Assembly (NCBI GenBank): GCA_964057225.1
Contig: OZ059897.1
Location: 12,958,001 to 13,022,000, forward strand
Direction: 5' to 3'
Origin: Auanema rhodensis
Taxonomy: Eukaryota; Animalia; Nematoda
Length of the DNA: 64,000 bases
The position numbers were made by a program, and so were the translations under genes. This document shows, piece after piece, positions 1 through 64,000 of this stretch. Within the stretch, counting starts at the first letter, position 1. Every line of letters starts with the position of its first letter. The notes below the pieces were generated by a model. That model made no database searches and was not told where the DNA came from. It saw only the letters and a program-made list of their open reading frames with translations.

Positions 1-172
1 CACTCACATTACTTTTTTTCTACCTACCTTACCTTTGTTTTATTTTTGTTTTTTTTCCCAAGCTCTACGCATATTTGTATTTTCCTCTTTATTTTCAACC
101 TTGTGTAACGACAGGGCCAAGCCACATGTGTCTCCTTTGAACATCTGACTTGTTTATTTAAAAAAACTTAAA

Positions 173-226
173 TCAGACCTGAATAGATTCTTATCATTCA
201 GAGAATGTAGATGTCATGTTCATCAT
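173..226 (-). ncRNA. Candidate compact C/D-box snoRNA
   Basis: ATGATGA, 18 nt, CTGA, ATGATAA, 14 nt, CTGA in the correct order. No terminal stem and no verified target. Confidence 0.25.
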
Positions 227-901
227 CGACACACTCGTTTCATATTTGGCCATTAGAACCGCATCTCCTGAAGAACCCGATATGAGCTGTCGATACTTTA
301 TTGGTCTCTTCGTCTTTTTTCGAAAAAAGGCACAATCGCAGTAAAACAGCGATTACGGGTGAGATGGAACTTTTTTCCATTATACCTATCTCATCGTTCG
401 GCAGAGAATAACACATACTTGTCTCTAAAAACTCAAAATCTTCAACGCTTGCTCGCTATTCATCTGAGCATTCAGACATTCCGTGTTACTTTATCGCCGT
501 TCCTTCACCCACTTTATATATTGAGTTATTTATTCACAGCTTAGTCATTCCTATCCAATTCATGTAACTTCAGCAAAATTCCCGGTTCATTTTACGAGTA
601 GCGTTATCATTATGAAACCACTAATTAGTTGGTGCTTTCAAAAAAACGGAAAATTTGAAATAGAAGTAAATGCTGCCTCCATGTTTCCAATTGTACTAGT
701 CTTCAGACAGTTTATACAATTTCAACTAGATTTGTTAAAGACATTAACTATAGTAATAAACAGTAGCAAAAAAAAACAATGTTCATCATAGACATATCTC
801 AACAACAACGAAAACGAAACAAATTTCAACAATATCCAGTAGTTTAAAATATGAATCTTTACAACAAAACTATGAAATAGTTTGCTTATATAACAACCTT
901 T

Positions 902-1959
902 TTATAATCTGTCATTAGAACGGCTTGCAATATTTCGCAAAGTTCCGTATACTTTAGATGGTGGTGATCCTGAAATCAAAATTTTAAAATGGAAAAGATA
1001 TATATTGCATACCCAAAATTAAACTGGATATGGCATTTCTTGCAAGCTTCAAATTTTGGAAAGCTCCTAATAGATGAATTTTGGTATCAGCAAGAACTGA
1101 AAAAAAAATTGAACGCTTCACGCAACATAGTAAGTTTTACCAATTCTGGTTTTAGTAACATTTTCAATAACAAGCTTAGTACGGCCATCTTTTCCAGCAA
1201 TACGTCCTATTGCTCTGCTTAAATGATCACCTTTAAGAGATGCTTTAACATCAGCGACCTGAAGAAGTTATGAATTTACAAACAACCAACATTAGTAGTC
1301 ACCTCGAAAGTTTCTAAGAAAAGATGATCTAATCTGATTAATGCTAAAGCATCATTAACATCAAATCCAAGAATAAAAGCACGCACAAAATCAGCAGCCT
1401 GAGTTTACTTATATGTTATAAGTGAAGAAATACAAATTCACCTTTTGTAAATCCGTTGTTTCTTCTCTATCTAGAGGATTTCTGATTTCAACATGTCTAC
1501 TTTTGATATTAAATCTACAAAAAAAATTTGAAGCGAGAAGAGACAAAGCTGCTCACCTCACTTGCAATCCCAAGTTCTTGACTATGGGCGTGAAAATACT
1601 AGACCAGTTCTCTTTGAGAGCATTATAACGATGTTTAGGTACAGATACTCTTCTCATCTCTCCTTTTTCTCCACGTGTTCGCTTAGCGCGCTTGGATGGT
1701 TCTTCCTTTTCATTCTGAGCTTCCTCAGTCTCATCTGCCATATCTACATCCTTAGCTGATCTACGCTTTCTTCTGGACTAAAAAATATTTACTTGGTATA
1801 AAAATTCTAAAAATTACTTACAACAACTTGGAAATCATCTCCCTCTTTAGCTACTCCAGTTGAGTTCTGCTCAATTAAAGATGGTAAAGTGGCCGGAACA
1901 TCGACATCGATGAGATCTGGCATATCATCCATAGTTTCCATTGGTAAATCATCCGCCAT
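902..1959 (-). CDS. PNO1: PNO1/Dim2 KH-domain 40S biogenesis factor (multi-exon)
   Basis: ATG at 1959 directly after acceptor ttttcatag. Exons give [35 protein letters not shown] motif [31 protein letters not shown] and C-terminus [22 protein letters not shown] (TAA 902-904). Confidence 0.95.
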
Positions 1960-2129
1960 CTATGAAAAACGTGAATAGAACAGAATTAAGAAAGTTTAGA
2001 AGTAATCAATGTTCAGAACATGATATTTGGTTATGTTAATAACAAAAGAAAATAAAACATTATTAAGTTCAACAACAAAAACAATGTAACAATAAGAGTT
2101 GTAACAAACAATATAATATACAAACAAAT
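1960..2129 (-). promoter_or_regulatory. Probable intercistronic region of a TBL3-PNO1 operon (Ur-like element and trans-splice acceptor)
   Basis: 170 nt from stop to next ATG, U-rich. Stem-loop ATCATGTT-CTG-AACATTGAT (2005-2024) is followed by TACTTC (1999-2004), resembling stem-loop plus UAYYUU, about 40 nt upstream of the AG at 1960. Confidence 0.7.
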
Positions 2130-5100
2130 TTAATTTAATCTCATTTGATCCCAAGTAAAATCTAATAAAGTAACATCTTGTCTTGCTTTATTTAGCCTTT
2201 CCATATGTCTGTAACATAATTTATTAATTGAATACTTTAGGTAAGTTAGAAAGATACCTCTTTGTATAGGGAATTAGTGATTGAACGACTGAACTGATAT
2301 TAGTGAACTTCAATAACTCTTCGGGAGAATGAATCAATAAAAGAGAATTAATAACCTGCTGTCCGATCTTTAATTTATTTTTTGAATTGGATTGAATAAC
2401 TTCACAATATATCTTCAAACCTGCGATGTTTTACTATTAGTATTCCATCTTGTTGTGAAATCTAATAGTACTTGTGTTTTCAAAGTATCTAGTCGAGCAA
2501 GAGATTCCACAAGCTCGCCACGATCAACCAATTTGTCTATGACTTTAAAAGCACAATAAGGACGGACAAGTCCTAGAGCGAATTCTAGTGCTTCCTGATA
2601 GCGGTCTTGTTCTAGCAAATTGCTTAGAGTCTAAATATCAAAATATAGAAAAAAAAGGTATGACGGAAAATACCTGTTCTTCTTGTAACTTTTTCCTATA
2701 CTTGTTCTCGTCTTCCTGACGCTTTTCGTCAGAAATATCCTTCCAAACTACGATGCGTCCATCTGATCCAGCAGTAATATACTCGGATTCCTCGGCATTT
2801 GTGGAAAGTGACCAAATCTAGGATAATATGACCTGTACACAGTGATACTTGTTTAATATATACCTTATCAGTATGAGCCTCAATCGATGTTTCGCTCTCT
2901 CCGGTTGAGATACTCCAAATTTTCATAATACCTTCACTGTCTGCAGAAACCAATTGACTTCCGTGATTAACAAATATAACCTAAAAAAGCATATTCAATT
3001 TTATTCCAAAAAGTTAAACCAACATTAAAAACAGCTGAATTATGCCCCGAAAATGTTTGAAGGCAGCTTCTATCTTGTAAACTCCATAACTTGATCATCA
3101 TATCACCACTGCATGTCACAACTTTCTAAACCTTGCATAAAACACAATATTTATATCGAAATTATAAACCTGAGCATTAGGAGCAAATCTTGCGTCAGCC
3201 ACACCTCTTCTATGACCAACAAGGTTACCAGCTAATCCTAATTGCATTTTATTGGTGTCAATTTGCCAAAGTTTTCCCAGCTTATCCATTCTTTAAAAAA
3301 AAGAGATAAACAATCCGAGTAAACACAAACGTACCCTCCTGTAACGATTAGAGCATCAGTTAATGATATATCCATACAATTTACATCTTTGACGTGAGCT
3401 ACAAAGGTAGATGAACACATCAACTTGTCACTAAAAAAATCAATTAATCAACGAAACATAAAAATGACATACGCTTTTTCTAAAGTCGTTGGTTTGAACT
3501 CTTGATTGGCAAGTGACCACAATTTCAAAGTGGTATCAGTAGAAATTGAAGCGATGAATGGCTTTCTTGAGGATCGAGAAAATTTAACAGCATTTACAGA
3601 GCTTGTATGACCAGTGGCATGTGCAATAGGTTGAAGACTTGCTGCCTTGTTTTCACCACCAGCTATATTTAAGATTGCACATATAAAAAGTTTTATAACA
3701 CATACAAATCAGTTTCCAGAGAATGATAGAGTTATCCTTTGAAGAAGAAGCAACCAACGTTTTATCCCAATCAGCACAAGACAAATGTAAAACGCTTTCG
3801 GTATGGCCTTGATTGAAAGGTATATATAATAACTTGTGATCAAGAAAAATACCTGATATCAATTGACAGTCCCATGTGGTCGTGTCATACAAACGAATTT
3901 CTTTCGTATTAGAAGAAACGGCCAAATGGGAATTCTCTTTACCCACAAGACAACAGGAGTAAACCTTAAGTGAAAAGATTTTAAAGTTACTGCAGTGATC
4001 AAAATAATTCAATAATTAAAATAAATGTACTAGATGAGGAATGAAATTTCAAATACGAATAAAATCAAAAAAAAAGAAAGATCAATAATAAAAAGATAAG
4101 CATGAAATTTAGTTTCAGAAATATAATAACTATCATACTCTAAGTAAGAATATAGAAATATTAAAAAAATGATGAAAAAATTAAACAACTTACGTATCAA
4201 AGATATAATAAAACATTCTTACCTCATCATGATATCCTACAACTTGTCTTTGCACTCTCAAATCCTTGAAAGATACTACGAATAAATTTTCAGTCGCAGA
4301 TACAGCTAATAGCTGATCGCGAATAGGGTTATACACAAGTGAGTTAAGTTCATCACTAAAATTTGAAATATTAAATATTATATATATAAAGAAACATACT
4401 TTGAGATTTTTTGAGAACGTACAAGTTTTGCAGATGATACTATCCACTCTTTCAAAACACCTTGTTCACCAACAGTTACGAGATTTCCGTTATGTACCAA
4501 TACAGCTGATTCAATTGGTTCAAATAGAGGTAAAACCTTTAACAAAAGTAAATTCCAAACTTTTTTCAAAATAAATTACCTTCAACGTTTCTTTGGTTTC
4601 GGTTTCTAGAATGGAACATGACTGGTCGCGTGAAAGAACAACAACACGACGATCTTTTAATTCAACAATCTCTGTGACTTGACTAAAACTTTAAATAATG
4701 AAATATAATCCCAGATGAACAAACCTGGTGTGGTTTTCCCATTCATGAATAAGTTTTTTAACAGCACCTTTAATAAGATCAAACATGCAAACCTAAATTT
4801 AAAATATAATTTTCATAAGAAAGAGTACTGACTTTTCCGCTCATGTACCCTACAAATAGCCGATCGTTCTTCACGAACGACACAGCGGTGACAACATCGC
4901 TACCTTTAAAGTTATGAGTGCAATGCTGGTTGTTCATATCCCAAATCTGAATATTATAATTAAAATTATGAAAATAGCTTCTTATAAACCTTGACTGTGT
5001 GATCAGCTGATCCAGTAGCCAAAAATGTGTAATCAGAATTAAATTTCATATGCAAAATAGGAGCATCGTGAAAACTCTTCCACATTCTTGCAATCTGGGA

Positions 5101-5477
5101 TTTTTCTTCAGGTGAGGCAGGAATCGTGTATTCACGAACCTTAAAAAAAATTGTGTAAATTCATTATATGATAAAGACCCCACCATTTGATTATTATATG
5201 CTACAACTAATCTTTGTCTATCATTATCAAGACATATACAAGTTATTCTAACGGTATCATCTTCATCACCGATTGTATATCTTTAACTACAACATTTTAA
5301 GTCTGTATAAAATAACTAGACCTACGTTTCCAAATTATTATCTAAATTTAAAACTTTGACCACATTAGTACATGTAGAGAATAATAATTTTCCATCAGAG
5401 CTCCAAGTAACCACTCCTCCGGTATAAACAGCTTCTATGCTCCGTTTTACTTTCAAATGCTTTACTGAAGTTTTCAT
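2130..5477 (-). CDS. TBL3: TBL3/UTP13 WD40-repeat SSU processome component (many short introns)
   Basis: Start [29 protein letters not shown]. Multiple WD40 repeats ([54 protein letters not shown]). Utp13 C-terminal domain ([30 protein letters not shown]). Stop 2130-2132. Confidence 0.93.
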
Positions 5478-5780
5478 TCTGGTTTTCTGAAAAATTTAAA
5501 TATTTAAAAAGTTTATTTATGGAAAAAATAAAGTTTTGTAGAACTGAAATATAATGGCACAGTATTTAAAAAAAATAAATTGCTACAAGACCCTTTACAC
5601 TGTTACAGTCCTTTAATTTTAACGGTAGAGCGTGTGTTGGAAGCAGTTCCTGGAAAAGCTTTTAACTATATAAAACCGGTTTAGCTATGCATATCCTATT
5701 TTATTGTTTTCATTCATACCAATCGTTTTCTTTTCAGCACAGCATTCCTATATGTTCATATAGGACTTTTTCTTTAATAA
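5478..5780. promoter_or_regulatory. Bidirectional promoter between TBL3 and the GT7 glycosyltransferase
   Basis: Head-to-head ATGs about 300 bp apart. TATAAAA near 5668. Acceptor tttttcag 9 nt upstream of the TBL3 ATG. Confidence 0.6.
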
Positions 5781-7546
5781 ATGTTGTATTCATCGCTGTT
5801 AAGCCGAGGATGCTCTCCTAAAAAGTTTCTTTTACTTATTTTAACTTTAAGTGTCATTTACATTACTATTTTCAAGAGTTCCACTGAGTAAGATTTATAT
5901 TTTTCATTATATTTCACAAAAACTCGATTTAGAACATTCTATTTTTCTAAGGTTTTGCCTAGCAAAACGTATTCTCAGAAACCTGTGGTTGAGGAGAGGT
6001 AGATTGAAAATAACTTAATTTCGCTCATTTGTAATTGTCAATTAAGTCATGCTATTGTACAAGAGGAAGCTGATTTGGAGAATGAGAGGCAAACGATCAC
6101 TTTCCTAAATATGGATGAAACTACATTAAAGGAGACAATAAAAGCAACGTATGTTTTTAGCCTAAGCTAAGTGTGTCAAAAGTTTGAAAAATAGATTATC
6201 AGACTTCTTCATAATTCGGGAAATATAAAATATCATATAAAAGTGAAAAAGCATGAATTAATTATTCGAATCAAGAGACATTTTTGTGAAATTCTTTGTT
6301 TGATAATTATTTTACAGTAAGCTAACAATTCCACCTGACGGCGTGTGCCCCGAAGTTTCTGATATCACTGATTTGAAGGTGAGTATATGAATCCAACCTT
6401 TTTTTTTAAAAATATAAATTGATTTAGGGATCTCTGCCACAAGCTGTTCTTTTGATTCAAAATTTAAAAGAAGGAGAAGTTGTTGCTGTGCATCCAGAGC
6501 TTCGGCCAGGGGGGTCTTGGTCACCAAAAGATTGCAATGTAAGATATTATATTTTAGTTACAATAAGTGTTAAACTTTTTCTAGGCAAGATATAAGGTTG
6601 CAATAATTATTCCTTTCCGTGATCGTCAATCTCATTTAACACGATTATTAGCCTTTCTTATTCCTATTTTGCAACGTCAAAGATTAGATTTTCGTTTTAT
6701 AGTTACTGAGCAGGTTATTATAGTCAAGATATAGAATTTAGTATATTAATCATTTTAGTATGGTAATGATTTGTTTAACAAAGGCAAGATAATGAATGCA
6801 GCATTCGTTTTCGCTGAAAAACTAAATGTAGACTGTGTTATATTCCATGATGTTGATATGTTTCCACAGGTAAACGACAATATTGTTTTACTCTTAATAC
6901 TGTTTTATATAGGATGATCGAAATCCCTACTCGTGTCCTGATCAACCTCGACATCTTGGTGCATTTGTTAATAATTTGGGATATCAGTATGTATTGTTTG
7001 ATATTAAGAAAATATTTTTAAATTTCAGACTTTGGTATAAAGAAATTGTTGGAGGGGTATTAGCTGTTTCTGTTAAAGATTATAGGAATATTAATGGGTA
7101 TTCTAATATGTATTGGGCTTGGGGAGGGGAAGACGATGACATGGGTAAGATATTTAAAAATTTAAAAATACATTTATTAACTTTAGGAAAAAGAATTTTG
7201 TCATTAAATTACACCATAGAAAGACCAGATCCCGAAACCGGTAAATATTCTATGTTGAAACATGTTAAACGAAAAAGGACAGCACCCAAATTAATGTGAG
7301 ATAACTCTCTTCTTTGTATTAATCCTTTTTAATATGTTTTTTTCTAGTTATCATCTTTTGGATATCGCTGAACAAAGAGTTTCAACGGATGGACTAAATC
7401 AAACAGAACAATGGACTGTAAGAAAGGTATGTTTTGTACAAATATAGCTGTTAATCTCTTAATTAAAGACTACGGTGAAACCTTTGTACTATCATTTGTA
7501 CGTTGATGTAGGAGCTGTACCTTCTGAATGGAAAAAAACTACTTAA
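5781..7546 (+). CDS. GT7 beta-1,4-galactosyl/N-acetylgalactosaminyltransferase (bre-4/B4GALT family), type II membrane protein
   Basis: N-terminal TM (FLLLILTLSVIYITIF). Motifs PGGSWSPKDC, VAIIIPFRDR, FNKGKIMN, FHDVD (DxD), NGYSNMYWAWGGEDDDM and YSMLKH. Ends EWKKTT* (TAA 7544-7546). Confidence 0.93.
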
Positions 7547-8497
7547 AATAGTCCTTTCTACCAATTGATATAACCTAGTCGTCCTCTGAACGCTTTACAT
7601 TATACATATTCATATGAAATATCTCAATTAGCTCAAATGTATTCCATGAAAATTCTGAAAAACAATCGTTCCATACTTCATACAGATTTGAGATTTTTTT
7701 GTTCACCAATTTCTTTCATTTCGTTTTTTGCCTTCTTATTGCCCTCAGTGAAACGTGTATCATAGCATAATAATAAACATTTTCAAGGTTTCAACTAGCC
7801 ACTTTTTATAATTTTCATTTAAATTTCAAAAAAAGTTACCCATATCGGACCAGGTGAGTATTAATTCTGAGATTCAAGCAGTCTTTTATATTTCTGGCCT
7901 AATCAGCAGGATATCCGGAATAATACACATGCTGACCTAGATTAAGATGGAAATCAATTTGTCTTTCCTGCTTAATTAAATGTTTTCTCATCTAATCATG
8001 TTGCTCCAATTCTAGGATTTATACTTATAACTATGTGAATATACATTCTTTGCTGTACAATTTTTCGTATAACATCTTACCTAGTGGACATTTTTTAGTT
8101 ATAGTCGATTAAGCTTTAAGCTGATTTTACGAGTGGTCACCTGCTTAGGTCCATTACGACATGTCTAATAATGGCTGGTCTAGGTAACTATGGGGTTTAG
8201 CAGAATAGTTGTTGCACTTTTCTTATTCACTGCCCCTAGCTAGCCAAAAGAATAAGGCTTTAAGTATAGTACGAATTGTGCCGACTTCTATTTATATTCT
8301 TAGTTTTCGTTTTCTCTCACGAATCAGTTTTCATATTTCTTTTCGTTGATTTCTTATAGATCAATCAAATTTGTATCATTAAAAAGTAAATCCAAAGACT
8401 GAACCCAACTTGTCATAGAAAAATGTTCTCGTTCATTTACAATTTTTTATAGTTAAAAATAATTAAAAACTTACATTGGAATACAACATTTATTCAG

Positions 8498-8509
8498 ATG
8501 GCTGACAAT
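8498..8509 (+). CDS. Candidate distal first coding exon (MADN) of the Rab23-like gene
   Basis: tttattcag|ATG GCT GAC AAT|gtaggtaag. The phase-0 donor joins in frame to acceptors at 10080 or 10086. Confidence 0.4.
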
Positions 8510-10086
8510 GTAGGTAAGAAAAACACATCCACTAATGTTCTAACTATTATATTTACTTATTTTGTTACTTTTACTCGTTTTATTCAACTTTTAATGTTTG
8601 CTCCCTTAATTTAGAATTTTGATACCCAAAGATCATAAGATTTCATGATAACAAACAAATATGACAACGTTTTACTAGAAATTTACAATGAGGTCAACTA
8701 ACTTCGCTTATAAATATACACATATATGATACTTGATATATATATATATATACATTTTTGTTTTTGATACTTAACTAGACAAATCAAAAAGAATATTACT
8801 ATAATTTAAATCAAATACTAACATGATGTTTAGTTTAACTTTTTAAATTATATTTAATTAACCTGTTTCCATTATGTTATGTTGACACATACACGATCAA
8901 TGAGGGAAAAACTTGAAGTACCGCTTATTATCAAAAAGGTCCAACAAGATGCACAAAATTACTTTCATGTCTCAAAACAATCAAATTAACCAATTTCACA
9001 TGCATTTTGGTCTTTACCATTTCTTTAACAGGGCATATATTACCATTTGCTTTTCATTAATGTTCAGTATTTTTTCTTTCCTTCTTTTTAAGTGTGTCTG
9101 TGTATACTATTGCTCTCTTACGTAAGAAGGGTATAACGAACATTTTCTTAGATTTGCCAACCGGACTAGGTTTGGTGATGATCTAGAGCTGATCTGATGG
9201 CTTTACCGTCTTTCTTGAAAACCGGAAAATAGTTTGTATCCGGAACATCTTTCGTTTTTTCCATTGTAATTAGTCTAACGGTCTTTCTGTTTGCTTGTTT
9301 ATTTTTGTCTTTGTCGATCGGGTCTAAAGGATTAGAGAGTTTGCTTCAAGTACAAGCTTTCATCTATTTCTTCTTTGGATGTGCGAATCATCAACCTGTC
9401 TTCTTTATCATAGCAAATACTTTTTCGTCGAATATCATTTTTTATTTTGTTTTTAAGTATTATATTCTTTTTTAATAATCATATTATTAATATATATCAT
9501 TATTTTCATATATAATTCATAAATTCTTTTAAAAATTTAAAAATTTAAACGCACCTTACAATAATTTTTTGTTCGATCTTGAGAAAGGGGCGGAGAAACT
9601 GAAGCGATACTCATAAATCATGGTTAGTTAGCCAGAATAGTCGCTCCCCTCGAATGCTTCAAGTATTAATCTAATGCTTCCAAATCTTTTTATCAGTTAT
9701 TTCTTTATTTTAATGTTTTATCTTTAATATGCTTTTTCTTTTCCATTATCAACAAGACTGTGCCAATTTTGTTCATTACCTAATTCAATGAACAACACTT
9801 GTCATCTTGTTTTTGTTAAAAAAAGAAGAAACGTTAACAACAGTATTATATCCAAAAATTGGAACATTTCCTATTTTCTCTTCATGTTGTATTCGATAAT
9901 TATGGTCAATTATCTCTAGATAGCTGAGACCCAGCTGCCAGGCAAGCGATCTGCCAAACATGATCCGGTTGCTTTCTCTTTTTCCAATATGTTCTTTAAT
10001 TCACAACCTTTACTATAGTGGAAATATCTATGCTACTTTTACTCCTTTAGAGTTAACTATTTCAAAGTTCTATTAAATAGCCTCAG

Positions 10087-10883
10087 ATGGCATCGTTTGA
10101 TAAAGAATTTCGACTAGTAGTGTTGGGTGCACAAGCAGTAAGTTATAACAGATATTAATTTGATTTGTTTGCCATTTTAGGTAGGTAAAACATCAATAAT
10201 TGAATGCTTTTGTACTAATTTTGATGAAAATGGAAAGGGAAGTACAATTTTAAATCTAGATCAAGAGAAAATACGGATTAGTGTTCAAGAAAGCGAAAAG
10301 GTACAATTGTTTCTATCTACCATTCTTCTATTTTCGAATATTGTTTACATATCTCCGCTAATTCATTTATTTTTCAGTGGGAGAGCAGTTTTTTCACAAA
10401 GTTTGATGCGGTGGTCGTGGTATACTCAACAGATAGTTTCGATGTAAGTATTCATGTTATAATTTAATTCAAACTATGTATATTTAGACTTTCGAATACT
10501 GTATTGATCTGATAAAGTCGATCAGAACAGAAGACTATATTCCCATAGTGGTTGTAGAAAACAAAATTGATCTTATAGATCATACCGAAATTGAAAAAAG
10601 ACAAGTAGAGGCTTTCCTAAATGAGCTTCACCTCAGGTTATACAGAGCATCAGCATCAAAGGATTTTAATATTATGCATCCATTCGCATATGTCTTGGAA
10701 AAACTAACTAGGTATTTATTTTAAATTGTATTTATCAATTCATCATTTACAATACGCAGAAGCAAAGATGAGAATTGGAACACTACCAAGAAATCTCCAG
10801 TAGAACGCATTAGACTTCCTTCTCGAGAAGGTTGGGGAGAAGAACCAAAAGCATCTAAGAAAGAAAAGTGCTCGATAATGTAA
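10087..10883 (+). CDS. Divergent Ras-superfamily small GTPase, most like Rab23 (exons 10087-10137, 10181-10300, 10378-10443, 10488-10711, 10760-10883)
   Basis: FRLVVLGAQAVGKTS (G1), IPIVVVENKIDL (G4), LRLYRASAS (G5 region, Rab23-like) and C-terminal CaaX CSIM*. No DxxG G3 motif. Confidence 0.8.
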
Positions 10884-11190
10884 ATACAACAAATTTTGCC
10901 TAATATGTTATAATAAAAATAGTCTACAAATAAATATTAAACTTATGAGGCAAATTAAGTTTGATAAACTAATTGGGTATCAAGTAATAGGAATTCAGCT
11001 TAGACAAGTCAAAATTGAATTGGAAAGTCATATTATAAAGCGATTTGTGGATAGTGAGGCATAACATTCAACAAAACCTTGGGCTCTCCACAACAATCGC
11101 AAAACCGTAAAAAAACAAAAACATTCAAAAACAGTAGATTATCAATAAGGAGATGAAGTTGAGTGATATTTAAAAACTATTTGCATAATC

Positions 11191-14100
11191 TTAATCTTTT
11201 CTTCTTTTTTCTCGTTCCTGTTGAGTAGGAGGAGGAGGTGTACCTTTCTGATGAAGTTGATCAATATAATCATCAAGAACTCTATCACGTTCAGTGGAAC
11301 TGTGCTCAGTCATACGCATCCATCTCTTATCATTCTAAAATTAAAACTACATAAAACAGATGCTTAACAGATATCAAACCTCAAGAATAGCGTAAATGTC
11401 TTTAATATGTTGCTCGTTTTCTTCCATCAAGCGCTTACTCTTATAAGTAATTATTTTAGTCTCCCTGAGAAGTTCTTTGAAATCTTTCACAATTTTATCG
11501 TGTCTTTCATCTTGCCATTCACGGAAATCTCTTTCAACTTTCTGAAAAACGAAAATGAAAAGAAACATAATAAGGTTATTCTTACTCTATCACTATTGCT
11601 AATAACTTTAGTGAACGTTTCTTCTTCATCCTGGATAATACGGCGAGCATCTTTCCATCTCATTTGGGTATTAATCTTTTGATGATCATCCAAAATGGCA
11701 TAGAAGGCAACACGCCGCTTTTTCTCCAAAACTCTGAAAGAAAAGCGAAATATAAAATATATTTATAAAAGGATTACCGGGAATGATCATTGAAAAGCTT
11801 TTCCTTTTTATCTTTGTCCAACAAATCACAGTTTGAATAACGTTCATCTTTTCTGAGCACACGACGAGCTTCATGCCACGAAATATCAGCTTGCTTTACC
11901 TAAATAAAAACATTGAAACAATATGAAGAACAAGTAAAATACCAAATCCATCATCAAAGCTCTGAATCTCTCTTCATGCTCGAGCAGACGATGACGCTCG
12001 CTTTCTTTATCACGTTCGCGCAATTGGTCACCCAATGTTGCCTCAACTTCTCTTTGACGAGCAGCAATAGCTTGTTCAGCAGCAAGTCGCTTCTCACGAG
12101 CTTGTTCTTCCTCGATGTCCTAAACAGATTTTAAACATTATTTTATACTAGATGTTCAAAAATTAATTCAAGGGTCATAATTCTTTCAGAATCGAAAGAC
12201 ACAATTTATAAAATAGCAAGTGCAAAAAATGAAAATGAAAAAGAAATCGAAAACAAAAACAAAATATATCATAAAAGGTAGACTTACAGAAAGACTTTCG
12301 TCACCCAGCTTATCGACATAATCTTTGAATAATTGTTCACGTGTGGAAGAACTATCTACATTCTGAATGAAAATGTTATTAACGAAGTATAAAAAAATCA
12401 CTTACTTTATAACGGGGGTCCTCCTCCAAAGATTTTTTAATATTAGACCATTTTGACTTGCGTGTTAAGCTAAGACTCACAGTATGCTCTTCCAAAAGAG
12501 TAACAAATTCTTTCTTTGCCTAACATAAATATTAATGAAAATGGTTGTACAATTTTTTTACCTTTTCACGTTTTTCTCTTTTCTCTTCTTTTTCTTTTTT
12601 GTGCAAATCGCCAACGAAGTCATTGAAAAGATCTTCCTTATCTCTCATTTTGTCAACAGACTTGAATCGGGGATCCTTACCAAATTTGGAAGAAAAAGAT
12701 GAAAAGGACGATCTGCATAGATAAATTGCGATTAAAACAGAATTTCTGACTAATTAATCCTTACTTTCCATGAAGCTCAGCTTCCTTTAATAACTCTGTG
12801 AACTTATCACGAGCTTCTTTTTGTTTTTTCTTTTTCTCTGCTCGTTCAACATCGGCTTTTTCACGGACATAAGCTTCGAAAGACTGAATAACAATTGTAA
12901 AACAATACGTATATGAAGAGAGCAAAACTCACGGCTCTTCTTTCAGTCGCACTAAGTAAAAGATAACGAGGATCAAACACGATTTTCGACAATTCCTTTT
13001 CAAATGTGCTTCCGGTAGAGACACCTTTTTCGGCTAACATTTCTTTAAACTGTCTGAGTCTATCTTCTAATGGCATCTGAAAAGGAAGAGATATTGAAAT
13101 ATAATTCTCAATGAAAAAACCTTTTCTCTCTCTCTTTGAGCCTGAAGTTCAGCTTGCACTGCTGGGTCAATGGGCTTTTCCAACATTTGTCGAACTGGTT
13201 TTTCTTTTTCTTTCTTAGATTGAGCCATAAGCGCTTCTTTCTTCTTTTCAGCTCTACTCTTCTTTTTTGGTGGTCCTCCAATTTCAGTATCGCTTTCAGA
13301 TTCCGATTCTCCCTCCTTCAGTTCTTCTAAAAACATAAATACAAATTGGAAATACAAGAAAAAAAACCTTTCTTAGTTTCTGGTGGTCGTGTTACGAGTA
13401 AGTCAATGTCTGGACGATTGTACAAATCTGGGGGGCGATCCCACACAGAACACTTTGTAGAAGGATTATAGAAGAATACCTTGCCATCTCCAGTCCATAC
13501 AACACACCAAGGAGTTCCAGGAACAGGAGTACTGCTGATTGGACGCGAAGAATCTTTTTTCTCATCTCTCTTTTTGGCTTGCTCATTGGGATCAAACATT
13601 TGACGTCGTTGCTAAAAAAAATTTCAATCAAGTTAGGCCTAAAATAAATCTTACTTGTTCTAGATATGCGTTGAGAGCCACATGGGCTTTAGCTTGTGCT
13701 TCCGCTACAGCACTAGACACAGGATCGTCGTTCACAACGGCCTTCTTCTCTTCTCTAGCACCTAAATGAGAAAGGGTAAGGTTGAAAAATAGAAAAAAAA
13801 AAGAAAGAAAAGTTTTTTACTTACCTTCACGCTCAGCAAATGCTTTAGGCTTTTCCCATGTGTTCTCTTGGGTAACGGAATTGAAATAGTATTTTCTACC
13901 ATCAGGAGCAGAAAACTCAGACCAAGCATCATCTGCACCAGAAGCCGCTGCTCCAGCCCCACCCATGTAATTCATCCCATATCCATACCCCGCTATAACA
14001 AAGTATTACTACAAACATTTTATTTCTAACATACCTCCGCCAGCTGTACCATTTTGTCCATAGCTAGCAGCAGCCGCATTATTTCGTTCTGAAATACAAA

Positions 14101-15556
14101 TTGTTAGAGAAACAAAAATTTAGTAAAATTTTCAGCCCCCCTCTCACAATTATATTATAATAAACGCGCTCTTGAAAAAATAAAGAAAAGGAAGAGAAAG
14201 GATAGACATTGGTTTGGTTGTGTCAAGCTGATAAGAGAAATAGACTTTACTCTATAGCGCTATCGAATGCAGTGAACCATGAGTACGATGATGTGGTAGA
14301 AACGGCTTCCTTCGGCAACCAAATTTCATTGTCGAGACTTTAAACAACTAAAGATTAGCTGACTGTAGAGGACAGAACGCGACAAATTTTGAAAACTTTT
14401 TGCTTTTTCAAGAACTTAGACCTTTCACCCAGTCTCCACATCCATCATTGTACGAATTCGTCATCGTCGCAAAAATTCAATAAGACCTCGAATAAAATCT
14501 TACCTGAATATCCTGAAAACCCCTACCAAGTTACGTTAACTAAAAAAACCTACAGGAATTGTAAATCTCACCTTCTTGCTCTAACCTTCCCTCTTCAGTA
14601 GCTCGCTGAACAAGGTCGGCTAGTTGTGTTTGATCGATCACCTTGGCGTTTGCAGGCTTCTCCCAAACTGTTTCCCTAGTAATGGCATGGTAATAATATT
14701 TCTTTGAGCTATCTTGAGTTTCCGTTTCCACCCAAAGCTCTTCGTCTCCTACGCAACCGGCTAACTAAAGAAAAAAGGAATAATAGACATACTGGTAAAA
14801 AAAACTAACTCTTTTAATTCTAGATTCCTGATCAGATTCTTGCGAAGCACCTTGAGATCCATAACCGAACCCTGCTGTATTGGCGGCAACCGACGTCGTA
14901 GATGCTGGAGTAGGGAAAAAAGTGCGGCCTGGCTGATAACCTGGTCTGGTTGGTGGAAAACCACGACCACGAAAATTAGGAGGAAAACCTCGTCCCCTCA
15001 TAAAAGGTGGAGCTAAAAATTTTAAGATAATATTAAACTGCAGATCAAAAATGACCTCCGCGACCCCTGAAGAATGGAGGTACACCAGGCGGCGCCCCAC
15101 GACCTCTAAATGCCCCGAACGATGGTCTAAAAGCACAAGTTCGATTCAAAAAAAATAGACCATGCTAGCACCTGAATCCTCCTCTACCCCCACGTTGTGC
15201 AGCGCCATCCCCTTCAGCACAATCTTCGCTATATTCACCTTCTCCGCTTCCATATTCATAATACTCATCACCATACTCTCCATCTCCTTCAGCGTACTCC
15301 TGACCATGATAGTCGCCTTGCTCCATGTCAACTAAAACCTTTGCGTAAAAAAACAAAATGCATATCCCCAAACAGCGGCAGGCAACATTATATTAATTAA
15401 AGGTGCTTCATAGACAAATTAAATACTAAAAAAAAAAGTACCAGGATAAGATTCATCATCAGGTCTCTGCTCTCCTGCTGCCTTCTCATGGTCGTTTGAA
15501 TCAGATATTCCATGTTCTCCTGGAGTGACCTGATTTTCGTTATTTTCGACCTCCAT
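11191..15556 (-). CDS. tcer-1: Transcription elongation regulator TCERG1/CA150 (WW and FF domains)
   Basis: Start MEVENNENQ at 15556, acidic then RGG-rich N-terminus. Three WW domains ([17 protein letters not shown]; [19 protein letters not shown]; [28 protein letters not shown]). FF repeats ([32 protein letters not shown]; [15 protein letters not shown]). Ends [15 protein letters not shown]. Confidence 0.95.
14504..14512 (-). CDS. Candidate 9-nt microexon (adds GYS) in the long TCERG1 intron 14089-14571
   Basis: ttttcag|GATATTCAG|gtaag. Consensus acceptor and donor, frame-preserving in the phase-1 intron. Confidence 0.65.
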
Positions 15557-15943
15557 TCTGGAACAAATTTATTAATTTCGAAATTATAAACCATTTCAAA
15601 TCAGAGGAATTTGTAAACGTTTATCAAACTTTAATTAGTACTTAAGTTTTATAAATAATAAATGCATCAATAAATATCCAATACAAAGAAAAATTAACTT
15701 TAGAGCCAAATTCCTTAATTCAAATCCGCCAAAATTCAAAAACATGACGTCAGTCTTTAAACGCTAGCGTCGCTGCGCTCATAGCAACCAGCACTAAGAG
15801 ATTTCGCATTGGTTCACTTTTTAGCTATAGGGCATGCCAGGTTGTTGCTTGTTCTAACAGGCTTTAATTTTCTTATGAAAGATTTCTGTTTTCCCAATTG
15901 TGAACCATTGTGTCCCAATTAAGAATAATATGCGGAAATTCAG
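15557..15943. promoter_or_regulatory. Bidirectional promoter between TCERG1 and ALG8-EndoV
   Basis: Divergent ATGs about 390 bp apart. Perfect CRE TGACGTCA (15745-15752), palindrome ACGCTAGCGT (15761-15770), E2F-like CCGCCAAA (~15726). Confidence 0.6.
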
Positions 15944-18900
15944 ATGTTTGGTAATTTACCATTATGGAACATAGTATGGATTACGATTTCTGTCTTGGTA
16001 GCAATTAAAGTTCTTCTAATACCATGTTATTCTTCAACAGATTTCGAGGTATATTTATTGCAAAAAAATGCGATAGATCCAAAACATTAAGGTCCATCGG
16101 AATTGGATGGCTATTACGTTTCAAAAGCCTTTAGATCAATGGTATTTTGAAAAAACTTCTGAATGGACCCTTGACTATCCTCCATTCTTTGCCTATTTTG
16201 AATGGGGTCTTGCTCAATTAGCTTCAAAGCTGAAATTAGATTCTATATTGCAAATAAGCAAGGAAGCAATAATAAATAAAGAAGTGCTGATATATCAAAG
16301 ACTTACAGTTATTTTCTGTGATTTCATATATGTGAGTTATCTTACTAATATGAAAGGAAATACAAAATTCTGCAGATGTTGTTGTGTTACCTGTTTGCTG
16401 CTAAGTATTTAGAAGTATCTGATACATTACCTAAGAAGATTATAGGAAGTATAAGGTTTAGTTTGGCTTCAGTATATGTTGATGATATTAAAATTAAGAG
16501 TGACCTTATTTGTACTTCTAGCAGCCAATTCAGGATTGGTTATGGTGGATAATATCCATTTCCAATATAACTCATTACTCACAGCTTTAGTTATTTTGTC
16601 AACATTACTTGTTAGTAATAGATGTTTCATTTTGGTTAGTTCAGTAAAATCAAAAGTCCAAGTACATCACAATTACAGGGAGCTCTCACTTTCTGTTCTC
16701 TTTTGAATTTCAAACATATTTATCTATATTATGGCCCTGCATTTGCTGTGTATTATTTGAAAAATTATTTCGAGCTTAAGCAATTTTCCGCATCAAAAAC
16801 GTTATCAACTGTATGGAAAGGTAAAACAAGATATGTAATACTTTAAAATAATGTTTTCTATTAATACAGGTGTGGTATTGGGTATTACCATGGTGTTACC
16901 ATTTTTAGCTAGTCTTGGTCCTTTCTTCTTAAAAGGTGGTGTTGAAGGTTTAATGCAAATTATTAGTCGGTTGTTCCCTGTTTCACGAGGTAAATAGAAT
17001 TCAAAAGGCTTGAATTATTTTTTTAGGCTTAACTCATGCCTATTGGGCTCCAAACTTTTGGGCATTATATAACTTTGTCGATATGGTTTTATATAGGATT
17101 TTAAAGGTGTTTAAAGTTGAAGGGCTCAAACCTTCATCATATAGTTCTGGCTTAGTACAGGTTCTCATATTGCTCCTGCTAAAATTTAGAATTTTCTTTT
17201 TTAGGAACATTCTCATTCTGTATTACCATCGATAACCCCTATCATATCACTGGCGTGCATTATATACAGTTTAGCTCCCTTCATTCTACTATTTTTACAA
17301 GTATTTGAGATAATAATATTTGGATTTTTTAATATATGCTGTATTTTTCAGAAGAAAAAGGATTTGTTTTCTCTTTACTTAGTAATATCAGCTTTATCTT
17401 TCTTTTACTTTGGATATCATGTACATGAGAAAGCTTTACTACTAATTTCTATCCCTCTTATTATAGTCTCACTAACAGTAATTTTAAATTATTAATAATT
17501 TGAATGAAATTCATATATTTCAGAAACCGAAATTCATTCCTGTATCAATTATGTTGTCAACCATTACATCATTTTCATTGTTTCCCTTATTGTTCACTAC
17601 TTTCGAAATTTTCATCAAATATGGTTTAGCTGGTGCTTACCTTTCACTATCTCTTTTTTTGTACAGGTATCTATTTCTCAAATTACTTAATAACTCTAAA
17701 ATACGATTTTAAAGTTAACAATCAATTAGTTAGCATAGAATTTCATTTTTCAGTCAGTCTTATAAATTGCGCATACATCATTTCTTGCCAACATGGGTTA
17801 TCTTGTACATTACCGGCTTAGGAATTGTGGAGTTCTATAATTCATTTGTACATAAGGTAAATGGTTTTAGTTTCATCATATTATTTGGTGATTATTAAGT
17901 ATTTATTCGACAATGGATTGGAATTTTTCCCCCTTATGATGATTTCGGTGTATAATGCTATTGGAGTATCTATATGTTATGTTTGGATTTTGAAACTCTC
18001 AATAGAAGAGGATTCTCTCATATTCTTAAAAAAGAAGAAATGTGAAGTTCGAGAGGTATCAAAATAAAAAAATATATATTATTTTTTCAATTTTTAGGCT
18101 CTAATAAGAGATGGAGCTTTCCCTGTTCAGTCTGTCGAATCAATTGAAGAAGTTCAAATCATTGGAGGAGTAGACATATCAACATCAAAAATTAATCCTG
18201 AATTAGGAATAGCAACTTTATCTATTTATAGTTTTCCTGATTTCAAGGTATTTTCTTTATGCTTGCTGCTGCATTCCAAATCTGTATTTAAGCTACTAAT
18301 GACTTACGATGAATCTGTCTTTATTACTGAACCTTACATCAATGATTATCTTGCATTAAGGCTTGTTAAATATATTTTTCTTTATAATTTCTCATTATAG
18401 GGAAGCTTTACCAGTATCTGAAATGGTTAGAAGTTTTGTTTCTAAATATCCGAACCTTCGACCTGATATTATTCTATGTGATGGAAACGGCGAATTCCAT
18501 TCAAGAGGTCTATCTAATAAATTTTTAGTTTTTATTTAACATAATTAGGATGTGGTGTTGCTTGTCATATAGGAGCATTATCCGGAATTCCAACGATAGG
18601 TGTAGCGAAAAAGTTGAATATATCACTTTTAAAACACCTAGGAGCTAATGATAAAACAATTGAAGAGGCTGAAAAGGTAGATATTTATTCTGTATATTTC
18701 TCATAATAACTTTATGCTTGTAGTTCATAGAAAAAGTTGCAAATGAGAAAAGCAGCGGCTTTGTTGCTTTCGATTTTATCAGGCCGACAGTGCTGAATAT
18801 TATCCGCTCTGAAGGATCAAAGGTAAACCACAATTTAATATTGTGTTTTCATATAGTTCATAGATGCCTTTATTTGTATCGGCTGGGTATGGTATCGATC

Positions 18901-19064
18901 TCGATTTGGCAACAGAAATAGTTATCAAAAGTGCAAAAACAAAAGTTTGTGAACCTATTAGGGCGGTAAGTTTATCCACCAAAAATTTGAAACATTCGAA
19001 TGAGAGTCCATTTCAGGCTGACTTATTGTCACGTCAAAAGATTCGAGAGTTTTATGACGATTAA
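15944..19064 (+). CDS. ALG8: ALG8 alpha-1,3-glucosyltransferase fused in frame to a C-terminal Endonuclease V domain (from 18098)
   Basis: ALG8 motifs [69 protein letters not shown] and FGYHVHEKA. After the phase-0 intron 18056-18097 come EndoV motifs [59 protein letters not shown] and EPIRAADLLSR. Confidence 0.9.
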
Positions 19065-22000
19065 CATTGTTAATCTTTTTTTCATTGTATATAGAAATTT
19101 TATTTATTATTGTTCCTTTATTAGACCATTAATTGCGTGTAAGAGTCTGAATTTATTTCATTCCTGTTGTTGCTATTGGGTTTCTGTTACATAAACTGAT
19201 TTTTTGTTAGTTTAAAAGTTCGATCAAAAACTATGGAAATGAAAAATATTAAAGCGCAATGAGCAATAGAAAAAACTAAATGTTGATCGGGTACTATGAG
19301 GAGACCAGATGGTAACATTTCATTAATATCTTATAGTTATTTGTTTTATGAGAGAAAATGTGAAAACCACACTGCTAAGATATCTGACTAGTCTAACAAC
19401 AAACTGACAATTTTTATTAATTGGATTGGAGTGTTTCTTATTTCTAAGTTTGTTTTAACAAAATTTAAAGTATTTCCTCAAATTGTTATCTTTTTTTGCA
19501 ATCTAACAATATTTTAAGAGCAAAATCTTATTATTTCCTTGATTTTTCCAAAACATGCCGACAATGAGTTTTTGAGCCTCATAAATTTAAAACCTTTACC
19601 AATTTGGCTGTTGAAATTGAAATTAAAACCACTACTAATTTCCGGTTCAACAGTAAGTTATGTTGAGAAAAGAAAGACGAAAACGCAACGAAAAAATACA
19701 AACCGACGAAATGATAAATAATGCATAAATTGACTACATCCGTTGAACTAGTCGAGTTGCATCAAATGATACACATAGGTTTAAGAAGTATCAAAACTTT
19801 TTAAAACTGAAGGATTATTTATAGAATATTCGAAATGTTTGTTCATTTCCCTCCGCCGTTTAATTTTGTTTTAATTGTTTGTAAAACAACATAACAGATT
19901 GTAGAAAAAGCATAGAACGATGTGTTACAGCTGTAGCTTTAAGATTAATTTTTCGATATTAAACAAGTCAGAGTCTAAATATTTCTTGGCTCCATTTCAT
20001 TTAACTACTATTCGAAAATATTCTCAAGAGAAATAGAAAGTTAAGATTTTGTAGATGAATGACTTAAAGTCTTTTAATATGCTTATATAAAATCTTAACT
20101 ACATTGAAAATGCCTTTTAATTTAATTGAAAGCCTGTAAAATATATTTGGAAAGCAACAGCTGGCTACTTTGAAAATGAAACCTTAATAGTTTGGTTATT
20201 GGTAAGATATAGGAACTTGCGTGATAGATCATCATAAGATTCGTTAGACTCTATTGAAAAAAGATGACGATGCTGTGACTAAAAGTCTCCGTAACTTTCA
20301 TCGTATATCATTTTCTAATAATAATTATCATCAACATTGTCATTTAATTTATTTGAAATATGCAGTGTCAAGAATATGGAAGAAATTTCGAGAATACATT
20401 TTCTTGAATATGTGTTCTTTTAATCGTTTTTGATACATAGGTTGAGATCTTGGCTCTAAAACTTAATATGAGCATATTTCTTTGAACATTCGTATTTCTT
20501 AATTTGCTAATACGTGAATATATACATAAGAAGGCGTTTTTACGTGAAATTCATTGGAAAATCGGTATGCGCATAAAGCGGTTGAGTTTTCATTTCTTTA
20601 TCCCATTTTCGCGATTTATGTTCTGCAGAATTGAGCATTTTCCATTTTAAAGCTAAAAGCGGTCATTTATATTGAAATATTCTACAAGAACAGATGCTTA
20701 GACAGTGAATAAGGAATTTCAATAGGAAGCTAGACTTAGTTCCCGTCTTTCAGGAGACAGGTAGACTTCATAAATCATCAAATGTCCCAACGTATGCTGG
20801 AACCAGCTTGCAGGAAGTTGTTTCGCAAAGATTCTGAATTTAGACATATGATATTTATTGGCAAGATATAATTGCCGACGGTCGTTGTCGTCCAACGGAA
20901 ATCTTGTCGTCGTTGCTCCATGTTGGAGCTGGCTTCACCTTTCTTTTTTTTTATTTCAAACAATTACCGTATATAGTCATACTTAAAATTTGCGTTATGT
21001 TACCGGTGCAAAGTTGTATGTGATGTGACCTAAATATTTAATTCAGCAATATCTGAACTTCATTAAGTTCAAGAATGTTTGCCAGTTAAATACAACATTC
21101 ATCTCAAAATGTTGAAGTAATAATATAATTCTAAAGAAAAGAAGAACGAGCAATAAAAGAATCTGCGGAAAAACTTCAAAGTACGGGGAAATGATCAACC
21201 ATAGTGCATTTATCTCCGAGCAACTGATGTATCAGTTAGAATTCTAAAGGCATGACATTAATTAATATAGTCAGTTTTTCAAAACTTTAAATTTTGTCCA
21301 GATGTGCCATCTTTCTCTTTGCTTTTTTTTATTTTTCCGTATCGTATTGAGTTAGGAATTAACAATTTCAGTATTATCTGTTTAACCACTGTTCCACAAA
21401 GTTTGTTTGGTATATCCATTAACATTGATAGTCTTATTTTGCATATTCATTTCATCGTTCAAAATTTCATGTTTTATAGCATTCTCATTTCAAATATTCA
21501 GTTCTCTTACTTAGTTTACTGTTTCCAAAATGATAAAAAAAGAAAATGGCAGGCCATATGAACTGACTTTTCGGAATATGACCGGTTCAATATAGTCTGG
21601 CGTGTTCTTCAATTTCGTCAAAAATGCATAAAGTGACAAGAACGGCTTCTCATCTATAGGTCCGTTTTTGGTAAGCTAAAGTCACACAACTTCGAAGTGT
21701 GTCAATTTTGATGATAAGCAAGCGGCACAGAGAGAAAACGACGTCGTTGCTTCACAATATGCATATGCATTGACAAATGCTTGTCTCATTTCCCGGACTT
21801 CATTTGACTTAAAACTCATTCGGTTTCATCGCTGTATCAAAACGATAAACCATGGCATATATTTTTCCAATTTTCAATCATTTTAAGTCACATTTGATTT
21901 AATAACATATAGTTAACTAATGAAGAAACATTTAACGGTTTGATTGTAGATATTTAGATTTCATGTTTTTCCTTCAAAGCTTGAATTATTCTAAAAAGAA

Positions 22001-24682
22001 TACATGTGTATCTTGAAGTAAGTGCCTTGTTCAAATGAGCCCGCCCATTCCAAGGTACTACCTACTTCCCACAAAACCAGTTTCGCATCGACGAATAACT
22101 CGAAGCTTTTTGACTGCAAAAAATCTTACCGTAATCCTAAGTTACGAATGATCAGATTGAACGTTTCTATGTAGTATCTTTATTATTTTCATATGCTTAG
22201 ATAGAAATATAATGATTATTATACGAATATTTTGAATCATCAAAGGTCATATCCAAATGTTTTTTTGCTTTTTTTTGTTTTTGAATTTTCACTATATTTA
22301 CTTTTGAGTCTGAAGTTATTAATATACATGTATTTATGTATATTTTTTGAAAAATTGGTGTTTTTTGAAAATATGAAAAGTTAATATCTTTTCTCTTATT
22401 TTCTTCCTAAGTTTGATTCATTTCAAATAAAAACATTGTGGAAATCGTTCACATTATTCACATTGTGAACGAAGAAATTAATCAAGTTCTCGAAAAAAAC
22501 TAAAAATTTAGGTTCATCACTGCGTTTTTCACATCAGTTGTACTTAAGCAAAAACGCTATTAGGCTATTTTTCACGGTTTCAAAGAGTTTCCGACATACA
22601 TAGTCTGAGAGCAGATGTTCAACCTAGTCTTTTATACATAGATAGGTATGTAAAAAGCTTGAATAGATCTTTCTAAAGTCACCAGTAACACTTTTCTCAA
22701 AACAGAGGAGTGATAAATGAATTTTCTGGGCATTCTCATAATATCTATTTAGTTTCCATATGTTTTCTAAGCTGATTTTCATATTGTTTTATCTATTCAA
22801 TCTAATTTAACATATATAAACGTTTATATTACAAATTCATTTCTTTTTTAGTTAAGATATTAAGTTTTCAACCATTTTCTATCTCATTCCATTTCTATCA
22901 TTTAAAGTTAAAACATCAACTATATATTATATTTGAAATATCATCATTGATTAAATGCATTTTTTAAAAATTTGCAAAAAAAAAGACCAATAGATATTAA
23001 GCTTTATAATACACGTATGTCATATAACTAACTGCTCCAAGTCATTCAATTCAAGAAAGCTTGAAGTCTTAAAATTTCGGAGAGCTGGTTACGGTAGTTT
23101 GACGAAAATGGCAAGGGAAGTGACGGCAACAGAGCTCTGACTTTTTAGCTCTCCCCTTTCTTTCTCTCTCTATCTTTCAATTCGTTTGAGTTATAACAAA
23201 GCTTTTAAAATAGGGTTAGAGTGATCGCAATTAGAAATGCCCTCAAGATATTTCCTTCTTGAAATCTGTACACACATATTTATGCTTCTCAAAATTTTTC
23301 ACTAACTTGATTGAAAACGAAAAAAATCTACTCCTTGATATATGATTCATAGTTTTCTTTAAAGAATACTGTATTCTGCTAAAATTTTATATCTCTTCGT
23401 CTTTTTTTTTCAAAAAAAATATCTTAAACTTATGAATTTTAAATTGGTTCCTTTCTTAGGTTAAGGATCAGTTAAATAGTATATACATATGTGTTCAATG
23501 TATAACGGAATTTTGAACAAGTTTTGAAATATAATGTATAAATAAATAAAAATATAAATTGTATTTATTACAAAAATTAATTTATTAAATCTTTTTATCA
23601 TAATAAAGCTAGACTATATATCCTATATGCCCTATATTTCCTATATTTCTCCAATATTCTTTACTTTTCAAACGAATTGTATGACTGTATTACTTCCTTT
23701 TAATCATTTCCTTATACAATAATACAAAATTTGTTCAAAATTTATACTTGAACTTGATTATTATCCGATTTTTTTGAGAAAAATATTAACTTCCTTTTAC
23801 GAGATTGGACAGCTTTTTTGACGATTAGGGAACATGCACAGAAAGTAACTTCTACAACGTTTCAGAATCTTTGGCTTTTAATTTGCCCATTTCAGAACAG
23901 AATAAGAATTTCCTTGAAAGGAAACGAAGCGCGAAGCTTTAAGTGTTTCAACAATTTTCACAACCCATTAAGTAGCTAAGCTAGTTGCGATTGAGCTTGA
24001 TGTATGCTCATAGCGAAGATGTTAACTCCTGGTCATTATCTTCTGTTTCAATTTCAACAAATTACGTAAATTTAACTTTATGTTGCAAAAAGTTTTTTGA
24101 ATTATACTATAAAAGTACATTCAATTAAATAAAAAATAATAACATATGTTAATGATATGTTGCAAATTGTTGAAATATCATACGGTAGAAATGCATTATA
24201 AATCTTAAACTTTTGAAAAATAATATTTCTTTTAACTTTGTTTTTAAGAAATGTTGAAAGCTTGAGTTTATATAGTTTAATTTAATGAATATTTTCGAAG
24301 AATCTTAGATGACATTTGTTAAATTTGCTCTAACTTAATCAACGTTTATTCAGCTTTTAATTTTATTTCATAAGAATGTATGTTGACATTGACTTAAAAC
24401 AAAACGAATATTCTATAGTTTTTAAGAAACAAAATTTAGAGAAATAGTCATTTCTCATGTGAATCAAATCATCAATACATATTTGAGATTTAAGTTAAAT
24501 TGACAATGTTGACAGCAACAAACACTTGAATATAGTAGAACACAGTACCATTTTCTATTCAAAAATAAAATAAAAACTATCTTTAGTCTATTGGTTGTTA
24601 GTTTATTTCAAATGAATTCCATTTTCGTGTCAATAAGGTATTAGATATATTAACCATTCGTATTTTAAAGCTTAAGATAGCA

Positions 24683-24920
24683 ATGCTGAGGTCGAAGCTT
24701 AAGCGTGAGTAGGCTGAGCATAATTTCGCTAATGTCTTTATTATAAATTCTTTACTTTTGCTAATGTCTTAAACATCTTTCTCTACGTTCTAATCTTTTG
24801 CTGTTTCTCTTGATCTCTCTATATTTCATTTCTTTCTCTCTCTTCTTTTCCTTTCAAGCTTCTCGGACATTCATCGTACATCATCATGCTCCTATTAAGA
24901 AATCAGAGACTATGGAGAGG
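24683..24920 (+). CDS. Candidate first two coding exons (24683-24704, 24859-24920) of an unidentified long-intron gene: MLRSKLKPSRTFIVHHHAPIKKSETMER
   Basis: AG just upstream of the ATG, donor C|gtgagt, pyrimidine-rich acceptor ttttcctttcaag, donor AGG|gtgagc. Phases match (C+CT=Pro) and the frame is open. Confidence 0.5.
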
Positions 24921-27687
24921 GTGAGCAAGACACATGGCATATTTTACCCTCAAAGCAACATGTATGTATCTATGTATGTATCTAGAGATTATTACAAATG
25001 CGCTCAAAAGATCATTTGATGTGTTATATTGAGTATTTTTCTTTTTATTCGAACCTAATAAGCTTAATGAGTTTCTCATCTCAACTTCATACTTTTATGA
25101 TGACGTCTATTTCATCATATTCTTTCAATTTTTTTCATTTTTTCTATATTTCTTACGCTTATCGTATATCATTTAACATTTTCATCATCTTCATATACTA
25201 TTTCTGTTTTTGTTTGTTTTTTTTTCTATTAATTTCCACACAATTTCTCTTTATTTCCGTTTTTGCTATATGAAACTTGGATTGTCTGATTAATTAAGAC
25301 GACTAAAAACATTATATTTTAAGAAATAAAGAATATCTTCATATGTATTTCAATCACATTTCTGGTAAAAATTCGAAAATTTAGAAACTTTTTGTTAATT
25401 TTCAATTAGTGACCTTTTTCAATTTGAACTCTATAAAAATGACATTAATTTTCAAATTTATAATTTATGTCAATATGAACCATTCTTAATGTTATATTTA
25501 ATGCTTAAAATGAAAGTTCATTCAAGCTTATTGATGGAATTTTTTCGGAAAATGTTATCAAAATTAAAAAAATTATAATTTTGGAAATCTAAAGTTTATA
25601 TCTCAAAAACTAGTTTAACATATTAAATAATTAGGACGACATAATTAGATGTAATTCGATGAATTATATAGCTTTTGCTCATTAATATCCATATTCCGTT
25701 GAAATATTATTCTTTATTTGATATCAAAGAACTAGTTTGAAGTCTTTTTCTCTTTTTCGTCTTTCCTACTGCTACTTTTTCTTCTCATTTTTCAAAAATT
25801 TTATATAAACTATTCGCTTCTGAAGTGTCAGTTTTACATTCAATCCAACTTTTGCAGCTTGATAGATTGCTTTTCATTATATACAATATTGGTCAACAGC
25901 TACCATACAACACAATAAACATGATCTTCATTCAGAATATGAAAACTGATTTGTTAAAGTAGTTTTGCTAAGTCTTGTGAGAGTTAGGGCATACAAGTCT
26001 CATTCTCTATCTTTGCGTAATTCAATACCACTGTTTTTGGTATGGAGGTCGAGCTAAATATTTTGCGAAATTCCATGAAATATCACCGGCTACTTCCGCT
26101 TGTTGTCTGAAATACCGCCAAATTTGTAATTCGAAACCATCAGAGGTGTCCATCGAATAACAATAACTTGCTTAGCCATGCCACTAGAAAGAGCAAAAAC
26201 TCCAAATTTGGAATTGTCTTCTTCTTCGGTGTGTTCGATCATTTTGATGAGAGGTGATGGAATCGTGATTTAGCCTCACTACTACTGATACTGTTACTAC
26301 TTCTACTACTACTATTACTGCTAAATACTATTATTCTATTCAAATTACTGTACAATTTTCAATAATTTAAATTCTTCTTTCTATGTCCTTTAGATAGATT
26401 AGAAACGAGGTCTATCTATGCCTCATTTCACATGTTGTACAAGTACTATGTTTTGTATATCCATACATAAATTTTGAACTAAAACCTAACTATTCTCTCA
26501 AGGGATTGCAATATATAAAGAATTATCAAAAACAATTGGAAATAATTTAATTGTTTCTGCACTTTTTTTGTTGGAATTCATAGTCAAAGGCGTGAAAAAG
26601 GAGAAGTGAAAAGAGAATTGAAGTGAAGAAGTGATTGAACTTGATATTTTTTCATATAATCTATGTATATATAGTATACTATATGTAGATATACATATGT
26701 ATTTATATAGTTATTGTTAAATATTTTTAAATATTAATTGAAAGAAGAGAAGCAAATCATATATTCTTTATTATAATTTTTGTTTCTCTCTCTCTCTCAA
26801 TTGAACATTAACTATTTATGGCAATGTTTGTATTAAGATTGTACGCAAAATAATTCTAAAGCGAGATAATCTTATTCGACGTTCGGATTTATATTTGTTT
26901 TTCTCAGTATTTCCTTGAATATTGAAAATTAGAGTTAAATGAATATTAGCATATATTGGATTCATGTAGCTCCTAATAAAAGCCATGATATTAGATACGT
27001 TTTTTTCTTTATTTCTCATTTTTTTTAAAAAAAATATTTATTTTTCCATATCAGATGACGGGTTGTGATGATTTTTTTGCTATTTTGTTTTGTTTTTTGA
27101 CCATCAACATCATTTGAATTTCCGGAAAAAAAACTTTAAAATTAATTAACTCACTGTATGAAGTTTTATCATCTACATACATATAATAAATAATATATAT
27201 TTAACTCTTAAGTTTGCCTAATCTTTTTTACTTTGTCCATATTATTTCAATTATTTCGAATATTCATAATAATTATTTTAATTTATTCATTGTCGTTTGG
27301 GTCAATTTCAATGAAAATTTGCTCATGAAAATATGAAAATCGAAGCTGTGAATTCCTCGTATGTTTTGCGTTTTGAATTTAATTAAGAATTTTTAGAAGA
27401 TTTTTAATGGAGCTATAAATGAATTTATAATTTTCTGAAATTATTCTGTTGTTATTTTTATCAAAAATTTTCATAATTTGATAATAACATTGCAAATGTA
27501 TAAATCGTAGTTTCATACATTTTGGAAAAAAAAGAACAAGAAAGAAAGATGCAAGCTTCTTTGATTTCCTTCTTTCGATATTTAATAGTTAAATAGCTAA
27601 AACATAGTCTTTACCTTCAAACCCATTAAGATTCTTTCGTCAGTTTTAGAATTTGCGTGTCATCATTCTCTACGTTCAAGAATAGAA

Positions 27688-27702
27688 AGAGAGAGAGAGT
27701 GA

Positions 27703-27794
<92 letters not shown>
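27688..27794. repeat. (GA)n microsatellite, longest in the window
   Basis: Directly visible, with two GT interruptions. Confidence 0.98.
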
Positions 27795-27797
<3 letters not shown>

Positions 27798-30700
27798 AAG
27801 AATTTGAAGTTAAAATGAAGAAGGAGCAAAGGGATTGAAGCATTAGAAGTGAATCATGTATCCGGATTAGATAGCTCATTAGCACATATTTCAAGACATG
27901 TGTGTACGGTACGAGTGTTCTGACCAAAAAAAGCATGATCTTGCCAGTTGCAAACTTGAAAGATTTAAGAGTCATCCGCAAGTTGAAGTCATTCTTTTTT
28001 CCTCTTCCTTTCTTTCTTGCATACTTCGAATATTCAGTACAATTATATATTTTCAATAAAGTATAATCTAAAGATTATTCAATTATAATTTTTTTTTTAT
28101 AAAAATCCAATATTATATATAGAAAAGTTAAAAGAATCAAATTACATTTTTATGATAAACATGAGGAAGAAACATCGAGATATTCATGTATATATTAACA
28201 ATACTTGCGTGCGTTTGTACTCATCTAAGTGCTTGTTCAACATTTTTCTTTCTATAATCAACCATATTCAACTTGCTCTTAAATGAAATTTTTCTTTAAT
28301 GTATCTAAGCAATTACATGAGCTGGAAAATTTATGTTCTTTTCGTATATCGTTTTAAGTTTCTTTCCTTTAGCTTTGTAGAGACAAAAAAAAACTTTTTA
28401 TGAAAAACTGATGTTCTTCCTTGTCATTACAATTGATAGTTGTTTCATGTGTTACTCTCTTTATGAATAGAAAGCTTTTTGCCAAGCAAATTCATACAAT
28501 TTTCATAAAACTTATATGCTCATTCATATAACGATGTTGAAATCATTCAATACTTCCAAAGACTATTTATCATTTCTCTTGAGCATTAGAAATAAATTGC
28601 TCAGATATTTGGCAGGTTTTCATGAAATAAAGTAATTTTTGGAATTTTCATTAAATTAATTTAATGACTTCATATAAAGTTTGCAAACAAATGCCACACT
28701 AGAGATCTGACAGTTTTAAACAACTTTTAATCTTTTGTTCTTATACTTTCTAGTACTTTCTATATAATTTAATAATTTTTTAATAAACATTGTTAAATAT
28801 TTTAAAATTAAAAACATTCATTTCAATCAATGTTTCAAAGAAAAAATCTGATTTGTTTCTAAACATTCTTATCCAACATGTCCAACTTGTTCTTCTTTCT
28901 TTTAAATATGTTTGTGGTTTTTATTCAAATTCCGTTTCAAATTGCTTTTCGGCCAGAGTGAGTCTTTTCAGGTGCAGTGTCTCTTCGTTTTTGACGCCTT
29001 TCAAGCCTTCCTAATTCATTAATTTTGTGGTCTCGCTTCACAAATGTGATTCTATAGCTTTTTCTATATATGGGATTACTAATTTTGAACCTTGAAAAGT
29101 TTTCTAACAATTTGCAACAACTTTTTCTTTTATTCACTTTTTATCTTATCGTTCTTTTCTCTTTTTGCCATTCTGCATACATAGTATATTCATTTATTCT
29201 TAATTTTCTGATATATTTCTAAAAGAAAAAAGAAATTTTTCAAAAAAATTCATTTGTTCTAAACTATTGTTTATTTGATCAACACTTTTCAATAATTTTT
29301 TTAATTTATATTCACATACATCGTATTTTTTGAGACAAAATCATCTACTTAGCAGTTTCATTTCATATAATTTCAAATTCGAAACTGAATTCAACAACAA
29401 TCTCTGAACTTTTTTTTTGATTTCCTGATCACTCTCACGTTAAATTGACAAACATTATTAACTATTATACTTGTCCTAATAAGCTTAATTACTCAATTTT
29501 TGGAATTTTTCAATTTTGCTTTTAATTCCTTCAAGTGAGATAAGGTGATTCTAGCTAAATTTGCTCTTTTCTGCTCTTTTTAAATCTCTTTTCACACATT
29601 CTTCCAGCTAATTACGTGAACATTCTCTGAATTTGACCACAATTTCACTTCAAAATCTATGCCGGTGGCTAGTTTCTAACAAAAATTTCAATTGTCAATT
29701 TTTTCTATTATATTCGTATCTCACTAACTCTGTTTCTTTTTCACTTTTCTATTCCTGCTTGAAAATGTTTATGATGTCGAATTATTTCTGGAAAAATTAA
29801 CATGAAAAAGTCTTTTTTTTCAATTTTGATTGAATGTTTGAAAATAAAGTTCAATTCAAAATTGAAATTGAAATTTTGAGCTCAGTTTGTATTACTTCCG
29901 GTCTTCAATAGTTCATAAGTAAGATTGCGTGTTAAAACTAAAATTTTGGATATCTTATAGAATGATTTCATATTGATATAGTTATATGTTATAATAATTT
30001 ACAAAGAATATTTACTATTTTAATATTCAATCTTTATATTCTATGAGATTGTTTAAGAAAAATATAAAACAAATGGATTATTTTGATTTAAATTCCTCTC
30101 TTCATGTGAAGCAAATGGTTATTACATGTTTTCATCAAAAACCTAATAAATGCAACTTCAAAAAGGAATTTTTTCTCAACACTAACAGATACAGTTTTTA
30201 TTTTTTGTTGTTGAAAATCTTTCACTGATATCATAATTAAATTCTTTGATTTAGCTTTATCTTTCATAGATCACCGACCCTTCAGTTTATTGAGAATAAA
30301 CAAAAGTATGTATGTGGTTACAAATCTGTAGTTAGTTAAATTGGCTAAGCCTTTCAAGATTTTGGAACATAGCCCTTCAATTTGTTCCGGTAAAGGCTGT
30401 TTTGAAAATTTTTCGGGCATGAAATCTGTAACAAAAGCATATTTCATTGCAAGTAATGGCTTTTCTAAAAGTGAAATTGCTCTGAAAAGACACGTCGTAC
30501 GTCGTCAACGACGTCGGCCTTTTAAATTTTTTGGACAACGATCTTAAACCATTTTCCCGGTTTCGAAAGGTTTTGTGTCTATTTCGAGAAGTGTTTGAAC
30601 GAAAAATTTTGAATTTATTAAATAGCTATGCATGAAGTAAGAGCACCAGGTTTAAACACCGTTTGCTTCCGATTCCAAGAAGCGCTTACAACTTTGGTGA

Positions 30701-33700
30701 TTTTCTCTATCGGAAGTCGTAATTTCTTCTTTTTACCTCCGTTTCCCTCTCTGTTGAAGTAGCTCACCCTGCAGTCGTTTACTTGCCCTCCGGCATCGTC
30801 GTTCGTGTTAAATTTTGCTTCTATTCTCTACAAATTAAAATGAGAGCCTGCGGCAATTCTGGAGCAGAGCTGTTCGCCAATTTCGAAAAATATTTGTTCT
30901 CAAGACATACTCATCAACTTTATTCATGAAATACACATTTTTATTTTAATTATCAATTTTATCTTCAAAAGTTTTCCAAAAAAAAAAAAAAAAAAAAGTA
31001 GTTATCTGATTAAAATTAAATTTATATTCTATAATTGAAAAAGTAGTTTTCTATTTTATTATTTATTTGAATCTTATTATTTTCTTGATCACACAAAATG
31101 AAAAAGTACGAAAAATCAGAAGTATACAGCTTGTTTAAATGTTGTTGTTATCATAAAATTTGTACTTCTTTTGCTTAAATTACATTATTTCTTCACAAAT
31201 GTTTCCTATAACTCATATTTCCATTTATTATTATTATTATTTGTGCATATGTTCATGCAAATAACACTGAAAAACTATTTATCGTTAACTTTACGTTTAA
31301 TTATTTTTTATTATGAATTCATAAATTTCGGAAAAAAAAATTTTTCATGACGGTCGATTAGAAGATTTTCCAATTTTCGCAACTTAGTTGTGCTTTAAAA
31401 GGCTTAAAGCATTTCGATTATGAACGCAAATCAAAGCTCCTAATTGCTTGTTTACTCATTTCCCTCCACTGAGAAACATTTTTACGAGGACCACCAGTCA
31501 CCACCTCTGTTTAACCCTTGATGAAAAGCTATTTTTTGGTTTTCAAATAAAAGAAGAAAAAATGAAAACAATATGAATTGATGAAAACTTTTATTATTCA
31601 TCATACATTTGAAGAAGATAAAAACTAGTACGTTTATAAAAGAAAACTTGAAAACTATGCTTGGCGTTCGCTTCTTCGGATCTTAAAGTTCTGAGAATCA
31701 AAGTACATTAGAATTTTTAACAGTCTTGTCGTTAAAAATGTTTTTTTTCGAATGAAATTATTAAACAAGTATGATGATGGTGATATATCATGTAATGAAT
31801 ATACACATATGTTATGAACAACCGCTCGTTTTCGTAAACTTTTTAAAAATGGGCTTTTGATCACTCTACTCACGTGAATTAACGTCATTTAGCTTCATGC
31901 AGTTTTGAAATTTACTAAATTTACATTTAATTCAAAGAATCATTTTTTTCTTTTTTTCTTTTTCAATAAACTACCTAATTTCAAAGAAATCGTTTAATTG
32001 AATTGGACAATTTGTCCAAAAAAAAAAAATTAACTTTCTACAGCTTGTATTACTTAATAAACGAGGAACTTTAACAATTTTGCACAATATGTGCGTATTA
32101 ATGTATAATTTTGATAAACAACATGAGAAGAACATTGAAATCTGTATACGAATTTCTCATGAAAAGCTATAACTTAAGACAAAATTTGATGTCTGTATGG
32201 ATAAGTTTTCATATTTACATCCATATTACATGAATCTATATGTACATACATGTACATCCAAGTAATATGTGTTACATTGCCTTTACTCACTATCAGCCTT
32301 TTATTCAAGTTTCTATACTGTTATATGAAAAGAAAAGAAATTCTAATTGATAGATTTTGATGATTAATATATTTTATTTTATAAATATTAAATATTCTAT
32401 TATTACATATAGTATATCATAGAATATGTAATACAATACAAGATTACATGAACAACCTATGAATATCGTAGTTTATCAGCTTACTTACTACGACATAACT
32501 TCAGTTTTAAAGTCACATCAATCAGACTACATCATGGGATATTTTGAAAATTAAAGAAACTTTTCCATGTAGTCGACAACGATTTGCATCATTGAAATTA
32601 TACTTTCGAAACGAATTTTATTGAAAATCTTTCTTTGAAGAACTGGATTTCAATAAATTTGAACGAGCTAGATTTTGATTACAAAAAATATGAATTGTTT
32701 CAATTTTGATACATATGTATGTATATCATTTCAAATTTTCAAACAATCATATTCATTCAAATCTTGTTCCTTTTTTTCCTGAAAATGAAATGAAATTTCA
32801 AAATCATAATCATACTCATGTTTCTCCTTTTCTGCATTTTTTTGTTTTTTTTTTTTTTTGGAATTTGACATTTCTTCAAAAATATTTTTTTATAACTACA
32901 ATCTGACAAAGTTATAGCTTGATGTGTTTTAACATCGTTTGTCGTTTTATGTGTCCATTACCTTTTGAATTTTTCAATCACATTAACAATTGTCTATGAC
33001 ATTAAATCATGATCATGCTTATTACCAACTTACCAATGAATATTTAACTTCCAAATTTATAAAAATTCCAAAATTTTGTCTTAGTCGTTAGATAATTTGC
33101 ATTTTTTCTCATTCAACATCACATTTCATCCACTTCAATCTTCTTAACTTTCACTGAAAAACAAATCATTTTTTCCATTTTTTTTTTCGTTGTTCGAGAA
33201 ATGAACCCAGGTAGTTAATTGGATTAAATAGTAAGAAAAAAAAGAAAGAACTAATCAGTTATAATTTGATTTTCGGAATGAAATCTCAAAATAATTTTTT
33301 TTGATATATCATATATGGAAAAGCTGTTACTCTATTACCACATGAAGAACAATTATTAATTTTTAAAAAATAGTAATATAGCTAAGACAAATAAAATTTA
33401 TTTACTATACTATAGTAATATTAAATATATATTTTCTTTTTAATAGTTTATTCAAGTCATTCAAACATTTTCTTGTCCTCTCTCTCTCTCTCTCTCTCTT
33501 GTTTTTGTACTGTCGACGAGAGAACATTAACTGGTGCAAGTTTATGCCATCCATTTTCCAATGATCTTAGGCTATTTCTTCAAAAACTATTGATATTGAA
33601 GTCTGTCTCATATTCAAAGTGGCTATCGTCGTCAACCACTTCATAATTATCATAGTTTTTTGATTCGGAAACTAGTTCTATTTAACTTTATTAACTATAG

Positions 33701-36700
33701 AACAAGATACATAGTTAAGCTTTGCAAAGTTTTTCCATCTTTATTCAGTACATCGAGCTACATCTACTAGATTATATCGTCTTCATCCTCATATACATAT
33801 TAACTTTCTGTGTCAGAATACAATATTTGTATACTTTCCAAATGCTTTATTGTATTATTCTTTACAGCTTCCTTTTCTCTTCTATGTTGCTGTATACAGC
33901 ATTTTCGAAGTTTTGTTTCTCATAATTTGGAATGCTATCGTTTATTACCACGTAATGTTTCGTAAATTACTAATCATGACTCAACTTATAATTTTTTTTT
34001 CAAAAAAAAAAAGAAGAAATGTACTATAATACAGACATCAGAGATTATAATAATTTTACTATATATATATAATAATTAATTTTGAGTTTATTCCGAAAAA
34101 ATATTTAATTTAATCTTTAAACTACCTTTAATCATTTGATATATACTATATACTATATATAAATATATATATATATATATATAGTATATAGTATTTACAT
34201 AGATTTAACTATATATATATAGTTACTGATTTAAATATTACTTATTCTAAAAATAATAATATCTTAATAGTTGTATACTATACATGGTAGCTAGAGCATT
34301 AGACATTTGTAAATCTAAGTTTTTGGAATAAGTTCAAACTTTTTGAGACAAAAAAGGTAAAAAGTACTTGATGTTTGAGAAAAATTTATAATTTAACAAT
34401 TCAATCTATGAAATTATTATATAGTTATCTATCTATATAGAATTATATATATAATTTTGAAGAAAATTTTTAATATTTAGAAGATTATTCGTATAAATAT
34501 TTATATTACCTAAGCAAAACGATTAAAAAGATAAGTGATGCTAATGATTCCTTTTAAGCTGTAATCCAGAATACATTAAACACGGGGGGACAAGCCGTAT
34601 ATGGGTAGCTTACAATCATACTAGAGCAAAAGCTCATTGGTGATGCAGGGCTTTGAATAAAATCCAATAAAATACATATTTACGTACCTGAACAAGCTCA
34701 CAAAATTTTTCATTAGATTCGGATTAGAAAGTGAATATTGAAAATTTAATAAAAACGGATTTAAGATTGTATGTTTCTCTTACTATCTGTCCAAACTGTC
34801 TCATCTCCACACATTTAACATATTTCTTAGATTTCCTCAGGTATTGAATTGCTTCTATAAAAATCTTTGATGAAAGACGTCAACGACTAAGAATCCTTAG
34901 ATATATATATCGAAATTCATTTCGATCCCCTTTTACTTTTGTATTTTTGGCTTTTAAATGAGAAAAAAGCGTGAAGCCGTTCGTCATAAGCTTCTATTTG
35001 AATGTTTGAACAGGATTACGGTAAATATTTTGTAGAAATATATTGAAATCAATTGAATAAGAAGACTTTTATTTATTTTTTTTTCAAGAAAGAGATCTTT
35101 CAATTACACATATACTAATAATAACATCATCATAGTAACCATATAATCTTCACAGTTGCATATATAATATGCTCGATGCTCGTGACCCTTTCACATCAAT
35201 TTACATAATTCTTATCCAACACCTGCCCCTTATTCTGACACCTCTTCTATCTTAAACATTGAAAAGAAGGATGTAGGATTCTGAGTAAAGCTGCCTATGC
35301 TAAATCTCTGATTAAGATTCTATTACTCGAAATACGTATAACCAACCGTTCATATCTGCTACCTTTTTTTTGAATGAAAAGACAATTGTTTTCACGTAAT
35401 TACCATTACATTATGCGACATTTTTCACGTATTCTAATGAAATTATCCATATGCTTATAACTATTCCAATATATTTATAAAATCTCTTTTTTGCTCATTC
35501 AATTTACTTATTATTTCTCTGAAAAACAGTTTTTATATTGGAGTACACCACCCCAACATCTAGTTGTCAGAAATTGAGTAAAGAAAAAAAACTTATTCAA
35601 ATGATATCCGATATACACTGACCATTATATAAGATGTGAGAAAATCTAAGACTTTCATATGGTTCAACAGTTCTCTATTTCATCATTTTTTTCCCAAATA
35701 AAGAACTGTAATTCAGTTTTTTTCTTCTTTTATTTTCCTTTACTGTACATACTTTCATTTCCAAACTAAACCCATTGAAATATCTGTATTGAAATTCCCA
35801 TATCCGGCATTTAACTATATGTTATATGATTAATAATATGAACAGTTTTTTTTTTGATTGAAAGTTGTTCTATGTAGCCTCTCTCAGATTACTTTTGAAA
35901 CTCTTCTTTTTTTTTCTTTTTTCTTGTATGAATCACATAGATTGTTGACCGAGTTCGTAGAGTTCATGACGAATAACATGATGTGACTCAGACGGGAATA
36001 TACATACCTGGATTTCTCTAAAACTATTCCCTTATTCCTTAACTTCGTAGATTTTCGGAATCTTATGTATTATATCGATGGGTATTTACAAGACAAAAAA
36101 CAACAAAAAATGTTCTTATTTATCATTCTGAAGTTTAGTAGCTGAAAGAATTCATATAATAGTTTTGCAGAAAACTATGGAACCCACTTACTCAGTAACT
36201 GGAAATAACTTTCTAAATAAGTTTTTCTTTTTTAGTTTTACAACTAAAATGTGCTATGAAGTCAAATAAGATGTTTGGAGAGAATAAAGTTGATTTGTAT
36301 TCCATTTTCTATTTGGGAAAAAGATTTAGGAAAAGAGACTTTTATAAGAAAAGCTTATGTATTGGATGAAAATTTGGGCATTTCGGACACGGTCCATGGC
36401 ACCGAAACAAACCAAATTCTCCAATCAGAACTCGGAGTAATTCAGCGGACCGTAAGATATCTTTACTTTGTTGAGAATTACAACTAAATTCAAGAATTTC
36501 TTTCCTTCTGTCTCTATTTGATTCATTGAAGTAAACGATGGATATTCTAAAAATCAAAGAAAGATTAACTTTTCAGGAAGTAACAGAGAGAGAGAGAGAA
36601 ACAGAGAGAGAAAAAGCTTAGTTATGAGAGAGAAGGAGAGAAAAAGAGAATAAGGGTGAGAAACATATTTCAGCATTTCGTTCTACTTCCATTGTTTTGT

Positions 36701-37472
36701 CATTGTGCCCATAAATGGCCAGCCAAAGCTGCCCAAGTCGTCACCAGGTTCTTGGTTTCTCAAATATCTACCGTAACCTGCATCTCTCCATTTCAACTAA
36801 AAGTCTCTCTATCTCTTTCTCCCTACCATATAATATTGAAAAATGCAAGAATATCTTAAGAATAAATTCATTTTATATTTAAATAATTATCCAAATATTT
36901 CATTTTTATTTATTATAATTACTTTTTAATTTCTGATTTCCTTCTTTAATTATATGTTATACATAAGATGTCAGAATAGAATATCTTCATTTGACCTCAC
37001 GATTTTATGGATTTAATTCCTTGGAATTAACAACCAAAAATTATATTTCATTTCAATTTTATTTGAAAACTAATCTTTTTTTTTTCTTTAACAAACTGCT
37101 TTTCATCTACTTCTTATCTAGTTTGTCATTTCAATTGTATGGCGGGACACTTTTTTTTTGTCGTCGTGGTGGTCCCAACATCTCCAATCTGCAGTTTCGA
37201 TCAGATATTTCATTAAACAATCTTTCTATTTCAAATAACAATTGACCAATCCTGATTATAATTTATATTTTTATATTTATTTTATTATTATATATCAATG
37301 ATATTTAATAATTTTCTTATTTATAAATAACAAAAACTAAACTGATCAGCAGTACATGTTTCATGCAAATTAATATTTTACTAATTACTTTTCAAATTCA
37401 ATTAAGAAATAACCATTTAGATTTCTAGTAATGTATGAAACTGTTAATTATTACTTTATAAGAACAATAAAT

Positions 37473-37478
<6 letters not shown>

Positions 37479-37512
<34 letters not shown>
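37479..37512. repeat. (GA)n microsatellite
   Basis: Directly visible. Confidence 0.95.
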
Positions 37513-37518
<6 letters not shown>

Positions 37519-40500
37519 AAGTAAAGAATAGGAAAGATGAATCCTATTGTCACTCTTTCTATTTCTTAACTCTTTTACACTTCTTGAGTTATTATAATTT
37601 ATAGAAATAATTTAATTAATTACACAAGTTCAAATATTATCTTTTATATTTTTATTTTTTCAATGATTTTTGTTCTTTTTCAGTATTTTATAATTTTACT
37701 TCCTACGAAATTCTTTAAGCATTAGTTTAGCGTATCTTCACAAATATTCTATTACATCTCACATATACATGAAAATGAAGTTGCATATACCATATAAGAT
37801 ATATGTATATATTGATTTACATATTCATTATATTATAAACTTTTTTTAAAATATTTTCATTCAAATTCTTTCTGAATTACTCTCTTTCAAGTTGATTTGA
37901 ACTCTATTTTGTATTCAAATTAACCGTTTAAGAAGATGTCATTTCGTTTAAAAATATAAAAAGAAAAATATATTTTTCTTTGTTATAATTTCTTGTCGTC
38001 ATGTTTACACTTTATTTTTTTATTAAAAATATTCGATAAAAACCAAAAAAAATAGTTTTTAATAGTTCTCCTTTAGTTTCTCCTTCCTTCATCAATACCA
38101 CTTAGTTGAATTGAATTATACAGTTTTTTTGGAAAATTATAAGATATAAAGCAAAAATACTGTTCAATGATATACTATGACAAACAAGTTAAATTTAATT
38201 TACAACGATGCTTACTATGTTGATAAAGCTGAGCCGAAATTGAAGGAAAGATAGATGGCGACTACCGTAATCCAATTTTCAACTGATTTCGAAAGATGAA
38301 CCTCGTGCTTTTAATGAATTGTAAGATCAATTTAGAATCAAAAAATTGATTTACATAATCCATGTTGTACAATAATTTAGATTTACAGCTATTTTCTATT
38401 GATAAGATAAAAATAATAAAAAAGACGTGTGGGTGAATTGAGTTGTAAATTCTGATGTTGACCTTTGCATGGTTCATCAACTTTTTCAATTCATCATCTC
38501 TCCGACATTATGTTAAATCTTTTCAATTTCCTTTTTTTCTTGTTCATTTTGCTATTTCTATTTGCTTCAATATCAAAAAAATATTTTTAAAATAATCATA
38601 ATCACATTCTACATAATAACTTTTATTTTACAAATTAAATTTTATATTATTCAGAATTTGAAAACATTTCATTCCAAACAAATTCTGGCTTGTAAGATAT
38701 AAGTTCAAAGTGATGTTGGATAAGAAACAAAAAAAAAATTGTCTCTTCATTTAGAATATATTCTCATATATAAATCTAATTATTCATAGCTGCATTGATT
38801 TCTTTTCATTTTTATTCTATTTATTCAGTTTAAATTCTACAATTCTTCTTAATTTTAACTAATGTTTTAAACATAAAAACTCAATTATTCTACTTGATTA
38901 TCATATTTCATTTTTGTATTTCTAACTCATTATCCAACATCATTAAATGCTCTTGCTTGTAAGGTTTATGCTCAATTCACACATTCCTAGCTTATTTCAC
39001 GTGAAAGAACTATTTTTTTCAAATTCTAACAAGCAAATCGGTTGTGTTTTCATTTTCATTTTTTTTTAAATTTTATTTAAAATTATTTTAGTTTTCTACT
39101 CTATTGTTGTTCAAATTTTTTGTTCTAGATGCATATCCATTTCTCCAAATACATATATTCTCCTTATTTAATTATTGAAAATTTATAATAATCTTTTTTA
39201 ATATAATCAAGTGCTGGATACATATGTCTATTACATTATTCTGGCAGTTTTGACCTTATTTAGCAACATTGCTTCCATCTTCTTCATTCTTCTTATTATA
39301 TAATCTTCCCACATTTACCTTCTCTTTCTATATTTCTTTATTCTCTCTTTCTTTCTCTATCTCTTGCTTCTGCTCTCTCGCTTACTCTAAAATATTCCTG
39401 AGCAGATTCGCATCTCACAGCTTGTGCCTCAATATGACCATCTGTGCATGACCAGATTCACTTGGCTTCTCTCTTAGTGTCCTTTTATCTCGACCGTTTG
39501 CGATATAGCTTCTGGGATATGCTCCAAATCTGTGAAATCATTAATTCAAGCTAATTATATGATGAACTATAACTTTTTACTTTTACTGTATCCATAATGG
39601 TTGGAATAGTTAACGCTTGCATGATGACCAGAATGAGCTGGATAATTTTGCTTAATCTCTTATAAACCCGTGTGAATACATCCAGATGTCTTGTTCTTGT
39701 TCTTCTTTCTTTTCATATTTTCATCTAATTATATGAATAAAAAATATTAAATCATTATAATATATTATATTATATAGTTATCTAGCTACTTATAATATAT
39801 CTTTATTAATTCTTCATCATAGGAACAAAAAAAACATTTTTTTGATTCAAATAGAAGAAGAAGAGAACGTTTTTCAATATCGGTATCAGTTAGAGTTCAC
39901 AATTGTTTTTTAGCACATGCGAACTTTTTTTGTCTTTAAAACCTGTTTCTCATATTACTTTTTACTAAGAATTATGCCGACTAAAAAAATTTTTCATCAT
40001 CATCTAATTCCTTAAAAGATGAGTTGTCCTTTCATGAGAAAACTGACTAATTGTACAAACTAACCTATATTCTACTTACATATCACCTGTGTTCTAAGAT
40101 CATTCATAAATCTTCTATAACATAAAGATGTATGAGATCTTTCTTTATAAAAACATGTACATTACTTTCCTTTTTACCTTTTTTTACCATTTTTATCTCT
40201 CTCTATTCTACTATTTCCCACCTCCCTCATTTCTCTGGAGCCAATTTTTTTTATTTAATTTTCTTTATATGATATTTTTCTTTTTTTTTTTATTATTATC
40301 ATCAAAAACCTAGATTATTTTGAATTTAGTATTTGAGAAAAAAAATCATTTCTAAAATGTTTTTTTCTCAAGTTTTTTCTCCCGAATATTTGTTTCAAAT
40401 ATTATTCTTTGTTAACTGTTAATAAGTATCATGTGTTCTAGAAGAACATATGTATTTTAAATTTCTTTGCAAAAGCTTTTAATCAAGCTTCTGCTCAGGT

Positions 40501-41644
40501 TTTCCGTTGATTTTTTCGGATTATGAATACATTAAGGTTAGTATATAATCCATTATTAATCTATCTATATCTCATTTTCTAAACTTAAAGTTTGAAAATT
40601 CAAAAATCGTGGATATTTTCATTCAAATTCTTATTATCAAATTCTCTAACTAAAAATATTTTTCATTTAATCAAAAAAATATTTCAAGAGCATTATTGTC
40701 TTTTCTTCATCAACAGTTAAGACAGCTTGGTGAACATTGTTGCCAATTTTGAGATAAAATAATATAAATAAAAAGAAAATGTTGATGATTTTGAAATAAT
40801 AAATCTGATAAAACATATAAAATATTTATTATCAGATTTATTTTACATTTCTTACGAAAATTGAAGAAGAAAAACGATGACTGCTGGAATATTACTATTG
40901 TACTTTCTATTTAAGCTTCTTGTTCTTCAAAACTGAAATCAATAGATTATCATCTAGATCACTAAAAATATTTCTTTTATATAAGTAAATCATCAGAGAC
41001 CAATTGTCATCAAAGACATTTTCATTTGATTCATGTAAATTTCATTCTTGTTTATTCCATTTCTTATCAAGATTTCTAATAACAAATTGTTTTTTTCAGT
41101 GCTGAACGAACTCCAATTTGGAATAACTGCAAATCATTGAGCGTCATTTCGTCGAATACTCCCAGAGAGAGTATTTTCTCAAGTTCAATTCTCTCAAGTT
41201 TTAAAAAGTTTAGAATCTTCGCACAGAAACATCATTGCTTTTCTGAATAGCAAACCTTTGAGTAGGAAGTATATACATATGTATGTATGTATGTATGTAC
41301 TTCCTCATAGCTTACTCTTATAAAATGCAATTGAAAGATCAGCGGATGAATTTTAAACATTTTGCTTATAAGCCGTATAGTACTGATTACGTCGGAAAGA
41401 TATATACAGACAATAAGTATGACCTTCTATGATATAAGAACAATCTATTACATAGTTCTTAAAGAATTAGTATATTTGGGTTTCTCTAAACCATGTCATA
41501 TTCCTAATAATTGCCTGTCACGCAAGCAATTATTGCTTTTGGTTGGCTTCTTAATTTAGCTATTAAAACCTTTACATAGTTTTGATAGACTTCTTTAGGA
41601 TGTTTCTAGAATAAATACAGCTTTAAGAAAGAGGTATAGAGAGG

Positions 41645-41647
<3 letters not shown>

Positions 41648-41684
<37 letters not shown>
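41648..41684. repeat. (GA)n microsatellite
   Basis: Directly visible. Confidence 0.95.
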
Positions 41685-41688
<4 letters not shown>

Positions 41689-43347
41689 ATGTAAGAGTAC
41701 AAAAGGTGTATAACATAAGGAAAGAAACAAAGAATAAATATATGAGAGATATGTGATATCGAATTAAAGATTCAGAGAAAGAGAGAAACCCACATGATAA
41801 CATTATTCATTTGAATATCTTTTCATTCCATATTTAAAACATTTTTACCCTATCGTTTTCTTTATATTTCGAAATATTCGTTAAAATTTCAATTACTTTC
41901 TTCAACTCAACGAAATTTGACATCAAACATTCAGCGCAGGCTTCGCCCTTTGAATTAAAGTTTGTCGTTTTCGGATAAACTCTTAACAAAAAAAATGAAA
42001 ATTTCTAACGAATAATAGAAATTCAAAATCTTTTTATTCAACAATCATGGGCTCCGTAGTTTTTTTTATAATTCAGAGAAGGGTCAATGATTTTAAACCG
42101 GAACCTTTTCTATATTAAACTGCTTGATGTTTCTCTTTAATACTTCATCTTTCTTACTTCTCTTTGTTTTCGAATTCATTTTTCTAATTCAAACTATATA
42201 TGTATATAATCTATTTTAAACTTTTTGTTATCCAATAATATGAATTTGTAATTTTTTTTTCTCGTTGAGATGACCACCTTGGTTACTGTAATCAAAGTAC
42301 TTTTGAAGCCATTTTAATGTGGAAAAAACGAAACTATTCGTATGAAATATTGAATAATTACTAATGGAAGAAAATATATTTAAATGTATTATTATTTTTT
42401 ATTTAAAAAGAATAATAAAGCTAAGAAGATAAAGATTGAATATCTCTTATATGAGTCATTGGCATTACCAATGGTTTTTTCTATTTCTGTTTTTTTTATC
42501 TTCTTCTTCTTCTTCCTATACCTCTATCGTTTTTTTTTTCGTGAGAAAATGAAAAAAAGAAGGATAAAAGTAGTACCAGTAAATGAAATAAATTATAAAT
42601 TGAAATTAATGATCTTTTGATTCCAAATACATAGCTATTTCTATCAATATAAACTTCATTTCAATAAAAAATTTGAAATGAAATACATATTCTTTATCTT
42701 TTAATAGTATAAATACTTTTTGTATTAATTTATAAAATTTATATAGAGAGAAATCAAAAATAAGAAATTGAAGGTTAGAAAAGAGAAAGAAAGAGAAAAG
42801 GTCCATAGAATAGCAAAGCACTTAGGTGACTTTTCCGGCTTTGAAGATTCAAAATGCTTCAGAAGGCCATTAAAACAACATCCTGTGATGAAGAGTTAGA
42901 TGAACAACGATAATGGGGATGTAATAGCTCATTTTTATTCACAAAATCATTAAAGTGTAGGAAATTGGCATTTTCTTCATATTTACTATTTACTATAATC
43001 AGCTTTAAACTTTCGAAAAAATTTTTTTTCTAAAATTAGTCTTGTAGTGGTCAATAGTTGTCAATTCAAATATATATATATATTATAAAAGCTTATTATC
43101 ATATCATAAGAATATGACAAGAAAAGTATAAAAAGAATTTTCTTTACTCATTATCATTACATTAATGGATTTTCATTATTTTTTTTTTTGGAATTTTTAA
43201 ATTAAGATCATGAAAAATGATGACCTAAGACTTAGAAATACGCACACGAGAAATGCTTCGGTCTCAGCTGCATTTATAATTTCATTATATAAATTAAGAT
43301 TCTTCTCTCAGTGTATTACAAAGTTTAGGAATTTTTCTGATTATGAG

Positions 43348-43404
<57 letters not shown>
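43348..43404. repeat. (CT)n microsatellite
   Basis: Directly visible. Confidence 0.95.
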
Positions 43405-43408
<4 letters not shown>

Positions 43409-46400
43409 ATCTATCTATCCCCTTGATATCACATCCTTCCTTATTTTCATTTTTTTCTGATTCTTTTGGCTATCTTCAGATTTTATAATTCAAATATTAT
43501 TACTCTTCATTAAGTAATAGACCATTTTTAATATTTCAAATGATTTTTTTAAATTTTATATATTATTTAATAATAATTATCTTTCTTTACAATAAATTTC
43601 ATAATTTAAATTATTTCTTATATATAAATATATATTTATATCTTGAAGAAAGCAATGCTTCTCATGATCTTTAAGCTTTTTTGCATGTTCATCTGTCCAA
43701 TTATTCACAATCACAGATGGCACAAGTTGCAATTTCCAATTATTTTAGTATTACCCTAAAGTTTAATTATAAATACAAAAAAAAGAAGAATAAGAGAAAA
43801 GATTTATAGGCTTTATAGACATCATTTCAATTCAAATGTTTAACAAAACTTTTTAATTTGATATTCTTTATCAAATTAAACTTTTATACATATATGTATA
43901 TATGAATATGTATATACATATGTGTATAGCTATAAATAAAAAATTTAAAAAACTACATTATTTTGTATTTTTTTTTCTCAAAATGTACTTTTTCATTAAC
44001 TTTTTTTGATAAAATTTTAAGAATATGTACATGTATTTGCTCTAATGATTACTATTGATTTAAGAGATTGGTCATTTTCAATCTTTTATAGTATAGACAA
44101 CAAGCTATACATGTACGTATATGCATATATAAGTAGATTTTCTTCTCTTTTCATATAAATTATATTAATTTGTCTATCTTCCTCCTTAGATTTCCCTTCT
44201 TTTCTTTATTTTCTCTCTTCTTCCTCTAATCTCTCACCGTTAATCGCAGAAGTAACCTATAGAAGGTGCGTATTAAGCACTTAATGTTATAATCACATGT
44301 CACAAAATTGTTCCTATTCCCTGTATATTTTAATAATAATGCACCATCTTTCTTCAATAAATTTTATAATAATTCTCTCTAACCCTCTTTCTCTCTCTCT
44401 CTCTCGTTCTCTCTTTCTCTCTGTCTAATCTCTCTGGCTATCATAATATGTTGACCATATTCTCTTCTACACCTAGACCAATTATTATTTTAATGTTCGA
44501 AAACAAATATAATCAAAACTAGTCAAACTTATAACAATTGTTTTAAAGTTCAAAATAATATTTTTTTTGATTACAAATGTATTTCAATTCAAATTTATAT
44601 CTACGATTTGATCTACGAATTTACAACTGAATACTCCCTCATATGTAGCTTGATTAATACAAATATGCAAAGGTTGTTTCATGACTTCAACGATCTTTTC
44701 AAACATATTTTCAAGTTTGTCAAAATGTCTTAAAGCTCATCATATTAAATGGATATCTTTTCATTTCTTCATTCATATTTCAGAATATAAAATTAGTTTT
44801 CTACTATCTATTGTTCAATATTAAAAAAGCTAAAAAGCTTGAAATATCGTCATATACAGTTCAATATGATTGCACAAAGACCAAAAGCTTTTCTTTTACA
44901 TCCTCTCTTTCCATTTGATACATGTCTCTTCTCCGTTTTCAATCTTTCCATTTAGGAAATATTCATTTATGTTTATTGGAGCTAGTTCAATAGCTGATAT
45001 TCTTTATATTATTTCAATTTTTTCCCCTGCTCTCTGTCCTATTTCATATGAGTCTAATGGCTTTTACTTTCAATTTTTATAATTTTTCTGAACTTTACTC
45101 CAATGTGCTGCAAACTTCAAAGCCTTAATCGATCAAAATATAGAATTTCTAAAATATTTCAATCATTTCTCCCTATATCAATGGAAAACCATGTTTAGAG
45201 AAATTAAGACTGAACGCAAATCTCAGAAAGAACCGACAAGGCGGTTTTTTCAAATTGTTAACATTATCGATCAAACACTTATTTCAGATTCCGTCATTTA
45301 ATGATTTTTGATCAATTTAACTAAAATGTTTTATAAGTTTTTTGAATTTTCTTAATAACTAACAACTTTAAAAATTAATTTTACTACAAAAATTATTGTA
45401 ATTCGATATACATATGTATATTATCTTTCTTAATGCTTCACATTTTACAAAGTTTGTTTGAGTTATTGTGGACATATTAACAGAAAATGAATGAGAGAAA
45501 ACAAGTAGTTGACATTAATGAATTGAGTTAATCATTCCATTTTTTTGTTGTTGTTAGTGCAGTATCAGTAGAAAAAGCTGGCTTTTGATAAAATATTTAT
45601 TGGGATTGAGAAAAAAAAAAGTTGATTTGTTGCGATTTTCTGTATCTAAAGCAGCAAATCGAACTGAACACGACCACGTCCACTCGTCGCTAATCGCATA
45701 ATTATGAAAAATTTGTCTTTTTTCTATAAAATGGATAAGAGAATGCATGAAAAGATAAAGGACTTTTAGAGAGATTTCGTTTTCTGAAAGAATAAGAAGA
45801 TGGAAACCACCAAACACGCTAATATATGTACATGATGATAATGATAATGATGATGCTATTATTTAAAATTAATATAAAAATATTATATATATATATATAT
45901 ATATTTATTCTTATAATAATATAATAAAAAAATATTTAGACAATTAGTTAATAGTTATAATATTTAATTGAATAATCAAATGCATCTGAATGATTTTAAG
46001 CTATACTATACTATGTTATATTCAAACCTTTAATGTTTAGAATGCCACCTAAAATTTTATCAAATTCTTTTTTTTTCATTAAAAAGAATTTCTTCAGATT
46101 AATCTTCTTCTTTCATAATTTTTTTTTCATTCCAAATTTATCATTAGCATGATCAAATAGATTATCTGATTAAATGTTGTCTTTTTTTAAACTAATTTTT
46201 AACCAATTATTTCTAAAAAAATGATATTTCCCTTGTTCTTAATCTAATCAAATAGTTTTCTGCGAGATAGTTCATTCTATACATTCTCAGCCGAGTTGCA
46301 GGAAAAAACCTGACTACAATATGAAATATAATTTGCAAACAAAACATTTGAATACAGTTTTTTGTTGTTTCAAATGAACAGCTTTTCCTTGAAATCTATC

Positions 46401-47876
46401 TATCTTTTCCACAATTGAACAACGAGTTCAATATGTCGCCAAAGTTTTTATTTTTTCTTCGTTTGTTTCAAATATTTTTCATCAAATTAATTTATTATCA
46501 ATAATATTACTAAATAGTATATATACATATACATATATACATATGTATATAGATATAAATCTTGTATGTTTTAACTATACATATATAGTATAGTATAGTA
46601 TAGTATACATATTCATTTTTACATATTAAACATACTATAAAAGCTAAACTTGTTAAAATTTAAATTTTTAAACATATACATATTATTGAAATCAAAACAT
46701 TGGATTATTTAGCCATACTAATACTTATTTCCGTTTCCTCAATTTCTAGTTCTTTTTTTTTGTTGGATAATTTTAAAAAATATTCTTTTTGAATATAATT
46801 TCATTTTATTTCAATATAATTTATAAATTTAAATCAAACTTTTTCTTAATCTTTTTGACATTTACTGCCTAATATTTCTTAGTAAAAATCAACGGCTAAA
46901 CAGGAAATTCAAGAACGGATTTCCGTTTTCAGTTATTGGTCCGAAATTAATGACAGATTAGAAAGAAAATTTATCTTCATATCTCAAGAATCTCAGTTTC
47001 CATCCTTCAAAATCATATACACGTCGATCGTTTCAGATTTCTTGAAATTTTACTCAAAACCTACTAGTTAAATTACAAAATCTAACTTCTTTCATCAAAC
47101 TATTAGCAAAGTATCATAATAGAATATTTTTGATATATATATAGTTTTTAAATTTTTTGTTTTTTTTTTTCGGAATAAGCCCCATATGAAATTGTTTATA
47201 AATATATTAAAAAACTGGTTGAACAAAGTTTCCATTCACTTGGTTATGCTTTCACTACTTCTCTCTCAACCTTCCTTCATTTTTTTTTCGGTCTTCTTCA
47301 ATCTTTATTCTTTTTAATTGTTTTTTTTTCTTTAATATTCAAAACGAATTGCTCTCTTTATCTTTGATGTTCATAATTCATCGAAATTGTCATCTTGTTT
47401 TGTTTTTCCTTAAAATGAACTTTTATTTTCAATTATTTAATTTTAATTTTTTTAGATCTTCAAATATTGGCGAAATCTTGACTACTGCATCACATATCTG
47501 GATTTATACAAATTTTTCTATTACTCAACTGAAGAATAATTATTATTTAAGTAAGATTATAGAGGTATAACATTGATAAAATGATTATATTGATATTATA
47601 AATTTTTAAAATTTTATAATATCTTCAATCGAATATTCAAGGTTTGTTTTTATTTGAATGATTTCATTATTTCTGTAATGATTACGAGATATGGATGAAT
47701 ATGGTAAGCAGAAAGTTAGCCCTATAGCCATCAACCATAACATGCAAACATCCATATTCGGGTCGTTCATTTCTTTTTTTTTATGAAAAATAAACCAAAC
47801 TTGTTTTTTTTTGCGTAGGAGACGCTACTTTTCAACTACTGATATTCACTGTCTATCCACAGTTTCATACACTTTG

Positions 47877-47940
<64 letters not shown>
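47877..47940. repeat. (CT)n microsatellite
   Basis: Directly visible. Confidence 0.95.
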
Positions 47941-47942
<2 letters not shown>

Positions 47943-49268
47943 ATACATCTTTTCAAATCATATATATAACCTATAGATCTTAGAAAATTCAGTATACTTC
48001 TGAATCAATTCAGATACCTGTAATATCGTTTTCAACAAGATATTATTGAAATCTTACTTTGAAGATTACATTCTTCTTTGTTAGTTTGTACCGTAACCAA
48101 CAATATTGATATATTCATAGTTTGTTATTTTCAATAATTCTGAATTATATATCTAAAGTTTAGCATAAAGGCTGAAATAAACCTAATCAAGCCTATTTAC
48201 AACTTGAAAGTTCTTTCATTTTCTATGTACAGTCTGTATATATATAATGATATTGAAAGTTTCAAGCGGAAAATTGAAACAAGCATTCTGTAAAATTACA
48301 AAGTTTCTTTTAGCTGCTTATTAGAAACCGATTCAAATCATCTGTCACTCGTCATTCGTAACCGATTCGAAAACTTGGATAAGAATCGGAAAAAGTACGT
48401 ATTGGTCCTCTTAGAAACATAACATCAGTAGTTTTTAAGAATAAAAATTCTGAAAAGAGAAAAAATGAGAAAAATCGGTTATTCAATTGGTTTTTTTCTG
48501 CTTTGGAATTTTTGAAAAAAAAAAATTACCGGGCTCAGTTCAAGAGCTATCCAAATACAAGCAATGAGTCACTTTTGAACAAAAATGATTTAAAGCTTGA
48601 ACTGGTTCAAACTCAAAAAAAACCTTTTCTTTTCCATTGGTTTTACACATGATATTAAGATTCTGTACATTGAATGATTTCTTTTTGTGTTTTTTTCGCT
48701 GTTAAGAGAAATTTTTAAAGAAAAATAATGACGGAAGAAGAAGTAGAAACGATATATTTCCGTGTTTTCATATGTTATACTATTAGATCGAATAGTTATG
48801 GTATGGTATACAACAAGAACGATGAGAACAAAAATTGCACATTTCCCATATTATTCCTCAGAATTTAGTACTTTGCAAGCGGAAAAATATAAAAAATGTT
48901 GTCCATTTTCTGAAAATGTTTCATCTGCAAAGCTGATATTTTGCAAAAAGTCGTACTCAATATCTTCCTCGTTGCTTTTTTAAGTAAACCATTTTTTCAT
49001 TTATTCAGTTTCTCTATCATCTTCCTTATCAGATCACTAGAAAATTCCATTCACTTCTAAGCTGAAGAGGTGTGGTAACAGCTAGGGCTGGACAGAGAGG
49101 GGTGGTGTTGTGTTGAAGAGATTGTTGGATGTTGGTTTCTGATGCTGCTTGTAGCTGTTGCTATTTTCTGATCATCATGTTAACGAGAGAAAAAGAGAGA
49201 GAGAGATAGAGAAATAGAAAGTAAAATAATGAGAGTAAGAAGGTGTATGAGAGAAAAAGAAGGACTAC

Positions 49269-49299
<31 letters not shown>

Positions 49300-50838
49300 T
49301 AGGTTGGAAGGTGAATTAGTTGATTAGACAGTTTTCTTCCTTTCTTGCCGTTTTTTATTTCTCTTTCAATATAAATTTATATACTTGTTTATATTATTAG
49401 TAACTTTAAGTAAATTGTTTCAAAACATTTATTAGGTATAGTTAATTAAAATACTCTTAATTATATTTTTTCATATATATATACTATATACACATGTTTG
49501 GCTCATTATATCATCATCATTATCATCTACGTTCATGTCAATTTTCCTAGAATTTCGCTTTTACAACTTGATTCGATTCTTCAGTCACACGACGATGTCA
49601 ACGAATTATACCTCTGACATATCGATACTTTCTATACCTGTCCTCAGGCAAACATGTATATGTAACTTCATTTAGATTAGCAGACATCATTATGATCATT
49701 TCACCTTTAGATTCTTAGCCAAAACCTTCTACTTCTCCCCAACCCTTTTACCTTCTTCTGTAAAATTCAAATTCTAATAAGATCAAGATTCTTTTTTGAT
49801 TTGTTTTCTTTGCAGCTGCTATGAGTCTTGTAACTTTTTTAAAATTTTTTGCGTTCTCGTTCCTAGTCTTTTTCCAAACAGGTCATCAGAATATTTTTTT
49901 TCCTGTTCTTCTTCCCTTTCAACAAAACTACAATCTTGTTTTATTATTATTTTTATAAAATATAATATATTTATTTCAATTATTAATTTATAATAATGAG
50001 CAATACTGATGGGGTGGTTAATATAATTCTCTCTCTCTCTTTCTCTCTGTCCCCCTTCTCTCTCTCACTTTCTCTCTATCTCTCCTTTTCCCTCTCTCCC
50101 ACTTTCTCTCTTTTTTTATTTCTCATCAATTCCGATTATCACATTCTTAAAGCTGCTTTTCGACTTTATCCTTAGAAAACTTGAAAACTTTGCGCTGATC
50201 AGTTGAAATTTCAATTGTTTATCTTAAAGCCATTCAAACACTTCACGTAAGAGTACGACATCAAGAAGCAATAATGAGCACTTCCAACACCATCGGCGTT
50301 GCAGTTGACGACGATCATCATCCATGTTAGACTCTTCTATATGATAATCCTCCTTATATAGCATACCTACTATCAGGAAAAAATTAAATTTTATAGGACA
50401 AGTGTTATATGTTCTTACCTTTTAAGTTAATTCTCTATACATATTTCGGATGTATAACAAGAGGATTATGACTATTTTGCTTAATTCTAAGCATGGATGA
50501 CCAGCTGAAAGCTTGTTTTCGTCACAGATCAGGAGACTAAAAAGCACCAAATAAGTTACCTTCAAATCTTATATTTCCGATTGCTATAGAGATTAGTTAT
50601 TTATAGTTTTCATTATGTTCTAAAGCATGGTGAGCAATACGCATAAGTTGACATTTCACAGTTTTTCATTATACTAAGGTTAAATTAATATTTTTATTTA
50701 AATATAGTTTATTAGTTAAGATATAGAAGATATTTTAAAAGATAATCCATCAAGCATTGTTATCATATATATTATAATTAAAGCTTATTATTTTACTTGA
50801 ACTACACGTTGTTGTTTCATTTTAATGATTATTTTCGT

Positions 50839-50843
<5 letters not shown>

Positions 50844-50877
<34 letters not shown>
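50844..50877. repeat. (CT)n microsatellite
   Basis: Directly visible. Confidence 0.95.
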
Positions 50878-50881
<4 letters not shown>

Positions 50882-51902
50882 CTCTTCTCTAACTTTTTCT
50901 CTCTCTGTAGTCTATCGATACCTCTCATAGTTTTTAACAAAATTAAATTGAATATTATGAAATTAAAATGTTTTTTTCAATCAGACGCGAAGAAAGATAA
51001 GTAAGAAATCAGTTTCATTGCTAACACATGATTGATGTAATCATGAACTATGAGTTCATATTATTTCTCAATAAATAGTAAAATTCTTAATGAATATAAC
51101 ATATTAACTATCGCTAATCATGTTGTGTAGACTCTTGTAAACTATTTTCTTAATTCGTCTGAAAAATTAAACAGAAAACTTATAAAAATTGATGATCTCT
51201 AATCAGAATATATATATATATATTTTGATTAATGGTTTTTCTATTCTCGACTTGCCATTTTCGATTCCTTGAATTGACCGGTTTATATGTCTAAAATAGC
51301 ATTCATATTGAACCATCATTAGACCAATCACTTCTACTGATAGTGACACGAGAACTTCTTTAGAACTTTCTTAATTTGCTACTTCTTCAAAGAAGTTTTA
51401 CAATGAATTAACATTTGTTCAATTAAGACAAAAAAATTTGAAAATAAAATTCAATAATATAAGAAATAGATTGAAATTATTTATTAGTATATATTGATGT
51501 ATAATATATAAATATATATATATATATATAAATATATATTATACATATTATATATAAATAGATAGATAAAAACATAATTAGGCTTTAATTTCTTTAATGC
51601 CAAAATATTAACTAGATGGATGATACAGAAAGACCATAAGAGATATAGACAGCAACAGGATTTTCATTCATCGCTGCAGCTGCTGCTGAATGAAAAGTGT
51701 TGGTAGAGGCGGGCTAGATAAAAGTGAAAAAAAAAGGGGGGTGATGTGTAAATGACCATAAGCCAATGAAAAAAAAGTTCTATTTCTTCATAAATATCAT
51801 TAATTTTGAGAATTAATTATTTCAAAAAAAAATGAAATTACTATATCCCAACCGTTCTTTTGGACAAATTCGAGTTGAAATACATCAGTTACTAACGGAC
51901 AT

Positions 51903-51950
51903 TACGTGAGAAAGGCGTGACACGTGAAAGACACGTTGAAAAACCACGTG
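51903..51950. promoter_or_regulatory. Homotypic cluster of E-box/HRE-like sites
   Basis: TACGTG (51903), GGCGTG (51914), CACGTG (51921), CACGTT (51932) and CACGTG (51945) within 48 bp. Confidence 0.5.
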
Positions 51951-52647
51951 AGACATGAGTTGTACTTGATATAGGTTTTAATTTCTATTTTAACATTTGA
52001 CTATTTTTGTCCAATAATATAAATCATATGAGCAACCCTTTTTTTATCAAACAAAGAATTTTAAAATTTCGGGCTGAAACATCGAAAACTAATAATTCTT
52101 GAAATTGTTATTACTTGTATTGTTATATTCGTCTTCAAAACATTTTGAAAGACAATCATCATCATCAACACCTTTCTTCAATCTCATTTTCAATTTCATC
52201 GTCTCCTCCTCATAATCATCATCATCGTCATCATTTATCGCCATCATCACAAATTTTCATTATCTTTGCGATAGCCCAAGCCAGTCTCTTCTTCTTCACT
52301 TCTCATTGGCTTCTGTATTTCGCGGTCGTAGTTTTGACTCTTCACAAATATTCTGAAGTGGCTCCTAACTGTTACCAGGCTTCTGCTTCTACCACTGAGC
52401 ACGGCATAAGCTGTTCTACTTGAATCACGATATCTGATTTTTCCTTCAAATATCTAGCTATAATCGTAATCTTCGAACAAAAAAAAGATGAATTGATGCT
52501 CATTAATATTCTTTCATCTTTTTAATTTCACTTTTGATGAAATATGTCTTTATTTATATATTATATATCAAATTTATAAAGATCATGAAGTTTTTCTTCT
52601 TTTCTCCTCGTTGCACTATATTTTCTGACAAAACCTTTTTGTCTCTT

Positions 52648-52651
<4 letters not shown>

Positions 52652-52710
<59 letters not shown>
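52652..52710. repeat. (CT)n microsatellite
   Basis: Directly visible. Confidence 0.95.
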
Positions 52711-52713
<3 letters not shown>

Positions 52714-55700
52714 CTTTTTATCTCTATTCCTCATTCTCCATTTCTTTATCTTTCATATTCACATTGACTATCACCAATTCATCTATGATGATCATCTTAT
52801 TTCCTGGTTTCGTGAATCTGTAACAACCGGAAATCTTATCACATTTCGAGCTTTTCTATCAGTTTAAAATATAAAAAGAATTAATTTAGAATGACTTCTC
52901 ATCTTTTAACATCATCATTTAACTAATAAATTACTTTATAATCTTTTTAAATTTTATTTATTTATATATAATTTAATTATATAATATATAATTCTCAACA
53001 AGAAAACTTTCATTTTGTATTGACATAAAATTTATTGGAAATGATGACTGTTTCTAGCTCTATTTGCATTTTGTATCTTTTTTGATTTCTGTCTTTTAAA
53101 CAACTCGGCATGTCATCTTTTCTTTTTTTCCTCGTCAATTCAGTTTCTTTAACCTTTCTCAGATATTAACTATAAAAATTTCCTAAAAATATAATATAAT
53201 ATATATATATTATAATATATTATTATTATTATTATTTTCATAAAATACAAATATTTCACTTATTTAATATACACTCTTTATCAGCTCTACCGACCTTCTT
53301 TCATTTGTGCTATCTGGTTTTTGTGCTTTTCTTCAAGTGCTTGTTTCAAGACCAAAATTCCTAGAATGCCTTCTTAATTATATGAAACCAAGTATGCATT
53401 TTCAGCATATTTATCTAAAAAGCTTCTAATTATAATTTTTTTTCATTCTAGGCAAATGCATTGAAACGATATTAATTAAAACTTTTTTTTTTGAAAAATA
53501 AAGGTCAAATAGTTCAAATCTAATAACTCGTTATGTATACATATTCTGAATGTCCATTTGTCCAGTACAATTTGTACTAATATGTTAGATGATAATTGTA
53601 TATTTCTATTAACAGACCGAGAAACAAACTAGTTTCAATAGGCTCTACATCATTGTTTTTCAAAAAAAAAAACGAATTGTTTACACGCAAAGTGTTAATG
53701 TGCACTCGAATTACATATTATTGCCGATCATCTCTATTCGAACAGTATATTCATGTTATCCTGTTCATTTTCTTTTTTTTTTATTCTTTGTTATTAAAAT
53801 TTTTTTTAATTTATTATTTCAAATCATTTATCCGATCTTCTAGCATTTATTTTATAGATATGTACATCCAATTTTTGACACAAAAAACAGAATTAGTCGT
53901 ATCGTTTTAAACATTTTCAATTTTTTGTTTGAAATTCATAGCTTCCACAAACACTTTCAGGAAGTTAAATGTACTTAATCTGAACTGTTTCTTTATCTTC
54001 CAAAAAAAACTTCCCTTCTTCTTTGACTTCACACCTTTCTCTTATATTTTCTCTCCAACTTTTATTCTCTGTTCTTCTGAATTGTCTATCTTCCACTTAG
54101 TATATCATCATTTATTCTATATTCTCTTCTTTTCTCCTTCTCTCTCTCTCTCTCTTTTTCTCTTATTTTAATTTCTCTTTCTTTAACCAACGTGAATTCT
54201 CTTCCAGTTTACAAGCAATATGTTTCCAAAAACAGCTAAAGACTGTATCGAGCATGCATGTTTGCCCCTGAAAGCTTCTTCAAGTGGACCGATATCTGAA
54301 AAACGTTGAGAAATTTCAATTATTCTTTTTCTTTCTTAGCTATTCTGTCTCTTCTAATCCTATTTTCTCTCTCTCTATCTTTGAATCTTCTATTAGACCG
54401 ACTGACAACGTAACTCTTAGATTTGATCATTCAACAGCTACTGTAGAATTTTAGCTGAAAACCTTCTGTTTAATCTTTGAAATATTTGATAAGATTCACC
54501 GAACTATTACTATTTTTTGATCTATAAATATCTGATTGAAATATCTTCAATAATACAAAAATTGAAAATAAAGTTCAAATATATAATGAGTAGGTGTTTC
54601 CTGAAAATGTGTTTATAAGACGTTTGGTCAAGAAATGAGCTTCGTAGCGACCAAGTTTTAGCTTGCCCTTTGGGCAACATTTTGATTACACTTTTCGTAC
54701 AAAAATCCTAAAATTGATCATAAGGCTGAAAATCACAAATTATATTTCAGAAACTTATACAATTGTTTGATTTTCCAACAGAAACATCTGAATGAAGCCA
54801 ATATATCTATTTATGTTTTTGGAATTGAAAATACTCGGAGTGGTTGTCTCACAGTAGAGGGAGAGCGCGAAAATCCGCTTCTCAAGTGGTTTCATCATTA
54901 ATTCCTTCATTTTCTTCTTCTCCTCCTCTCTTTCAACCAACTATGAAAGACTAGTTCTTCGTCTGAAGCTACTGTGCGGCTTCTGCTTCTGATGATGGCG
55001 ATTGGATGAGGATGGTTTCTGAAGAGAGTATACAGAAGACTCTTTACAGCAAATTACTAGGTCATTATTGACCAGATGAAGCAACTATTTCACGTTTTTT
55101 CAATAACCATTTAAGTTTTGAAGAGATATTTATTTTATTTTTCACACACCGAAAAATGTCTCAATAGAATACATTTCTAAGATCTATTACATGTATCGGC
55201 TACTTCAGATTTTTCTTATTTTCATAATGTATTCATGTATACTCATGGCTATTTCTATATTTTCATCAACAAATCAACTGATTTCAAGGTTGTATGTGTA
55301 ATTAACACTTGAACCTTTGAGATAACTTGATTATAGTACTTCAATAATTCGATAGTTCCTTTATATCAGCAGCTTTTCAACCTTAAAGCTTTAATTGCTT
55401 AGATGTCATAGTAAGTTACAGTTATAAATGGTTGTCGGTTTCATGTACTTGAGCTTATGCTGTCATTCAACGTCATCAGCCTGTTTAGCCAAACTAGGCT
55501 AACTGTAAATCATATCCAACACGAAAGTTTAAAATTGAATAAAGAGGCAAAATAAAGAGTGAACAGGGTGTTAGAGAATTATCGCAAACATCTGTGAAAA
55601 TTAGTCAACTTGATAATCAAACTAGCAGATATATCATGTTATATCTTCTGGTTTGTTTGATGTTAATCAAACTTTATTTCATACTTAGTAATCTTTTTAT

Positions 55701-56909
55701 TCCAATGTATTCAAAATTCTTAATCAATCTTCTTTTCTTATTCTGACATGTGAAAATCTTTTGAATCTCTAATTAATTAGGATAGTTAGATGGTAGCTTG
55801 ATCAGTATTAGAAAGAGATTTATCAGTAGTTAAAGAGTAATTTTCTTAAATAAAAAATAGAAATAAGAGAGAGATGAAGGTGGAGCGGAAAGTTAATAGA
55901 GAGAGAGAGAAAGAGAAAGAGAGAGAGAGAGAGAGAGGGAGAGGGGTTTATAATCATTCCAACTGGTATCAGTTTATCAACTATTTCTCGTTTCGACATC
56001 CTCTTCCTCAACAAAACGCATATACACATCGACAAATGAACACAAAAATACATAGTCAAATGGCTGTTTGAATATATTTATATATTTATATTTATATATA
56101 TATATATATAAAGAGAGAAAAGAAAAGAAAAATAAAGAGAGAAATAGAAAGAGTAAGAGAGAGAAAATGGACAACGATAGATCTTTCGTCCTAAAAATAC
56201 CAGTTCTTTTCATCGCCTCTGGGCAAACTATCAAACAGATACACTAATTTACGAATGAAAGACATTTGGCTTATCAAAGATATTTCAATTTAACAGTTTA
56301 TCTTATAGCTATTTAGCCGTTAAAATTAAAAAAAGCAAAATTTATGTTATTCTTAAGATCTTTCCTTTATTTTAAATTTAAATTTTATATTTTTATAAGC
56401 TTTATACAGTGAGAAATAAAGAGATCTATATTTCTTCTGTTTCTAGCCCTTTCATTATCTATAGGAATATTATTTCTAAAACTATTTTTATACCCAAATT
56501 CACTTTCACATTCTTTTTTTACTTCTTTTTATTTTAAAAATTGTTTCTTCGTCTTAATCAGTCTGTATAGCCTTCAATCTTTCTATCTTGCCACTTGACG
56601 GCTTTTAGATTCTGGACAATCATCACTGTCATTGAAATCATTAGCTGGTCAAAATTCTTCTATCCTTTCTGTTAAATCATCAATTCATATTGACAAAATC
56701 TTTCATCATCATTTTTTATTATTTTTCAACATTTTCTACTGAAGATACTCATATTAGCCGTGGGCAGTTTGCTTTTTTTTCAGAGATTATCCTTCTGAAT
56801 TTCACTCTTGAACACATTTTTTTCCAATCAAGATTATAACAAGTTTAATTTTTTATTGTTTTTCCATATCTACATTGGTCATATTTTCATTTTTCAAATC
56901 TCTTTCTCC

Positions 56910-56912
<3 letters not shown>

Positions 56913-56952
<40 letters not shown>
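56913..56952. repeat. (TA)n microsatellite
   Basis: Directly visible. Confidence 0.95.
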
Positions 56953-56960
<8 letters not shown>

Positions 56961-59900
56961 TGTTTTTATATATTCATTTTTTAAATGCTTCTTTATTAAG
57001 ATTGTAGTTTGAACTTTTCATTTAGCTATATTATGAGCATTATAAACATTTTATTTCACTTTTTTCAGTTATATTAATCAATATTCATTATTTTTTATTT
57101 TATTTTTGAATGTTTTGCGTGACCTACGGATTCATATACTTTTTTATTTCAAATAAATAAGTATAAATTGAATACCCGCCCAGATATCCAATTTTGAATT
57201 TATTTGGCATCCAGTATCATAAGTTCAAAATAATTTTATTCCAGTCGTCTATTTCATATCATTGTATATATAATGGTTTATATATTGATAATATTTATTA
57301 ATTATATCTTGTTTTATTATATTGTCGTGTTAATTGCTTTTCATTATTCTCATTAAACTTGCTTCATTTTAGAAGAACACAGCTTTCACGGATCTTCACA
57401 ATCTATCAAAATCAAATCATAGCTCATCATATCAAAAAGGTACGATAATCTAATTGAACAATACTTTATTTCTATTTTTTTATTATTTTCTTTGGACTTT
57501 ATTGGCTTTACTTGATTTTATTATATTTTATTTATGGGCAACCTAATTATTTACTACACTGGTTAATCTTGTTCAAATCTCATCAATGCACAATTTGTTC
57601 TGACTAGAACAGCATGAAGTACCAGCTTGAAGATCTACATTTTTCACTTTTTTTTTCTTTGATAGTCAATCGATTTTTGATCTTCAACGCTTTCAAAAAA
57701 TACTGATTGGAGAGGGTGATATCTTTCAGTATTGGGCTCTCCAATTTTTTCTCTTGATAGCTTTTCCGAAATAAACTTCATTCTTCAACCCCCCCCCCCC
57801 CTTCCTCTCTTCTCTTCCAAACACACGGACTATTAAATCACACAAACTCTTGCTACTCTCTTGTTTCATTTTTTCATTTTAGACCAGCTGATAAGTAAAA
57901 CAAGATCTGTAGTTTCAATTAGGAACTGATCTTAAAGTTGTTCTAAATTATATACCTATAGTTAGATATTATCTGAATAACCTTATAACTTTTTGCTAGC
58001 TTTTTGTAGTTTATCGCTTCCTGCGGCAGTTTTTTTTTTTGAAGAAAATACTTTTGATCGTTTCAATCTTTATTATTTTTGATAATAATGAAGCTATTCG
58101 TAAAAAAAAAATCAAATGTCTCTAATTGGAACTTGTAAAAATTTGTTCAATCGTTTTTATGCCTGATAAGAAAATAATCATCATTGCCATCTTCAGGGTT
58201 GTTTCATTTTATGAAATTAAATAGTTTAATGAGACTATTTGATAATTTTCCAAAAATTTTATTAGGTCTTTCATATTGTTTTGGAAATTTCTTTTGATAT
58301 AAAATATTTTAATGATAAATATCCATATGAGAAGATGGCTATGATGTTAGTTTTACTTCTGCTATTACCCTCAGGGATTTTTGTCGTTTTTGCGATTCTC
58401 ATATTCATGTGGACAGCCTTTTATATGTTCATCTATATTTCATTTTGTTTTTATTCATTATCATTTGTTGATAATCTATTCAAATAGTTTATATCTTTGT
58501 AGCTGATTCAAATTGTGTCGTTTGTACATACTTTTGTCCAGTTTGTCAGAAGACAACTTTACAGCCTTCTTTATTTTTGCTTTTCCCATCTTGAATTTTT
58601 TTTCTCATTTTAAAGAAATTGATAATCCATCTAATATCCACATTCTGTGAATGATAACTCTTCAATAATCAACTGCTTTCACATTTGATTTGTCTTGATC
58701 ACATTTTCATCAGCCATAAAAGATTAAGCTTCATTAAATTCTTTTCCTGTTTTCTTCATTTATCCATTTCTCAAAATAATTCCAAATTTTATAGTTGTAT
58801 GGAAGCTGCTCAGATACTACTATTACTATTGCACTTTTTCTATTTCACGTAAAGTTTCTCGTACATTTTAGTCATTCTTCTTACTTTTATGCTAATTAAG
58901 AGATAGCATTTCATTTTCAATTTTGCACGCGCGGTCGCATTTTTAGAAGTTTTTTTTCTGTTTTTAAGTTTTTTCATTTAGTTCTAATGATCTTTAAACA
59001 ATATCTTAAGATAATATATATATATACTATATATATATATATAATATTGTTTTATATATATACATATTGCTTTTAATTTATTTTTCTCTTTGAAATAGCA
59101 TTTATCATTGTCTGTCCCTCTCTCTCTCCACTTTAAATCTATCTGCTCTGGTGGTCACTTTCTCATGTTTTATGTTATGGGTGAATCAACACTTTAAGAC
59201 ATGGCTTTTGTAAAATCTGTTCTTATTTTTGAATGTTTTATGTTTTAATGCTTTTAAAGTTTTAAAATCAAATTATTTTGCAATTTTATTTACATTTAAG
59301 ATGCTTTTCAAATTTATGCGATAATAGTAGTCGATTACTCAGTTTTATGTGTTCCTACAACAACTTAAGAAAAATCAAATTTATCTTAAGCAAAAAGTTG
59401 ATTTCCAAATAAGTCAAGAGCCTTTTCGCGCACTTAATTCCTGATTTTTTGATATTTTTGGGCAATCCGCTAAAAACTTGTTTTTCTATGACGATTTCAC
59501 GGATTTACTCGAGCTAATCCAGCGACTGTCTAGTGAAGTATTTGTAAATAGGCCTAACCATATCCTCTATCGTATTTATCAGTAGCTTGGATAAAAAAAA
59601 GTATTTGTGATTATTTATATAATATATTTATAATGTCTAACTATATACATAACAAGATTGGCTTGAGAAGATAATGTCTTCATCATATAAGGCGGAGCAT
59701 TTTTGTTGAAAAAGGGAAGAAGACAATAAAGTTTATTGATGAATACTACGTCAATAATATATCAAATTCTACAGGAACGGTTTTCGAATCAAATGTTCAC
59801 GTGGTATATCGTTTGGTGAATGTTGTAGTCTAAACAGAAACAAAACCAATATGATATAATCAAGTCAAGAAACACGATTTTTCGACTTATCAGGAGAAGA

Positions 59901-60971
59901 TCGAGCATGTTTCTTCTTGTTAATTATCATTACACATAGTAAGCATTTTTTTCTTTTGATAAAAAAGAAATAATACAAAAGATAATAACATTCTCCTTCA
60001 TGTTATGACAATAATAATAATAATTTTCATATATACATATGGATACACAAGGTTTCTTATGAGAGACTTTTAGGGATTTTCGTATGATGGTTGTTAGTAG
60101 CCAGTTTTAGGCCACTGAATCGCAACTGATCTATGTCCGGTATCCATTTGTTTTCATCTTTTATTCGGACTGACACTGACTTTTAGCTCTTCTATCATTA
60201 TCTCTAATTTGTTCTGTTTTTTATATTTTCATCTTAAGTTCTATGATGATCAAGGGGGATAAAATGGGATTATCAAATGAGCCGATCATGTTTGAAATTT
60301 AAGTTTTCAATTAGTTTACAGCTTGAATCAAATATCAATGTTTTCCCCAATATACAGTACTCCGATGTATAGTTGTTTGATGCTTCTTGCTGCATTGCTT
60401 AAAATTGAATTTGATGGCTTAATTGAACTTAAGCTATAACAGAGTTTCATGCACGGTTATTCAATTTGTATTTGTTACGGTCTAGTTGATTCAGAAGCAA
60501 GATGAAGCTTAAGAAACGGATGAGTGTAGTCATTTGTCGAATAAAATAAATAAGGGAAGTCTTAAAAGATAGAAATACACTTATTTCATTCACTTAACTG
60601 GTATCATTTTCGGTACTATACACATACTACGAGAGAGGGAGAAGAAAATAGAACCGGCTTTGCATATTTAGTTCTTCGCTTATTTCCTTTTCATCCGTTA
60701 CTTGTTCAGTTTACCTTTTATGGTACAACAATGTTTTTTCTCTATCTCTATAGCTATCTTTCACACTATTTTTCCTTAATTTTGTCTCTAACATCTTTTA
60801 AAAGCACGATATTCTTCGTTCTGATGACGACAGCGTCAATGAAGACTATGACATATTGAAGATCGGTTGCTAATCTCAATTTACCGGTTTAGCTCTCAGA
60901 ATTTCGCAGTATACGTGCGAATGAAGTTTCTTGTAATTTGACGTTTTACATCATCCTCCTTTCTCTCACTT

Positions 60972-60975
<4 letters not shown>

Positions 60976-61030
<55 letters not shown>
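60976..61030. repeat. (CT)n microsatellite
   Basis: Directly visible. Confidence 0.95.
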
Positions 61031-61034
<4 letters not shown>

Positions 61035-63023
61035 ATGTCTATTTTTTCCTCTTTATTTCACTCTTCCTCTCTTTCCCTCTATCTTTTCCTCTGTCAAGCT
61101 CTTGGTCTTGATTCAAGTTTCATTTTTTTATTAGAAAATTCAACTTACTCTTGAACTATTTATTTTTCATGCTCCACCTAAAGCGTAGACCCACATTTAT
61201 TGCGGTTTCAGATTTCTGCAGCTTATCTTGTAACAATTGAATTATTGGTTCACTACTTCATATAATATAAACTGATGTTACTTTTATTCTATTTCTCTCA
61301 CCTTTTTTAACTATTTTGCTTTAGCTATAGTTCCAATTTATTTAATAAGTAAACATTGGTATATGAATTTTGGAGAAAGAACGGATATGAATTATAATGC
61401 TTCTAAGGCGAATAGATAATAGATTCATAATAGAAATAAGGGGAATAGATTTCAAAGAAGATAGATAGAGGAAAGGTAAAGCTAAAAGACTGAAAGAGTA
61501 GAAAATAGAATTATTTGAGTACCAAATAGAATTTTATGTGTCCAGGATATTGTTTATTTCTCGTTAGCGATATGATACCTTACGAAATGAAGCAATTTGC
61601 TTTGAAAGATTTCTCTTTCTTTAGTAGTCGAAACCGATTTAAAACCATAAGATATGCTTTTTCAGAGATATTGTACACATTTTTAATCTTGTTCTTTCTT
61701 TTTTTTATTAATTAAGTCCTTTTTTTTCTCTTTAAACTATTTATCAGTACCCTAATTTTTTGTATGTGCTCTTATAATTTCATTGTTATTGCTATTTTTC
61801 AATATTTCAGCCTAATCTGTTTCGAAAAAAGCAATGAAAACAGATGAGCGAAATATTAAAAAAAAACTTTCAAATTTAGCCTTTATCATAAGATCCGGAT
61901 TAAATCCAAAAAATACTTGCTTGTTCCTTTATGTCGTCAGCAGATAGTATTTTCAAATAAATTTATAAAAACAATATTTTCAAAACTCATGGAAATGCTT
62001 TTCAGAGAATGCGAGAAAATATGACATTTTTTACTTGATCTCATCGTTTGGTTTTTGAGCATAAATTCGAGATGATATAGCTATATCGTCTTGTTGGGAT
62101 TACCGTTCGTTTTTTTTTGATTTGAGGCTCTTTAAACATAACCAAGATTTAATATTGAGCTTAGAGTACCTATAGGATTGCTTAGCTCTTAGGCTCAAAA
62201 ATATCCTGGGTCACGTGAATCTATACACGTGAAAGCTTTGAAACAAGCCGACAGTCTGTTTGCTCTTATATTTTATAGGACAATTTGTGTGAAATTGACA
62301 TTTACCTAAATGAGAGATAATACAGATGTAGAGAGCACAGACTATTAAGTGATACATTATTAGATTTAATAGAGGGAGAAAAGAAAAAATAGAAAAGAGG
62401 ATGTAAGTATTGGGAGGAATGGATAAGATTCTATGGGTTAAGGCCCAGTTGACCCAGGCTCCAGAAATTCCGAGGTCAGCAGCAGTCATCGGACCAAAAA
62501 GATGAGAAGAAATGAAGAAATTGATTTCTTTTTCTGATTATTATCTATCAATCTCATTTATTTCTAAATATCGTCAACCTTCACTTTTGGACTGTTTGTT
62601 AGCCTCAATGTCATATTGAACATCGTTCATATCACATTTCCTCCAATTAATAACTTTCGATCTTAGTCACTTCAATCAGCAGTTAGTTAATCATTTTTGT
62701 TTTGAAACAATGACTGAAGCTTTTCCTTGAAGCTTAATCAGCTCATGTAGTTGGTTCTTTCTTTTGAATTATGAAAGTTGATTTCAACTACCGTATACTT
62801 CGGGGGCTCACCTGTTGTCATAGAAGCATATGAAGCTGTTAGATACAGTAATAGATTAAGCGTAAAATCAAGAATTATGAATTTTAGTTATAAATATTAA
62901 AAATGTATAAAAGCTTTGAAAATTGTATTATTGAGCAATAATTTATAATCAATTTCCCATACACTTTAGGTATCTACGTGTTTGTATGTAGGATTACAAT
63001 AAGATTTGTTGAACACAACTACT

Positions 63024-63029
<6 letters not shown>

Positions 63030-63063
<34 letters not shown>
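63030..63063. repeat. (CT)n microsatellite
   Basis: Directly visible. Confidence 0.95.
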
Positions 63064-63067
<4 letters not shown>

Positions 63068-64000
63068 AGTTCCTTCTTATTTGATTTAATTCATTTGAAA
63101 ACGCTTCTGATTTGTTTTGTAGTAAATCGTGATAAACAGGCATCCGAAATAGGTGATTTACTTTTGAAAGGCCTGGTGATAGATAGCATTGAACGGACAC
63201 GTATGCATGTAATGGATGATGTGTATTCGAGGGACTTCTTCTAAACATTATCATTATCAGATGTCAGAGAGTATTATACTTCATCCTATAACTATGTTAA
63301 TTTAGTTAAATTATGTTTCTTTTCATTAGTCCATCTAATCTATTATTCTCAAACCAAGATGATTGTATAAAACTTTCTATTATATTTATCTTTATCTAAC
63401 CATCAAAGTTTGATTGGGATTTTTGAGAAAATAGAAATATGAATTGAAACAGTTGCCGACGTGATTGCGGAGACTGTAATTGCGATCAGGTCGATAGATT
63501 AAACAATCTTTATATATTCGAGGAATATATCATTCATATATGGTAAGAGAAATTCTATTTTTTTTTATTCTTCTAACTCCTCCTCCTTTTTCTTTCCTCT
63601 CAACACATCTATTCATTATTCTTCTGCCATCGTCATACTTAATTCTATCTCATCATGTCATATTATGTTTGACCTTTTAAGGCTCAACCATGACTCTCAC
63701 AACTCTACTCACTCTTTCTATTTTAGTGCCTCATGGTCCTATCTTTTTATTCATTTAGAGCTTTCTTTTTGTATGTTATACAAAAAAAACTGCCTCTCAT
63801 ATCTCTCTTATTCTTTTCCAACCATCCAATTTTTTGGCCTTATTTGATTATAATAACTATGTATAATTAATCGTTTTGTGTTTTGAACACGAGAACCTAT
63901 ATGAAACGGGGAGAGACCTATAGAATTAAAGATTATACCATTTGACCCCCTTCGGATGAACATGTGTCTTCTGTTGTTGTAAGCAACCACAAAATGACAA

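Follow-up and report, generated by a model that had tools for sequence, protein, structure and literature searches.

A single gene joining the glucosyltransferase ALG8 with Endonuclease V in Auanema rhodensis and many other nematodes

ALG8 adds the second glucose onto the dolichol-linked N-glycan precursor in the ER lumen, and its acceptor is Glc1Man9GlcNAc2. The structure of ALG6 reportedly contains 14 helices with cytosolic ends. What eukaryotic Endonuclease V (EndoV) does in vivo is, to our knowledge, still unclear. The active-site residues of EndoV have been assigned as D43, E89, D110, H214 (Asp in E. coli), and K139 in T. maritima numbering (PMC3025561, PMC4650699). The ALG8-EndoV architecture is already annotated in public databases for many nematodes, for instance as algn-8/C08H9.3 of C. 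elegans (by name transfer), as 'algn-8' of P. pacificus, as 'Glycosyltransferase and Endonuclease V domain containing protein' of H. contortus, and as 'deoxyribonuclease V' of A. caninum. A search of the literature, by the names of the gene and by EndoV combined with its partner enzyme or with nematodes, found no paper on the fusion, and no activity, localisation or topology experiment on any member. An apparent co-mention of EndoV and ALG8 in PMC11995373 turned out to be merely human ALG8 in a table of editing sites.

In this study, we analyzed a window of 64,000 nucleotides from the nematode Auanema rhodensis (contig OZ059897.1), the window being the whole stretch of DNA. ALG8 and EndoV are encoded in it by a single gene with a single mRNA. 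The exon model (15944-19064, plus strand) includes 19 exons and 18 introns and gives 760 aa in one frame without internal stop. Most of the introns (17 of 18) are GT-AG, and the remaining one (18361-18400) is GC-AG. The border of this GC-AG intron is the sole one that preserves the frame, yielding ...ALREALP, and 40 nt are skipped there in the RNA contigs with 3 nt of slack. The main features of the gene are listed below.

15936..15943 (+), 3' splice-acceptor consensus AAATTCAG, immediately 5' of the start codon (from the sequence)
15944..19064 (+), ALG8-EndoV coding region, 19 exons, 760 codons plus stop (exon model; RNA joints agree)
15944..18001 (+), ALG8 glucosyltransferase part, aa 1-509, exons 1-12a (Pfam, ALG6 fold match, helix mapping)
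17924-18001 (+), membrane helix 14, aa 484-509, the end of the ALG8 part (helix mapping)
18002..18055 (+), seam, aa 510-527, a short loop and the start of EndoV helix alpha-1, inside exon 12 (alignment, profile, AF2)
18029-18040 (+), KKKK run, aa 519-522 (from the sequence)
18056..18097 (+), intron 12, 42 nt, GT-AG, phase 0, within the EndoV N-terminal helix region (removed in four of four RNA contigs)
18098..19061 (+), EndoV domain body, aa 528-760, exons 13-19 (Pfam, sequence matches to EndoV in PDB, fold match)
18361..18400 (+), GC-AG intron, 40 nt, splitting the codon of Arg600 (frame, RNA contigs)
19065..19209 (+), 3' UTR (RNA contigs end at 19186-19209)
19190-19195 (+), CATAAA, a variant of the poly(A) signal (from the sequence; the poly(A) site is a presumed one)

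The RNA evidence consists of assembled contigs of four samples from a single study. In each of the four runs (X1-X4), one RNA contig of about 2.4 kb spans 15942 to about 19186-19209. All of the listed contig joints coincide with the exon borders of the model, including the 42-nt skip 18055|18098, and all 18 introns, with 18056-18097 among them, are absent from the contigs of the four samples. Thus, the fused mRNA exists. The splice 18055|18098, which the earlier note had named as a check, is present in four of four contigs, and everything that this note had stated about the sequence itself was verified. Assembled contigs are also compatible with minor isoforms, such as an ALG8-only form through retention of intron 12 or an internally trans-spliced form. 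Retention of intron 12 would give a stop after three codons. At the 5' end, the acceptor at 15936-15943 is likely a trans-splice site. The contigs begin at 15942, and one of them has five extra unaligned letters.

The N-terminal part of the protein belongs to the Alg6_Alg8 family (PF03155). Searches were seeded with single exons and then with the orthologues found. The Pfam profile matches in exons 2-9; exon 2 reaches 108.6 bits (cut-off 25), and exons 2, 4, 5, 7, and 9 cover consecutive profile positions from 19 to 360. In addition, a profile of 35 fused orthologues (A1) matched yeast ALG6 (E 5e-51), and in Foldseek the model of one orthologue (P0163) matched yeast ALG6 (6SNH) with a TMt of 0.79 over 528 columns. 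The protein thus has the GT-C fold, taken from the P0163 model, with an Asp in the lumenal catalytic loop:

16040..16042 (+), Asp33, motif STDFEVHRNW in the first lumenal loop, putative catalytic base (alignment A1)

The column of Asp33 (D36 of P0163) is nearly invariant in alignment A1 (at least 90% conserved), and from ALG6 work we take this residue to be the putative catalytic base of the glucosyltransferase. The near relatives of the protein are all named alpha-1,3-glucosyltransferase or ALG8, and yeast ALG6 is only 22% identical, which argues for ALG8 rather than ALG6. Furthermore, the Auanema protein falls in nematode clade V in a tree rooted with an animal ALG8 outgroup.

The C-terminal part matches Pfam Endonuclease_5 (PF04493) in exons 13-18. 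Exons 13, 15, 16, and 18 correspond to consecutive parts of this profile, and exon 16 alone scores 31.5 bits (cut-off 23.4). Profile A1 found 18 EndoV sequences in PDB (E 1e-50 to 1e-24), and those of Ciona, mouse, and human were matched at 1e-47 to 1e-50. The structure was predicted with AF2 for the orthologue P0163 (pLDDT 88.3, pTM 0.87), which is 54% identical to the Auanema protein. The predicted domain has an RNase H-like fold (in Foldseek, mouse, Ciona, and human EndoV match it with a TMt of 0.79-0.85), and it is closer to eukaryotic than to bacterial EndoV (TMt up to 0.85). The residues of the active site and its neighbourhood are as follows.

18173..18175 (+), catalytic Asp553, GGVD, T. 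maritima D43 (in all aligned fused orthologues bar one gap)
18335..18337 (+), wedge Tyr592, PYI motif, T. maritima Y80 (invariant)
18402..18404 (+), catalytic Glu601, RE, T. maritima E89 (invariant)
18480..18482 (+), catalytic Asp627, DGNG, T. maritima D110 (all orthologues bar one evidently mis-modelled)
18498..18500 (+), His633, FHSRG, T. maritima H116, substrate binding (invariant)
18608..18610 (+), Lys656, GVAKK, T. maritima K139 (invariant; role from PMC4650699)
18888..18890 (+), Tyr720, SAGY, in place of the 'GH'-motif His of most EndoVs (alignment)
19020..19022 (+), Asp747, RAADL, fourth active-site residue (all fused orthologues bar one gap)

Conservation of D553, E601, D627, K656, D747, Y592, and H633 extends over about 37 fused orthologues. 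Thus, the catalytic set that the earlier note had described as intact is so across the orthologues, and the codons given there for the Asp of GVD (18173-18175) and the Asp of DGNG (18480-18482) are right. The strand-separating wedge (PYxP-type, Tyr80) is represented by P591-Y592-I593-N594. Meanwhile, PDB entry 6OZI is the D234N mutant of Ciona EndoV, and we take D234 to belong to the RAADL-type motif at the position of Asp747.

Two other readings of this domain were rejected. The first was the loss of the fourth catalytic residue, on the ground that SAGY stands where T. maritima has SPGH; the true equivalent is the conserved D747, and T. maritima H214 corresponds to E. coli D210 (R-x-A-D/H motif) and to Auanema D747 (PMC4650699). 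Y720 takes the place of another conserved His. The second was an archaeal or horizontal origin of EndoV, as a word-based search with the hookworm EndoV domain gave mostly thaumarchaeal EndoVs. This origin was ruled out because the Plectus-like fused EndoV shares about 50% of its residues with vertebrate ENDOV and the tree groups nematode EndoV with the eukaryotic EndoVs, apart from the archaeal outgroup.

The results of species distribution showed that both Pfam domains co-occur in more than 35 species of clades IV and V and in Plectus sambesii, and the co-occurrence was also seen in at least six Caenorhabditis species. The suspicion of the earlier note that the fusion is conserved in the lineage was borne out: the protein named 'algn-8' in Pristionchus pacificus and the one named 'Protein C08H9.3 a' in Aphelenchoides avenae have both domains. 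In addition, uninterrupted fused ORFs were found on transcript contigs L001 and L002 of other species. The two domains lie in one frame and one mRNA with a common seam, and the 760-aa product of Auanema can be aligned collinearly over its full length with the fused orthologues (identity up to 54.5%). The fusion is absent in clade III nematodes, and the ALG8 proteins of Ascaris and Toxocara are unfused and have KXKXX-type C-terminal tails. The ALG8 tree and the AU test (p = 0.0008) point to secondary loss in clade III. We propose that the fusion had a single origin prior to the Plectida/Rhabditida split, that clades IV and V would have retained it while its sequence changed faster, and that truncation probably removed it in clade III and in a paralogue of Aphelenchoides.

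In the EndoV tree, clades IV and V are on a long stem branch (0.75). The identity to a bird ENDOV is 23-33% for the EndoV of clades IV and V versus 42-49% for the Plectus-like fused proteins. The column of Tyr720 contains Y/F/L/W/N/T/G in clades IV and V, and the 'GH' His is present in P0004 and P0125, which are deep-branching fused proteins, as it is in most stand-alone EndoVs. Because of the long stem branch, the low identity to ENDOV, and the replaced 'GH' His, the specificity or activity of EndoV may have been altered in clades IV and V.

To estimate selection, the loci of A. caninum and A. ceylanicum were compared. The A. ceylanicum locus was identified via P0273, and exact exon mapping with blastn replaced tblastn, which ran through the short introns. 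The dN/dS was 0.060 for EndoV (bootstrap 0.03-0.11), 0.117 for ALG8, and 0 for the seam, where dN was 0; the dS of the comparison was about 0.5. The EndoV part, for which the earlier note had proposed this check, is thus under purifying selection between the two Ancylostoma species, and strong purifying selection acts on the residues that bind the metal and form the substrate wedge. Since these residues are all kept in this way, the EndoV domain is most likely an active Mg2+-dependent nuclease. The most probable rival is that the fusion is real and EndoV no longer cleaves inosine-containing substrates; as a pseudo-nuclease or binder, it would give ALG8 a cytosolic module with a structural, regulatory or RNA-binding function. 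The accelerated evolution along the stem leading to clades IV and V, the lost or variable 'GH' His (Y720 in Auanema), and the tight packing of EndoV on the membrane enzyme in the AF2 model (pTM 0.87, five-residue linker), which could restrict substrate access, would fit such a module. However, a scaffold needs no metal ligands, and about 37 species conserve H633 and the wedge Tyr along with all five residues of the active site; in the Ancylostoma comparison, the dN/dS of EndoV is 0.06. We consider this rival unlikely.

The seam was placed by alignment with unfused ALG8 and stand-alone EndoV. Position 516 of profile A1 aligns with residue 7 of human EndoV, and this is the start of the EndoV match. 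The homology to EndoV begins about 12-15 residues upstream of the end of exon 12. In the AF2 model of P0163, a helix (487-512) is followed by a loop (513-517) and a second helix (518-534), all with pLDDT above 85; the linker from the last membrane helix of ALG8 to the first helix of EndoV is about five residues long. As the earlier note had read it, the 42-nt intron 18056-18097 is spliced in frame and exon 12 (17900-18055) joins exon 13 (18098-18247, ALIRDG...). The position of intron 12 is common to Ancylostoma caninum, where it lies between aa 530 and 531 of P0163. Furthermore, the stretch from the end of the last ALG8 membrane helix to the first catalytic Asp has no in-frame ATG, and the closest Met residues upstream lie within that membrane helix. 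EndoV cannot be a separable gene, as the earlier note had suspected, because its first helix (alpha-1) is encoded in exon 12 together with the last membrane helix of ALG8. In contrast, the idea that KKKK acts as a dilysine ER signal did not hold. This run is internal (240 residues from the C-terminus), and therefore it cannot serve as a dilysine retrieval signal; it is also not conserved as KKKK in the orthologues. The C-terminus itself has no dilysine (K at -3 and -4 or -5), and the protein ends with ...REFYDD. Thus, KKKK is better read as the basic beginning of the EndoV N-terminal helix.

The seam also bears on the possibility that the fusion is cut after translation to release a soluble cytosolic EndoV, fusion serving only for co-expression. 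Nothing speaks for this directly, except that stand-alone EndoV is the rule in other animals. However, the linker is only about five residues and is flanked by two confidently predicted helices, the seam has no non-synonymous change between the two Ancylostoma species and no evident protease-type motif, and co-expression in nematodes is usually achieved via operons. We regard such cleavage as quite improbable.

The membrane helices were counted from the AF2 secondary structure and the positive-inside rule, and a crude Kyte-Doolittle scan could not count them. The ALG8 part reads best as 14 predicted membrane helices with a cytosolic N-terminus. In this 14-helix reading, the short loops contain 10 K/R on the predicted cytosolic side versus one on the predicted lumenal side, and the invariant polar motifs are all on the predicted lumenal side. 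The cytosolic ER face suggested for EndoV by the earlier note is compatible with this topology and with the positive-inside rule. The AF2 model of P0163 has 15 long helices if 288-306 is included; this ambiguity, and the count left undecided by hydropathy, would allow a lumenal EndoV. A lumenal domain is very improbable in our view: the distribution of K/R (10 versus one) opposes it, the invariant polar motifs share one side with the catalytic loop, and the tails of the unfused relatives are of the KXKXX type, which functions exclusively in the cytosol. In addition, we know of no nucleic-acid substrate in the ER lumen.

The weakest rival, to which we give almost no credence, is that two adjacent genes or an operon were misread as one and the EndoV mRNA is trans-spliced at 18098: nematode operons and internal trans-splice acceptors do exist and the TTTTTAG acceptor at 18097 would be suitable, but 18055 is cis-spliced to 18098 in four of four RNA contigs, EndoV has neither an in-frame ATG upstream of its catalytic Asp nor a helix alpha-1 outside exon 12, and in other species the fused ORF is found, uninterrupted on transcript contigs and also in the annotation of more than 35 genomes.

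Taken together, we consider it probable that one gene and one mRNA encode one 760-aa protein, in which a polytopic ER ALG8 runs into a complete, cytosolic EndoV that is likely a nuclease, with a single origin and a loss in clade III. In this protein, the last ALG8 membrane helix is followed by a loop of about five residues and a complete eukaryote-type EndoV domain, which would be positioned on the cytosolic ER face. The data directly show the gene model, the fused mRNA, the two domains and their seam, the conservation of the residues, the selection, and the distribution across the nematode phylogeny; the cytosolic orientation, the nuclease activity, RNA as the substrate, and any biological role are what we infer. 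Of the interpretation in the earlier note, the fusion, the conserved active site, the conservation in the lineage, and the fit with a cytosolic domain stand, and the dilysine role hinted at for KKKK does not. Its further idea, of a nuclease that attacks edited mRNA or I34-tRNA at the ribosomes of the ER and ties N-glycosylation to RNA surveillance, is speculation.

A wider idea is that the fusion is a functional tether, with an active inosine-specific RNase at the cytosolic ER face restricting EndoV to ER RNAs in the majority of nematodes, C. elegans among them (Plectida and clades IV and V), and that ascarids and filariae shed the nuclease. We hold this only tentatively and give it a modest chance. 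If it is true, the candidate targets at membrane-bound ribosomes would be I34-tRNAs or ADAR-edited mRNAs, and bulk cytosolic tRNA would escape cleavage. Inosine-RNA surveillance would then be compartmentalised in a new form that is amenable to genetics. The fusion would give EndoV a defined cellular address, kept under strong purifying selection in the phylum of C. elegans, and the arrangement has likely lasted for hundreds of millions of years. The cellular site of EndoV, its inosine-RNA targets, and the effects of untethering or inactivation are testable through the fusion, and the secondary loss in filarial and ascarid nematodes provides a natural comparison. For annotation, split or partial models of the fusion gene (for instance those of A. 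ceylanicum, C. tropicalis, and Teladorsagia) are errors.

Compared with known systems, the N-terminal 510 aa of the Auanema protein resemble ALG8/ALG6 (GT57, GT-C) in the Alg6_Alg8 domain and the conserved lumenal motifs. However, the ALG8 of other animals and of clade III nematodes ends no more than about 5-20 residues past the last membrane helix, whereas that of Auanema continues for 250 more. The EndoV domain has the D/E/D/K/D site, the wedge Tyr, and the GVACH motif in common with human ENDOV (4NSP), mouse (6OZJ), and Ciona (6OZH) EndoV. It is about 30% identical to vertebrate ENDOV, has Tyr in place of the 'GH' His, and lacks the C-terminal extension that vertebrate ENDOV presumably has. 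Furthermore, stand-alone eukaryotic EndoV, an inosine-specific ribonuclease, is free, whereas the EndoV of Auanema is anchored by a linker of about five residues to a predicted 14-helix ER membrane protein. If our reading is right, IRE1 offers a functional analogy only, as an ER-anchored endoribonuclease on the cytosolic side; in both, RNAs bound to the ER would be the substrates within reach. The two have no relation in sequence or fold: the RNase of IRE1, a KEN domain under kinase control, responds to lumenal stress, and there is no indication that ALG8 regulates EndoV. The closest systems are the annotated nematode fusions, which share with Auanema the domain order, the seam, and the collinearity over the full 760 aa (36-54% identity). 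The Auanema protein, at most 54.5% identical to any protein found, is their orthologue.

From open frames and splice consensus, we built a gene model of 19 exons on the plus strand for the ALG8-EndoV gene. The model includes 760 codons without a stop.

Exons of the ALG8-EndoV gene (open frame and splice consensus)
15944-16048, plus strand, exon 1
16092-16331, plus strand, exon 2
16376-16455, plus strand, exon 3
16499-16634, plus strand, exon 4
16679-16820, plus strand, exon 5
16870-16989, plus strand, exon 6
17027-17160, plus strand, exon 7
17205-17300, plus strand, exon 8
17352-17477, plus strand, exon 9
17524-17666, plus strand, exon 10
17754-17856, plus strand, exon 11
17900-18055, plus strand, exon 12
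18098-18247, plus strand, exon 13
18293-18360, plus strand, exon 14
18401-18507, plus strand, exon 15
18549-18676, plus strand, exon 16
18724-18822, plus strand, exon 17
18864-18965, plus strand, exon 18
19017-19064, plus strand, exon 19

The region is AT-rich (G+C 31% vs 29% for the window), and the introns are very short (37-87 nt; 17 GT-AG and one GC-AG). The GC-AG intron (18361-18400, 40 nt) interrupts the codon of Arg600 in the EndoV RE motif and is the only border there that keeps the frame. In addition, Pfam Alg6_Alg8 matched exons 2-9 (exon 2, 108.6 bits) and Endonuclease_5 matched exons 13, 15, 16 and 18, both in profile order, and single EndoV exons searched against PDB sequences found Ciona, mouse and human EndoV. 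The positions reported in the earlier note for the intron (18056-18097) and two catalytic Asp codons (18173 and 18480) were exact. From the last ALG8 membrane helix up to the first catalytic Asp, the frame contains no ATG.

When 15800-19300 was sampled as words, about 51% of them were present in each of four RNA sequencing runs (X1-X4; four samples from one study and one organism), approximately the share expected from spliced RNA. Each run gave one contig of 2403-2437 nt with zero mismatches to the window, starting at 15942 in three of the four (slightly further in for X3) and ending at 19186-19209 in all. The 15 contig joints listed, of 18, are the first 15 introns of the model, including a skip of 42 nt at 18055/18098 and one of 40 nt at the GC-AG intron. 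Because these contigs lack introns, they can originate only from spliced RNA, and words across 18055/18098 require reads over that junction. Thus, a fused ALG8-EndoV mRNA exists, although minor isoforms or molecules that are not full length may occur beside these contigs from one study. Retention of intron 12 would bring a stop after three codons (REVSK-stop, 18056-18067) and yield a 530-aa protein with ALG8 alone; the RNA data showed no sign of such a form. Upstream lies a TCERG1-like gene with several exons (about 11900-15560, minus strand; WW_TCERG1, WW and FF domains), whose 5′ end near 15556 is about 390 bp from that of the ALG8-EndoV gene. The two genes are thus transcribed away from each other, and the ALG8-EndoV gene does not sit downstream in an operon. 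A nematode-type acceptor, AAATTCAG, immediately precedes its start codon.

To locate the seam, we jointly aligned fused proteins, unfused ALG8 and stand-alone EndoV. ALG8 of other animals ends 5-20 residues past the last membrane helix, whereas in the fused proteins this helix is followed by a basic amphipathic segment, the counterpart in the alignment of the stand-alone EndoV N-terminal helix. In profile A1, built from 35 fused orthologues, the match to human EndoV begins at position 516 (human residue 7), with 12-15 residues of the counterpart of exon 12 still to follow. Furthermore, the AlphaFold2 model of the Ancylostoma caninum orthologue P0163, made with A1 (pLDDT 88.3, pTM 0.87), has a helix at 487-512, a loop at 513-517 and a helix at 518-534, followed by the EndoV sheet. 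The alignment, the A1 match and these modelled helices place the fusion point within exon 12, and intron 18056-18097, whose position is also found in A. caninum, cuts the EndoV domain itself. In Foldseek, the P0163 model matched mouse, Ciona and human EndoV (TMt 0.79-0.85) above bacterial EndoV, and yeast ALG6 6SNH (TMt 0.79, 528 columns). The KKKK run (aa 519-522, 18029-18040), which the earlier note mentioned beside the usual dilysine tail of ALG8, was ruled out as a dilysine signal, being internal and not conserved.

Fourteen membrane helices were read from the model, with the conserved segment 288-306 of P0163 counted in the long lumenal loop. In this reading, the invariant polar motifs all share a side with the catalytic first loop, and the short loops carry 10 K/R on the opposite side vs 1 on the lumenal side. 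This agrees with ALG6, which we take to have 14 helices and both ends cytosolic. We infer that the EndoV domain would sit at the cytosolic ER face, about 5 residues off the membrane. Eukaryotic EndoVs are described as inosine-specific ribonucleases (PMC3741635). The domain would most likely cleave inosine-containing RNA near the ER, which may serve RNA surveillance, keep bulk tRNA from being cut or have another role.

The active site was compared in 37 fused proteins aligned with stand-alone EndoVs; the only exceptions to its conservation were a single gap and a sequence that is evidently mis-modelled.

Conserved active-site residues (37-protein alignment) and T. maritima counterparts
D553, D43
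Y592, wedge Y80
E601, E89
D627, D110
H633, H116
K656, K139
D747 (RAADL), position of H214 / E. coli D210

The metal-binding active site of EndoV is formed by D43, E89, D110 and H214 (PMC3025561). H214 is equivalent to E. coli D210, which bears out the earlier assignment of the ADL aspartate, and K139 and H214 hold the phosphate at the nick (PMC4650699). One deviation is Tyr720, which replaces the His of the widely conserved GH motif; this position is variable in clades IV and V, whereas the two fused proteins that branch deeply, P0004 and P0125, have His.

For selection, the coding exons of A. caninum were mapped on its locus and aligned to that of A. ceylanicum, giving 762 stop-free codon pairs (dS about 0.5; seam 0.75).

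dN/dS by Nei-Gojobori, A. caninum vs A. ceylanicum (95% bootstrap)
ALG8, 0.117 (0.079-0.160)
EndoV, 0.060 (0.032-0.107)
Seam (40 codons), 0 (bootstrap not informative)

Relaxed selection on EndoV, which the earlier note would have held against its proposal, was thus not seen. The A. ceylanicum locus (KE125167.1, 8001-17040) is annotated as separate short proteins, and its fused frame is intact over 762 codons; the part coding aa ~364-478 occurs in three copies in the assembly (11683-12139, 12591-13039 and, inverted, 14908-14714).

From a large homologue search with exon 2, 10 representative proteins of 728-813 aa were collinear with the entire 760-aa model; a further comparison gave identities of up to 54.5% (Necator). 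Alg6_Alg8 and Endonuclease_5, whose co-occurrence the earlier note proposed to check, are joined in more than 35 species of clades IV and V. These include, in clade V, Caenorhabditis japonica, nigoni, briggsae, brenneri, bovis, angaria and auriculariae, Haemonchus, Ancylostoma, Necator, Cooperia, Pristionchus ('algn-8'), Diploscapter and Mesorhabditis, and in clade IV, Steinernema, Strongyloides, Panagrellus, Bursaphelenchus, Aphelenchoides ('Protein C08H9.3 a'), Ditylenchus, Meloidogyne, Heterodera and Globodera. A Plectus sambesii protein also has both domains, and P0125 (ERR14904642) and P0004 (SRR30809094), known solely from transcript contigs, are fused in uninterrupted ORFs. The Logan contig L001 (ERR14904642) opens, within its first 60 nt, with a Nextera adapter remnant and then three GCCTAA units (nematode TTAGGC telomere repeat), probably a chimeric end. 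Three over-long models, P0173 (Diploscapter, 1213 aa), P0180 (Panagrolaimus, 1276 aa) and P0201 (Globodera, 960 aa), join ALG8-EndoV to unrelated domains (purple acid phosphatase, COQ6 monooxygenase, SPRY) and are probably gene-model merges. In clade III (Brugia, Loa, Onchocerca, Ascaris, Toxocara, Anisakis, Enterobius and Thelazia), ALG8 is unfused and about 535-540 aa long, as in non-nematodes.

In the ALG8-domain tree, rooted on seven other animals, P0004 and P0125 fell outside a group of clades III, IV and V (99% support). A single clade of all fused sequences without clade III, a group defined only after the tree was seen, was rejected (delta lnL 63.7, AU p = 0.0008). In the EndoV-domain tree, P0125 stood beside Plectus, and the domains of clades IV and V formed a single 99% clade with a long stem. 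Together, the two trees and the AU test argue that the fusion predates the Plectida-Rhabditida split and that clade III lost the nuclease domain. Clade III tails, for example that of Brugia (...KATCICERKLKR), resemble the way the fused helix begins (C. nigoni ...QKATCRLREQLIRD) and share with it a Cys absent from Plectus-like proteins and stand-alone EndoVs; this likeness, in a short motif, is consistent with loss by truncation. Two unfused Aphelenchoides paralogues (P0031 and P0212, 523 and 533 aa) stand beside the fused copy on the tree and look like a lineage-specific duplication in which the EndoV part was lost. The domain's descent is that of an ordinary animal EndoV; P0125 shares about 50% identity with vertebrate ENDOV.

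What is new here is the RNA-based confirmation of a fused mRNA, the location of the seam within an exon, the selection test on the fused gene, and the dating of the fusion, together with evidence that clade III lost the domain secondarily. Our literature search found no paper discussing the fusion. Public databases already carry the ALG8-EndoV architecture, with both domains named in some records, and the gene in the window is a new orthologue of this annotated but uncharacterised fusion.
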